DNA from: Octopus bimaculoides
Lineage: Eukaryota
NCBI RefSeq assembly: GCF_001194135.2
Contig: NC_068983.1
Span: forward strand, 136,659,606 to 136,723,605
Length of the DNA: 64,000 nucleotides
Reading direction: 5' to 3'
The notes beneath the pieces are model-generated. The model saw nothing but the letters and a program-made list of their open reading frames with translations. It did no database searches and was not told the DNA's origin. Numbering within the stretch: position 1 is the stretch's first letter; each line of letters starts with the position of its first letter. A program made the translations under genes and the position numbers. Of this stretch, positions 1-64,000 are shown piece after piece.

Positions 1-156
1 GAGGGCGGGTTACCGCCAGCGAGTAGATAGGGCTCTTAATTGTAGATTTTAAATATTTGAGACAACAATGCATAAATAAGATGAGGACAAATATCCATCA
101 AATGTAAATAATGTACACTTTTTCTGACACTCAGTTTATTCTGCCAGCTTGACACC

Positions 157-191
<35 letters not shown>

Positions 192-219
192 GCCACCAGT
201 AGTAGTAGTAGTAGTAGTA
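157..219. repeat. (CTA)n-GCCAC-CAG-(TAG)n inverted microsatellite (fold-back)
   Basis: 170-192 is the exact reverse complement of 197-219, with a 4-nt CCAC loop. Confidence 0.9.
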
Positions 220-562
220 AGAACTTATATCACTAATAACAGCCACTTAGGACAAGCCATTAGAATGAACTTGGTAAATGCAAAGACTGATAAAACTCAG
301 TCTGAGAGCAAATGAATAATCTGTGGAAAAGGAAACAAAAGTATCAACCATTTCTTAAGTGGATGCAATAAGCTAGTTCAGAAAGAGTATAAATGCTGGC
401 GTGACTGTATCAGTAAAAGAGTGCATTGGGATGTTAGCTAAGTGTGCGGATCCAAAGTGACAGAAAAGTGTTATGAACACATACCAGAGGCTTGTGAATG
501 AAAATTTACAGGATTACACCTTAATTTTATAATTAACCAAATGATTCTTTCTATTTAAATAG

Positions 563-692
563 ATTCCGAGTTTTTTGCCATTTTGTCTGCAATCACAACT
601 ATTTTGGAAACTTTGTTTTGGCCTGCATCCTCATCAGTAGTGCTATGTTAGCTGCTGAAGACCCACTTGATCAATCTGCTGAGAGAAGTAAA
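563..692 (+). CDS. Cav1: Cav1 alpha-1 exon: end of II-III linker and IIIS1 ([43 protein letters not shown])
   Basis: Acceptor aaatAG at 561-562 and donor GTAAGT at 693. 130 nt (1 nt + 43 codons). Contains the LAAEDP motif typical of Cav1/Cav2 IIIS1. Confidence 0.96.
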
Positions 693-1070
693 GTAAGTAT
701 TTGTACCATTTATTTCTTGTATTTCAAACAACACTTATATAAGGTAGGAAATTCTCAGGTAGAGCAGATATTTATGGTTTAGGCATGAATCTGGAATATC
801 CTTCTTGGTCACACAGAGTTATCTGCTATATTACAATTTTCAGTCAGACATTTGATTACTGCTATAGCTAAAATTTTATTCACTAAGAATTGTTTCCTCT
901 TTATTCAAAAAGAATTCAGAATGCTGTGTGATATGTAGAGTGAAGGTTATGAGAAAACCTATCCATAGTTCTTTTGATGAAGACTCATACATCTAAATGT
1001 TCTTGACATCACATTTGTTTCAATCATGATCACTTTTTCTGTGGTGCTCCATGTTTGAGACATAGTTTCT

Positions 1071-1162
1071 TTGTTACTTCACTAGTTACTTGTTACTTCA
1101 CTTGTTCGTTGTTACTTCACTTGTTCGTTGTTACTTCACTTGTTTCCTTGTTACTTCACTAG
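1071..1162. repeat. 19-bp minisatellite, about 5 units (TTGTTACTTCACTTGTTCG)
   Basis: Directly visible tandem units with variable 3' ends. Confidence 0.9.
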
Positions 1163-2127
1163 CTAAGGAGGTTTTTACTTTGATTGAAAATCTTATGTTT
1201 TGAAGCATTTACATTGGTAAAACTATGTTACTGATTATGTATGTGCTTGTTTAAATTTTAATCCAAGAGACTTAGAGATCTAGTGTATATTCTTGAACAA
1301 TCATGCTAATTTCATGGTGATAATGATAATGACAACAATAGCCACCACTATCACCAGCAACAGTTTAGTTCATATATGCTAACTAGATGTATTATTGTAT
1401 AATGAGGATTATTACTATTGTTGTTAACTGATTTTCATGACTGAAATTAGACTGTATTACAAAAAAATTATTCTGAAATTTTCTAGTTCCTATTCTTAAC
1501 AGACTTGGATCATATTGATTTTAAAGGAAATGATTGATTTTAGCATATTTGCTCGATTGAAGCATCCTGCATTGTCATGATAATTAACATATTTCTTTGA
1601 TGAAAGGATCTTGAATGGCTATGCTGATTTACATATTTTTCTAGTGAAAAAACCCTGTATCATTGAGCAAATTAGCATTTTTTTTTTAAATCTAAAGGAT
1701 CCAATATTATCACATTAATTCATTCCACGTAGATTGAGAAGCTATTGTTGTGTTAGGATTCTTAGACTATTTTATTCTCATTGTAGTAAGTGTTGTATAG
1801 CAAGAAATAAATTAGTAGTGAATTGAATATATGTTCTAATTTCAATTCCTGTTGAAAATTATTTTACTTAGTTTAGCTAAAAATTTCCTTGAAATAGTCT
1901 TGAACATCACAGAATCCATTCCCCTTTCAGATATATGGATTTGTGTACTAAATATTAAATCAATTTTTACTCACATGTTCTATTGGTCAGAATCAGTGCT
2001 AGTATTGTCTTTACTTGAAGTAAGATAATTGCATTAGTTATGTGTTTGTTTCTGTCTCAAAATTAAAATGCAAGTCGTCTATATCATCCTTACTATTTTT
2101 TTTACACTTTTCAATATTCTTTTTTTA

Positions 2128-2454
2128 CCAGTGCCACCTGACTAGCTCCCATACTGGTGGCACGTAAAAAGCATCATTCGAGTATGGCTAATGCCAGTGC
2201 CGCCTGACTGGCACCCGTGCTGGTGGCATGTAAAAAGCACCATTCAAGCATGGCTGATGCCAGTGCCACCTGACTGGCATGTAAAAAGCCCCCACTACAC
2301 TCTCAAAGTGTAGGTTGGCATTAGAAAGGGCATCCAGCTGTAGAAACCTTGCCAAATCAGATTGGATCCTGGTGCAGCCTCTCAGCCGGCCAGTTCTCAG
2401 TCAAACTATCCAACCCATGCCAACATGGAAAGCGGACATTAAACAATGATGATG
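2128..2454 (+). mobile_element. Non-autonomous retroelement 3' end: 66-bp tandem modules + conserved tail ending in (GAT)n
   Basis: Units start at 2128, 2194 and 2260. The tail (gggcatccagctgtagaaac...ccaacccatgc...catggaaagcggac...atgatgatg) recurs at about 8026, 17130, 19560, 20420, 27280, 56431 and 63290, and directly follows RTE-like coding remnants at about 19340-19780. Confidence 0.75.
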
Positions 2455-2700
2455 TACTAGTAAAAGATATACAATGGCAATAAATTGAATATAATCAAAA
2501 AGCAGACCAAAGGTTTTAGTTTGCTAATATCACTTCATCATAAAAACCAAAATATTCTAATCAGATGATGACTGTTATTGATAAAAACACATGTTCATCT
2601 ATCTAATGAAATTCTTCTATATTTGTGAGGTGTGCATTTTGTGTGATATTAGTTTCACACATACTACAGTTAGTAAAACTAGGAATGCACTTGGAGAGCA

Positions 2701-3272
2701 CAGACCTCCACCAAGCAGCTCATTTCCACCCACATACACACATGCTGAAAATTGCCCGATTTCCCAAACCAATGCTGGCAAAAACATAACCTTCTTGGCA
2801 GGGGCAAAAAAGAATAACACAGCCATATGATTTATAAAAAAAAAAACCTTTAACAACAGGAATCATCTGAAGCAGTTATAATACACCAATGACAACACCA
2901 AGCTCCGCAGACCTCCACCAAGCAGCTCATTTTAAGATAGATACGCAAGTATAATTACTAATAGAGAAACGAAAATAAACTTTGGAAACAGCAACGCCAC
3001 CATAGGTTATGTGGAAACGATGAACGTGTTTTCAAGGGAGATAATCAAAGAATCTAATATTGTGATACTTCATGTAAAGTAAATATAACAAATGAAAAAT
3101 CTTTCATAAAAATTCCCAGATCACTTCCAAAATTTTATCATCTGTTCCTTGTGTCATTACCAACTTTTCTTGCAAGTTGCATCAAATACCATTCACAACT
3201 TTTTGAGTTATTTTGCACACAGATGGACAAACCAACACCAATGAAAACATAACCTCCTTCCTTGGCAGAGGT
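2701..3272. mobile_element. Two HINE/Helentron-like non-autonomous elements (2701-2805 and 2908-3272)
   Basis: Both start with cagacctccaccaagcagctcattt and end with cttggcag(g/a)gg, an inverted subterminal repeat. The second ends in an acctcc...gaggt palindrome. Family assignment is an inference from architecture. Confidence 0.5.
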
Positions 3273-4602
3273 AAAAATATAGGAATTCAATAGTAAAAAA
3301 GATTATACTTACTGTTTTCAGTGTAATCTCATTAGTATGATACGCTCTAGTGAAAGGATGTTGAAATACAGAAAGACAATTTTGAAGAATAGTAAGGTGC
3401 AAAAATTGAATATGCTAATATCAAGCTTCTGGTTTGTGTTTCTCAGCTGAAGTTCTGCCCATTGTTTATTTCCTTTTCCATTCCTCTTGGTTTAGAATAT
3501 CAGTATTATACAAAAAATATCACACACTATACTAGAATAAACAGTTTAAGTGTATTTTACTTGTATGTTTACAACTGAGTGTATACATTCAGTTATATTG
3601 ATTTCAAAAGATTGGAGAATGGAAATTGTAATATAATATTTATACATTTTTTGAGGGCATTAAGAAAATAAGTCAAATAACTACAACAAAAATATTAGAC
3701 CTGGGTCATAGGCTTGTTTTGTCTGTAGCTTACTACTTTTGCTGTTGTACTTGCCATACTGATAAGTGCTCTAAAAGTTGCCATCTCTACTCAGTATGAC
3801 TAAGTTTTTATTTAGCTCTATGCCATAGAAATCTTATTCAATCAGAACTACTTTATACAATCAGTGCTACTCAACAAAAACACCTGTTCAGATATATTTT
3901 GACAGGAGAGTTGCAGATAGTTGAATTACAGGCTACCATCTGAAGTCTTAATGGAGCTTAAACTGTATCTAACAGTTCATTGTATCTATGGTTAAGTCAT
4001 TTTATCCATGTCTATAAATAGATATCACAAGATGGAAACAACATACTGACGTCAAGCAGTACTGAACATTTGGAATTTTCCAGTTGGCTTTTTAAGTTTT
4101 AAAGTACTTAGTTCAAGTTCCGCTATGGGTATGCATTGGAGACATGAAGACAGAAACTTCAGTGATACCTGCTAAAATCTAATATTAAATTCATTACCAG
4201 TCACCATTTTTAGATGGAATTCTGAGTTCAATATCAGTTTCATAAACCAACTATGTTTTTATTTATCTATTTATCTTGTTTCATTTTGTTTTTGTAACAA
4301 TTTTTATAATAAATTCAATGAATGTAACAAGTCCTTAGTATACTGAAGTTACTTTGAAGTTGTAGAATGTTAAATCAACTGATGGTTAGATTAATTTCAT
4401 TTAGTCAATGTTTATAATTTTATGTATAAAGTTTTTTAATAAAAAATGATGCTAAAAAAGTGCATCTCAAAATATATTATGAACTTAAAGTTGATTGAAA
4501 TACAGTAAGATGAACTATATTTTGACAAATTATCATCTTTCAAGCACAATACATTTCTTTCTCCTTCCTATACTCAGTGATATTATTTCAATTTTCTTAC
4601 AG

Positions 4603-4662
4603 ATATTAAATTATTTTGACTATATTTTTACGAGTGTATTTACTATTGAAATCATCATCAAG
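4603..4662 (+). CDS. Cav1: Cav1 exon: IIIS2 (ILNYFDYIFTSVFTIEIIIK)
   Basis: ttttcttacAG acceptor and GTAAGT donor. 60 nt, phase 0/0. Equivalent to vertebrate CACNA1C exon 21/22. Confidence 0.96.
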
Positions 4663-4934
4663 GTAAGTTTTACTGCCAATTAACCTGATATTTAAAATTT
4701 TGTACATATATATTTTCTAAGAAGTTGTTCTAAAGAATAGTAAAAAGTAGTGAAGTAATTGTACTATTAAACATAGCTTTTCAGTAGCAAAAATGATAAA
4801 GTTATTAATACTATCTTGTCTTCAATGAGTCTGTTGTTATACAGCTCTGTATCTCTATGCAAATATCCATGTATTTGTGTTTCTTCATCAATATCATAGA
4901 CATCATATTGTATTCATAAGCTAAATATTTCTTT

Positions 4935-5420
4935 GACAGGTGAGCCAATGAGGGAAACCTCTATGTGGTTGCTCAACCTGCTAGAACTAGCTGTCAAATT
5001 TCTCCCAAGTTCACGCCCTGCCATTTGGTATTAAGTCAGAACATATATTCTTAAAAAGACAGGATGATGACAGTTGGAAGTCATTTGGTTTAATGTACAA
5101 GTAGTGACAGAATATGACTTTTTGATGATTGAAAATACAAAAGTTGATATCCAAATAGGGTTCTTACAAAGTAGCATTTGAAAAAAAAGAAAAAAAGAAA
5201 AACCCACTAGGGAACCTCTACATGGTCACTCAATCTGCTAGACATAGCTACCAAATCTCCCTTAAATTACAACCTTCTTACTTAAAACTTACTAACTTAA
5301 AAATAGAAGACATATTAGAAAGAAAACGACATAAGAAAAAAATGCAGTGATCAGTGCAGGAACACCTGTTGATAATGGATTTTCTCAATCAAGGCTCACC
5401 AGGGATTAAGCAATAACAAT
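4935..5420 (+). repeat. Two diverged copies of an interspersed repeat (gaaacctctatgtggt...ctgctaga...caaatctccc...taacaataac)
   Basis: Similar sequence at about 4940, 5205, 15340-15590 and 47480-47720. Probably a SINE-like family. Confidence 0.55.
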
Positions 5421-6682
5421 AACCTATAGATAAAATGAATGTAGGATTAACTGGGGAGTAATCATGTCATTTAATATAGTGTTAAATAAATAGATAAGCA
5501 AAAATAAAATTTAGGTTTGAAAATAAAGACAGATTACACCAAAAGTTGAGAAGAAATGAAACAAACTAAATGAGCTGTCGAAGGAGATACTTGCTTGACT
5601 ATGTACCTAAGTGTGAGATTGTGTATTTCTGAGATCTGTGCATATATGTATGTAGAAAAGAATTTCCCTTGATTTGCTCATTTTAGTTATTGTTGTTTAG
5701 ACCCAGGTCAAACCTGAACCAGGGTAAAGACCTCCTTCAGTCATGAATGACCATGGGATTGCAGCTAGAAAGTTACCCTCTGAGGCACAAGTCCAGGCAA
5801 GGTTGTTTATGGAAGACCATCAGTCACCCATGCTTTCCAGTCTCCCCTCTCCATGCCACCTTTGTTATCCAAGGGATAGGCAAAGACATGGCTAGAGGCA
5901 GCAGATGTAGACTTAACAGTATATATATTTGTCCAATCATTTTTACATTTATTTTCCCATGCAAGACAAATACATACTGTTGAGACGTTTTTACTTCTAG
6001 ATGCCCTTCTTGTCACTAACTTTTTTTTTTTTCTTAAGTTGAGAGAGTTTTTTTTTTACTCCACTCTGCTTTGAAAATATAGAGCTAGCAAACAATTTAT
6101 CACAGGAGAATAACATCAGACAATACTCAGTAATTTTTTATATGAGTATAGAATGTAAACAGTCACACACATATTCACATACATGTATACATGTGCATCA
6201 TTCATTTTTCTAAGATATCATAGGTTTAAAGCATTGTTTTACAACCAGATAACCTTTTTGTTGCCAACCTTTACCTGTTTTTCCAAGTAAAGGATTTTTT
6301 ATTCCACAGGTCTTTAAGTAAGGTTAATTCTTGGAATTACAGCTTGTAGTGAAATAAAGAATGGTAAGGAGTAGCAAGATGAAGGTCCACAATGTGTGGT
6401 CAGATGTTAAGACAAAGGAGGGCAGTAGGTGGTGAGATGAAGGATTGTTATAGATGACAAGGGATCGTAGGGCAAGATGTTATGAGATCTATCCAACCCA
6501 TGCCAGGATGGATAAGTAGACATGTGATGGTAGTGGTGGTATGTGGCAGCCCATCCAACCCATAGCAGCTTGGGAAAATGGACATAAGCTGATGGTAGCA
6601 ATGATAATAACAGTATATAATCTTGATTCATTGAAAATATGAATAATCAATTTTAATAGAATTTCTTTATTTTTACTTACAG

Positions 6683-6783
6683 CTCATTAGTTATGGATTA
6701 GTTCTTCACAAAGGCTCCTTTTGTCGAAGCTATTTCAACTTGCTGGACTTGTTAGTTGTTGGAGTATCTCTTATATCCATCAA
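6683..6783 (+). CDS. Cav1: Cav1 exon: IIIS2-S3 linker and IIIS3 ([33 protein letters not shown] + AA)
   Basis: ttttacttacAG acceptor and GTGAGT donor at 6784. 101 nt, ending in phase 2. Read-through gives AAG TGA (stop), so the donor cannot lie further 3'. HKGSFCR..N.LDLLVV motif. Confidence 0.96.
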
Positions 6784-9358
6784 GTGAGTTTACCTTTAAT
6801 TGTTCACTAAGCAATTGGTTATGACCGAATAAGTTTTGTGTGTGTGTTTGGTGAATATTGATTACATAGGTTTGTGTATTTATATTTTCTAAGTATGTGT
6901 GTATTTGTAAATGTGCATGTGTTTGAGTATGTGTGTTTATATATGTACTTATGCAGGTGCATGTTTGTGTGTATGTGTTCATTTGTACCACTTATTTCAT
7001 GATTAAAAATTTATCATTTTTTTTACTTTTCAGCAATTATATTGTTAATGTGTCTCTTTGTGTCCCTTTGAATTTCATACTCTTAAAACTAGTTGTCTAT
7101 ATGTCTACATTTACACTTCATCTCTATTCTTTTAGAGCTACTTTATAATACTCTACATCTTCCTTATTGATTATCTATATTACACTCAGTAGTATTCCTT
7201 TGCACTCAATATTCTTTCAGTATCCATGCTAGTTCATTAACAACCAACTGGTATACTGTTTGAGTTCCATCATAAGTAGTGTATTATGACCCACAATCCC
7301 CTAGTACACCTTATTGTAATTAGGTGATAACATGGAGTGGTGGATGGGAGTTAAAAATCTTCCCATGATCAAACTCTATGAAAGACTACCATTCCTAGTT
7401 AAGGAGCAAGAAAAGTGAGAGAGAAAGCAATGCCTGGCTTTCAAACCTCTTACAACTATGAAAGTTGAGATAAACTCCAATTCATATCAACTATGGAGAT
7501 AAAGTGGCAGAGAGGATAAAGTGTTGACTTAACTGCTGAAAGGTCACAAGTTCAAAACTGCTGCTAGTGATTTGTTGTATTTCTAAAAAGAACACACTTC
7601 TACACTGACTTAATTCTTCTGATCTCAGAAATAAATCCAGAATCATCTGGGAATTCTACCTGCAATAAACCAACATCCTATACAGAATGAAATATACATG
7701 CCTTCAAACTGACAAGTATCCTTGAAAGGCAAAGGAAATGTATTCATTAATTTTGCACATCATCCATTATGATGAATACTTTTATTACAAGTCTAGTACT
7801 ATAAACAAGATATGCTGGAGCTTACTCATTAAATCCAATTAGTAGTTCACCATTTAAAATCCCCCACCAAACCCGGACAACATTTACTGTAGTAATGTCT
7901 TGAATAAACTCATTTTTAGTAATGCTTTGACATAATTAAAGCAACTCTTACATACACACTCACACACATAGTTAATAACTTTTAAGAAAATCTTTCTTTA
8001 GGTATATATGTAAATATGTATGCATAGGAAGAGTGTCCAGCTCTAGAAACTATGCCAAAGTAGACAGTTAAGCTTAGCACAGTTCTCAAGCCTCTTAGTT
8101 ATAGTCAAACCATCCAATCCATACCAGCATGAAATAAAGGACATTAAATGCAGATGATGATGATGATGTTCATCTGTGTATCAACTGTTTTCAGTTTTAT
8201 TGAACTCTAAACTTTTACTGACCTTTAAAATTCACTGCTTTCAGGCTTGTGGGATCTATGTATTCCCTGAAATCAATGATTTCAAAAAGCTGGTGAACAG
8301 CAAAACTCCTCAGAGAGCCTGGTGATAAACTTTGTCTTACTTGGATTGTTTATGCTTTTCTGAAAGGCAACAATTTTACACAACCTCATTTTCTCATCCC
8401 AACAAACTTGAAACCTATTATCAATGTGAGAAGTCAGTATTTGTCCATATATATCTGTGTATATGTATATGCATTTGTTTATATTTTTGTTATATTCTGA
8501 ATTTTCCTGCTTCCTTCTTTTCTAATTAAAGTCTAAATAGAACTTTTGTAATTATTTTCAAAATGAATATCTAAAGCACAAGAAAGAAAGAATAATGTTC
8601 CAGAAAAACTAGTTTTATCAAAGTCTAGTTATAAAAACATCATTACTAAACAAAGAGATACTCTGGAAATTTACAAAATAATTAACTCATATTTTTTATG
8701 CATAAACTTTAAAAAATATGTTTTTTTGATGAAAAACAATATTCATATTATTTCCAGATATTTTTTTAGTATTCAATTTATGTTTCTCAATATCATAACT
8801 ATGTATATTGAAACAGTCCTCTACTCTGTGAAAATAATGCCACAACTTCTATGCTTATTGTTGACCCCTGCAGAATGTTAAATAATTATTTCATTCCTTG
8901 GGAATTTTAATATTTCATACATGTTTTTTTATATACTGTTGCACTGTTTCTTTCCAATATGATGTCAATATATCTGATTACAGGTTGCTGTGTTTTGTGT
9001 CCATGCTTACAGAAATATCCTATCTATCATTGCTACACATCAATGAGCAAATATCCAGATAGATGGGTTTATGAAAAAACTCACATTGTTGTAACTAAAT
9101 CTTTCTAAAGCTATGTATTTGATTAGCTTGCTAACTGAAAATGATTTTATATAGTTTGTACTTAATTTGGTTAATGTCAGATGCAGTAAAGAAGTGTGTT
9201 TGTGTGAGTGATAGTTCAAGTACTAACAGCTCCTATTGTTACACAAGTAGTTAAAATCCATAAATGTTTCGGCCTAGTAAATTATCTTTTTCTTTTGCTT
9301 TATCTATGAAGAAAAAAATCATCACTTCTTTTTCATCTTCCTTTCTTTGTCCAACCAG

Positions 9359-9364
9359 CCCCAG
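9359..9364 (+). CDS. Cav1: Candidate 6-nt microexon in the IIIS3-S4 linker (AA|CCCCAG|C = N-P-S)
   Basis: Preceded by an AG-free pyrimidine tract (atcacttctttttcatcttcctttctttgtccaaccAG) and followed by CAG|GTGAGA. Frame-preserving in phase 2. 101+6 = 107 nt, the recalled length of the orthologous vertebrate exon. No transcript evidence. Confidence 0.75.
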
Positions 9365-10509
9365 GTGAGAATTACCAGCATCAATTGGTGCTTAATTTTA
9401 ACTTTAAGCATGTCAACTATGACCTTAGAATACAGTGCCATCGGTATGCTAGTGCTTGACTTACTTAGAGCAGCCCTTCCAAACATATCAATCAATCTGT
9501 CTATCAACTATTTTCAATAGGTAAATATCTAAGGACTATCTCTTTTCAGAGATTTTTCAGCAAAACTAGTCAGAAGTGTTAGAACATCTGAGTATGTCAC
9601 AGCTTAGAGTGAATATTGAGTAATGTAACAAATTGGTTATAAGTCACTGAATTTTATATATGAATTTTTAAAAATATATCTAATATTGATTAAGAAACTA
9701 TAATTTTCTATATACTCAATTTGTGGTTATCTTTTTTACAGCTTTATATATTTTTTTATGTTTAAGTTAAAATGCAGACATCAACAATCAAAAAAGTGCA
9801 ATGAGGGAAGATGGGAAAGTGCTTATTTTCTTCATATGTGAGTTAGGATGACAATTAAGGCTATCTCAGTATTGTTCTTATCAGTAATTTAGATTAAAAT
9901 TATAATAAATTATTTTCATAGTACTTAGTTATATATATTAAGCCAGTTTAGATTAAAATTTCACGTGACAATCACAATTTTAAAACTTTGACATGGAGAC
10001 TGCAATAATTTTTCTTTCTATATTTGTCATGCTCCTATCTGACTTCAATTGCTTTAGTGGTTTGCTGCTACTTCACTACATATTTTCAAAATGATTATTA
10101 ACTCTGCAATCACAGAAAGCAAAACAAAACAGAAAATTCAATAAACTTAATGCAATTTATACTCATATATACTTATAATATATGTATATATGTGTGTGTC
10201 TATATATATATATATGTGTGTGTGTGTATGTATTCATATATATATATGAATAATGTACATGTGTATATAAGCAAATATATATTTGCATAAACATATGTAG
10301 GTATATATGAATAGTGTATTTGTGTATGTATGAAAATACATGTATATACAACTATATTGTCTGTATGGAGACTACATATGTGTATGTATGAGAATATGTA
10401 TATATGAATAGCATAAATGTGTGTATGTGTGTCCTTATAAAGGTGGGTTTGTAAACCTTGTTTGACTTGATCTTCTGAATATATAGACAAATAGATAGTT
10501 TCTTTTATC

Positions 10510-10738
10510 ACTTTCATTTGTGTCAGTCATTTGACTGAGTCCATACTGGGGCACTGTCTTGATGAAGATTTTAATCAACTATATCAATTAAGATACTTAT
10601 GTTTCTAATATCTGTTAATTATTTCAATTATTTCTATTTATTGCACTGCTAAGTTATAGGACATGAATACAGACACTGCTTTATGAGTGTTGTCAGACCT
10701 AGCATGTTAGAATCAAAGACAGTCACGCACACGTGCAT

Positions 10739-10771
<33 letters not shown>

Positions 10772-11010
10772 AAAACACACACACACAAATACACACACAC
10801 ATGCACAAAATAGGCTTCCTTATGGTTTCTACTAATTTCACTTGCAAGGCATTAGCTGGCCCAAGATGCCATGCATTGAGTCTGAACTCAAAGCCATGTT
10901 GTTGCAAAGCAAACTTCCAAATACATTTGTGTATGCATGTATGTGCACACACAATATTCAAGACCATCCAACAGAGATAAGCATAGTTTTTGCAGAAATA
11001 AAACAGTGAA
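10510..11010 (-). mobile_element. Degenerate tRNA-derived SINE(s)
   Basis: Similar to the reverse of the SINE at 27160-27280 and to the copies at 21190-21420 and 61850-62030. Confidence 0.5.
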
Positions 11011-11439
11011 GACACAGTATGTCTGTGGCCAAATGCTGGAGCATGTCCGTGACTGATATTATGCCAGTCACTTAAATGGCCTTTCTCTGGATGTGTTGGA
11101 GATGATTGTATGTGTAGCAGCTGTAGCATCCTAGATGTGGAAGCAATGTTCAATTGTGGGTTTCACTTGAGCTTTGTAGGGCAATAATGAAAAATTTTCT
11201 GATCTTGAAAAGAAGGGCCAATCTTTGGGATGCAGTCTAGTTATGTTTAGTATGTGCTTTCACCAGGAGAGATTAACACTGATAGTGAAGCCTAACATTT
11301 GAAGCAAATGTGAACACTTTAATTGAGTACTAATGTTTAATGTGGTGTGATGGTATTTATTTAATATGAATAGCACTTGAATCTTTTTGCTATTGAAAAA
11401 TAAAACAAGACTAGCATGTACCCATAGAGGATATTTTTG

Positions 11440-11790
11440 AGGTCACTATTGTGGGATCAGATTGGTTGTGTGTAGATGATCTTTGGTTGGGAAAAGTTAG
11501 GGAAGATTAAAGGGTTTATCTTCTGCATAAGAGTGGGTGTTGTTGGATGACAAGTAGGTCATAGATGTAAGGAAGGAAAAGAGTGGGGGATAAAACTGAA
11601 CCCTGGGACAAGCCAGAGTCGATTGAAAGTGAAACAAAGATTTTCATCAAAACACTTGACAGTGGTGAAATTTGTCTAAGTGATAGGAGACTTATGTCAC
11701 CCTTAGGTGGGACATTTCAATAGAATTGCATACCAGACATTGTCAAGAACTTTGCTGATGTCTAGGGCAACCACATTACTTTGATTGAAT
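11440..11790 (-). mobile_element. CR1/L2-group LINE reverse-transcriptase fragment
   Basis: The minus strand gives ALDISKVLDNVW, DSGLSQGSVLSPTL and THSYAED, i.e. decayed LDIxKAFD, GVPQGS and YADD motifs. Confidence 0.75.
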
Positions 11791-11979
11791 TTCTATGTGA
11801 GTATGTAATATATGAGTATACACACACCAACACACATTCATACAAGCTTATATATATATATATATATATATATATTCCTGTTGAAAAAAAGTCCTATTTG
11901 GGTTGGGAAAGGAAGAGCATCCAGTCATAAAATTTCTGCTTCAGTTTTCTCCTAAGCCATGTTAGCATGAAAAAATAGT

Positions 11980-12037
<58 letters not shown>

Positions 12038-12319
12038 CATGTGCATATATGTATTTTGTTTGCCTTTACTGTTTATGTGCCCTTGTTAGCTGATGTTTGT
12101 TTATTTAATTATTAATTTACTTTAGCTATTGCCCCTCTCCTCACTTCTGGTTTATCTCCAACCAACCAACAAACAATTACATTTTTTTCTTTTAGGTTTT
12201 AGTAATTGTTGATGCTAAGCGTTTTAAAAAATTCTTTTGCAGAATATTATCTCTTGAAAAGTTTTGTATTGTTTGGAAGCTGCTTTGTATGCAAAAGTTT
12301 GTGTCAATAAATAGTTTGC

Positions 12320-12490
12320 TTACTGTGTGTATTTGGAGTAGCTGAAAAAGCTGAGTGTTGGATTAAATGGCTTGCATTTAGTTGGTATATTTCTGTGTAT
12401 TCTGAGTTCAAATCCTGTTATGCTCAACTTTGCTGTTCATCCCTTGGCATGGGGTAGGGTTGATAAAGGAATACCAGTTATTTTGGAGAA
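12320..12490 (+). mobile_element. Diverged tRNA-derived SINE
   Basis: ttctgagttcaaatcc...caactttgc...ttcatcc..., matching the reverse of 39880-40090. Confidence 0.55.
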
Positions 12491-12666
12491 CATTTTAAAT
12501 CAATTATAATACACTCCTATAAATTTCTATGTCACAATGTGAGAAATCAATATATATTATTTCAGTTATCTTGTTTGTCTCTGTTTTCATGTATATTTGT
12601 ATGTATATGTCGATGTGTGTGTGAGTGTATATGGGTATGTGTGTGTGTGTATGTGCACATTTGTGA

Positions 12667-12736
<70 letters not shown>

Positions 12737-13349
12737 ATACATGTGTGTGTGTTTGTGTGTGTAAATATACATGTATATGTGTGTGTGTGTTGCAGGTTCA
12801 AATTGTTTTCTATACAGTGCTCACATGTATGTATACACACTGCAAAACTCCTTATTAGCAATGAAGATATACGCCAGGTTGTGCTGTTTCTGTTTTATGA
12901 TTTTAACTTAGGCTCATAGCAACATGTAATCACAACAGATCCTTGACTGATGCAATTTGGTGTCCAGTAAGGTGGACTGATACAATTTGTCGATTCTTTT
13001 CTGAGATGGTCTAGAATAAAGTGCAGAAACATAATGGAATGCTTGTAGTGTATTTGAATTCATGTTCCATGAATAGGTAGTTCAATGCTTTAGCTATGTG
13101 GTTGTGTGCCCTTATATGTGTACTTTTAAACTTGCTTTTGTCTATGGTTGATGAAATTAGACACCATTTGTTAGTTCATGAAAGTTAAACTATGCTTTAT
13201 GTTAAAGTAAATTCTGCCCTACTAAATTTATTTGTATTTAAGTGAGCTAAATTTGAGAGTTATATCTGGACTCAACAATCTGCTTTTAACAGGTATGAAC
13301 CACCAACCTCTTGTTTGGATGTTTGAAAACTTCCATGTTCTCTCAGCTG

Positions 13350-13394
<45 letters not shown>

Positions 13395-14350
13395 NNNNNN
13401 NNNNACAATGTTGAGATTTGATACTTGATAATAGTACAACAAAAAAGGCATGCTGAGAGGCTTGCCTTCATAGAAAATATATATATGTATAACACACCAG
13501 AGACCATTATAGTTATTTATTCTAAATAAGAATACCATATTAGAGTTTATCAAATTATGAATGTTATCATAATCAATGTAGACGTTTAAAACTTATATAC
13601 CATTTATATTCACTTTAGTTTTATTTTATAACAGTATTACCTATTATGATGATAATAATATTAAATACTACATGTGTTTTAAATGGCTTCTATGACTATA
13701 CTATAATGCAGTTGTTTCAGATACAACACGGGTTTTCAAATCAAGTCACTTCATAAGCAAATACAATTTGTGAGCATAACTGTATGTGCACAGATAGACA
13801 TATACTTAGCATACACATACACAGGGAGATAAATCCCTCAGATGATTACCTGAGTTATCTCCCCATCTCGCATACCTAGTTGTAATTATTTGTTTTCTCT
13901 TAAAATTATCATATGTTGTTAGTGTATCTGATGAGTGAATTGTGGAGTTATGACTATCTCACAAAATTTTTTGTAGTTTATCTTGTTAATTGTGTGTGTA
14001 TTAAATAAGTACCCTTAATTATGAGGATATGGTATCTTTGAATCAAAAAGTATTCAGTGGGTTTAACAACAGTGTATAGTAGTTGATTTTAGTGGTTGGT
14101 TGGAACGTGCAAGCTTGCAAGATGTTCCATCTGAAGATTAGCCCAGTTGTACCAGATATCATAGAGTATGAAATGCTAACTTTGTCATTTATTCATTTAC
14201 ATGCATTTATATAGATATAAACTATCCAAAGCTGAGACACTGGAACAGATGTGTCCTTGTGACCTGTTAGATCCTGTCAAGACATATAGCCTATGCCAGA
14301 GCAGGCATAAAAATGATGATGAATATTTATATATATATATATATATTATA

Positions 14351-15122
14351 CAGAGTGCAGTGAACAAACTGTCGTACAAATTACACAAAAATAACACTAA
14401 CAGATATATTTACGAAAATTGCGTAAAAATATGTTGAAATACTGAAGAGTAAATTTATTCAATAAAATCGCCATTAGCTTCAACCTTGGCCTCCAGATGA
14501 CTTTGGAATCTCCTGCAACTCTTCTGGACAGTCTCCTTGTTTAAGTTGGTGAATGTTGCCGTAATCCTTGCCTTCAGTTCATCTTTGGTATTACAAGGAG
14601 TTTTGTTGGTCTCTCGCTCAACTGTGCCCCACACATAATAATCAAGGGTGTTGCAGTCAGGGGAGTTAGGTGGCCAGATATTAGGGATGATATGGTTGCA
14701 GAAATTGTCTGACAGCCATGACTGGGTTCTCCTGCTTGTGTGGCATGGTGCCACACCACCCTCTTGACCCAGGACAGCACTACCTCCTCCAGGCACTTGA
14801 TGTAGGCCTCCGTGTTGAGTCTGAGGTCGTGTGGGAAGATGAATGGAGGCATAATGTCACCATCACTAGTGATCACTTCAAACACCATGATGTTCACTGG
14901 ATGTTTGATTTTTATCACTCTTGGTACATATCCTCAGATTGACACCCAAACATGTTATTTCCAAATTCCTGGCAGAGTGATTTGCGTCATGGTACTGTTT
15001 TTTCTCACAGGCAGTGCCCAACTGACCCTGCTATACGGTATAGTTGACAAAATCAAAAACAAACAATGTGTACATGAGAAATTAAAAATATAAAATGGCA
15101 ACAATTTATCCATCATGCCCTG
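14351..15122 (-). mobile_element. Tc1/mariner maT-type (DD37D) transposon, internally deleted
   Basis: KHPVNIMVF..ITSDGDIMPPFIFP and APCHTSRRTQSWL..WPPNSPDCNTLDYYVWG, with spacing consistent with DD37D. Degenerate TIRs (cagagtgcagtgaacaaactgtcg vs the reverse of caacaatttatccatcatgccctg), flanked by TA. Confidence 0.9.
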
Positions 15123-16689
15123 TATGTATGTATGTATGTATATATATGTGTGTGTGTGTATGTATGTATGTATTCATGCAGTTATTTATTGATTCATTTT
15201 TCTTGATCAAATGCATTCAATGCAGGTTTAATTTTATAAGTTTGGAGAAGAGGATTGGAAATTGGAATTCCAATAATTTATGTCTTTCTCTAAGAACATT
15301 AGTGACATGTGATGTATGATATCTAAAGCCAGGAACATTAACTAAGTCACAGGCCACTGGAACCTCTGTATTTGTCTGAGCTCCTAGATTAGCTGCAAAA
15401 TCTCTCTTGGATCAAAACTTTATTGTGTTAAGAAAAAAGAACAAAACAAATGGATACACTGAATAAAGTAGTCCTAAACACATTGAATAAAAAACAGTTT
15501 AGTCATAACTCAAATGCCTTTGATCATAAGAAAGACTCTATCAGTGTTAACTCAAGGGTTAAGTAATAACAACTAGATCACTGACTCAATTTTTGCCCTA
15601 AGTTTCTCTTCTATGATTTTGCCAGTAAGTGGCCAACCTATACTTTCACAAGTGTATGTACTAAAACACATGTGCATTAGACATATGTGCAATGAACTGG
15701 TTAGTGTTTCAAAAGCTAAATTTATTTCACTCTGACTCAAACAGATCTTCATTCTGACTGCAAATGTCCAACTATTATTTTAATAGGTTATCATTTTTTG
15801 TTGGTCTGTTTTTCATTTTATTTGAGATCCTGGTAGAATTGTGCATGATAACTTGTTTACCTTACCCATATATGTAATGTCACTTTTAAATGATGTTGTG
15901 AACTGCATGGAGTTTGCTGCCACTGTTTTTAAGTATCTATTTTTTCTTTTACATGTCAATCTGCCTCTATTGCATATCTCTCTTTCTGTCTTTCTCGTTC
16001 TCTCTCTCTCTCTCTTTTCTTTCTTTCTCTCTCTCTTATTGTTAGACATCTTATTTAGTAAAGTGTAAATATTTTATAGGGAGTTAGTGATTATATCCTT
16101 TGGGGTATAATTAATTTAACTCCTTCCTACAACATGTAGGGTTATGTATACCAGCTGTCCATTATCAAACATGAATAATTACTTCAATTTGAGAAAACTA
16201 ATAGGGTGTCAGTGACATCAGCATGAATTATTTTCCCATTACACCAGCATTCTACATGCACATACACATACATGTTTGTATTTGTAATCTCATATTTATT
16301 TATCATAAAATCTAATAGTAAAGTATTTTGAGAGAGTTGCTTTCATTATTTTGTTTTGATTTTTTTTCCTGTTTAGTTTAGTAATATTTGTGCATACAGC
16401 ATGTTCTGAGTTGTAGTTAGCTACTGTATGAATGTTAATGAAAAATGTACCATTTTGTTTTAGCAGTTCTCAGAATTCTGATATAAATGTATAATTTAGT
16501 AACCTCTACAGAGAAGTTTTCTCCCCTATAAATATACCTAAAGAAACTTGATGTTGTATAGTAGTTTAAATAATGTTCTTACTAACTGAAACTGTTTTAT
16601 ATCTTTAAGGCAAAGTAATATATTTTGGAGAAATATTAAAATTTCTCTTCCCAAAATCAATTGTTTCTCTCTCCCTCCCACTCTCTCTT

Positions 16690-16752
<63 letters not shown>

Positions 16753-18189
16753 CTCTCTATCTATCTCTTGCCTTTAATTTATTAATATCTAGATATATTT
16801 TGTCATATTTCTGAATTAGATTTTGTCTACTGTGTCTTAATTGATGACATGGTTACTGTTATTTCCATGTGGCCTCTCATATATTAAGTAATAAATTCTA
16901 TATTATTATGATTGAATCCAATATCAAGGGTTTTCTTTCATGTTCCAATAAGTATTTTTGAGATAACTGTTCCCAGTGTTGACCCCAGATAATGTGTATT
17001 TATTTTTATGTGTCAGCATAGGTGACTATATAATGTTTCTATATGTGATGGGGAGAGAGTGAGTGTGTGTGGTACATACAAATACACACACACACATATA
17101 CATTATGTATGTATATATATATATATATATATATATAAGCATTGGTGCTAGTGTACCACATAAACAGCACCCACCACACTGTAATGCGGTTATCGTTAGG
17201 AAGGCCATACTGCCATAGAAACCATGCCAGAACTGACAATGGAGCCTGATGCCACTCCCGGCCTTACCAGCTCCTATCAAACCATCCAACCCATGCCAGC
17301 ATGAAAAGTTACCATTGGTTTTTCACATCCACTATTGCACCTGACAACGTAGACAATTAATCAAACCTGCTGGCAGGAAGCACATAGCTTTTTTATTAAT
17401 GGAAGTAAAAAATACTATGTTGATCAGTTTGTAGGGAATAAACCCTAGAATGTAAAAAAAAAACATTCTGAGAGGGACAGATTTATCTTCACTTGAATGA
17501 TATCAGTTGTGTCTGAAATGGGTCAGTTTGTTTCTATCTTTTCAATCACTAGGCTCTAAACAGGGAAAACCATGATTTTTTGTCATGAGAAATTTCACTT
17601 TTTGAATTCAAGAAGGCACCCAGATTGTGCAAATTTTTGAGAATAATTGTCCTCTTCACAAAGCAAAGTTTGCACTATCTACTTCCATTGAGCATCCTGC
17701 CTTTGTGCAGGGCTCTGGCACATTCACTAATATCTTTTTTACAGTAGGCACACAGCTGAACTAAACTCTTAAGTTATGTCCATTGAATAATCTTTTATAC
17801 CTATGGATCTGTGTGAAATATTTATCTACTAAACTAAGGAAAGTACTTCCCACACAGGTTTTGACATTGAGTGAGAAAAATGGACCAGCCAAAGGAGTCT
17901 ATGGTGGTACTTTAGTTTTGTGGGTCTTAGGTCAGAGCATATAGGTGATATTGTCTTTAAACCTGCCAGCTACTGAAGCGTCATTGTAATAGCAGGCTGT
18001 TATGTCAAGAAAGTTTTATTTGAGAAGAGATTCGAATTTTTGACACAGCCATCCCCTATGTATGTACACACATACATATATATGTTTAAAAATATACAAT
18101 ATATATACTCTCTCTCTCATGCACACACACACACACACACAAACAAACAATATACACATTGTTGAATGGTCGTTTACTACTCATGAGTT

Positions 18190-19085
18190 CCTCCACCCTT
18201 TGATGGGTCTTATTTTTCATCCCACAGGTGTCCAACAATCACACTCCTTACCAAGCAAATTCAGTGAGGTAGCCAGTTTAGTTGCTGATGATGTGACCAT
18301 ATGACATGTTGTACTGGGTTACCAGTAGTGTTCAAGAAAATTCTTGGGATAAACTGGACAATGGCGATCAGTGATGTAGAGGTACTTGAGAGTTGTAGTA
18401 GTAGTGTAAAATCAATCATTCTGCAAAGTCGTTTGAGATGGGGTGGACACCTGGTGGTGAGAATGAATGATAAAAGACTACCTAAGCAACGTTTGTATGG
18501 TGAACTGAAATATTGTAAAAGGCCAGCACATAAACCCAAAATGAGGTTTAAAGACTGCCTTAAAACTGCTTTGACAGAAACAGGAATTTCAGATGTTGAT
18601 TGGGAGAGAGAAGCACAAGTCCAGAATAGATGGAGGGAAAGAGTGCACAGTGGTTGCTCAAAGTTTGAAAGATCAGGAGAGAGCTTAGAAAGAATGAACC
18701 AGTAGAAAATGAAGGAGTTTTAATTTTCACGTGTGTGATTTGTAGGAGGCAATGCTTAAGTCGTGCATGTCTGGTCAGCCATCATTGAAGCCACAGGAAT
18801 TGATCCCTTGCAAATTATGATACAGCTATTGTTGACAACAGAGCATATGCAACTTGTGGAAAGGTGTGCTGTTTGGTTGGAGAATTAAAAATACATGTCA
18901 AAAGATTTCATACTGTGGAACTGGGTTTTTTTCTGCCAGCCAACACAACCGTGCATTATGCAATAAAATGTGCAAATCTTTGGCAGGGTTCACGAGTCAT
19001 ATAAGGGCCTCACATTCCAATATCAATTACTCATTTCAATGATTCTTTCTAGCAATGGCTTTGCTCATATACAAGAGAGCAACCA
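18190..19085 (+). mobile_element. RTE (BovB-like) LINE 3' fragment
   Basis: QSRLRWGGHLVVRMNDKRLPKQRLYGEL...RPAHKPKMRFKDCLK, followed by decayed C2H2-like motifs (CNKMCKSLAGFTSHIRASH). Confidence 0.85.
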
Positions 19086-19339
19086 GTATATGTGTATGTG
19101 TGTGTGTGTGTGTGTGTAATTATGTATGTATGCATGCATAAAATGAAGAGAGAGAGAGAGAGGCTTTCACACAGTTTCTGTCTATCAAATTATGTGTATA
19201 TGTGTGTGAGAGTATAAATATGTGAATGTGTATATATGTTTATATATATGCATATATATATATGTGTGTATATATATATCATGATGATGATATATATATA
19301 TTCACATATGGATGTATATGTATGTGTGTAAGTATATGT

Positions 19340-19780
19340 GTGTGTTTATTGAAGGAGAAGTTGGACATAAGAGGAATTGTATGCAGTATAGAGGAGGCTG
19401 TGCTGGTTTGGTCATGTGATGTGGATGGATGAGTGCAGTTGCATAAAGAAGTGCCTATCAGAGATGACAGAGGACCAAGATATGTGGTGCATTGCTGTAC
19501 TTGAGAAGACCCACCTATCACAACATAATTGAGATCCTACAATCAAAGTTCCACATAAAAAGCACTGGTGCTGGTGCCACTTAAAAAGCACCTGTGATGG
19601 AGCTACATAAAAAGCACCCAAAACACTGTGTAGAGTGGTTGGCATTAGGAAGGGCATCCAGTTATAAAAACCAAGCCAAAACAGACTATGGAACCTGGTG
19701 CAGCTCCTTACCAGTCCCTGTCAAGCCACTCAACCCATGCAAATATGGAAAACAGACATTAAATGACAATGATGATGATA
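19340..19780 (+). mobile_element. RTE-family 3' coding remnant + tail
   Basis: LKEKLDIRGI..C..W..HV-like remnant, then the recurrent tail ending in atgatgatg. Confidence 0.65.
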
Positions 19781-20419
19781 TTGAGATAGATGTATATTTG
19801 TTTAATTCTTTTCCTAAGCATATTTTTATTTCTCTATAAGTTGCTAATTAAAATTAATCTATACATCACAAGTGGAATCCATTTTATTTTTTTCTTTATA
19901 GTTAGTTAACCACTGGGTTTATCACATCTGATGATCATTTATTTATATATAAATCAAAATACCTTCAAGTTATAATAATAATAGAAACACAGTTCTATGT
20001 TAGAATATCTGTCTGTAGTGCTATTTAAAGAATTACATTTCATGCTTGGAAGAAAGCAACACAAAGTTGTTTTCTTATGACAACTAGTTTTTTTCTATTT
20101 TCACCTAATGATTAAATATCAGTTATTTATCTATCTCATTTTAATATGGTTGAATGACTAATTTATTCTCTTTCCTTCTTTTACCAATATCATATCACTT
20201 TAATATGTATTTCTGTATGTTATGTACATTCTGTAAAATAGTTGGTTTTAGTAAGGGCACCCAGCCACAGAGACCATTTCCAGAAATGGAGCTTATATGT
20301 GAAACCCATTTAGGATGGCAGTAACTCTGAAACTGATTCAAACCAAGACGATCTGTCCAATACATTCCAACATGTAAAAATGATGTAAATGATGATGAGT
20401 GTATTTGTATAATCATATA

Positions 20420-20720
20420 TGTGGCACATAAAAAACACCATTCAAGCGTGGCCAATGCCAGTGCTGCCTGAATGGCATGCGTGCCAGTGACACGTAAAAA
20501 GCACCATTTGAGCATGGCCGATGCCAGTGTCGCCTGATTGGCTCCCATGCCAGTGGCACATAAAAAACACCCACTACACTCTCAAAGTGTTTGGTGTTAG
20601 GAAGGGCATCCAGATGTAGAAACCTTGCCAAATCAGATTGGAACCTGGTGCAGCCTCCCAGCTTGCCAGTTTTCAGTCAAACCATTAAAGTGAACATTAA
20701 ATGACAATGATGATGATGAT
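20420..20720 (+). mobile_element. 66-bp module array + RTE-type tail
   Basis: Same family as 2128-2454. Confidence 0.75.
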
Positions 20721-21749
20721 ACAAGACCTATCTCACTTGATATATGTATGTCTTTACCAGTCAAATAGCAAGTTGGACTATTTTTAACAATTTATTGGTT
20801 GTGATGTGCCGAACACAGCCTTCAACCCTTTCATTGATAACATAAGTGCTAGATAGTGAAATAATAGATTCAAAATTTGGTTTTCTTCCAGAACAGTAAA
20901 GAATATGAATGTGTATGTGTTTGTATAAAAGCAAGGCATCAAATATTAATCTGTTTTTGCTTGTCCTAAAATATATCAGAATGGTGAATTGGTAGTCTAT
21001 TAATCTATATTAATAATAACTATTAATTCTCTGTCATTCAATTCAATTAGTCACTGGAGAGAGATAACAAAGAAACCAAGAAATATTGGCAGACCAGTGA
21101 ATTGTAATTAAAAAATATAATTGTCTCATGTGTGTGTTACATCTGAAAACTTGACAACTTTATCAAGTACATGTTGTTTCTTACTGACTTAACTTTATAT
21201 TATCTTTCCTTTTACTTGTTTAGTCTCATTATATTGAGGCTATGAAGGGACACCACCTTGAAGGCTTTAGTTGAACAAATTGACCCCTGCCCTTTTTTTT
21301 AAAGCCTGGTACTTATTCTATCAGTCTCTTTTTGCTAAACTCCTTCCTGTGACATAAACAAACCAGCACCAGTTGTCAAGTGGTGGTGGGGGCGTAAAAC
21401 ACACACATGGGTATATGTATATATATGGCACTTCATTGGCGACTGTGTATATAGTCACTCAAACATCTGCAAATGTTCCCTTGTTATTCTTCTACCCACT
21501 TTATCCAAGTAATATACTAATGGGGAATTTAACTCAATGTTTTAAGCTAATGAGATCCTTGTCAATTTTATATTGCTCTAATTTCCTATAATTGTGAGGT
21601 CTGATATACTGGTATCTTTTATGGCTAGAAGCTAGGCCTCTGAGGGTTTAAACCAAGTAAGATTTGAATGATACTCAAGCATACTGTTGGCTCAGCTAAA
21701 TGCAACTTGTAGTAATTTAATGTGTGTGTGTGTATGTTGAAATCAGTTT

Positions 21750-23150
21750 ACATCCATTTTTCCACATTTGTATGGGTTGGCTGGGTCTTCTCCAACATAG
21801 TGTTTCATCATTTGCTGCTATCCTTTGTCTTCTCCTTCAGGAAGTTCAGTCTCCTGAAATCTGTTTTCACTACTTCCCATACCTTGTTTGGTTTTCCTTT
21901 TCTATTGTTCCTTCCACTTGGATTGTTTAGGCCTTCTTTACCAATATGCCATCCCCGTTCCAGCTCAATCTTTTGCCTTGCATATTACATCTGATTGCAG
22001 TTATACCTAATTTTTCCCACAGCTCATTTGTGCTTTGTTTTTCTTAAACACTAACATTACACATCAAGTTAAGCATGCTAATTTTATTTCTTTCCTACCT
22101 TCATATGTCCTCTGCATTGAATACTCAATTTTACTATCAGGCAGCATTACATTTCTTACATATACATCAGTCCATCTGCCCTTAACTTGGAAAAATAATC
22201 CTTTTCAGCTCCTTAAACTTTTTTCAACTCATTCTTGCTCTAGTTACTATATTTTCAGAATGCCTTCTCCATTGTTAAATAGTTCACTTAGGTAATGAAG
22301 ACTATCAACTACTTCAGGGAATCCCTCTGAGTGTTTATATCATGGATACTCTTACTGCTGAGTATTCCACTTTTGTTTATCTGCTGCTTACATATTCCTG
22401 TATTCTCGTTGTGCTTCTTGCTCACCTCTAATTTACTTTGGATTAACAATATAGAATTCATACCTATACCTTTTCTTCATATCAAGCATGCACACTTCCT
22501 AGATGTTTGTAGAGACTTGAGTTTCTTGCTAAATCAAAATGTTTGTCTTTTTTCAGTTTACTTTAAAACCTCTCATTTGGAATTTTTTGTCAAATTCTTC
22601 AACAGATTCAGCTATAAGATTTGGGTCATTGGTTTACAAAAATTCCCAAGGACAGCCAGTCCTAAACTTCTCTACCATATCATGGAAAAACTATATTGAA
22701 GCAGTGGAAGATCAGAACTGAGTCTGATGGACACCAACCTGCTTTCCAAATCTCTTGTCAACTCTCACTTTGCTGTACAGCTTTCACAACCTGTTCGTCT
22801 ATGCTTAATTTTCTTAGCAGCCCTCAGGCTACAGAACATTATACTTTGTTAAAAGGTTTCTCCAGCTCAGTTACTGCTAGAGGCTTGCCCTTTGCTGAGA
22901 ACTTCTTTAATTATCTCACTAGGAAGAAGCATCATTTGTACCCCCATCCTAATATAAATCCAGACTTCATCTCATCTAACTTAATTCCTTTCTAGATTAG
23001 CTGCATTATAACTCAGTCTGTTACTTAACATTGTCAGTCAGTTTGAGACCTCTGTAGTTACTTCTCTTTTGTCCTTTGAAGAATTGATGATGATGATGAT
23101 GATACTGCAATATCAGTCACTGGAATGTCTCCTCCCTTGTTCAACTGAGT
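21750..23150 (-). mobile_element. Degenerate RTE LINE (RT domain to 3' end)
   Basis: The minus strand gives QVGVHQ, FRTGCPWEFL*TNDPNLIAESVEE (decayed WELLYADDLVLIAES) and a GKPNKVWEVVKTDFRRL-type C-terminus. Confidence 0.75.
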
Positions 23151-24170
23151 AATGCATGTCCTAAAACATCTCAGTCATTATCTGTGATGATGTAGTTATT
23201 GCTTTCACACCCTTAATGGCCTTTTCAGTTATACAGTAATCTTTTATGCTAGCATTTCTATGCCTTCTTCTCAGCACCAGTGAAGATGAGTGAGCCACTT
23301 TCAATGCATATATATATTTCCCCAATAGAATCCAAATTCATACTGTGATTAATAGATCTGATAAACTGTTTAACATTGAGAAATTTATAATTACATTGAT
23401 AGTAAATTCAGTTTATATTTACCTTGAACAGACAGTCACAAAAGCACTATTCAAGTATTAGTTCAATATCTCCAATCGGAATTTACTTCAATACCTTGTT
23501 GTGTGTTGAATTTATGCCTAAATAATGGCTTAATACAATGTACTTGAAGGAAAATAGAGCTCATCTTTAGCAGTTATTCATTTTTCCCATCTTTTACATT
23601 ATTATATTGCATTTGTTTTAAGATATGGTGAAGAAACTATTCCATCTTGATTATATACCTAAACTTTTGAAATTGTGGCTCTATCACATCAGAAATCATC
23701 ATTAGGCATCTTTAACTTGCCAGTGTTCTAGGGCTTTAATTCATACAGGAGACTTATTAAACAAAGTGACTTTAGAAGCTTTTTAAAAAAGAATATCATA
23801 TTCATCATTTAATTTCCATGTTCTATGGTGGCATGGGTTGGATGGATTGACAAGGATCTGATGAGTCCAAAGACTACCTCATNNNNNNNNNNCCCTGAAA
23901 CTAGTCTAGTCTGCAGATGCCAAACCAGCAGGGGGACACTGCTGACCTCCCCTGTTCGAAGGTTATAAAGGACACAGGTTCGTGTGTCACATAGCTAGCT
24001 AGAGGCGATGGCTTCTTGGAGCTAATTCACGGCAGCTTTCGTCCTAATTTTGGGACTGCCATGTTGGCTTGGCGATAACTATTAATATATATATATATAT
24101 ATATATATATGGCTGATTGGTGTTAAGAAGGGTATCAAGCTGTAGAAATATATATATATATATACACACA

Positions 24171-25350
24171 CAGGTTGTTCAGGTTAAATTTGACTGTTTG
24201 CACAAAAGTGAAAACAAAACACAATATCCCATCAAAAAATAAAAGTATTTTAGAAAAATTTTAAATATCAACTAGTTTATGGATGGGAAATAACAGTTTA
24301 CTTAAAGTAGCCACCTACAGCTTCCACCATGGCCTCGAGATGGTTCAGGAACTTGGCACATGTGTTTCTCATTGTGTCCCTGAGAATGTCTTTGAACACC
24401 TTGTTCTTGACCACCAGCTTGACTTTGATGTTGCAGGCAGTGTGGTTGGTATCTTTCTCAGCCTTGTCCCACACATAGTAATCCAATTGTAGAAGCAGGT
24501 TACAATCGTAGAAAGCAGAAGGCCAGAAATTGAGCTGGTGATGTTGTGGAAATTCTCCAACAGCTACATCTGGCTCTTTGTGGATTCACATAGCTATCTG
24601 AATTGAGCCTAAAGCCTTGTTCAAGGATGTGGGGCAGCATGATGCCACCCTCAATGGAGAAACATCCCAAAACCATCACAGTTTGAGGGAACTTGGTTTT
24701 CATGATATGTGGGATATCACATGGATTATAGGCAATCCACTTGTTTTGGGTGTTGTGCAACTGGTCCTGGCAGAAGTTCTTTTCATTTCAGAACTAGATT
24801 ATCCCCAGCTCAACAGGATGCCTCAGCTTGTTTAAGAGCTCCTTTGTCGTCATCAAACAATTCTGCTTGGTCTTGGCTGTCAGAATTTGTCTTTTGGGCC
24901 TCTTGTATGAGTGGTAGCAAAGATCCTCATTCAAGCCCACCTTCATGGTGGCAACTCCAACATCCATCTCTCTTTTACCAATGCCCAGATTCCCTTGCTC
25001 AGATCTTCCATCACTTTGTCCTGCAGTTGTTGGATGAATCCTGGCATGTAGATGCAGTCAGAATGTCTGCTGTGTCCCTCTCATCCTGCTGGGCACAGCT
25101 TCATAGTTTCCATTACAGTTATCGATGTCATGTCTTACAACCTTTACTTTGTTCACAGACATTGAGCATTAGATATGACGTTGGCATTTTGATACCCAGC
25201 GTGAATCATGATACAGGTAACTCTTTTCCAATATTTAGATGGATTCCAGTCCTCCATGTCATCTAACTTTTTCTCAACTATAACTTTAATCTCTATGTTC
25301 TCCATCGCCGTTGACATAAAACAATCATCGAATTTAGCCCAAACACCTTG
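24171..25350 (-). mobile_element. Near full-length, degenerate maT-type Tc1/mariner
   Basis: TIRs caggttgttcaggttaaatttgac and catcgaatttagcccaaacaccttg. Remnants PSKYWKRVTCIMIHAG, KFPQTVMVLGCFSIEGGIM and DYYVWDKAEKDTN...LEAMVEAVGGYF. Confidence 0.85.
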
Positions 25351-27159
25351 TATATACGTATGCACACACGCATGCGCGCGGATAAACTGCATGTGACAAC
25401 AGAAGAATTAGACCTCGATATCATTAGAAATTGAGGACTAAATTTATTAAATGACTCTAGTAGGAAACATTTACATTCAGGATTCAGAGTTTCCGTGTCA
25501 ACAATTCAATGAAATTTGCACTTCATCAGCTTATGTAAGTTTAATGCATACTTGCAGTATGTTTTATACGGGAGCGAACACCGCGAGTAAAAGCTGTCAT
25601 CGGTGCAAAAGAAATTTTGCCATTAAATTTTTATTGTTCAGGGGGAACAACTCTTCCAGACTTGTTTGTAAGAACTTTGCCAAAAACTACCGTTTTATTT
25701 TTAATTTTAACATTTAAATTCTTACTTTTATTTTTATTCATAATTTTAAAATGTTGCAGTCTATTTATTTATCTATCTACTTATTTACTATTTTTTCTTT
25801 AATCATATAATCCATTATTTCTTATTTTAATACTAATGCTAGGATCTTACATTCAAGTCTCAACTGTGTTAACTTCTTAGTTCCATTTGAGAATCTGATA
25901 CTTCAGCTCTCTATAATACTCTACTTTTAACTTTTTCTTGATTCTGGTATCAAAAATTTTGTCTGTTACAAGACACACTGTCTTATTATCAGTGGCTACC
26001 ATATCTAGCTTCTGCTCTATTCTTTCAGTTTGTAAAATCAAGTCCCATAGCTACTTCACTTTATTGTTTTCAAAGACTTCTGTTCCTGCCCAACAACCAT
26101 AAATCTTTCATGTGCAAGCAAAGCTGAACCTCTTACAAAAATTCTGTCGAATTACTATTACAAAACTTCCAGTGAATTACTGTGTCTATACTTTTTGTTT
26201 TCCTTCTGCACTTATTGCAGGCATTCGAGTACAATTTTTGCTACATTCTGACTTGTATAACTTCACATATTACATATAGGTGAACAGTTGTGCTTATCTT
26301 TTTTTTCTCTTGATTCTGTTCCTACAGCCTGTTCCTATACTACTAAAACCATTCCCTTAGTGTCTTTCTTCAATACCCCTTTCTTCAACTAACATGTGAA
26401 TATCAGACAAGTTATTCCTTTTGTAAACCACAATGGCAGACCACTCTCTGACATGCACTCCTTTAGATTTATCACTGTGATTTCATGGAGACTTGTAAAA
26501 ATCTTTCAGCTAATAACTAGAAAAAGATCTGGGTAAATATAATTTCCTCTTTCCATTTTGAAATATAAGGCTTATATGCCTCATTAAGAAGAAAATAATG
26601 TCAGCATACAGTTTGTTTTAATATTCATAGTTCAAGTTTTTTATTTTATTTTAAATTTTCTTTTCATTTTGTTAAAAATGGAAATAACTCACTGTGTATG
26701 TGTGAATATGGTTACATTACATGTGTAAATGTTTAAGATAAGTTGTTTTTTATACAAATAAAATACTTCAACTATCAACATAGAAGTGCTGTTATATTTA
26801 TTATATTTACATCTACACTACATTTTGATCAGTTGGATCTCCAATCTTTATTCAGTATCTTTTTCCTTGATGTTTACATTTTACCAAACTGGATATCTTC
26901 TAGAAATCATTATTTCTGAATTAAGGTTAATAATGTTCTTGTCTACTCAGTCTTTGACACATTCCAAAGTTGAGAATAATTATCTAAAATTATATAATCA
27001 TATATATTGTTTACCCATGCAAATATACTAAAGTATTCAATATTCAATATGCACTTTTAGGGAAGCTTGTAGAGCCTAGCTTACATATATTTATGCTTTA
27101 GTCTCTAGATCATTACATCATTTCCCTATTTTCTACAAATGTGTATAAAACATAAAAAT

Positions 27160-27412
27160 ATGGTTCTGGCTTCAGTCCCACCGCGTGACAGCTTGGGCAA
27201 GTGTCTTCTACTATAGCCTTGGGCCGACCAAAGCCCTGTGAGTGGATTTGGTAGATGAAAACTGAAAGAAGCCCATTGTATGGAAGGGCATCCAGCTGTA
27301 GAAACTCTGCCAGATCAGATTGGAGCCCAGTGCAGCCTTCTGGCTTGCCAGTCCTCAGTCAAACCGTCCAACCCATGCTAGCATGGAAAGCAGACGTTAA
27401 ATGATGATGATG

Positions 27413-27418
<6 letters not shown>
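27160..27418 (+). mobile_element. tRNA-derived SINE joined to the RTE-type tail
   Basis: ggcttcagtcccaccgcgtgacagcttgggcaagtgtcttctactatagcc...gaaactgaaagaagccc, then the recurrent tail. Confidence 0.75.
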
Positions 27419-27466
<48 letters not shown>

Positions 27467-28835
27467 ATTTGTGTGTCTGTGTTTGTCCCCCCACCATCGC
27501 TTTCACAACAGATGCTGGTGTGTTTATGTTCCTGTAACTTAGTGGTTTGGCAAAGGTTTCCTTTGACCATTATATTCATGTTAAATTGCCATCCACTGCT
27601 CTTTCCTTCTCTTTGTAACACTCACATTTATCAGTCACCCCTATCCTATCTATGTGCCTCCCAATTATAATTTCATCCTTATCCCATCACACCACCTGTG
27701 GAATGAGGAATGATGTTACATTAGGTCTCTCCAATTCAATCCCTCCCTTACCATCATCCCTTCTGTTTTGCTGGCCATTACTCTCTCTCTCTCACCCCAT
27801 TAGTCCCTTCCCTTTTATTTGTTATTCTTGTCCATCACTACCATTCTTTTACCATCATTGATCTCCATTGCTGTGCATCACTTTCTCTCATATTACTCCC
27901 TACTTTATCACTCATTGTTGACATCCATTTCTCTTCCTCTCTCATTTTCAGTGCTCCCTCTTTTGTCACTCTGGCTCACATATCACCCTCTCTTCCACCA
28001 CCATTCCACTTGTGCTAGTTCTATCCAATCTCATATCAAAAATTATTGTGTTGCTGGGTATCACAGAATTGATACATTCTGTAATGACCTATCCAACCCA
28101 TTCCAGCTTGGAAAAACATGATGATAAAATAAATTCTTCTTTATTTCAGTCATGTATTGGTGCTGAGTAGTATTTATTTAATCTTGTCTCATGCTTTAGC
28201 TTTACTTATCCACCTGGTATCAGTTGATGACATATATTCATGATATGCTACTTATACATTTCGACTATATTTCTGTTTTTCTTCATTTTTTTGTAAATTC
28301 ATTGATGTAGTATATTGAAATATAAACATATATTATGTATTTTTTAAACTAATGTTTCAGTACATCTTGTTTCAATATTCATAGTATGTTACCACAATAA
28401 ATGAAAGTTCACCAATGACTTTCTATCCTACTCTATTTTCCTTAGGTTTCAGGCTACTCAGCTCATGAAGATTTATTTTAAACTATCAAAGCATCATTTA
28501 ATACTTGTTTTGTTAATAGAAGTGAAGAAGCAGGTAAAAAAACAATCAAGCCACTTAAGCACTGTTAGTTGGTCGCAAATGATAGAAAATTCAAATATAG
28601 CTACTTGCTTCAGTAGTATCCATATACTTTATCTAATTATCACAAATATATTAGTTATTGAACTCAAAGAAAGTATCTTAAATGTTATGCAGTGGATTGT
28701 AGACTTGGTTTTACTGAAAACATTTTACAACTCATTCTTATGCCAAAGCAGTGTCACAATAGTCTTGATACTATCAAAATCAAGAAAGCCTTACATGACT
28801 TGCAATCTCTTTTGCCATCTAATATATTTTGCTTG

Positions 28836-28891
<56 letters not shown>

Positions 28892-31800
28892 ATAGGTAAT
28901 ATAAAGAATGAATTAATAACACAGTTCATGTTGATGGCAACTTGTGCTCACAACATGCCAAAGTTATAAAGATAAATAAGGAGTAGGATCTCTTTTCACT
29001 AGACTATTATTAAACTCTAGAATTCAAAAAGTATGGCAAATGAAAGAAGTGAAATATAATCATCTCTATAATGGAATTCAAATCAAAATGAAAATTTCAT
29101 TTGACGGTGTCTGAGGGATGACTAAAATAGGTACAGCTATAAAATCCAATGTCATGTAGTAGATACTAAATCAGAGAGTTATAGATTATATATTAACAAC
29201 TCATTACTTTTCACAAAGCACAAATGTTTTGGAGAAGGTGTATTATTAATTTTTATCAACTATAATACTAGACTGGTACTTATTTTATCAACTCTAGAGA
29301 AATGAACAATGAAGTTAGTCTCAGCAGAAACTGAACATATTATGTAAAAGAATGTAACTAAATATCACTAGGCATTTGTTTAGTTCTCTAATAATTTTTC
29401 CATTCACATCCCTGCTGGATTTAAATGATGGAAAAGTTGAGTAGAAAATGTTGAAGTAAGTAGTCCTTGAAAAGATTTAATCTTGACAAAAGATAATTAG
29501 AATAAAATAACAACACATTAGATTACTGGGGAACACACAGTAATCAAAAACTATATATTTTATTAAGTTTTATATTGGATAAGTTTAAAGTTAATCATGG
29601 TATATCAGTATAGTCTTTTAAAATAATAAAAAGGAGATATGCAATAGCATATCTTGTATTTTTAAACTGATTTTATGGTAGTACTAAGAGCATTGGAAGA
29701 CCAACATCATTGAGCTACGGTGCAATTAGCTAAGAGGAATGATGATTTTATATATTCAGCAGTGTACTTTACATGTACAAAGAGCATAAGTAAATTATAA
29801 AATGACTGAGAAAAAAATTTTGAATAATTTCTGTCTAGGATCCTTTTTGCTTTTTTATGTAGAGATTATTTGTAAGAGGAAGTAACTCTTGCTTAGCTGT
29901 CTCAGTCTTGGATTTTGATGAATCTTCAATAACTCTTCATACATATTACAACTTAACAGTTGCATAATGACATGTATTGAAGAGTCATTAAATTGTATAA
30001 AACTAAGTTTTGCTATCAAAATTTTGCTGTGGAAATAATTTTATAAACAATGTATAAAGACTGCAGGTTGGGAGACTATGGAGAAATGAGAAATTATAGT
30101 TCAGCTTGCATCAAAGAATATTTATGTGTAATTGATTTTTGATGCTGTGTATAAGAAGTTACCTAATACTTTCAGATATGAGAGAGAATGTGTGTTTGTG
30201 TGTGTGGATGGGGGCAGAGATTATAATATTTATAGCTTTTAACAGCTGCTTAGATTTAGATATTGGAAAGCTAGATGATAGAAATATGATAAAACAGTAA
30301 CTTGTAGTTCAGTACTGATTGAAGTGATTGATTCTAAATACCAAAGAAGAAGAATGAATTGAGTAGAAATATTTGGCAAGGCATTTGAAATGCATCAGCT
30401 GAGGTAGAGATTTGGAGAGAAAATGAATACAAACTGCAAGTTATACAAACAGTTAAAACATTTTTATTATTAAATACTGTTGCTACATTATCTTTTAAAA
30501 TCATCCTGAAAGACAAGTGAGAAATGCAGTTTATTAAACACTCACATATGGCAGGGTGGTAAGAAGTTTACTTCACAGATATGAGGTCTGGGTTCAGTCC
30601 CATTGCAATGCATCTTGAGATGTCTTTCCCTTAGCTTCATGTTGAGCCAAGCCCTGTGAGTGAAGCTGGGTAGAAAGAAATTATTGGATACATTATACCT
30701 GTAATTAAAATGCCCAGCCTTATCACACCAATTCCATCAGAGAATAACATTAAACGACAAGTGTTTGTGGAATGCTCAGCTTACTTTGCAAAATACTTTA
30801 CACTAATGAGTAAGTCTTTCTATGGATTGAACAACTAGATACTCATAAGTCAAAACTGCCAGGAGTGCCCTTCATATTTCAGAGTGTGTGTGTGTGTGAG
30901 TTTGGCAGAGTACTGTAGCTTGCCAAATCCTGTCAAACAATCCAGTCCATAATAGCATGGAAAATGGGTGTTAAATGATAACGGTGATTATATAAATATA
31001 CATATTTATTACATAAATATTAATTGGCTAACTGTGAATTTGATGACATTAAGTTCAGTTGCAAAAAGTATTAGTGCCATAACCCCTATTTACTATTCCA
31101 CTTTATATTTTCCTTTTATTTGTGTCTCTTGCAGTTTTCAAGAAATAACAGTACTTGTTAGAATTTTGTTTCAGAAATGTTAGGAGTATTTTGAAAATAA
31201 TTTCTATATTACATTCTAAGAATTATAATAGATTTAATCTTCCTCACAAAGATTTTGTGATAAGAAAAATTCATTGTTAGAATTTTCTCAGATCTTCACA
31301 TTAATTTATATAACCATGCACTTATCATCCATTGTTATGTTAACTACGATGTCATTTTGTATATATGTAAATACCAAGACATGTTTAGTGAATTCTCTTT
31401 GAATTAAAGAAAAGTTTATTAGAACTATGCATGGTTTCTAAATGTTAAATAAACCACAATTATATATATTTATATGCACTATATCCACAGAGTTTGAATG
31501 TATGCATGTAAAGTAAATACCACAGTAGCATAAGGATAAGATACTGTTATTGTTTTTTTTTTATTCATCTTTTTATTCTTTTTTTTTCTCTTTTTTTTTT
31601 AAACCACTTTACTCTGAAACAGCACTTTAAAACAACACAATTTTTTCCAACCCCTCCTTTTTTTTATTCTATGATAATATTATTTGAGCTAATTTTAGAA
31701 AACTTCTTGAATGCAATATATGAAATATTTATAAAATTCAACTCATCTGTAAATGTATATTATGTAAATCTAGATATATTTTCTAAAATATTTTCCCCTA

Positions 31801-33094
31801 AATATCCTTAATATTTTCCCATACTTGTTTGAATGTGCTTTGCTTTCAAATGTATTTTTAATTACACAAATAAAGTAATAATGACTATATCACTTTATCA
31901 CAGTATTTATTTTAAGTAAAAGATATTTTATAACTTAAAGAAAATGTTTTCTATATTAAAAATATACTAATAAACTGTTATTTTGTATGTAATGATTTTT
32001 TAAATATTAAAAGAAAATGATTGAAGACTTCACTTTTATTAGATAATAAAGATATATATAAGTGACAGATATAACTTTCAAAATACAGTATGTTTCAACA
32101 GTCAGTAACAAAATGCAAATTCATTGCCAAGTGTATGTAAAATGATATACAAGAATTATTGAAATTAATCAAAGTTGTATTGAATTATCTTTATACAGAA
32201 CAGTATTTCTTAATCTTTTCTGTATTTCCCTGCTTTACCAGTTCACCATTTGTCTGATTTCACTCCCTTTGATAATTACATTTTCTTGCATAATATTAAG
32301 AGCTTTATATTAATTTAATATTAACATTCTTAAAATCAATATTAAAGAAAATAAATCTAGCCATAGCAGTGTGGATAATCATAAAGAATTTTTAAACCTA
32401 AAAACAATTTTTCCACTAGAAACTCCAATTTACATCTAGAGTGCTGTAAATTATTTCCCCAGATTATGAATAGCTGATACAGAGTGATCTAGTTCCTTTC
32501 AAGTAATTACTATTTTTTTAATGTTCATGAAAAAACAATATGATGGAACAGACATTTTGGTGCAAATAATTTTCTATGATATATGATTATACATGAAACA
32601 AATAGATATTTTCTACTATTTCATTTTTTAAATTTTTATTCCACTTTTCCAAATATAAAGTAGTTTAAATGCTACAGGCTTTTACACTCTCCTTCTGTTT
32701 TTTCTATTTACATTCATTAAGAGTGTCCTGTTTCACACATATATATACATACATATATACATACATATANNNNNNNNNNNNNNNNNNNNNNNNNNTGTAT
32801 GTATGTATGTTTGTATGTATGTATATGTGTGTATGTGTATGTGTGTGTGTGTGTGTGTCTATATACAATCCTTAAACTTGGTTAGATTTGAAGAAAAATA
32901 TGTTTAATGTTTTCTTGAACTTTGTACAGAAGAAAACCCTCCAAGCTCAAATCACACAAAAGTATACGTACATATTTGTGTGTGTGTGTGTGTGTACATT
33001 ATATAGTTGAAATTTATAGAAAAACAAAAGATGAAGACAGGTGTATGAGCAGCAAGCAAGTGTATTAGTTTGATGTATGGGTAAAATGAAAAAG

Positions 33095-33400
33095 TCTTTT
33101 ACATTTTGAACCTATGCTCTTCAGTAGCGAATGACAGGTAGAAATGGTGTGAGACTGGGGTGTCATTGCCTAGTCTGATGTCTCAGAGGTGCTCTGCGAA
33201 CCAGTCAGCCAAGCGGCATCCCATTTGACTGATGTACAGAGAAGGACAGAGAGAGCAGGAGATGCAGTAAATGACATTGCTAAAAGTGCAGGTAAAGGAG
33301 TCGGTGATGTGATAGGGACAATGATGGGTGCCTGTGAGGATGGTGGTGTTGGAGAGGTAGGGCAGGTGCGACAGCATGGGTGGGAACAGGTGTATGTGTA
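33095..33400 (-). mobile_element. Penelope-like element: GIY-YIG endonuclease fragment and 3' flank
   Basis: Minus-strand DSFTCTFSNVIYCISCSLCPSLYISQMGCRLADWFAEHL*DIRLGNDTPVSHHF is a decayed VIY..C..C..YIG.T.R.L..RF.EH motif. Confidence 0.85.
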
Positions 33401-34974
33401 TGTATTTATGTATGTGTATATATATATGTTTGTATATAGGTATATGTAGGCATGTGTGTATATGTGTGTGTATAAGTATGTATGTATCATTTTTGTATTT
33501 GGTTTGCATTACAGATATACTTTCAATAGCATCCAGTCCATTTTACATGTAATTTAAGTCATCAGATATGGTTGATGAGAAGAGTATAGCCTGGACACTT
33601 TTGTACTGAAGGTCTGAAAATAGCACATCTGGTTTACAAGGTTCAGAAACATTGTGGAAAAAAGTAAAGAAATCTAGGAATGAAAGACAGCAAAAAGGAA
33701 AAAACATACACATAGACACATGGCTGGCTCTTAGTTCTATCAGTGTTATATCCCTTGGATTGGTCTTTTAAGTCATTGTCCTGCTTGTCAGCATTCAAGT
33801 GGCAACAGTCCTCCCCATTTTTTTGTATATGTAATTGTAAGGGAGAGAGAGAAAGATGGGGAGAGAAGGAGGTTTTTTTTAAGAAAAATAGCATGGGTGT
33901 ATGCAAGCACCGGATGTAGGAGAAAACAACTTTAAATGGTGGGGGTACTTCAAATGGGACAAAAGCCAGGCTTAGTGCTAGGATGGTACAGACCAGTTGG
34001 CCAAAATATATCTTCAATCATGAGGATAAGAGGTAAAAAAACCTCACTTTTAGAGTTCAGGACAGTAAATAGAGCATTTTGAATATTTTACAATGCTGCC
34101 ATTTTTTACAATGTTGAGTAATCTGAACCTGGTATGTTTTCACAGCTGATGTTGCTGGGGGTCTTTCTGATTTAACTATCAATGTTGTTACCTTAGTGAT
34201 AATCATCTTCAAAATTTCGTTCATTTAATTCCAAACATAACAGTTTTATTCCTTATCTACAAGACTACTATATTCTAAATACACTACTATAGTGTATTTC
34301 AGATGGAATGTTTACCGACATATCTTAAATATGCAATTCATATTAAATTTTTCATATAACTCCCAATATATCATCAGCCACAGTTTCTAGAAAATACCAA
34401 TTTTTATTGGATTCTTGTTTCTAAAATTTTTAGTTTTGCAATATTATTTCTACCATGTAATACACATAATAATACATCTATGCCTTAAAAATAAAGTTAA
34501 GTAAATTCGAAATATAATGTATATATGAAGAAATAACTATATATGATTTCTTTAGAATGTCAAAATAATATCTTGTCTTAATATTTAAAATTTCGAATAT
34601 GTATGTATTCAGAGTTAAATACGAATAAATCAATATATTTTACTGCAAAAAGAAAACTAAAGTACAGCTTTTTAAGAAGTGCCACTTTTTATAAATTTTA
34701 TGGATGTTAAAGAGAATATAAAGCTAAACTCATGTGTATGGTGTGTGTATGTTGTGATGGGGGTATGTATACATGTGCATATTTATGCACACACACACAC
34801 ATGTGTATGTAGATGTTTATATAGGTGTATGTGTTTGCAGGTGTATGAGTGAATGTTTACTGACATATTTTTCATGATACATATTGAGCTTGACAGATGT
34901 ATACAATGCAAGATGTTTCTTGGATTTCTTATTAAGTGAAGATGTTGAAAACTATGTTGTAAAATTACTCCTGA

Positions 34975-35232
<258 letters not shown>

Positions 35233-36385
35233 TAGTCATCTAACTAAACAGTCAATGCTTTGTAGTTATAACTTATCTCAGTTTTTAAATCCAACAACAT
35301 AATACAGTTCACCACTAAAAGCAGCTGTGACACTAGGAGCTAACACAGGAAATATTACCTTCATTATACCAAGGTTTTAGTTATTGTTCTTAGTTAACCC
35401 ATGGGTCAGTCCTGATTAAACAACCTAATGATCAAAAGCATTTTAATAATGCTCTTTCCTTATATAGAAAAACAGTGCCAGAACAGATGCAGGTGTCACC
35501 ATTAGCCAGTGAGCTTGTTAAGAAATATATATTAGTGACAGAAGCAGTATTGATACCAAGAGATAATACTTATCTCCAATTAAATGTGGATGTTCTGTTA
35601 GAACAAGCTATACTGCAGTAGATATCATGAGAGAAGCTTTCATATTGGCTTTTGGTACCAAATGTACTCTTGTTTATATTGCTATCAGGAAGATAAATCC
35701 CCATCATCTCCAGCACCAAGACAACAAGATCACATTATTTCAAACTCTCATATTGGCTTTTGATGCAAAATGCACCTGGCACTATTTTTTATATATTGCT
35801 GGCAGGGAGATGAGTCACTTTTATTTCTAGCAGTTCAGTGTCCAGCATTGACAAGACCAAAGAATATTAAAATCATGTGATCTGGTGGAATATTCCCTTC
35901 ATCAGCTGTCTGTTGAGGAATCATTGCAATTTCAGTGCCTTATGACAGGATTGTTCCTGCTCTGTGATATCAGCAAATTTCAGAAAGGGATGCTGGTTGG
36001 TTATGCAGTTGGAACAAAACATAAATCATATGAAAATTATATATATTCAAGTCTTTATGACTTTGACAGTGAACAGGAAAACAATATATACAGAGAGAGA
36101 AAGATATGGAGATGCAATGTCTATTGGTATGAACACATAATGCTCATCATTTTATGTTTGCTTTATCATATTGTTATGAAAAACATAGTGAGTGTGTGAG
36201 AGAGAATGTGTGTGTGTGTGTGTGTGTGTGTGAGAATGTGTGTGTGTGCATAGACACATACCTAGATGGACAGATAGATTAATAAGTAAATATAAATGTT
36301 CTTATATTGTTGATATTCTGGTTACATGTGATAATTCATATGCTAATAATTATATCTAAATTTCTGATATAATTTTCTTCCACAG

Positions 36386-36493
36386 CATGTGGTACAATGT
36401 GTTATTGTTGCTGTCCGCACCATTGGTAATATTATGCTGGTCACATTTCTGTTGCAATTCATGTTTGCAGTCATTGGTGTACAACTATTTAAG
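36386..36493 (+). CDS. Cav1: Cav1 exon: IIIS4-S5 linker and IIIS5 ([36 protein letters not shown])
   Basis: ttttcttccacAG acceptor and GTAAAG donor. 108 nt, phase 0/0. Confidence 0.98.
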
Positions 36494-37101
36494 GTAAAGT
36501 CTCACATTTTCCCTTACATTAACATGAGTGAGCTGTGTCTGTGTGTGCACGTGCGCACATACGTGCATGTGTATATCTACTTCTCTGTCACTCTCTCTCT
36601 CTAATACACACACCTATTATCTACCTTTTGTCTGCTGTTATAGGCAGTTATATGTATACAACTAAGTACACATATAACTATCCTTTCCCTCAGGATTATT
36701 GTACTTGTTTAAGAGGGCTTTATGTGTAAAGGCATTCCATGAGTTTTGGATTTATGGCTTCACTTTGAAACTCTGTAACTCACTTCTGAAATATTGTATG
36801 AACCACTCCTCTAAGTAATAGTTTTATAACATAGGAGGGGGGTGTTAGGGATAAGGTATAGAACAAAGGTAGTGCTGACTGGAAGGATGAGTATATTACT
36901 AGTTTAAGGTAAGCATCTGAAACATTTTCATACATTATCTCTCTCTCTCTCTCTCACTCTCTCTCTCACTCTCTCTCTCTCTCTCTCTCTCNNNNNNNNN
37001 NNNNNNNNNNNNNNNNNNNNNNNNNNNNNNNNNNNNNNNNNNNNNNNNNNNNNNNNNNNNNNNNNNNNNNNNNNNNNNNNNCTCTCTCTCTCTCTCACTC
37101 A

Positions 37102-37144
<43 letters not shown>

Positions 37145-38055
37145 ACTCAAATGAAAGCTATTACATTTCTTACAGACTTAACAACAATCTTTGACTTCTT
37201 ACCGAAGTTACTCATTTTTGACATAAAATCTATAAAATAAGTTTGTGAGCCATGAGGAGAGGTGTGTTCATTTCTTCAATGAATGTGCCTTTCCATAAGA
37301 CAAAAAACCTCAACTCTCCTCACTAAATATTATCTTATTACTATACAAATTTTATTAACTCTGTTTTATCAACATACTGTATTACTAGTTTGGTTTCTTG
37401 TTTTCCTCTCTCATATTTCACATTGATAAAACTGTATCACAAGAGTGATGTTCCTCTCTAGGACCAGAAAATATTTGTGCTTTGATTAGCTATTGATGCT
37501 AAACAAGTTGTAAATGCCTTAAAATTGCAGCACTAAACATTAATCCTCACATGCCTAAAATCCTGACTGACTGGCTTACAAAATATGTGGTTTCAGTTTT
37601 TTTGTCTCTCCTTTCACTGCTGCCCTCTGAAATTTCTTCCTACCCACACTTTACTTGCTATCATTGACAAAAAATTGCTCTCACTAAACTTCAACTTACA
37701 TGGATCTCAACACTCTAGGAGGTCTTCCAAAGATCACAGGGCAGTTCCAGTTCTTCCTATAGCTAACTTATTAAACAAAAATAGGTTAGTATCCTATTCA
37801 CAAAAATATTTGTCCCTCAACTTATTAACACCATGAAATCTTGTGAGACATAATTACTCTACCAATATTTTCATATAACAGTAGTAAACAAAAATAAAAA
37901 TGGTTCATTATTGTAGTTAGGCTTTTATTGTGACAGATGAGAAATAATATTTGTTTCTTTTATTGATGTTGCTGTTGTTGTTTCTGTTATTCTTTTTGTT
38001 ACTACACATGTCTGTGAAAATACTTATGTTCTCTGCATATCTTTTAACATTTTAG

Positions 38056-38108
38056 GGAACATTCCACATGTGTTCAGATTCCTCAAAAAGAACCATGGAA
38101 GAATGCCA
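38056..38108 (+). CDS. Cav1: Cav1 exon: IIIS5-P extracellular turret (GTFHMCSDSSKRTMEEC + CA)
   Basis: ttttAG acceptor and GTAAGT donor. 53 nt, ends in phase 2. C-x-D-x-S-K...EC motif. Confidence 0.95.
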
Positions 38109-39879
38109 GTAAGTTGAATTGTATTTCCTCATCTCTCTTGTTAATGAGATAGGAGAGTTCATGTAGTCATCATATAAGCCTTCTGAAATTGTTATTAATT
38201 TTATTTAGATTTTCTTAAATATTTCATATTTCCATTGGCTCTATTTTTCCCTTTAGCTAAATCTGAAAGAGTATAACCACAACCCACTCATATGAACATA
38301 TATCTCTTATATTTGAGATATACAGAAAACATAAGATTGTTTTTTATGCAAATAACTTAGTCTGGTTTGGTGTTTAAAATTAAGTAATTAGTTGTTGACT
38401 TTTATAAGTTATGTTGTTTATATTGAATCTGAGACATCATGATGGTAATTAAAAATACCAGCTTTGGTTTTATTCTAGTACATATCTCAAAGAGATATAT
38501 ATTTTGTATGTTTAGATATTGAAGGTATTCATTCTCAAGTTTGTATTTTTCTTTTTGTTCCTTTTTATCTTTTCAGTTGATCCAAAATATAAAAAAGAAC
38601 TTCTCCTCCAAGGTCTTGAAAAATAAAATATACTTCATTTTCAACTCATTTATTCTCTATAATAACTAGTAGCTATATTAAGTGCTCACCAATTCTAGTG
38701 AAAAATCTCCCTTCGAATAATCCTTTGCTTTTATTCAAATGACAAATGTCACATTACAAGCTTTTGCACTTTATAAGTTCTCGCTTTTGGAGAATCCTAA
38801 TGAGAAAACTTCTTTTTATTTTTTGGTCAGTCCTCCATTAGTGTTCACCTGCTTTCACTAAATCAGTGATCTTGATAAATATATATATATATAGTCACCT
38901 GTATCCCTTTTAGTTTGTGTTTCCCACTTTTTCTAATTGTCGAGTGTAATTCTTGAATATATTACGTAATTCAAATATTTTATAGGTTATTCCACTCCAC
39001 TTTCTTTCAAACATAAATATTTTTATTTAGTCTAACTTTCAACTTGTTTTATCTGTTTTAAATTTTAGTTCATAAATTTCTTTATAAATTTCAGATACCT
39101 ATTTTTAACCATGGCAGCCTATTAAGAGGCAGTGGATATATAAAGTGATAGTGACTATGAACAGTTTGGCTGGGTGAGGGGCAGAGATCATAGATAAACA
39201 TTCAAATACTAATGGAAAAGTAGATCTCTTAAAATGAGAAATGTCTTGTTTTCAATATGTAGGGTTTGTGGTTATTTTATTGCTGAAATTTATCAAAGGA
39301 GTGAATTATCCTTCAAAGTTTTGTACATTTCGATGAGAGGCAAAATTAGATTCAATATAGTTGTCCCCATCATAAGTTCAAAATTCTTTTTGTCGTTTAA
39401 CTAGCAGACTTATATTGAAAGACGTTCAATTAGTGATTATCCCATGTATTTTTTTTTTCAGATTGTGCATCCTACACCTCATTATACATTTTTTAGATTG
39501 TGGGAGGTAATTCCAAAAAGATTTGGCTGATATTTCTATCAAATTAAGTAACTGCAAAGAGGCTGCCTCATTGGCTTATGAGTTATTGTGATTTCCTGCT
39601 CAGCCAAGAGAACAATCCTGTTCTGATTCCCTTTGTATATATTTTGTTTCAGTTGTATTACTAATGCATTTGGGGAAAAAATGGCATCAACATTTCAATA
39701 TCAATTTCTCCTTCTAAAATCTTCTAAAACGTTGGGACCTTTTACTGAAATTAGTGGGAAACAATTCTTGTAAACCTTCTTTGAGATGCTATTGTAGTGT
39801 CTCAAAGTTAGGCATGTCAACAATATCTGGAAGTGGACAGGTTTTTAAGAAAATAGTTTCACACTTGTAAAATATTCTT

Positions 39880-40090
39880 TTCTACTCTAGACACAAGGCC
39901 AGAAATTTTGGGGGTGGGGGCCAGTCAATTAAATCGACCCCACTATGCAACTGGTACTTAATTTATCAACCATGAAAGGATGACTGGCAAAGTCGACCTC
40001 GGCAGAATTTGAACTCAGAATGTAAAGATAGACGAAATACCGCTAAGCATTTCGCCAGACGTGCTAATGTTTCTGCCAGCTCACTGCCTT
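39880..40090 (-). mobile_element. tRNA-derived SINE, relatively well preserved
   Basis: aaagtcgacctcggcagaatttgaactcagaa...gaaataccgctaagcatttcgcc. A more diverged copy lies at about 41330-41545. Confidence 0.75.
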
Positions 40091-40747
40091 GCTGTTTCAC
40101 ATTTTGTCATTAATTGAATCAATAGCTAATTTGCTTTTCAGATACAAGAAGATGCATTGAGCAAATGATACTAGACTACTGACTTTCAATTTAGATATTT
40201 AGAATGCATTGTTTAGTCTTCTCAGAAAATACATTTCATTTAATTTACCATGGTAGATAGATTCATACCAAATGAAGAAATTATATTTTGTAGTTCATTC
40301 AGTTGATTTCTATATGGAAAAATAATTTTGTCATCAATTATAACTTTGAACTCTTTATCTACTTTTAAACAAATGGTTGCTTTATGACAAAACTTTAGAT
40401 ATTGAGACTTTTGATTGAAGATCTAAATCCTATTAGCATTGGATTAATTTGATATATTTCAGATGTCGATAAATTGTATCACAACATAATCTTAGGCATT
40501 TTTAGTGTTGGACACTTTAATAAATTCAGAGAGTAAAGAATGACTTCATCATCTGTGGAATGTCAGTTAATGAAAAGGCAACATCTAGAACTGCATATAT
40601 TTGGTTTAAAAAGTTATAGTTTTGGTGAAGATGTGAAAAAGGGAGCTAAAAAAAACTATCCTATATGATCACAAATATATTGGGTATTATTCATTGATTT
40701 ATCTTTTCATGTTTTAATTATTGCTTCTTTTTTTTCTTCTTTTACAG

Positions 40748-40894
40748 GGGGAATTACATTGTTTATAAAAATGGAGATGTAAATTACCCTGAACTGAGAG
40801 AAAGAGAGTGGACAAACAATGATTTCAATTTTGATGATGTTGGGAAGGCAATGTTAACGCTCTTCACAGTATCTACATTTGAAGGTTGGCCCAA
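40748..40894 (+). CDS. Cav1: Cav1 exon: repeat III pore loop with selectivity-filter Glu ([48 protein letters not shown])
   Basis: Long poly-Y/tttacAG acceptor and GTAAGT donor. 147 nt, phase 2/2. TFEGWP filter motif. Confidence 0.98.
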
Positions 40895-42413
40895 GTAAGT
40901 CCTCATACTTTAACCTGTTTATTGAAGACTATGTCCGTAATTGCTATTTCATTTGGTGTGGATCTCTTCAGCTTAGTCTATCAAATGTATGGTTATTCTA
41001 ACATTTATCAACTCCATTTTTAAATTCATTGCTTGGTTTTCAATATAATCTCTTTTGGTAACTTGTTAGACTGAATATTATGCAAGGTGTGTTACTTTGT
41101 GATTTTATTACAACATTTGTTAAATAAGAAAAGTGAATAGCCCTTCATCAATGGTTGATTTAATACCAAAACTTCAACTATTCATTAAAATTAATCATTC
41201 TCTTGACAAGGTATTGAAAATTAGAGACAATTTAAGTACCTTAAATTTCATGCATCAGTTTATTTTTAAAATCTAGAAAGCAAATATTTTTAACTGATAA
41301 CTTTACATTGTCATCATTATAGTTTCTAATTCAGGCATAAAGTACACAATTTTGAGGGGAGGAGATTAGTGAATACCACTGACCTCAGTACTTGACTGGT
41401 ACTTTATTTTATTGACCCTGGAAGGACGAAAAGCAAAGTTGACCTTAATGGGATTTGATCTCAAACATAAAAATCTGAAACAAATGCTAAAAATCATTTT
41501 TCTCCCATGCTGTAATGAGTCTGCCACCCTTTCATCATCATAACAACAACATTTTTTACTTTTTTAATTAAAAACTGTCGTAGTCAGTGAGGAAAGAAAC
41601 TATGACTAAAAAAAAACCCAAATAAAATTCATAATTTTTTTGTTAAACCAGATACTATAGTTCTTATGTACACATGCCAGCACAGCTACTGCAAAGATAA
41701 GCATAGCTGGACAATCTCGTCTAGGACATGCAACTATACAAAAGTATGCACAATTAGAAATGTGAAGATTCTTGGTCTTCCAAATAGTTCTTAAGTTGTA
41801 AATTTGGAAAGAAAAACTAAATCCTTAAAAATATATTATATATTTATATATACTAATTACAAAGATAATATTCAAAATAATTCCATAACAATAATTCAAA
41901 GTTGGAAAGAATAGAAGTATATGATAAAACTTTCTGCTCTTTCTGTTGTCTGCAAATAGAAATTAATGTTAATTAATCATAATATATTAATCTAATCAAC
42001 CTAAAAAACTTCACAAGTTATTTTTATTATTGATACAAAACTTTTCTACCTCTAAACATACTAATTTTGTATTTCTTTATTGTGTATACACACATAAATA
42101 AAGGTACTCTAGCATGAAAAAATGCAAGTTCAGAACTATAATGTGCTAAAAATATGTTTAAATTTTCTACATGCTACAAGTAGTTGACTGAGACCAATCT
42201 GAGTGTCATAAATAAATGTAATAGATAAATAAACAAACTTTTATTTTCTAATTAAGTAAACCATGTTAGCCTCCACCACCATGAAAAAAAAAAGCAGTAC
42301 AAAGTTTGTGAATAACTTATAAATATTTGGTGAACACAATGTTCTATGACAAGCATGTTGATAGTCTATGTCTGGATGTATGCACATATACACACACATG
42401 CACTTGTGTACAG

Positions 42414-42461
<48 letters not shown>

Positions 42462-42790
42462 ACACACACATGTATACATTGTACATCTGTTATATTAATG
42501 ACAGCATGTGTATGAAAAGCTAAGTTCTTTGCACAGCATTGTATATGATAAAAAAATATATGTATTATATTTACATAATGGTTTGTTGCACACAGATCAC
42601 TCAAAATTAATTTGTTAATTTACCTTCAAGTAAAACAGTGAGTGTGAGATCACATCAGAGTGGGAATAAGATCTATTTTTAACAAGAGTTGTATATATTT
42701 CTTATTTGAAAACTGGGAAAAGAATTTAATATTTGATTTCAAATTTGATCTTCTTTTGAAATATTGAACTGTTTTCTCTTATCTTTTCAG

Positions 42791-42992
42791 CCTTTTGTAC
42801 ATTTCTATTGACTCCCATCAAGAAGGTATGGGACCGGTTTATGACAATCGTCCTGTAGTAGCTATTTTCTATTTTGTTTACATCATCGTCATTGCATTCT
42901 TTATGGTTAACATCTTCGTTGGTTTTGTGATTGTCACATTCCAGAACGAGGGAGAGCAAGAATACAAAAATTGCGAACTCGACAAAAATCAG
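42791..42992 (+). CDS. Cav1: Cav1 exon: IIIS6 and start of III-IV linker ([67 protein letters not shown])
   Basis: cttttcAG acceptor and GTATGT donor. 202 nt. [12 protein letters not shown] and [13 protein letters not shown] are diagnostic of Cav1. Confidence 0.98.
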
Positions 42993-44134
42993 GTATGTTC
43001 TTGTTTGTTATTGACTAACTTCTACCTCCAGACCTTCTCTACATGAGCAGACCTTAGGTGGTATTAGATTCTAATGCTTATGCAAAACCCAAAGATCCAG
43101 TTACATACAACCTTTGCTACTTGATATGCAAGGGTCAAACATCTGTGTTCAAACTGTGGTTAGCTTCCTTTTATTGTATCCTAAAACTTTAGTCTTAAAA
43201 CATGTAGTCTTAATTTAAATTCCTAGTTTAGAGTGTGTATCGATCAAGATTTGGCTACTACAAGTCAGTCAGTTGTGTAACAAATTACCTTACTGGCTCA
43301 TTGATAGGTTTTCACTGTTAACTGTTTTACACCAAATATTCTATCAATTTTCTATTTCATTATTCTATTAATTAGTATGCATGTGTGGGTTTGTGCAAGA
43401 TCCATTTGCTATTATACAACTAATTTCTCACATTGATATATAGCTACAGATTTATAAAGGAAGAGAAATTAGATTCTGCAGCATTCATATCTTCCACTGA
43501 AAATCAAAATCAAGTTGTGGACTAATCTCATATCTAGTTTTTTCTCATCTAAAATACTCTCTAATATAAGTTGTATTTCTTGAGAGTTGATATGTTGTTA
43601 GTTTATTTAGTAATTGTTGTTTTTGTACTCATGTGAGCTTCAATTTACTTATCTATAACAACAAGTGTAATCAACACAACAGTTATTGACGATACCCTAA
43701 TTAAACATGAAACTTGTTCTTTTATTATACTATTTATTGAATCTATAGAGAAATTAGAGAAAAATTCCTTTGGACGGTTTAAGTCGCTTTGGTGGTTTTT
43801 TTGTCACCAAATAATTGAACTACCAAGAACATTTATGAGTAGCACAGCAATCTATGTTTCCAATTAACCTAGGAACAGAAAATCAAATTGAAGGCTGGTT
43901 ATTGTGGAAGGTGTTGCACTTTAATGATCATAGAACATATAAGTTTGCAAGCGATGCAAAGTAAAGCTACTGAAGTGTTTTGGGAGTAGATTACAGATAA
44001 AGACTACAAAATATAGTTGTTTTTTAAGCATATTTTGTTCGCTCTTATTTTCATATATAACATATAAACATGTACATCATTTGGAACATTGTCATTTTAT
44101 AAGATTTTGCTGGCAAATTTTTAAATTAATATTT

Positions 44135-44600
44135 ATTTACATGAAAGAAAATTACAGGAGACATAACAAGTGTTGGGCAGAAGTAAAGAATATACACACC
44201 ATCCATTTTCATTATTGCCCTAACCGTAACCCCAAACATCAGATGTGCATATTCTTTACCTTCACCCATGTGTTATGCTAAAAATAACAGCTAAATAAGA
44301 TTTTGGGGATAAATCTTTTAAATTAACATAAACATTTATTTATATGAAAGAAAATTACCGGAGACATAACACATATTGTGTTATTGTTGCACATAAGCAG
44401 TCAAAATAAATAAATGGACAAAATTCTTTCACTTTTATGAAATGTATGGAAGACCCTACATTACGCAGGAGCTCTAGGCAAAATGTTATAGTGCATGATC
44501 ATCTTTGGGACATAAGTAATGCACGTGTAAAGTTTGGTGAAAATCGGTTGAGAATTGTGGAAATGTATGTGTTAGTCATTATGCACACACATACTGTGAT
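44135..44600. repeat. Interspersed repeat with a 36-bp internal direct repeat (tttattta.atgaaagaaaattac.ggagacataac at about 44133 and 44336)
   Basis: The direct repeat is visible. The gtaaagtttggtgaaaatcggttg segment resembles Helitron/HINE-type satellite cores (inference). Confidence 0.45.
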
Positions 44601-44779
44601 TTATATATACTAGATTATGAAACAATTTTCATGTAGGCTTTGTGTTTCCAGTTATATTATTACATTTGACAAACAAAATCTTGAGACCCAAAATTATTTA
44701 GTAAAGAGAACTTTATTGATGCATATGCACCTCTCTTTCATATTCTTAATTTTTTATTTATCATTTATTTTCCTTCCAG

Positions 44780-44938
44780 AGGAAATGTATTGAATTTGCT
44801 TTAAAAGTTAAACCTGCCCGTCGGTACATCCCAAAAGCTCGCTGGCAGTATAAAGTGTGGTGGTTTGTTACATCGCAACCATTTGAATATGCAGTATTTG
44901 CTTTAATTATGATAAATACAATCACACTTGCAATGAAG
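44780..44938 (+). CDS. Cav1: Cav1 exon: III-IV linker and IVS1 ([53 protein letters not shown])
   Basis: tccttccAG acceptor and GTAAGC donor. 159 nt, phase 0/0. Confidence 0.98.
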
Positions 44939-45824
44939 GTAAGCTATTGAGAATTTTTTTTTTTCCATCATCGCCATTAAAATTCACTTTTATTTGTTGA
45001 TTGTTTATAGTCGATGTTAATAGTTTTAATTAGATCATCATTCTTAGACTGGAGGACAGAGGTAAATGAATTATATTAGAGGAGACTAAGATCCTACAAC
45101 AAACAATAGAATCTTACCTAAAGTTGCTCAAGATCACTGGAAGATATTATCAGAGAACAAAGGATGAAACTTATATCTTGAATTCATAGCCACCATCTTC
45201 AAAATCTTCCAAGTCATCAATCCTTACTAATGTTCCTTCTATTATTATCAGTATGCTCTCAATCAAGACCCAATGCTCAAGAGATACTTTAATCCTTTTC
45301 TCATTTCAACAATATATTCTAATTGCATGGAAAAATGCGAGCAAGAAAAATAATACTTTTAAGATTATAAATCTTGCAAAATACAGGACAAGTTATTGCA
45401 CTTAGAAAATTTCAGAAAAAGTTATTACATCTGGTAGATTACAGAACAAGAAAATTTTTACTTAAAATATTGCAGCTAAGGATAAAATTTCAAATATTAT
45501 CTGCAGCTATACATTTCTAGATTTATCAAATATATTTGAATATAAGCCATACTTGTAGAGATACATAATTCATTTTTAAAGTTATCCAATGCTTTCTCTA
45601 TAATAAAAGACTTTTCATTACACATTTAGGAGTAATGAAAACTAAAAATATTAAGTAAATTTATTATTTCTGTTTTTTAGCAGTGTTGATTTTTTACTTC
45701 ACTTTTTGTTATTTAGCTATATTAATATAACCAATAAGCCAATAAAGACATCTTATAAAACAGAACAGCACTATGCTTGAATCATTGTTTACCTTTCAGT
45801 TTATAAATTGTTTTCTAATTGCAG

Positions 45825-45935
45825 TATGATGGTGAGAATAAAGGTTACTCAGATGTGCTGGATTATCTTAATATGATTTTCACTGGACTCTTTACTGTGG
45901 AATTTATGCTCAAGTTGGCTGCTTTTAGATTTAAG
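45825..45935 (+). CDS. Cav1: Cav1 exon: IVS2 ([37 protein letters not shown])
   Basis: ttttctaattgcAG acceptor and GTAAGC donor. 111 nt (37 codons). Confidence 0.97.
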
Positions 45936-46819
45936 GTAAGCATTTCATGACTCATTGTTTTTTTTTTTTTTGTCAACAAGCTCTTTTGATTATGCATTGA
46001 TTATCAAAGTTTATGATAGTAACGTGGTAAGGAAGATAAAAAGCTGCCATTCATACCTTTTTGAAGGTCATTTGTGAAATAAAAAGACTATTACAGTGTT
46101 ATAACAGTTATTTGAGTTTGTTACTGTGATATAACGGTTGCCAGCCTGTCAGTAGAAGAGTCTACAATATGTATTTTGTCACTTGGTAAAGAGATTCAGT
46201 TCTTGGTCTCTCTTGTCCTAACTCTAAATAAGTACCTTGAAGAGATAAAGTTCACAACTATTTTCAGCAGAAATGCTGTGTAATAGTTAAAATTCTTTAT
46301 TATACTACATTAAGATCTATCTTATAGGAAATATTTATGATTAGGCTGATACCCTGTTGAAGAGGAAATATATCTTTCAACCAATCTTCATCACAAAAAC
46401 TGGTATAAACCCCAGTATACTGTGATATTATCAAGTATTGACATTCAACAAAGAATATAATTCAGGCAATGAATGACAACCAAATCATTGACCTTGTGAT
46501 CAAGTAACTTTTAAAAAGCTACACCAGTGAAAAAGCCTTGATTTAAAGTTTATTCTCATTTTGTACAATGTTATTTGAGCGAATATATGAAATTCATTAC
46601 AATTGCTAGTCAGTTATGTTCCTTCTGTTTAGTATATCTGAACTGATTTGATTCTAATCTTGTGTTGCTACTTAGACTTCTTTCTTACTACCACTAGAAA
46701 AAGTAAAAAAATTCAATTGTAAGATACAAGAGTTGAAATTTAGTCAGAGAACAAGCTCACACAAGAATTTACCAATCTGCCATAGTATCATCTAACTGCT
46801 TCTCCAGATAACTTACAGG

Positions 46820-46975
46820 CAGGGGCAGACTGAGCCACTGATCAATCTAGCACTGCCTGAGGGCCTGGACCTCTGAGGGACCTGCACTGTACATGTTAAC
46901 TCTACTGATATCAATGCTAAGGGGCTCGGTAAACAGTTATGCCCAAGGGCCCTTAATACTCTCAGTCTGCCCCTG
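46820..46975. mobile_element. hAT-type MITE, 156 bp, perfect 15-bp TIRs, 8-bp TSD
   Basis: TIRs CAGGGGCAGACTGAG (46820-46834) and CTCAGTCTGCCCCTG (46961-46975). Identical flanking CTTACAGG at 46812-46819 and 46976-46983. Confidence 0.92.
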
Positions 46976-48301
46976 CTTACAGGTCACTTCACTATTGATA
47001 TGAATCAATGAGAGAGTTACTGAGTATCTCTTGAGCTACTTGAAATGACACCCAAATGTCTCTGAAATTACATCCCCCTGTCTATACAAAAAAAGGGTTA
47101 TATTGATAGTGTGGTCTGAGATAAACTATATCTAAAAAGTCAAGGTGCCCATAACTTGATTGTTTTTGATAATAGGTCTACACAGTCAGTGTGGCTAGCC
47201 AAGCAACAACAGCCAAATAGATTTATTACCATTTGATAGATTTCTCTAGTCAAATATCCCCAGAATCTGAAAAGACTTGAAAGTTTTAATCAACCAGGAA
47301 AAGTTCTTACTACTTATCCAATTATGTATCATTTCTATATTTTTATACTTGCTATCAATATGATTTTTTTTTTTTTTTTTTTCAATATTTTGAGATTTGT
47401 GCTTTTGTATTTTCTCCTGTCTGAATAAATTACATCTGGCTTGTTATATACACAAGCTGCAGCAGAAATGACACAACATGCCCTGATTATACACCATGAC
47501 TGTTATATGATGAGTTAAAAGAGAAGCTTCTACAAGATTGCTTGATCTTTAGAATAGCAGCCAAATCTCTCTCAAATCACAAAAAAAATGTGGAAGAACA
47601 CATTGGATAATATAGTCTTATAAACACTATATTTGAAGAAATTGCAGGTTGTTCATATCATGAATGCCTCTGATCATAGATCTTCTTGGTTAAGGCTTAT
47701 CTGTGGCTAAACAACAACAGTTTTTGCATAATAGTAAAATGTAATATAAGAGCAGACTGAAATAGCAAATATTTGATCAGTTACCTTAACGCTATATGTA
47801 GAATCTGCTGAAACAGAGATAACCAACAAGACCTATCAGTATTTAGTCACTCATGATATATTGATCATTTAGTTTATGTTATAATCTGGTAATAATGGTA
47901 CGACTATGCTTTGATGAAGAAGGTTAAAAAAAGTGAAACACATCTGGAGTTGTCACTATATTACCTAATATCATCCCTCTCCCAAATTCATATCCATAAT
48001 CTATTTTTAACTTTAATTTATTTTTGTGAGTCGTCTTCCTTGCCTTTCTCAACCAGAATTAATTATTAATTAATGTGTATGATTTTAATTTATTAAAATG
48101 TCTTGCCTCACTATATTAAATGTGCTAGTATCAACTTAATAATTCAAATATACAACCATTTCAAAGACACGCTAAATAGTAATAAGTAATGATGTCCTGA
48201 TAACATGGATTTTATTCATATTTTCCTTTTCTTTTATTTGAATGTATTTTTCTTTTCATAATTTTTTAAAATTTTAAATGTCTTTGTTTCTTTTTCTCCA
48301 G

Positions 48302-48385
48302 AACTATTTTGGTGATGCCTGGAACGTTTTTGATTTCATTATTGTTTTAGGAAGTTTCATTGATATCATTTATACAGAAGTGAAT
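48302..48385 (+). CDS. Cav1: Cav1 exon: IVS3 ([28 protein letters not shown])
   Basis: ctttttctccAG acceptor and GTGAGT donor. 84 nt, equivalent to vertebrate exon 31/32. The IVS4 exon was not found before 64000. Confidence 0.98.
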
Positions 48386-51300
48386 GTGAGTATCTGTTCT
48401 ATCTTATCTATCACTCTATATCTATATATCTATCTATTTGTCTGTCATATATATATAGTTGTCTTTCTATTTAGAGAACTAACAGTCACAAGTTTCATTT
48501 TTGTTAACAGAATCTGAAGCATATTCCTTTAGAATTACAATCTACTTTAGAATACAAATATACAGTGATTTTTATATATCTTTCAATTCTAAGGCAATAG
48601 CATCATTGTTGCATGAAGTTTCTTTGTCAACTGTATTAAATTAATTTAATTTTATACTTAATTTGTTATTGTTGTTACTGCTTTTTTTTTTTTACATTTT
48701 AGTTTTAAATTTCTGGGGGTTTTTCTTTTGTTTATTTTTAATCCCCAAATATTTCATAACAAGACTATTCCTGTACCTGATCTCAAATGAATGCTGCTCT
48801 ACTTATGATCCAAGGATTGAATATATACAGTGTTTTTGAGAAAACTGAAATTAAATACAAAACAAAATGTTGTTGGTTCTGTTTAAATTTTGCTGAATCT
48901 GTTCTATCTTCTTCAAAGACTTACGGGAAAATTTTGCTTGCATTCTTAGCATGGCTGCTCTTCTCATTGATCTTAAGCATTAATATTTTGTGTTCTTCAC
49001 TCAGTTTCAGCGACATTAATTAATGAGAAATTGTTCTGTATTTTATCTGCTCCTGCTGCAACATAGGAATTAAATATTGGATCAGCATTTAACTTATTTC
49101 AATATTACAAGGTTTTTTTTTGTTTTTCTCTCTCTTCTTTTGTTTAAAAATTGACACTTTCAGTTGTTCAAACAAACAAAAAAGGATAAAAATTATACAA
49201 AAGAAACCAACAGTATTTGATATTTTAAATCATATTTTCTGATTCACTGTTTGCAGCTGTAAAAGGAGATTTTTCACACAGTGATATTTTCTTCAACATC
49301 ACTTTTTGTTTTATAGTGAAGGGGAATCTTTTTGTTATGTTGTTTGTTTACTGTTGTTACTTTGTGTTTTATATGTTGTTGGTATTTATATATTATCTTG
49401 TGAGTATTTTTATCAGTTTAGTTTGAATAAATCAGTTCAATTTAGTTCAGTTCATAACACACACATGCAGTATATATGTATACGCATGTATATTCACATA
49501 TATGCATAGAGTTTTAGTTTTTTTTTTCAAATTGTACTTCTCATTGCTCTCCCTTTCCCTTCATAAATGCTGCTAACTGTTTCTTTTCTTTTTCTTCACA
49601 TTTTTTTTATATATGCATAGCTTTTTTCTCCTTTTCTCATATATACATATATGGTGACTGTCCACCAATGTCCAAGGAAGATCATCACTGACAGACATAA
49701 GCTATTTATATATAAGTCAGTGACTGTGTGCTTCCAATTCATCATGTCTGCACACATGGTCATCTTCCCATTACCATAAGAAAATTAAAATAAAAACAGC
49801 CTTTTAAAAAAAGAGTACTGAAGTCAGCAATGCCCATGCAGAATTTTAATAAGGTTTGCACAACACCTCATAAAATTTTTTTACGCTATTGGTATGATCC
49901 AGAGACAAGCCTGAACAAGATATTTGGTAATAATAACAGTCACAGATCAGGAATGTAAGAGTCATAATCTTTAGCTAATGCTGAAGACTCCCACCAACAC
50001 TGCCAATGCAGTTTCCTGCATGAATTTTCTACTTGGAAATATGCTTCAACAGAAGCTAAGGAGTGCAATGAAAACCAATCCAGAATTTCTGAGTCCTTGT
50101 GCTCTTGCTAAATAGTTGTTGACTCTATGCTGGATCTATCCGCTCTTTTGAAATGTATTGTTTCTATCTTACTAGGTTTCCAGTAATTCTCTTTACCATG
50201 ATGAAGCCAGTTTAGCTGCCAGTGAACCAACCAGGCTATTGGTTGTACTGGATTACATGTTACTAATAACATTACTTGATTACATAAAGCACATGTATAA
50301 GATCATAATTAAGAAGAATAATATAATTTATATATACATATGATACATATATAATATTTATATGTATATAATACTTATATAATATATGTGTGTGTGTGTA
50401 TTATTATATCACATACACCTACATGCACATACATATATGATTTTATTTTTTATTTATTCATCTAATTATTTACCTACTTAGGTATTTATATATTAGTTAT
50501 GTTCATTTTTTTTATTCTTTTTTAATTTTCAATATAAATTTGGAAAATAAGTGTTGACTTTGCTATTTTCCATGTGATTGTTTCTTTATATGACAATATG
50601 AACTATTTCTGCTATCCATTTATTTGCTATTGTTATTGTTGTTTTAGATTTTCAATTTTATTTCTGGAGAACTGAACTGTTGTCTTAGAGACTTGTGTAT
50701 GCTGCCCTGGTGCCATATCATTTGCTATTGAGCTGTCTGAATTTTTTTATTATATTTTGTTTCGTCCAGCAGGTTTTAATATCAAGAGAATAACACTAAA
50801 CCTCCCATTCTCTAAACAAAACATCACTTGTTATTAGCTTATTTACTAAACTTTTTTTTATCACCCTGCTAAATTCAACATCATCCAGTTAATATAATGC
50901 ATTTTCCAATTCTACATTATCTTGACAAAGTAAATCTCACTTCATACTGTCTACTTTACAGTAACAAATGCAACATTACTTCCATTAGATTATGTTAAAT
51001 AATATATTACCTTACTAATTATCACTTCAATAAAGTGAGTATTACCCTATAACTGGATTTATCAAATTAAGATGTATGGTGTATTTAATAATTATTATCA
51101 GTTGTTTATTGTTAGCTCCAAATTAAGCTGTCAGTACCTTGAACCACATATGGTAAACTCAGCTATCAGTACTGATAAAAATTCTAACAAATCATGTTTT
51201 TATTTTATATTATGCCACCTTTATCCATGTCATACTGTTAAAATAATATACAAGTTATTAAGCTGTGCCATTTTTATAAAATCTGTTTTCGTCCTAATAA

Positions 51301-51944
51301 GCAATGTGTCATGCTATGTTAGACCATTAAAACAATACATATCTTGGTAAACACTATCAAAATCAAATAAAACAAAATCATTACTGTTCTAAACAATATG
51401 TTACTTTTGTTATAGCAATAACCAACATATAGTAATTTCTAAATAGTATGACAACTTTATGACCAATGTGTCACTGGTACATAGATATATGACATTGTTA
51501 AACAGCATCATGCAAACATCATTTAGCACTGTAATATCGCAACAGATATCTTCTCAATCTCTTTTTGCTATCAGAAAAATGTGGATAGTTCCTATAGCCA
51601 TAAGGTTCTCTCATGTCAGAGATCATTTGAATAATGACTTTCTTTCAAAACTTTATACTTATAAAAAAGTTTTTATCAATCAGTAGGTTACTGCATGCTA
51701 GCGATTAAAACTTTACATACTTTTCGTGTATGTGTTCATGGATATGTTTATTTTCATGCCCCATTTGGGGTTTTTTTTTGGTTTTTTTATAAACTCATAT
51801 GGATTGGTTGTTTGAGCAAATTCGAATATTTGCATGATCTTTGCCTTCTTACAGTTCATAACAATGACCTTTCTCTGCAGTGCATCATGGAACCAGGTTA
51901 TGCTTTGAATAACCTTATGAAGGAAAACTTTCTCTCTCTCTCTT

Positions 51945-51977
<33 letters not shown>

Positions 51978-53627
51978 TCCATACACACTCAGCAATTTCT
52001 TTAAATTAAAATTCTGTTAGAGAATGTAAATAAATAATTGCAACTGAAGCATTTATTAAATATGCAGGGGCTACACTAGACAAACCATTACAATTAAAGT
52101 ATGATAGGTGAGTAAACTGTTGGGTAGTAATGATAATAATAATAATCATAATATTCCTTAGCAATTTTATAATACCTAATACCTAATTTTATAGACCTTG
52201 TGTAGTATAAAGGTAAAAATTAGACTACCTTTTTGGTTCTATGAAATAAGAGATATATCAACTATTTCATTCTCATGCCTCCAGGCACCCGTGTTTGTCT
52301 ATTGGAGGAAAAGTAGCAAAACATTTGTGGAAAATTTCCAGGTACTCTATTAGCTTTTTAGTTAGTGGAGTATTTCCCTCCTACCCTATTTATTTAAAGT
52401 TGCAATCTAAAATTAAGTACTTAAGTTTTGTAACTTATGACATGATTATAGTTAATGCCAGTGCCATAAATTTTAAATTAATCTTCTATATCACTAAACT
52501 AAATTGTTGAAGCTGAATGTCAACAAGATATCTATTAGCTGAAAGTTTTACAATTTTTAACTTTCACTGGCTCATTCTTCACTTTACTGAAAATAGGTTC
52601 CATGGTGAAAGTGCAGCTTACCGCTGTAATAGCTGCAAGGCAAATGCACAGTTGACTTGCAATATCAAGCTCAAAATCCTACCATAGGTACAGTATAGAG
52701 AAACACTCTTCTGATATCAACAGGAATAATCACCCATTGAAAGATACATTTGGTTAGGAAAAAGAACTAATACTTTCTTGAGACTGATTCTTTTAACTGA
52801 TTTCATTAACAGCAAGATTTCAGAATTCTGCAACACCATCACTTTTTATTTACATAACTAATACTTTAAATGGAATATTGCTAACTAAATTATAGCCAGA
52901 TTCCTTTCCTTGTGCTAGCAGTTGTTACAGTAGGCAAAAATATAAATTTTTCCACTGCTATTAGAAATGATACTTTCACAGGCTTTACACCTATATCTTA
53001 CTTTGAGTAAAAGCAATTCTTCTTTATCCAAACAAATTAGGCACTGATAATATAACTTAAAACATTTTAAGAGGTAATTAGATAAGTAGATTTTATCAAA
53101 TTATGTAGAATGTAATTAAAAGCAAACAGAATCAATATTCAATTATTTTGACAATCAATTTGAACTTTAGCATTAAAGAAATAAATTTAGAAAATTGCAC
53201 TCAGAGTATTCAGTGAAATTATAAACAGAGGATATCCTTAAAAATATCTATACTAAAGTCAGCTAAATAAGTAAACATATTAGTGCACGGTTTTTCTGTT
53301 TACTGCTACCATGACATGTTTAGTTTCTTAATAACCTAAAACCAAACCAAACAACACAGTTCTTTATGAGATGAAACTCACCAGGATTATATTTTACACA
53401 CTATATTTTATAAAAATACTATCACTGTATTTTATGCTACCAAGTTAATCTTCTTTTTCTGCACAATTTTCTGTTAATTTTTGTGCCTTTCCTATTTACA
53501 TTGCATGTTTTTTCTTTCTTTTTAATTTTTTCTTTTCTTTTTATTTTTTCTCAGTTTTTCTCTAACTGAAGTATGTAATATCTAATGAATTCTTTCTTGT
53601 TCATTTACTTATATTCTTTGCTCTCAG

Positions 53628-53639
53628 CGAAACTCAGAG
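53628..53639 (+). CDS. Cav1: Candidate 12-nt microexon in the IVS3-S4 linker (CGAAACTCAGAG = R-N-S-E)
   Basis: Pyrimidine tract with TGC just upstream of the AG (atattctttgctctcAG), branch-like TCTAAT at 53581, donor GAG|GTTTGT. Phase 0/0, no stop. Preceded by about 150 nt of T-rich tract. No transcript evidence. Confidence 0.55.
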
Positions 53640-53743
53640 GTTTGTTTTCTGTTTCAAATAAATCCACTGGGTTATTGCTTCCATTGATTTAATGTGTATT
53701 TTACAATTTTGTTGTGCTTTTATATACATGCATATATACATAT

Positions 53744-53797
<54 letters not shown>

Positions 53798-55369
53798 TGC
53801 TAGGCATTATATGCTGAATTTACTGCTCTTGATGTTGTTGCTGCTGCTGTTATCAATATTATTGCTTTTAGAAATAGTTATGGCTATGTCCACACGCCTC
53901 TGCTATTTGGCTGCTACTGTTGTGTTTTTGTTAGTGCTAATGATGCTGATAATGATAATACTGTTGCCTTCTCTGATAGCAAGATGTAAACAATGTAAAA
54001 AATGCCTAAAAGATAAGTTTAGTTTTAGTATGTCACTTGAATTTTTCAAAATTTGTAAAACTTACAGGGTGGTGTCAAAAGCTGTTGGTTTTTTTTTTAA
54101 CTTGATAATTTAAAAATCAAACACATCAAGTTTTCAATCAAAAGTAAATATAACTTAACACATAATTTTGTTTCTTTTTCTTCTTTGCATATTCATTAAA
54201 TCAAAAGAAATTGGCTTTTCGAATATGTTCAACACTTCATTTCTCCTAAGATCTTCAAATTAAATTTATTCATTAAAACAGCTTTCTATATTTTCAAAAA
54301 GGTATTTTTTTTCTCTTGAAATTATTTCAAAGATGATCAAGTAGCATTTTGATCACATTTTCATGGTGGAAACTAATTGCCAAACTAAACTGCATAGTTT
54401 AATAATACTGGTTTGAAATGTGAGCTATTCAAGCAGCATTATCTAAAGAGTAGATACTGAAAAGGAAAAGCATGTACATTGAACAAAAGAAATAAGCTAC
54501 TTTTCAAAAGAAGCATATCAATTCATTCATATTTGCACATTGCACAATTGCACATGTGTATCATCATCATCATCGTTTAACGTCCGCTTTCCATGCTAGC
54601 ATGGGTTGGACGATTTGACTGAGGACNNNNNNNNNNACGCCAACCAGCTGTAGAAACTCTGCCAAATCAGACTGGAGCCTGGTGTTGCCATCCGGTTTCA
54701 CCATGCATTTAGGAATATCAACAATAGCATTAGAAAAGCTTCTAACTTTGCATTTTGACATTGCAGTGATAAGTGCAAGGCCATATTTAATCAGTTTGAC
54801 ATCATGGACTTCATCCATCTATATTGTGATATTGCAGCCTGTTATCCATATATGTATGAAAACCAAACCCCATCCAATTATGATATGGTGGTAGGAACCA
54901 TGCTTCCAGTAATTGTTTTAGGTACCTATGTAGTCATAAGCAAGTACAGACTCTCTCACAGCCCTTCCACCCACCTTAACATCCAAAATGTGACAGCTGA
55001 AAAGATAGAAAAGATTTTTAACTGCATGATAGTGCACTCAACTGAGAGCAATTTCAGCTGAGTAGATTAACAATAGCTTGAAATGAAGAATCTTCCACAA
55101 GAACATATCAAGCAATAACTGCTCAGCCACACATGTGCATTCACATATATAAATGTTCAGATATGTATACACACGTATCTGTCATCATCATCATTTAATG
55201 TCCATTTTCCATGTTGTGTATGTGTATATATCAGGTCATCCCATATGTTCTGTCTGAATTTTGAATAAAGAAAACAAGTGATCAAATGTTATATTTAATT
55301 GAAATTTAATCATCAGTGTACTTTCCCTGATTATCTATAACTTCCTTCCATCTATTTACAAGCTTTTTA

Positions 55370-55488
55370 ATAATAAACTGTCATCTAAATTACGCAAAAA
55401 TGAAAATAACACTGACATCTCATTTTAACAGATATATTTACCAAAATTCCGTAAATATATCTTGAAATACTAAAGAGTAAATTTATTC
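55370..55488 (-). mobile_element. End of another maT copy running into the N-gap
   Basis: cagatatatttac.aaaatt.cgtaaa.atat.ttgaaatact.aagagtaaatttattc matches 14401-14460. Confidence 0.75.
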
Positions 55489-56430
55489 NNNNNNNNNNNN
55501 NNNNNNNNNNNNNNNNNNNNNNNNNNNNNNNNNNNNNNNNNNNNNNNNNNNNNNNNNNNNNNNNNNNNNNNNNNNNNNNNNNNNNNNNNNNNNNNNNNNN
55601 NNNNNNNNNNNNNNNNNNNNNNNNNNNNNNNNNNNNNNNNNNNNNNNNNNNNNNNNNNNNNNNNNNNNNNNNNNNNNNNNNNNNNNNNNNNNNNNNNNNN
55701 NNNNNNNNNNNNNNNNNNNNNNNNNNNNNNNNNNNNNNNNNNNNNNNNNNNNNNNNNNNNNNNNNNNNNNNNNNNNNNNNNNNNNNNNNNNNNNNNNNNN
55801 NNNNNNNNNNNNNNNNNNNNNNNNNNNNNNNNNNNNNNNNNNNNNNNNNNNNNNNNNNNNNNNNNNNNNNNNNNNNNNNNNNNNNNNNNNNNNNNNNNNN
55901 NNNNNNNNNNNNNNNNNNNNNNNNNNNNNNNNNNNNNNNNNNNNNNNNNNNNNNNNNNNNNNNNNNNNNNNNNNNNNNNNNNNNNNNNNNNNNNNNNNNN
56001 NNNNNNNNNNNNNNNNNNNNNNNNNNNNNNNNNNNNNNNNNNNNNNNNNNNNNNNNNNNNNNNNNNNNNNNNNNNNNNNNNNNNNNNNNNNNNNNNNNNN
56101 NNNNNNNNNNNNNNNNNNNNNNNNNNNNNNNNNNNNNNNNNNNNNNNNNNNNNNNNNNNNNNNNNNNNNNNNNNNNNNNNNNNNNNNNNNNNNNNNNNNN
56201 NNNNNNNNNNNNNNNNNNNNNNNNNNNNNNNNNNNNNNNNNNNNNNNNNNNNNNNNNNNNNNNNNNNNNNNNNNNNNNNNNNNNNNNNNNNNNNNNNNNN
56301 NNNNNNNNNNNNNNNNNNNNNNNNNNNNNNNNNNNNNNNNNNNNNNNNNNNNNNNNNNNNNNNNNNNNNNNNNNNNNNNNNNNNNNNNNNNNNNNNNNNN
56401 NNNNNNNNNNNNNNNNNNNNNNNNNNNNNC

Positions 56431-56800
56431 AGCTGTCTGGCTTCCGTGCCAGTGGCACGTAAATAGCACCATTTGAGCATCGCCTTACTGACACATGAAA
56501 AGACATTTGAGCGAGGTCGTTGCCAGTTCCACTGGACTGGCTCCTGTGCAGGTGGCACGTAAAATATACACCATTTTGAACATGGCCATTGCCAGTACCG
56601 CCTGATTGGCCTTCGTGCCAGTGGCATGTAAAAGCACCCACTACACTCTCGGAGTGGTTAGCGTTAGGAAGGCATCAAGCTGTAGAAACTCTGCCAAATC
56701 AGATTGGAGCTTGGTGTAGCCATCTGGTTCGCCAGTCCTCAGTCAAATCGTCCAACCCATGCTAGCATGGAAAGCGGACGTTAAATGATGATGATGATGA
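56431..56800 (+). mobile_element. 66-bp module array + young RTE-type tail
   Basis: Same family as 2128-2454; CpGs retained. Confidence 0.8.
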
Positions 56801-56833
56801 TCACACACACACAAATATATATGCCTATATATA

Positions 56834-57980
56834 TGAGGATAAGTCAAAATTTATACACACTCTTGTTTCTGTAATTTGTTAAAACAAAAACAAGGGTTGA
56901 ACAATTACATCATTTTTCAACATAGTCTCCTTGCTTTTTGATGCACTTCTTCCAGCAGTCTATAGGCTTGCTTATTCCATCAGAGAAGCTTTTTGGCTGG
57001 TCACACAGCCATTTATGCAGTGCTTCCTGTTCTTTTTTATCCATAGCAAATCAACAACCTCATAATGAATGTTTTGAGCAGTCTAAAGAAGTAATAGTCA
57101 GAATGGGCAAGATCTTGAGTGTATGCAGATGTTCCAGCAACTCAAAACACAATTTTTCAATGGTGTGGGTGGCCTTATGTGATTATGGCTTGTCGTGCAA
57201 CAATAAAACTTGATTTGATAATAGATCTCAACATTTGATGCAAATTGCTGGTCTCAGTTTGTTGGCCAGCATTTCACTGTAGCCTACATTGGTAATGTTC
57301 CAGTTTAAGTCCTTTTGCATCCCCAAAAATGGTTGCATCACTTTTTCTGTGACAAGTTGAGTCTTGAATTTCTTTTCCACTGATGATTTCTGGTGTGTCC
57401 ACTCCATCCTCTGCCCTTTGGGTTCTGGCTCAAAGTGATGAACCCAGGTCTCATCTCGTGTGACTATTCTCTCCAAAAAAGCTTCACCTTCATCATTGTA
57501 GTGATTAAGTAAGCATTGACAGATCTTTACACAATTGCACTTCTGAGCTTCAGTAAGCTCTTTGGCACCCATCTCACACTGACTTTTCAGAAGCAAAGCT
57601 TGTTGTTGATAATTTATGATGCAGAACCATTCTAATTTGCAAAGGACATGCTTTCTCATCGACTATCACTTGTTGGTTTGCCAGAACCATTTCTCAAGCT
57701 TGTTGAATCTTCACATCAGTAATGGAAGTTGATGGGCATTTTGTTCTTTCATGCTTCATGCATGTCTGGCCACTTTTTAAACTTTTTGATCCACTTATAC
57801 ACACTTCTTCACAGTAGAGAACTCTCCTCATATTGTAGTGAAAACCTGCAATGAATTTCAGCCCCTGACATACCTTCAGACCAGGAAAATCAGATCACTG
57901 GTGTATGTTCTTCCTTGGTGTACCCTGCCAGTGGAGTGGCCATGTTTACTTTGTAACACAAGAAAGAAAACTGGAGCAGT
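56834..57980 (-). mobile_element. Mariner (DD34D-type) transposon, degenerate
   Basis: MATPLAGYTKEE...SGAEIH...VYKWIKKFK, FLERIVTRDETWVHHFEPE and DLAHSDY remnants. One end is TA-TGAGGATAAGTCAAAA. Confidence 0.88.
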
Positions 57981-57989
57981 CAAAGTTAA

Positions 57990-58240
57990 ACCTTGGTTAT
58001 GTAATCTCAAGAGTACCACCTGGTATGGTCATGTGATGTGTATGGATGAAGACAGCTGCATAAAAAATTGCCAATTACTAAATATGAAGAAAACTTGTGG
58101 AAGATGGAGGCTCAGAAGGTGTAGTACAAAGTACTGAAGACCAATCTCGAGTTGTTGAGCTTCATAGAGATGACAAAAAACCAAGATGAGTGGCATTCAC
58201 CATGCTTGATAAGACCCATCCATCTCAGCCAAAATTATAT
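57990..58240 (+). mobile_element. RTE-family 3' fragment
   Basis: WYGHVMCMDEDSCIKNCQLL..TCGR. Confidence 0.7.
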
Positions 58241-59289
58241 TCTAAAAGAATATCATTAATATCTATGCATACTTCTCACACCCACTCTGTACCTGTCAAG
58301 CCCTCCTCATGACTCATTTTTGTAACACCCATCCCTCCTTCATCCTTCTAACTATGGCAGAGCAGAATTTCACATATTCCATTACCCCTTTTGTGCTACC
58401 AGTTTTCTCCTCTCCTTGAACCAATTCATGTGTGTGTGTGTGTTGTGTATGAGACTGAAGACAGGTCTAGACAGTTGGTAAAGGCATCCAGCGTGAAACA
58501 GTACATTTTAATAATGAAAGCTTTGTTCAAGAAATATATGCACAATCACTACCTCAGTCAGGAACTATGAGAAATGGATTGTCACAACAGTAGCCAAGTG
58601 AGAAAACTGCAAATTACATTAGGAAATTATTAGAAAAATGCAAGTCCTATTGCAATGCAGCATAAGGTGAAGACTGTGTTGAATGGAAAAGAGACTAATT
58701 CCCAAGAATTCACTAACGCCTGAACTTTATATGAATGCTAAATCCGAAACTTTTATGTGTTGCTTGCACACAAGAAATACCATTTTCTAGTACTGGTCTA
58801 AACTCACTTGAGATGGTCACCATTAGAAATCTCTCTATTATCATCATTAACCTCTCTCTCTTTTCATTATCTTCCATTCCTTTATTTCCTCCTTTCTTTC
58901 TTTTCCTTCTTTCATTCAGCAATTTTTATAGTTTTCGTTTTACTTTCTTGTTTCCTTGTATTCTTTCTTCCCTTCTTTCTTTAATTACATAATTAGGCTA
59001 TTTGATTAAATTTTATACCAGGAGGCATAACTCTTCGGTCTTAAATATTGAATTATTGCCCTTGCACTAGATTCTTTTTTTTTATAGTTTTATATGTACT
59101 TTATTGAAATGCATAAAGATAACAAAAAGTACACCTCACTTCCTCAATTCATTTTGCAAGTGCCATTCTATATTCAAATTGGTACGTCCATTTGATATTG
59201 CTGAAAATCTATTAGTTATGCAATCTTCTTACAATTGCTAAACATATACAACTATGTATTCATATATGTGCGTGTGTGTGTGTGTGTAT

Positions 59290-59940
59290 CGAAGGTGAGA
59301 TTACTCACTGCATACACCTCCACCCAACAAAGAAGCTCATCGCCTTTGTCAAATTTGATGAGAAAGTGTTTGTTGCCATGTCTAGCACCTCAGGCCTACT
59401 TGCATTAGCAAACGTCTGGGAGCTAAAAGTGTACATTGGGAAACTGCTGAAGTTGCCAGAAACCACTGCTTCAACATCACTAAAGTTGGATGTGATGTTG
59501 GTCTCTGAAGCATCCGAGCAGGTGGTTCTCTTGAAACTCTCCATTCCCTGAGGACCACATTGAAGAAGCTAACAAGTGCAAGAGGAGGAAATATACTGAG
59601 CTAGTGGAATTATGCCAGAGCAATGGCAGGTAAATGTGTGATCCCATTGAAGTGGGATGCAAAAGTTTGTAGGCTAGTCCTTACAAAGATAGTTTGTAAT
59701 GTTTGGCATTACAGAGACCAGAAGGCTATCAGGTTGTCTGTAGAGGCAGCAGAAGCTGCTTCAAGGTGGCTTTCGATTTGTTGTGAGCCCTGGAAGGGAC
59801 AGTGTTAACTGGAGACAAGCTGGAACTTGATCAACCTTGGCTGAGACATCTAGGTGAAGATGTCTCATGTTGAAAGACCCAAAACACCTAATGACCCCAG
59901 GAAACATTACTGATGATGTGTCCAGGTGTATCACAGGATG
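59290..59940 (+). mobile_element. HERO-like (REL endonuclease) non-LTR retrotransposon, 5'-truncated
   Basis: GLLALANVWELKVYIGKLLKLPETTASTSLKLDVMLVSEASEQVVLLKLSIP*..IEEAN..KRRKYTELV..PIEVGC and EAAEAASRWL, followed by a 3' UTR (gttgaaagaccc..aacacc.aatgacccc..ctgatgatgtgtcc) of the recalled HERO type. Confidence 0.75.
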
Positions 59941-60116
59941 ATATATGGAAAGAGTATATTTATATATATATGTGTGTGTGTGTGTGTTTGTGTTTATGTA
60001 TTTATTTTGCAAGTGCAAGATTCTTGATGTGAAATTGTGTATTGAAACAGATATTATATTTAGTGATGGTGATTTTGCAAATAAGCACATCACTATTTAG
60101 TTGATTTTTACTTTAG

Positions 60117-60148
<32 letters not shown>

Positions 60149-60577
60149 GTTTATTTGTCCAGAGTTCTTTTATCACTCATTTTGTAACAACTTCAATGAC
60201 TATCTTTTTTTTGTTTCCTCTTCTCTCTGATCTTGTCCTATCTAATCTATCTTGTCTTTCTCCTGTTTATTCCATCTTGTATCTCTATCTGCTCATGTGT
60301 TTGCATCTATTATTTTGTAGGTGTAGGTTTATCTTGAGTGTATGTAAATGGATTTATATATTACACTGTTTGTATCCACATCTCTTTTTTCATTCCTGTT
60401 CTGTCTTCAGTTATGTGGAGTGGGTGAGTGTTATCACTCCATTCACATCTACTGTTGAGGCTTGGACTATTTCCCATTATGTGTGTGGCCTCCATACTTT
60501 TTCTGAGTATTATGTTTGTTCCATGTCAAGATCTTAACATCTATGTTATCTATGGAGCCCCCATATTCTAGTTTAGC

Positions 60578-60800
60578 ATGTATTCATATATGTGTGTGTG
60601 TGTGTGTATCGAAGGTGAGATTACTCACTGCATACACCTCCACCCAACAAAGAAGCTCATCGCCTTTGTCAAATTTGATGAGAACGTGTTTGTTGCCATG
60701 TCTAGCACCTCAGGCCTACTTGCATTAGCAAAAGTCTGGGAGCTAAAAGTGTACATTGGGAAACTGCTGAAGTTGCCAGAAACCACTGCTTCAACATCAC
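60578..60800 (+). repeat. Near-identical local duplicate of 59254-59480 (flank microsatellite + HERO 5' junction)
   Basis: 60601-60800 vs 59281-59480: 198/200 identical by eye. Confidence 0.92.
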
Positions 60801-61640
60801 AGCACTGCCCCTCTGTATGCCTTGTACTATAGACTGCATTCCTAGTTTTGCAGTTTGTTTGTGGGATTAACTCCACACACTACACAGTTCCTATCCATAC
60901 AGGGGATTCTTTCAAATGGGTATGTTCTACAGATCAGGGATTTTATGGGAGCTTCTAGCCCTTCAACTACTTTAATCTGTAGATTCAGTTTGCCTAGGGT
61001 TTTTTTTTTTTAAATGATACACTAGTTTGCCTCCAAGAGCAGCATCAACAAACATGATGCTTGGTATTTTTGGCTGTGATGCCATAAGTTGGCCTTACCT
61101 ATCATCCTCTTAGTTCTTTCTATGATTTACTCCTGTATAGTGGGCAGATCCCCTTTGTGTCATTCTCTTTGATAGTCTTGAACTTTGTTCCTTGTAGACC
61201 CTGATATTATTTTTTCTGTACCCAGAGAACTGCATGAAGTGGATGAAGTGTTGTATGTGTCTCTCTAATTCCATTGGGTCACAACACCATGAAACTCCAT
61301 GTCACTCTCACTGATCATTTCCATGCATTTCCCCACAGCAAAATTAACATCAATGAAATACTGCCTATTACGCAACATGTCAGGTCTCAGGAACATCTTG
61401 ATTATGAGGTGTATGATCATAAAGAAGAAGTAGGAGATTCTGTAGTTGCTAGTAATGTTAGCTCTGCTGACTGGTCCGGTTGGGGGTCCTGCCACTGGAT
61501 CAGTGGTTATTTTATGATCCTTACGGAGTCCATACAGCACTGGAATGTCATTATTCACAGCTTGGAAATTGTTAGCCATGCATTTCTTTTGGTCCTAGGA
61601 TGTTTGACTATATCATCATGTGCTTGTTTCTTTTGTGTTA
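60801..61640 (-). mobile_element. Penelope-like element RT fragment
   Basis: PVLYGLRKDHK...GPPTGPV (decayed PxLYGLPKxHK...RP), SWCCDPMELERHI..F..SGY and C..C..NCKTRNAVY at the GIY-YIG start. Confidence 0.7.
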
Positions 61641-61849
61641 GTGATGTGGAGTAGAACAGACATGATACTCAGACTGATTACAGAGATCATACACGTAGTA
61701 AAATTTGACTGATTACAGAGGTCATTCGCATAATAGAAAATAGACCGAGCCTCAACAGAAAACATGAATGGAATAATAACACCCACTTATAAGACACAGG
61801 TTCAAACAGTGTAATATATAAACCCACAAACACACACATATACAAACAC

Positions 61850-62030
61850 ATACACAGATATGATGGGTTTCTTTCTGTTTCCATCTACAAAATCCACACG
61901 CAAGGTTTTGTTCAGCTTAGGGCTATAGTAGAAAACACTTGTCCAAGGTGCCATACAATGGGAATAAACCTGAAACCACATGGTTGTAAAACAAATTTTT
62001 TGCCACAATATCCGACACCCACTCTTATAT
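61850..62030 (-). mobile_element. tRNA-derived SINE
   Basis: Reverse of the 27160-27280 family (gggctatagtagaaaacacttgtccaaggtgcc). Confidence 0.75.
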
Positions 62031-62429
62031 AGATGACATAACCCTTCATTCTTCTCTAATCGTGCATCATCTACATGCAACAAGACACAACTTACTAAAT
62101 CTACTTTGTCTCTCTGTCTATGTCTCTTTTCTGTCACTACAGTAATGGCCTTTACTCCTCAGAACTTGCTGGTCTTGTATTTCTACCACTCAGGCACACA
62201 TTGTATGTCCACTTATCAGTACCTTTGGTGGGACCAACCACTCTTTTCCTTGCTTCTTGTTGCATGAATCACTGTGCTTTCCTGCAACAGTTTAAATGAA
62301 ATAATAATGGCATCAGTCTTGAAGGCCCTACATGGTCAAAGGTTCTGTCCCTTCCTCCAGACTTTGCAAGGGGAAAGGTTAAAGTTTGTGAGATTGTATG
62401 CCTAATCCAGAGAGAGTGGTGTTCTCCAG

Positions 62430-62890
62430 TTTGATAATAGAAATTTGTCAAGTTCTTTCATTTAGTGAAAATCTTGGATCTAGAATTCAGTATGTCAGTG
62501 GAATTCTTAGATTTATAAAGGATATAAATTCTTTCTACTCTACAAAGCCTGCACTTCCGTGACCCATTAACATTATGGTATGAATCACTCTAAGATTCAC
62601 CATTGATGGCTTTTACAGGATGCTTGCTGAATTAGTTGTTTTCTTCTTGTTTATGTGCTGGTGGTTGGCATATCTTTTTATTTTTGTTTTGTTAAAGTTA
62701 CTTTCACATATGCCAGTATGCTTTTCCTTTTGAGTTTTTATTATTTTGTAAAACTGAAGTGACCTCAGCTTCATATACCACTGAGCTAACCATGCATGCT
62801 TGGTTGAGTGGGCAAGTGTCTGGGTCTCTAAAGTTACATTTTGGAAAAAACACCTGGTGTGCCTTATGTATGATAATGTTTTTCATGCTT
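62430..62890 (-). mobile_element. Penelope-like GIY-YIG/C-terminal fragment
   Basis: CNFRDPDTCPLNQACMVSSVVYEAEVTS...KAY and KCRLCRVERIYIL...LNSRSKIF. Confidence 0.75.
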
Positions 62891-63119
62891 GAGAAGACTT
62901 ATCCATGTATCGAGAATTGAGGCTCTGTCAAGCCTTCCTCAACAACTCATCTTTTAACACCTACTCTTCCATCAGTCTTCTATATCCCTCACTTACCCCT
63001 CTGTGTCCAACTCCTTCCCTATCTCTAATCATCTGTCACACTTTTCACTCAGTGCACCTACACATCCATCTTTTCTGCTTTTTTATCTTGTCTCATATTC
63101 ACCTTGTACATGGACCTCA

Positions 63120-63158
<39 letters not shown>

Positions 63159-63454
63159 GAGCAACTCATGTATTCACTTCAGCAACACATCTGTTCTCCT
63201 TGACCCTCTGTCATAATTTCTTATCCCTCCATTCAATAACCAACTCAGTTGAGGGGTCTAATCTTGCAGGTACTTGGCAACCTCACCAATGCTGATGCCA
63301 CATAAAAGACACCCAATACACTCTTTTAAATAGTTGTCATTAAGAAGGGCATTCAGCTGTAGAAACCATGGCAAAGCAAACTTAGTAACTGATGCAACCC
63401 TTTGGTTTGTCTGTTCTTGTTGAACCATCCAACTCATGCTACACGGGAAAAGGG

Positions 63455-64000
63455 TCAGCAAATGATGGCCCATGTTTCACTGCTGTGTAGCATGGCAGTT
63501 TGCACACATGCATCATACAGTCTACCTTTCATCCTGAGTGAGAGGCCCTTAGTTGCCAGCAGAGGTAGGAGCTCCCTGAACTTTGCCCAGGCTATTCTTA
63601 TTCTGGCCACTATACTCTCAGAGCAACCACCCCTTCTACAGACTTGATCGCCTAAGTAGCAGAAGCTATCAACTACTTCTAGTTTTTCCCCCTGGCATGT
63701 GATGGAATCTATTTTCTGTACATCTTCAGTGTTTATCGCCCCTGTGCATCTGCCACATACAAAAACTATCTTCCTGGTTAACCTTCCTTTGATATTGCTG
63801 CACCTTTTGTGTCCATAGCTTACATCGGCTACATCGTATGGAGCCATCTACCTGGAGGAGTTTGTGACTTGTTAGCCTTCGTACTTACTAAGACTTTGGT
63901 TTTTACTTGGTTGACCCTAAGGTCCTTCAATTCTAGACCTTGCTTCCACATCCTAAACTTCGTCTCTTGTTCTGGCAATGACTCAGCTATTAGAGCAAGG
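63455..64000 (-). mobile_element. RTE LINE RT C-terminal fragment
   Basis: GEKLEVVDSFCYLGD..GGCSESIVARIRIAWAKFRELLPLL..LSLRMKGRLYDACVQTAMLHSSETW. Confidence 0.88.

What the first reader, a model, noticed from the sequence alone, without database searches (positions are those of the whole stretch)
53440..53650. 12-nt microexon candidate RNSE in the IVS3-S4 linker
Seen: TCTAAT, then tctttcttgttcatttacttatattctttGCtctcAG, CGAAACTCAGAG, and GTTTGT; in frame, giving IYTEVN-RNSE. The TGC immediately before the acceptor is the canonical eMIC/SRRM4 enhancer position. Established: this linker is the hot spot of Cav1 alternative splicing (exon 33 of Cav1.2) and shifts voltage dependence. GTTTGT is a weaker donor.
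Basis: partly seen in the sequence, partly recalled or inferred. Interest (0 to 1): 0.75.

Follow-up and report, generated by a model that had tools for sequence, protein, structure and literature searches.

The report
Real 12-base microexon in octopus calcium channel
The 12-base stretch is very probably a genuine optional mini-exon that adds four amino acids (RNSE) to a voltage-sensor loop of an octopus L-type calcium channel, but public gene models of a sister octopus species already contain it and such optional inserts at this loop are common, so it is a correct but fairly ordinary finding.

Summary
CGAAACTCAGAG lies at 53628-53639 (+), after a pyrimidine tract ending ...TTTGCTCTCAG and before GTTTGT. 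It sits 5.2 kb downstream of the IVS3 exon of a Cav1 gene, which ends ...IYTEVN|GTGAGT in phase 0.

Splice signals alone do not single it out. Two other in-frame AG...GT candidates in the same 15.6 kb score as well or better. Its donor is weaker than all 11 real donors in the window.

The decisive evidence is external. Octopus sinensis RefSeq isoforms X1-X3 read TEVN-RNSE-RIDNDDPSQPTLSSGA-(LSLDNS)-PGSPIISINFFRLFR. X4 differs from X3 only by these four residues, and X5 skips every insert. A chance RNSE-coding 12-mer with AG/GT flanks is expected about 2e-4 times in this stretch.

So it is one of three optional cassettes (12, 48 and 18 nt) in the IVS3-S4 linker. Optional inserts at this junction are annotated across molluscs and insects, and occur in assembled cuttlefish-like transcripts.

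A modest effect on channel gating is inferred from vertebrate Cav1.1 and Cav1.2. Control by eMIC/SRRM4 fits the sequence motifs but is untested.

I examined no RNA reads and no second cephalopod genome.

The parts
48302..48385 (+). Upstream constitutive exon encoding IVS3 ([28 protein letters not shown]). It ends in phase 0 and is followed by the donor GTGAGT.
   Evidence: tblastn of Cav1 proteins against the window; boundaries read; unique ACAGAAGTGAAT.
53582..53586 (+). CTAAT, a candidate branch point (CUAAY consensus). The branch A lies 43 nt upstream of the exon start.
   Evidence: Sequence; motif position; CUAAY is described as the branch-point consensus of eMIC exons in PMC8797185. The function is inferred.
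53590..53625 (+). Pyrimidine-rich tract (77% C/T over -25..-4) containing TGC (53619-53621, position -9) and CTCTC directly before the acceptor.
   Evidence: The tract is within the range of the gene's real acceptors (64-91% C/T).
53626..53627 (+). Acceptor AG (cAG). The nearest upstream AG is 54 nt away.
53628..53639 (+). 12-nt cassette microexon CGA AAC TCA GAG = RNSE (called cassette A here), inserted between TEVN and the rest of the IVS3-S4 linker.
   Evidence: In frame with the phase-0 end of the IVS3 exon. It encodes the same peptide found at the same position in O. sinensis isoforms X1-X3 and absent from X4 and X5. Chance expectation is 1.9e-4. It is not part of a dispersed repeat.
53640..53655 (+). 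Weak donor GTTTGT followed by a U-rich run (GTTTGTTTTCTGTTTC).
   Evidence: Approximate PWM score of 4.9 bits against 7.2-11.8 bits for the real donors scored; T at +3 and +4, whereas all 11 real donors have a purine at +3. A helper role for the U-rich run (TIA-type) is an inference from general knowledge.

Best explanation
Window 53628-53639 is a genuine, alternatively included 12-nt cassette microexon of an octopod Cav1 (L-type) calcium-channel alpha-1 gene.

When included, it is spliced to the phase-0 end of the IVS3 exon. It inserts Arg-Asn-Ser-Glu at the start of the extracellular S3-S4 linker of voltage-sensor domain IV.

It is the first of three optional cassettes in this linker: A = RNSE (12 nt), B = RIDNDDPSQPTLSSGA (48 nt) and C = LSLDNS (18 nt). 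B and C lie outside the window. The annotated combinations add 0, 16, 20 or 26 residues between TEVN and PGSPIISIN.

Shown: the sequence, the reading frame, the splice dinucleotides, and identity with a peptide that is optional in the sister species' annotated isoforms.

Inferred, about 0.5: lengthening or stiffening the linker next to the conserved IVS3 aspartate (SFID) and the outer IVS4 arginines modestly shifts activation to more depolarised voltages and/or slows it. This is by analogy with Cav1.1 exon 29 and Cav1.2 exon 33.

Inferred, about 0.4: inclusion is neuron-enriched and helped by the eMIC domain of the Srrm234 orthologue acting on the UGC/UCUC element in front of the acceptor. That help would compensate for the weak donor.
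For: 1. Gene and position. Eleven Cav1 exons from IIIS1 to IVS3 map on the + strand. The candidate lies 5.2 kb into the intron after IVS3.

2. Orthologue isoforms. O. sinensis XP_036357314, XP_036357315 and XP_036357316 carry TEVN-RNSE-RIDN. XP_036357317 is identical to XP_036357316 apart from a 4-residue deletion here. XP_029634462 skips all inserts.

3. The window comes from a different octopod: 4 substitutions in 416 aa against both O. sinensis and O. vulgaris. The coding 12-mer is therefore conserved across species.

4. Chance expectation of an AG/GT-flanked RNSE 12-mer in this stretch is 1.9e-4, and it is the only RNSE in any + frame of the window.

5. In the window the 12-mer is followed by GTTTGT and non-coding sequence, not by RIDNDD. 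It must therefore be a free-standing exon.

6. The same junction carries optional inserts elsewhere. Oyster isoforms have REKGDLK present or absent, and many insects and a nemertean also carry inserts. Assembled decapodiform RNA-seq transcripts differ only by an 18-nt QRLDAS insert.

7. The cis motifs fit the published eMIC code: UGC near the 3' splice site, UCUC, a CUAAY branch point, and a weak 5' splice site in flies.

8. The functional precedent is published.
Against: - No RNA-seq read, EST or cDNA from any octopus was examined. The RefSeq isoforms are computational models whose supporting evidence I could not see.
- The donor GTTTGT is weaker than every real donor in the window.
- RNSE is absent from the single available models of O. 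vulgaris and Argonauta hians, and from the decapodiform transcripts. It may be restricted to a few Octopus species or be a minor isoform.
- In the annotated isoforms RNSE never occurs without cassette B.
- DNA-level conservation of the flanks could not be tested. The orthologous genes span 459 kb and 195 kb and no DNA was returned.
- The downstream exons are not in the window.
- The AlphaFold model of VSD IV with the insert is of low confidence (mean pLDDT 58.7, under 50 beyond the insert). It says nothing reliable about structure.
Confidence: 0.82

Rival explanations
1. The window 12-mer is a chance pseudo-exon that is never spliced. The RNSE in the O. sinensis models comes from something else, for example an upstream alternative acceptor of cassette B.
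For: Splice signals alone give 3 equally good candidates in 15.6 kb. The donor is weak. RNSE always co-occurs with cassette B in annotated isoforms, which is the pattern a tandem acceptor would give.
Against: A chance RNSE 12-mer with exact AG/GT flanks, in the right intron and right phase, is expected 1.9e-4 times. In the window it is followed by GTTTGT and not by RIDNDD, and cassette B is not adjacent.
Confidence: 0.05
2. The exon is really spliced, but only as a rare by-product of removing a very long intron. It has no selected function, and its presence in RefSeq reflects a few reads.
For: The donor is weak. The exon is absent from the O. vulgaris, Argonauta and decapodiform models. The intron is at least 15.6 kb and the orthologous gene spans 459 kb.
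Against: The peptide is identical in two octopod species. Three of five O. sinensis isoforms carry it. The site is a recurrent, functionally proven target of regulated splicing in other Cav channels. A recursive-splicing role is excluded, because joining AAT to CGAAAC regenerates no donor.
Confidence: 0.13
3. The exon is real, but it is controlled by regulators other than the eMIC/SRRM4-type factor. Candidates are Rbfox (as for Cav1.2 exon 33), PTB, or TIA-type proteins binding the U-rich run after the donor. It may distinguish muscle from nerve rather than being a neural microexon.
For: Cav1.2 exon 33 is reported as Rbfox-regulated (PMC5774182 and PMC10995029, listed). A TGCATG lies 121 nt upstream, at 53502-53507. 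A U-rich run follows the donor. The gene is named a 'muscle calcium channel' in RefSeq. The UGC and the AG-free zone are not statistically unusual here.
Against: There is no GCATG on the + strand within 830 nt downstream, which is where Rbfox enhancers normally lie. One upstream GCATG is near the chance rate. The combination of UGC, UCUC and CUAAY matches the published eMIC architecture.
Confidence: 0.35

Closest known systems
RNSE-containing RefSeq isoforms of the Octopus sinensis 'muscle calcium channel subunit alpha-1-like' gene (XP_036357314, XP_036357315, XP_036357316; skipping forms XP_036357317 and XP_029634462)
   Same: Same gene (99% identity over 416 aa), same position after IYTEVN, identical four residues, and optional in the isoform set.
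   Different: A different species. Those are computational protein models with no genomic sequence available to me. The window supplies the actual 12-nt exon and its splice sites.
Cav1.2 (CACNA1C) exon 33 and Cav1.1 (CACNA1S) exon 29, optional cassettes in the IVS3-S4 linker
   Same: Same linker and the same phase-0 boundary after ...EVN or its equivalent. Both are optional. Inclusion shifts activation to more depolarised voltages: excluding exon 33 gives -6.3 mV, and excluding exon 29 gives about -30 mV with larger current.
   Different: They are 33 nt (PAEHTQCSPSM) and 57 nt, with no sequence similarity to RNSE, so they probably arose independently. Any gating effect of RNSE is untested and likely smaller.
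Cav2.2 e31a (ET) and Cav2.1 (NP) 6-nt inserts in IVS3-S4 (from my own knowledge; primary papers cited in PMC5330888)
   Same: True microexons in the same linker of a high-voltage-activated channel. They are neuron-type specific and tune activation kinetics or toxin sensitivity.
   Different: They belong to the Cav2 subfamily, are 6 nt long, and are found in vertebrates.
Optional inserts between EVN and PGSxIISIN in other protostome Cav1 models and transcripts
   Same: Same junction. Oyster REKGDLK (21 nt) is present or absent in Ostrea edulis isoforms. Decapodiform cephalopod transcripts differ only by QRLDAS (18 nt). Cockroach has TPTRFK and mosquito ISKGMKG.
   Different: The sequences are unrelated to RNSE. 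Whether any share ancestry is unknown. QRLDAS resembles octopus cassette C (LSLDNS), not cassette A.
eMIC (Srrm234/SRRM4)-dependent neural microexons
   Same: Length of 27 nt or less, UGC close to the acceptor, a UCUC-type pyrimidine tract, a CUAAY branch point, and a weak donor as in the fly programme.
   Different: Neural specificity and dependence on the factor are untested. The motifs are short and common in this AT-rich intron.

Membership tests
Alternatively spliced cassette in the IVS3-S4 linker of a high-voltage-activated Ca channel alpha-1 subunit | The host gene is a Cav1/Cav2 alpha-1 subunit. | tested here: met
   Window exons translate to IIIS1-IVS3 of Cav1. They are 99% identical to O. 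sinensis Cav1 and 78% to Lymnaea Cav1.
Alternatively spliced cassette in the IVS3-S4 linker of a high-voltage-activated Ca channel alpha-1 subunit | The exon lies in the intron between the IVS3-coding and IVS4-coding exons. | tested here: met
   It is 5.2 kb downstream of the IVS3 exon, with no IVS4 exon before it. In the orthologous protein RNSE sits between TEVN and PGSPIISINFFRLFR. The IVS4 exon itself is outside the window.
Alternatively spliced cassette in the IVS3-S4 linker of a high-voltage-activated Ca channel alpha-1 subunit | The length is a multiple of 3, there is no stop codon, the phase is compatible, and the borders are AG/GT. | tested here: met
   12 nt, CGA AAC TCA GAG. The upstream exon ends in phase 0. 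The borders are cAG| and |GTTTGT.
Alternatively spliced cassette in the IVS3-S4 linker of a high-voltage-activated Ca channel alpha-1 subunit | Both inclusion and skipping products exist. | tested here: inconclusive
   This holds at the level of annotated O. sinensis isoforms: X3 against X4 differ only by the 4 residues. No reads or cDNAs were seen, and nothing is available for the window's own species.
Alternatively spliced cassette in the IVS3-S4 linker of a high-voltage-activated Ca channel alpha-1 subunit | Inclusion changes voltage dependence or kinetics of activation. | not testable with these tools
   Only analogy is available. The structure model is of low confidence.
Microexon (27 nt or less) | The exon is 3-27 nt long and free-standing, not an alternative splice-site extension. 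| tested here: met
   It is 12 nt. It is not contiguous with the IVS3 exon, which is followed by GTGAGTATC. It is not contiguous with cassette B, which is absent from the window.
eMIC/SRRM4-dependent neural microexon | A UGC motif close upstream of the 3' splice site, with a UCUC-rich pyrimidine tract. | tested here: met
   TGC is at -9 and TCTC at -6. The motif is weak evidence on its own: 2 of the 3 scan candidates also have TGC within 20 nt.
eMIC/SRRM4-dependent neural microexon | A long AG exclusion zone and a strong CUAAY branch point. | tested here: inconclusive
   CTAAT lies at -43. The AG-free zone is 54 nt, but the constitutive exons of this gene range from 21 to 113 nt.
eMIC/SRRM4-dependent neural microexon | Neural-specific inclusion that depends on the eMIC domain. 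| not testable with these tools
   No expression data are available.
Rbfox-regulated exon (as reported for Cav1.2 exon 33) | (U)GCAUG within a few hundred nt downstream of the exon. | tested here: not met
   No + strand GCATG lies between 53640 and 54469. One TGCATG lies 121 nt upstream.

The most novel reading that the evidence does not exclude
Octopus neurons tune their L-type channel with a combinatorial set of tiny exons. Three independently chosen cassettes (12, 48 and 18 nt) in the S3-S4 loop of voltage sensor IV would act together with a 6-nt 'PS' microexon in the S3-S4 loop of voltage sensor III (window 9359-9364).

The shortest exons would be under the ancient eMIC microexon programme. 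This would give a graded series of activation thresholds, evolved independently of the vertebrate exon 29/32/33 system.
Probability: 0.2. Interest if true: 0.55.

Novelty: already known. Interest (0 to 1): 0.3.

Why it matters
The S3-S4 loop of voltage sensor IV is the place where vertebrate L-type channels set their activation threshold by alternative splicing.

Octopods insert up to three small cassettes at the same junction, including this 12-nt microexon, and the cassettes are unrelated in sequence to the vertebrate exons. That adds a clear case of recurrent evolution of the same regulatory solution in an independently evolved complex nervous system.

It also gives a concrete target for testing whether the bilaterian microexon (eMIC) programme operates in cephalopods.

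The gain in knowledge is modest. The isoforms are already in RefSeq for O. sinensis, and optional inserts at this junction are widespread in annotated protostome Cav1 genes.

Tried and rejected
1. Short protein queries (172 and 88 aa) returned no cephalopod. Every listed hit was no longer than about 1.75 times the query. A four-fold repeat of the 416-aa window protein reached the full-length proteins.

2. Fetching orthologous genomic DNA failed.
- O. sinensis isoform X3 is not on record.
- X1 spans 459 kb and the Argonauta gene 195 kb, so no DNA was returned.
- Two window ORFs have no exact match in the collection.

3. L003 is an octopod-like contig carrying the IVS4 exon. It has no cassette A, B or C within 5.8 kb upstream and does not overlap the window.

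4. L004 and L005 turned out to be bivalve loci (linker TGSRIISIN). They hold no comparable microexon candidates.

5. The 50%-identity representative search found no octopus fragment spanning the linker.

6. Cassette B in the window: 58214-58249 reads DKTHPSQPKLYS, 8 of 12 residues matching Argonauta's cassette B. It lacks AG/GT borders and belongs to a dispersed repeat also present at 19445-19545. I rejected it as the exon.

7. No second, mutually exclusive IVS3 exon (as in Cav1.2 exons 31/32 or Hyalella) was found.

8. A recursive-splicing exon is rejected, because joining AAT to CGAAAC regenerates no GT.

9. The microexon is not inside a repeat.

10. Literature searches for cephalopod Cav1 linker splicing or octopus microexons in this gene found nothing specific.

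11. The AlphaFold model of VSD IV with the insert has mean pLDDT 58.7. The S3 helix nominally runs through RNSE, but confidence is too low to use.

Full report
**What is in the sequence.**

- TCTAAT is at 53581-53586.
- A pyrimidine-rich tract runs 53590-53625 and ends ...TTTGCTCTC.
- The acceptor AG is at 53626-53627.
- CGAAACTCAGAG is at 53628-53639.
- GTTTGT is at 53640-53645.

The window is AT-rich (about 29-38% G+C) with several N gaps. ACAGAAGTGAAT occurs once, at 48374-48385.

**The host gene.**

I ran tblastn with Cav1 fragments from the protein searches. Together they map eleven exons on the + strand, from IIIS1 (558-692) to IVS3 (48302-48385).

The IVS3 exon ends ...IIYTEVN|GTGAGT in phase 0. 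This is the same boundary as in vertebrate Cav1 genes. No IVS4 exon (FFRLFRVMRL...) exists anywhere in the window. The intron after IVS3 is therefore at least 15.6 kb, unless the exon hides in the 941-nt N gap at 55489-56429. The candidate lies 5.2 kb into this intron and reads RNSE in frame.

**Do splice signals single it out?**

They do not.

The acceptor is as good as the gene's real acceptors. It has 77% pyrimidines over -25..-4 and a cAG, against 64-91% for the real ones.

The real donors that were scored give 7.2-11.8 bits. All eleven real donors have a purine at +3.

I scanned 48386-64000 for in-frame, stop-free exons of 3-30 nt whose tract and donor are at least as good as the candidate's. 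The scan finds three: the candidate, 58403 and 60411. The reverse strand gives none. The same scan, with a slightly looser tract threshold, finds none in 15 kb of two bivalve introns.

On sequence alone the candidate was a reasonable guess, but not a demonstrated exon. The region is not a dispersed repeat.

**The decisive evidence.**

The first two protein searches returned only short fragments and no cephalopod. Every listed hit was no longer than about 1.75 times the query. Querying with four tandem copies of the 416-aa protein encoded by the window reached full-length proteins. The best matches are an Octopus sinensis RefSeq cluster and a decapodiform cluster built from Logan RNA-seq assemblies plus Acanthosepion (Sepia) pharaonis.

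The IVS3-S4 linker of the five O. sinensis isoforms reads as follows.

| Isoform | Linker between TEVN and the IVS4 segment |
|---|---|
| X1, X2 | TEVN-RNSE-RIDNDDPSQPTLSSGA-LSLDNS-PGSPIISINFFRLFR |
| X3 | TEVN-RNSE-RIDNDDPSQPTLSSGA-PGSP... |
| X4 | TEVN-RIDNDDPSQPTLSSGA-PGSP... |
| X5 | TEVN-PGSP... |

Pairwise comparison confirms that each pair differs by a single element.
- X3 and X4 differ by nothing except these four residues.
- X1 and X3 differ only by LSLDNS.
- X4 and X5 differ only by the 16-residue block.

The window is not O. sinensis. It differs from both O. sinensis and O. vulgaris at four positions in 416 aa. The RNSE codons are therefore shared by two octopod species.

A chance RNSE-coding 12-mer with AG and GT flanks is expected 1.9e-4 times in this stretch. 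RNSE occurs nowhere else in any + frame of the window.

In the window the 12-mer is followed by GTTTGTTTTC and not by codons for RIDNDD. It is therefore a free-standing 12-nt exon, not an extension of the next cassette.

I conclude, with about 0.8 confidence, that 53628-53639 is the orthologue of an annotated optional microexon.

**Limits of that evidence.**

- RefSeq X-isoforms are computational. A 12-nt exon is very unlikely to enter such a model without transcript alignments, but I could not see the supporting reads.
- RNSE is absent from the single O. vulgaris model (all cassettes skipped).
- It is absent from the Argonauta hians model, which has cassette B only, as RIDNDDPSQPKLSSGA.
- It is absent from the decapodiform transcripts.
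- In the annotated set RNSE never occurs without cassette B.
- I could not obtain any second cephalopod genome sequence for this intron. The O. sinensis gene spans 459 kb and the Argonauta gene 195 kb, both too long for the tool. Other look-ups gave an octopod-like IVS4 contig without the cassettes, or bivalve loci.

**Context: this junction is a general hot spot.**

Among the 120 best full-length hits, the basic linker is EVN-PGSxIISIN. Many species have isoforms with extra residues exactly between EVN and PGS.
- Ostrea edulis has REKGDLK present or absent.
- A nemertean has PDNKDYDKDW.
- Abalone has YQRECNVTGDVCRYV.
- Cockroach has TPTRFK.
- Mosquitoes have ISKGMKG.
- Wasps and flies have longer inserts.

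In a decapodiform cephalopod, assembled transcripts from independent RNA-seq runs (SRR25158133 and SRR23936173) carry an 18-nt insert, QRLDAS. Otherwise identical transcripts lack it. That is direct transcript-level evidence for microexon use at this junction in cephalopods. QRLDAS resembles octopus cassette C (LSLDNS) and not RNSE.

**How it most likely works.**

The four residues are added at the extracellular end of IVS3. This is just after the conserved aspartate of ...GSFID..., which is the 'D4' countercharge in PMC5330888.

The vertebrate precedents are as follows.
- In Cav1.1, including the 19-residue exon 29 displaces IVS3 from IVS4 and weakens the D4-R1/R2 interactions. Activation shifts by about +30 mV and current falls.
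- In Cav1.2, excluding the 11-residue exon 33 shifts V1/2 by 6.3 mV to less depolarised potentials.
- Linker flexibility correlates with V1/2 and activation time constant across Cav1.1-1.4.

By analogy, RNSE probably gives a small depolarising shift and/or slower activation. It would act as the finest step in a graded series of linker insert lengths (0, 16, 20 or 26 added residues). This is inference, and I rate it at about 0.5. The AlphaFold model of VSD IV with the insert is too uncertain to add anything (mean pLDDT 58.7).

**Regulation.**

The published eMIC architecture has four features: UGC close to the 3' splice site, UCUC-rich tracts, long AG-free zones and a CUAAY branch point. Weak donors are an added feature in flies (PMC8797185).

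The candidate has TGC at -9, TCTC at -6, CTAAT at -43, a 54-nt AG-free zone and a weak donor. This fits. However, each element is short, the AG-free zone is ordinary for this gene (21-113 nt), and one of the two other scan candidates also has a nearby TGC.

An Rbfox-type enhancer is not apparent. There is no GCATG within 830 nt downstream, and one TGCATG lies 121 nt upstream. I put eMIC dependence at about 0.4.

**Comparison with what is known, and novelty.**

The feature works like Cav1.2 exon 33, Cav1.1 exon 29 and the 6-nt Cav2 inserts. It meets every structural criterion of that class that could be tested here. It shares no sequence with them, so it is probably an independent origin at a recurrently used site. 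That fits the 'recurrent evolution of neural exons in the same genes' reported in a 2026 bilaterian-wide preprint that includes O. bimaculoides.

The RNSE isoforms are already public in RefSeq for the congener, so I rate the finding as already known at the annotation level. My searches found no paper describing or testing it. Interest is modest, at 0.3.

Noticed in passing
window 9359-9364 (+): CCCCAG flanked by ...cttcctttctttgtccaaccAG| and |GTGAGA. It is the only site in the 28-kb IIIS3-IIIS4 intron that can encode the extra 'PS' present in all five O. sinensis isoforms ([16 protein letters not shown]). The O. vulgaris and decapodiform proteins lack that 'PS'. This is probably a 6-nt microexon in the S3-S4 loop of voltage sensor III. 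A GCATG lies 44 nt downstream (9408-9412). The bare pattern is expected about 0.4 times by chance, so the case rests on the strong flanks and the protein match.
   Followed up: partly
window 58214-58249 (+), also 19445-19545: This stretch translates to DKTHPSQPKLYS, matching 8 of 12 residues of cassette B (Argonauta RIDNDDPSQPKLSSGA). It has no AG/GT borders and lies in a repeat that is about 75% identical to another copy in the window. It may be coincidence, or a hint that cassette B derives from a mobile element. This is unresolved.
   Followed up: partly
L001 4277-4294 (Logan SRR25158133 transcript); also L002: An 18-nt insert, CAAAGACTTGATGCCTCG (QRLDAS), lies between TEVN and PGSPIISIN in assembled decapodiform cephalopod Cav1 transcripts. 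Otherwise identical transcripts (P0371) lack it. It resembles octopus cassette C (LSLDNS).
   Followed up: yes
window exons at 38056-38108, 42791-42992, 45825-45935: The window protein differs from O. sinensis, O. vulgaris and Argonauta at four positions (M/S, Q/L, K/E, D/N). The decapodiform transcript shares their residue at the last three. The window therefore comes from a third octopod lineage with its own substitutions. The species was not identified. O. bimaculoides is only a guess from the gapped assembly.
   Followed up: partly
window 57228-57659 (-) and 63455-63847 (-): The ORFs look like mobile-element remnants inside the intron. One is mariner/Tc1-like (..RDETWVHHFEPE..) and one is reverse-transcriptase-like (..FCYLGD..). 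I judged this by eye from the ORF list only.
   Followed up: no
window 53720-53790 (+): Long (TA)n and (TG)n microsatellites start about 85 nt downstream of the microexon. N gaps lie at 54627-54636 and 55489-56429, and could hide short exons.
   Followed up: no
O. sinensis proteins P0365 vs P0364 (outside the window): Isoforms X1 and X2 differ by a single Arg (PPAG[R]DDEV). This is the signature of a 3-nt tandem (NAGNAG-type) splice site in the C-terminal region. The O. vulgaris model also lacks a 15-residue block (GHRFMFFKKRWKRPR).
   Followed up: no
P0001 (Hyalella azteca fragment): Two tandem IVS3-like segments lie in one ORF ([28 protein letters not shown] followed by [28 protein letters not shown]). 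This suggests mutually exclusive IVS3 exons in an amphipod, as in vertebrate Cav1.2 exons 31/32. No such duplicate exists in the window.
   Followed up: partly
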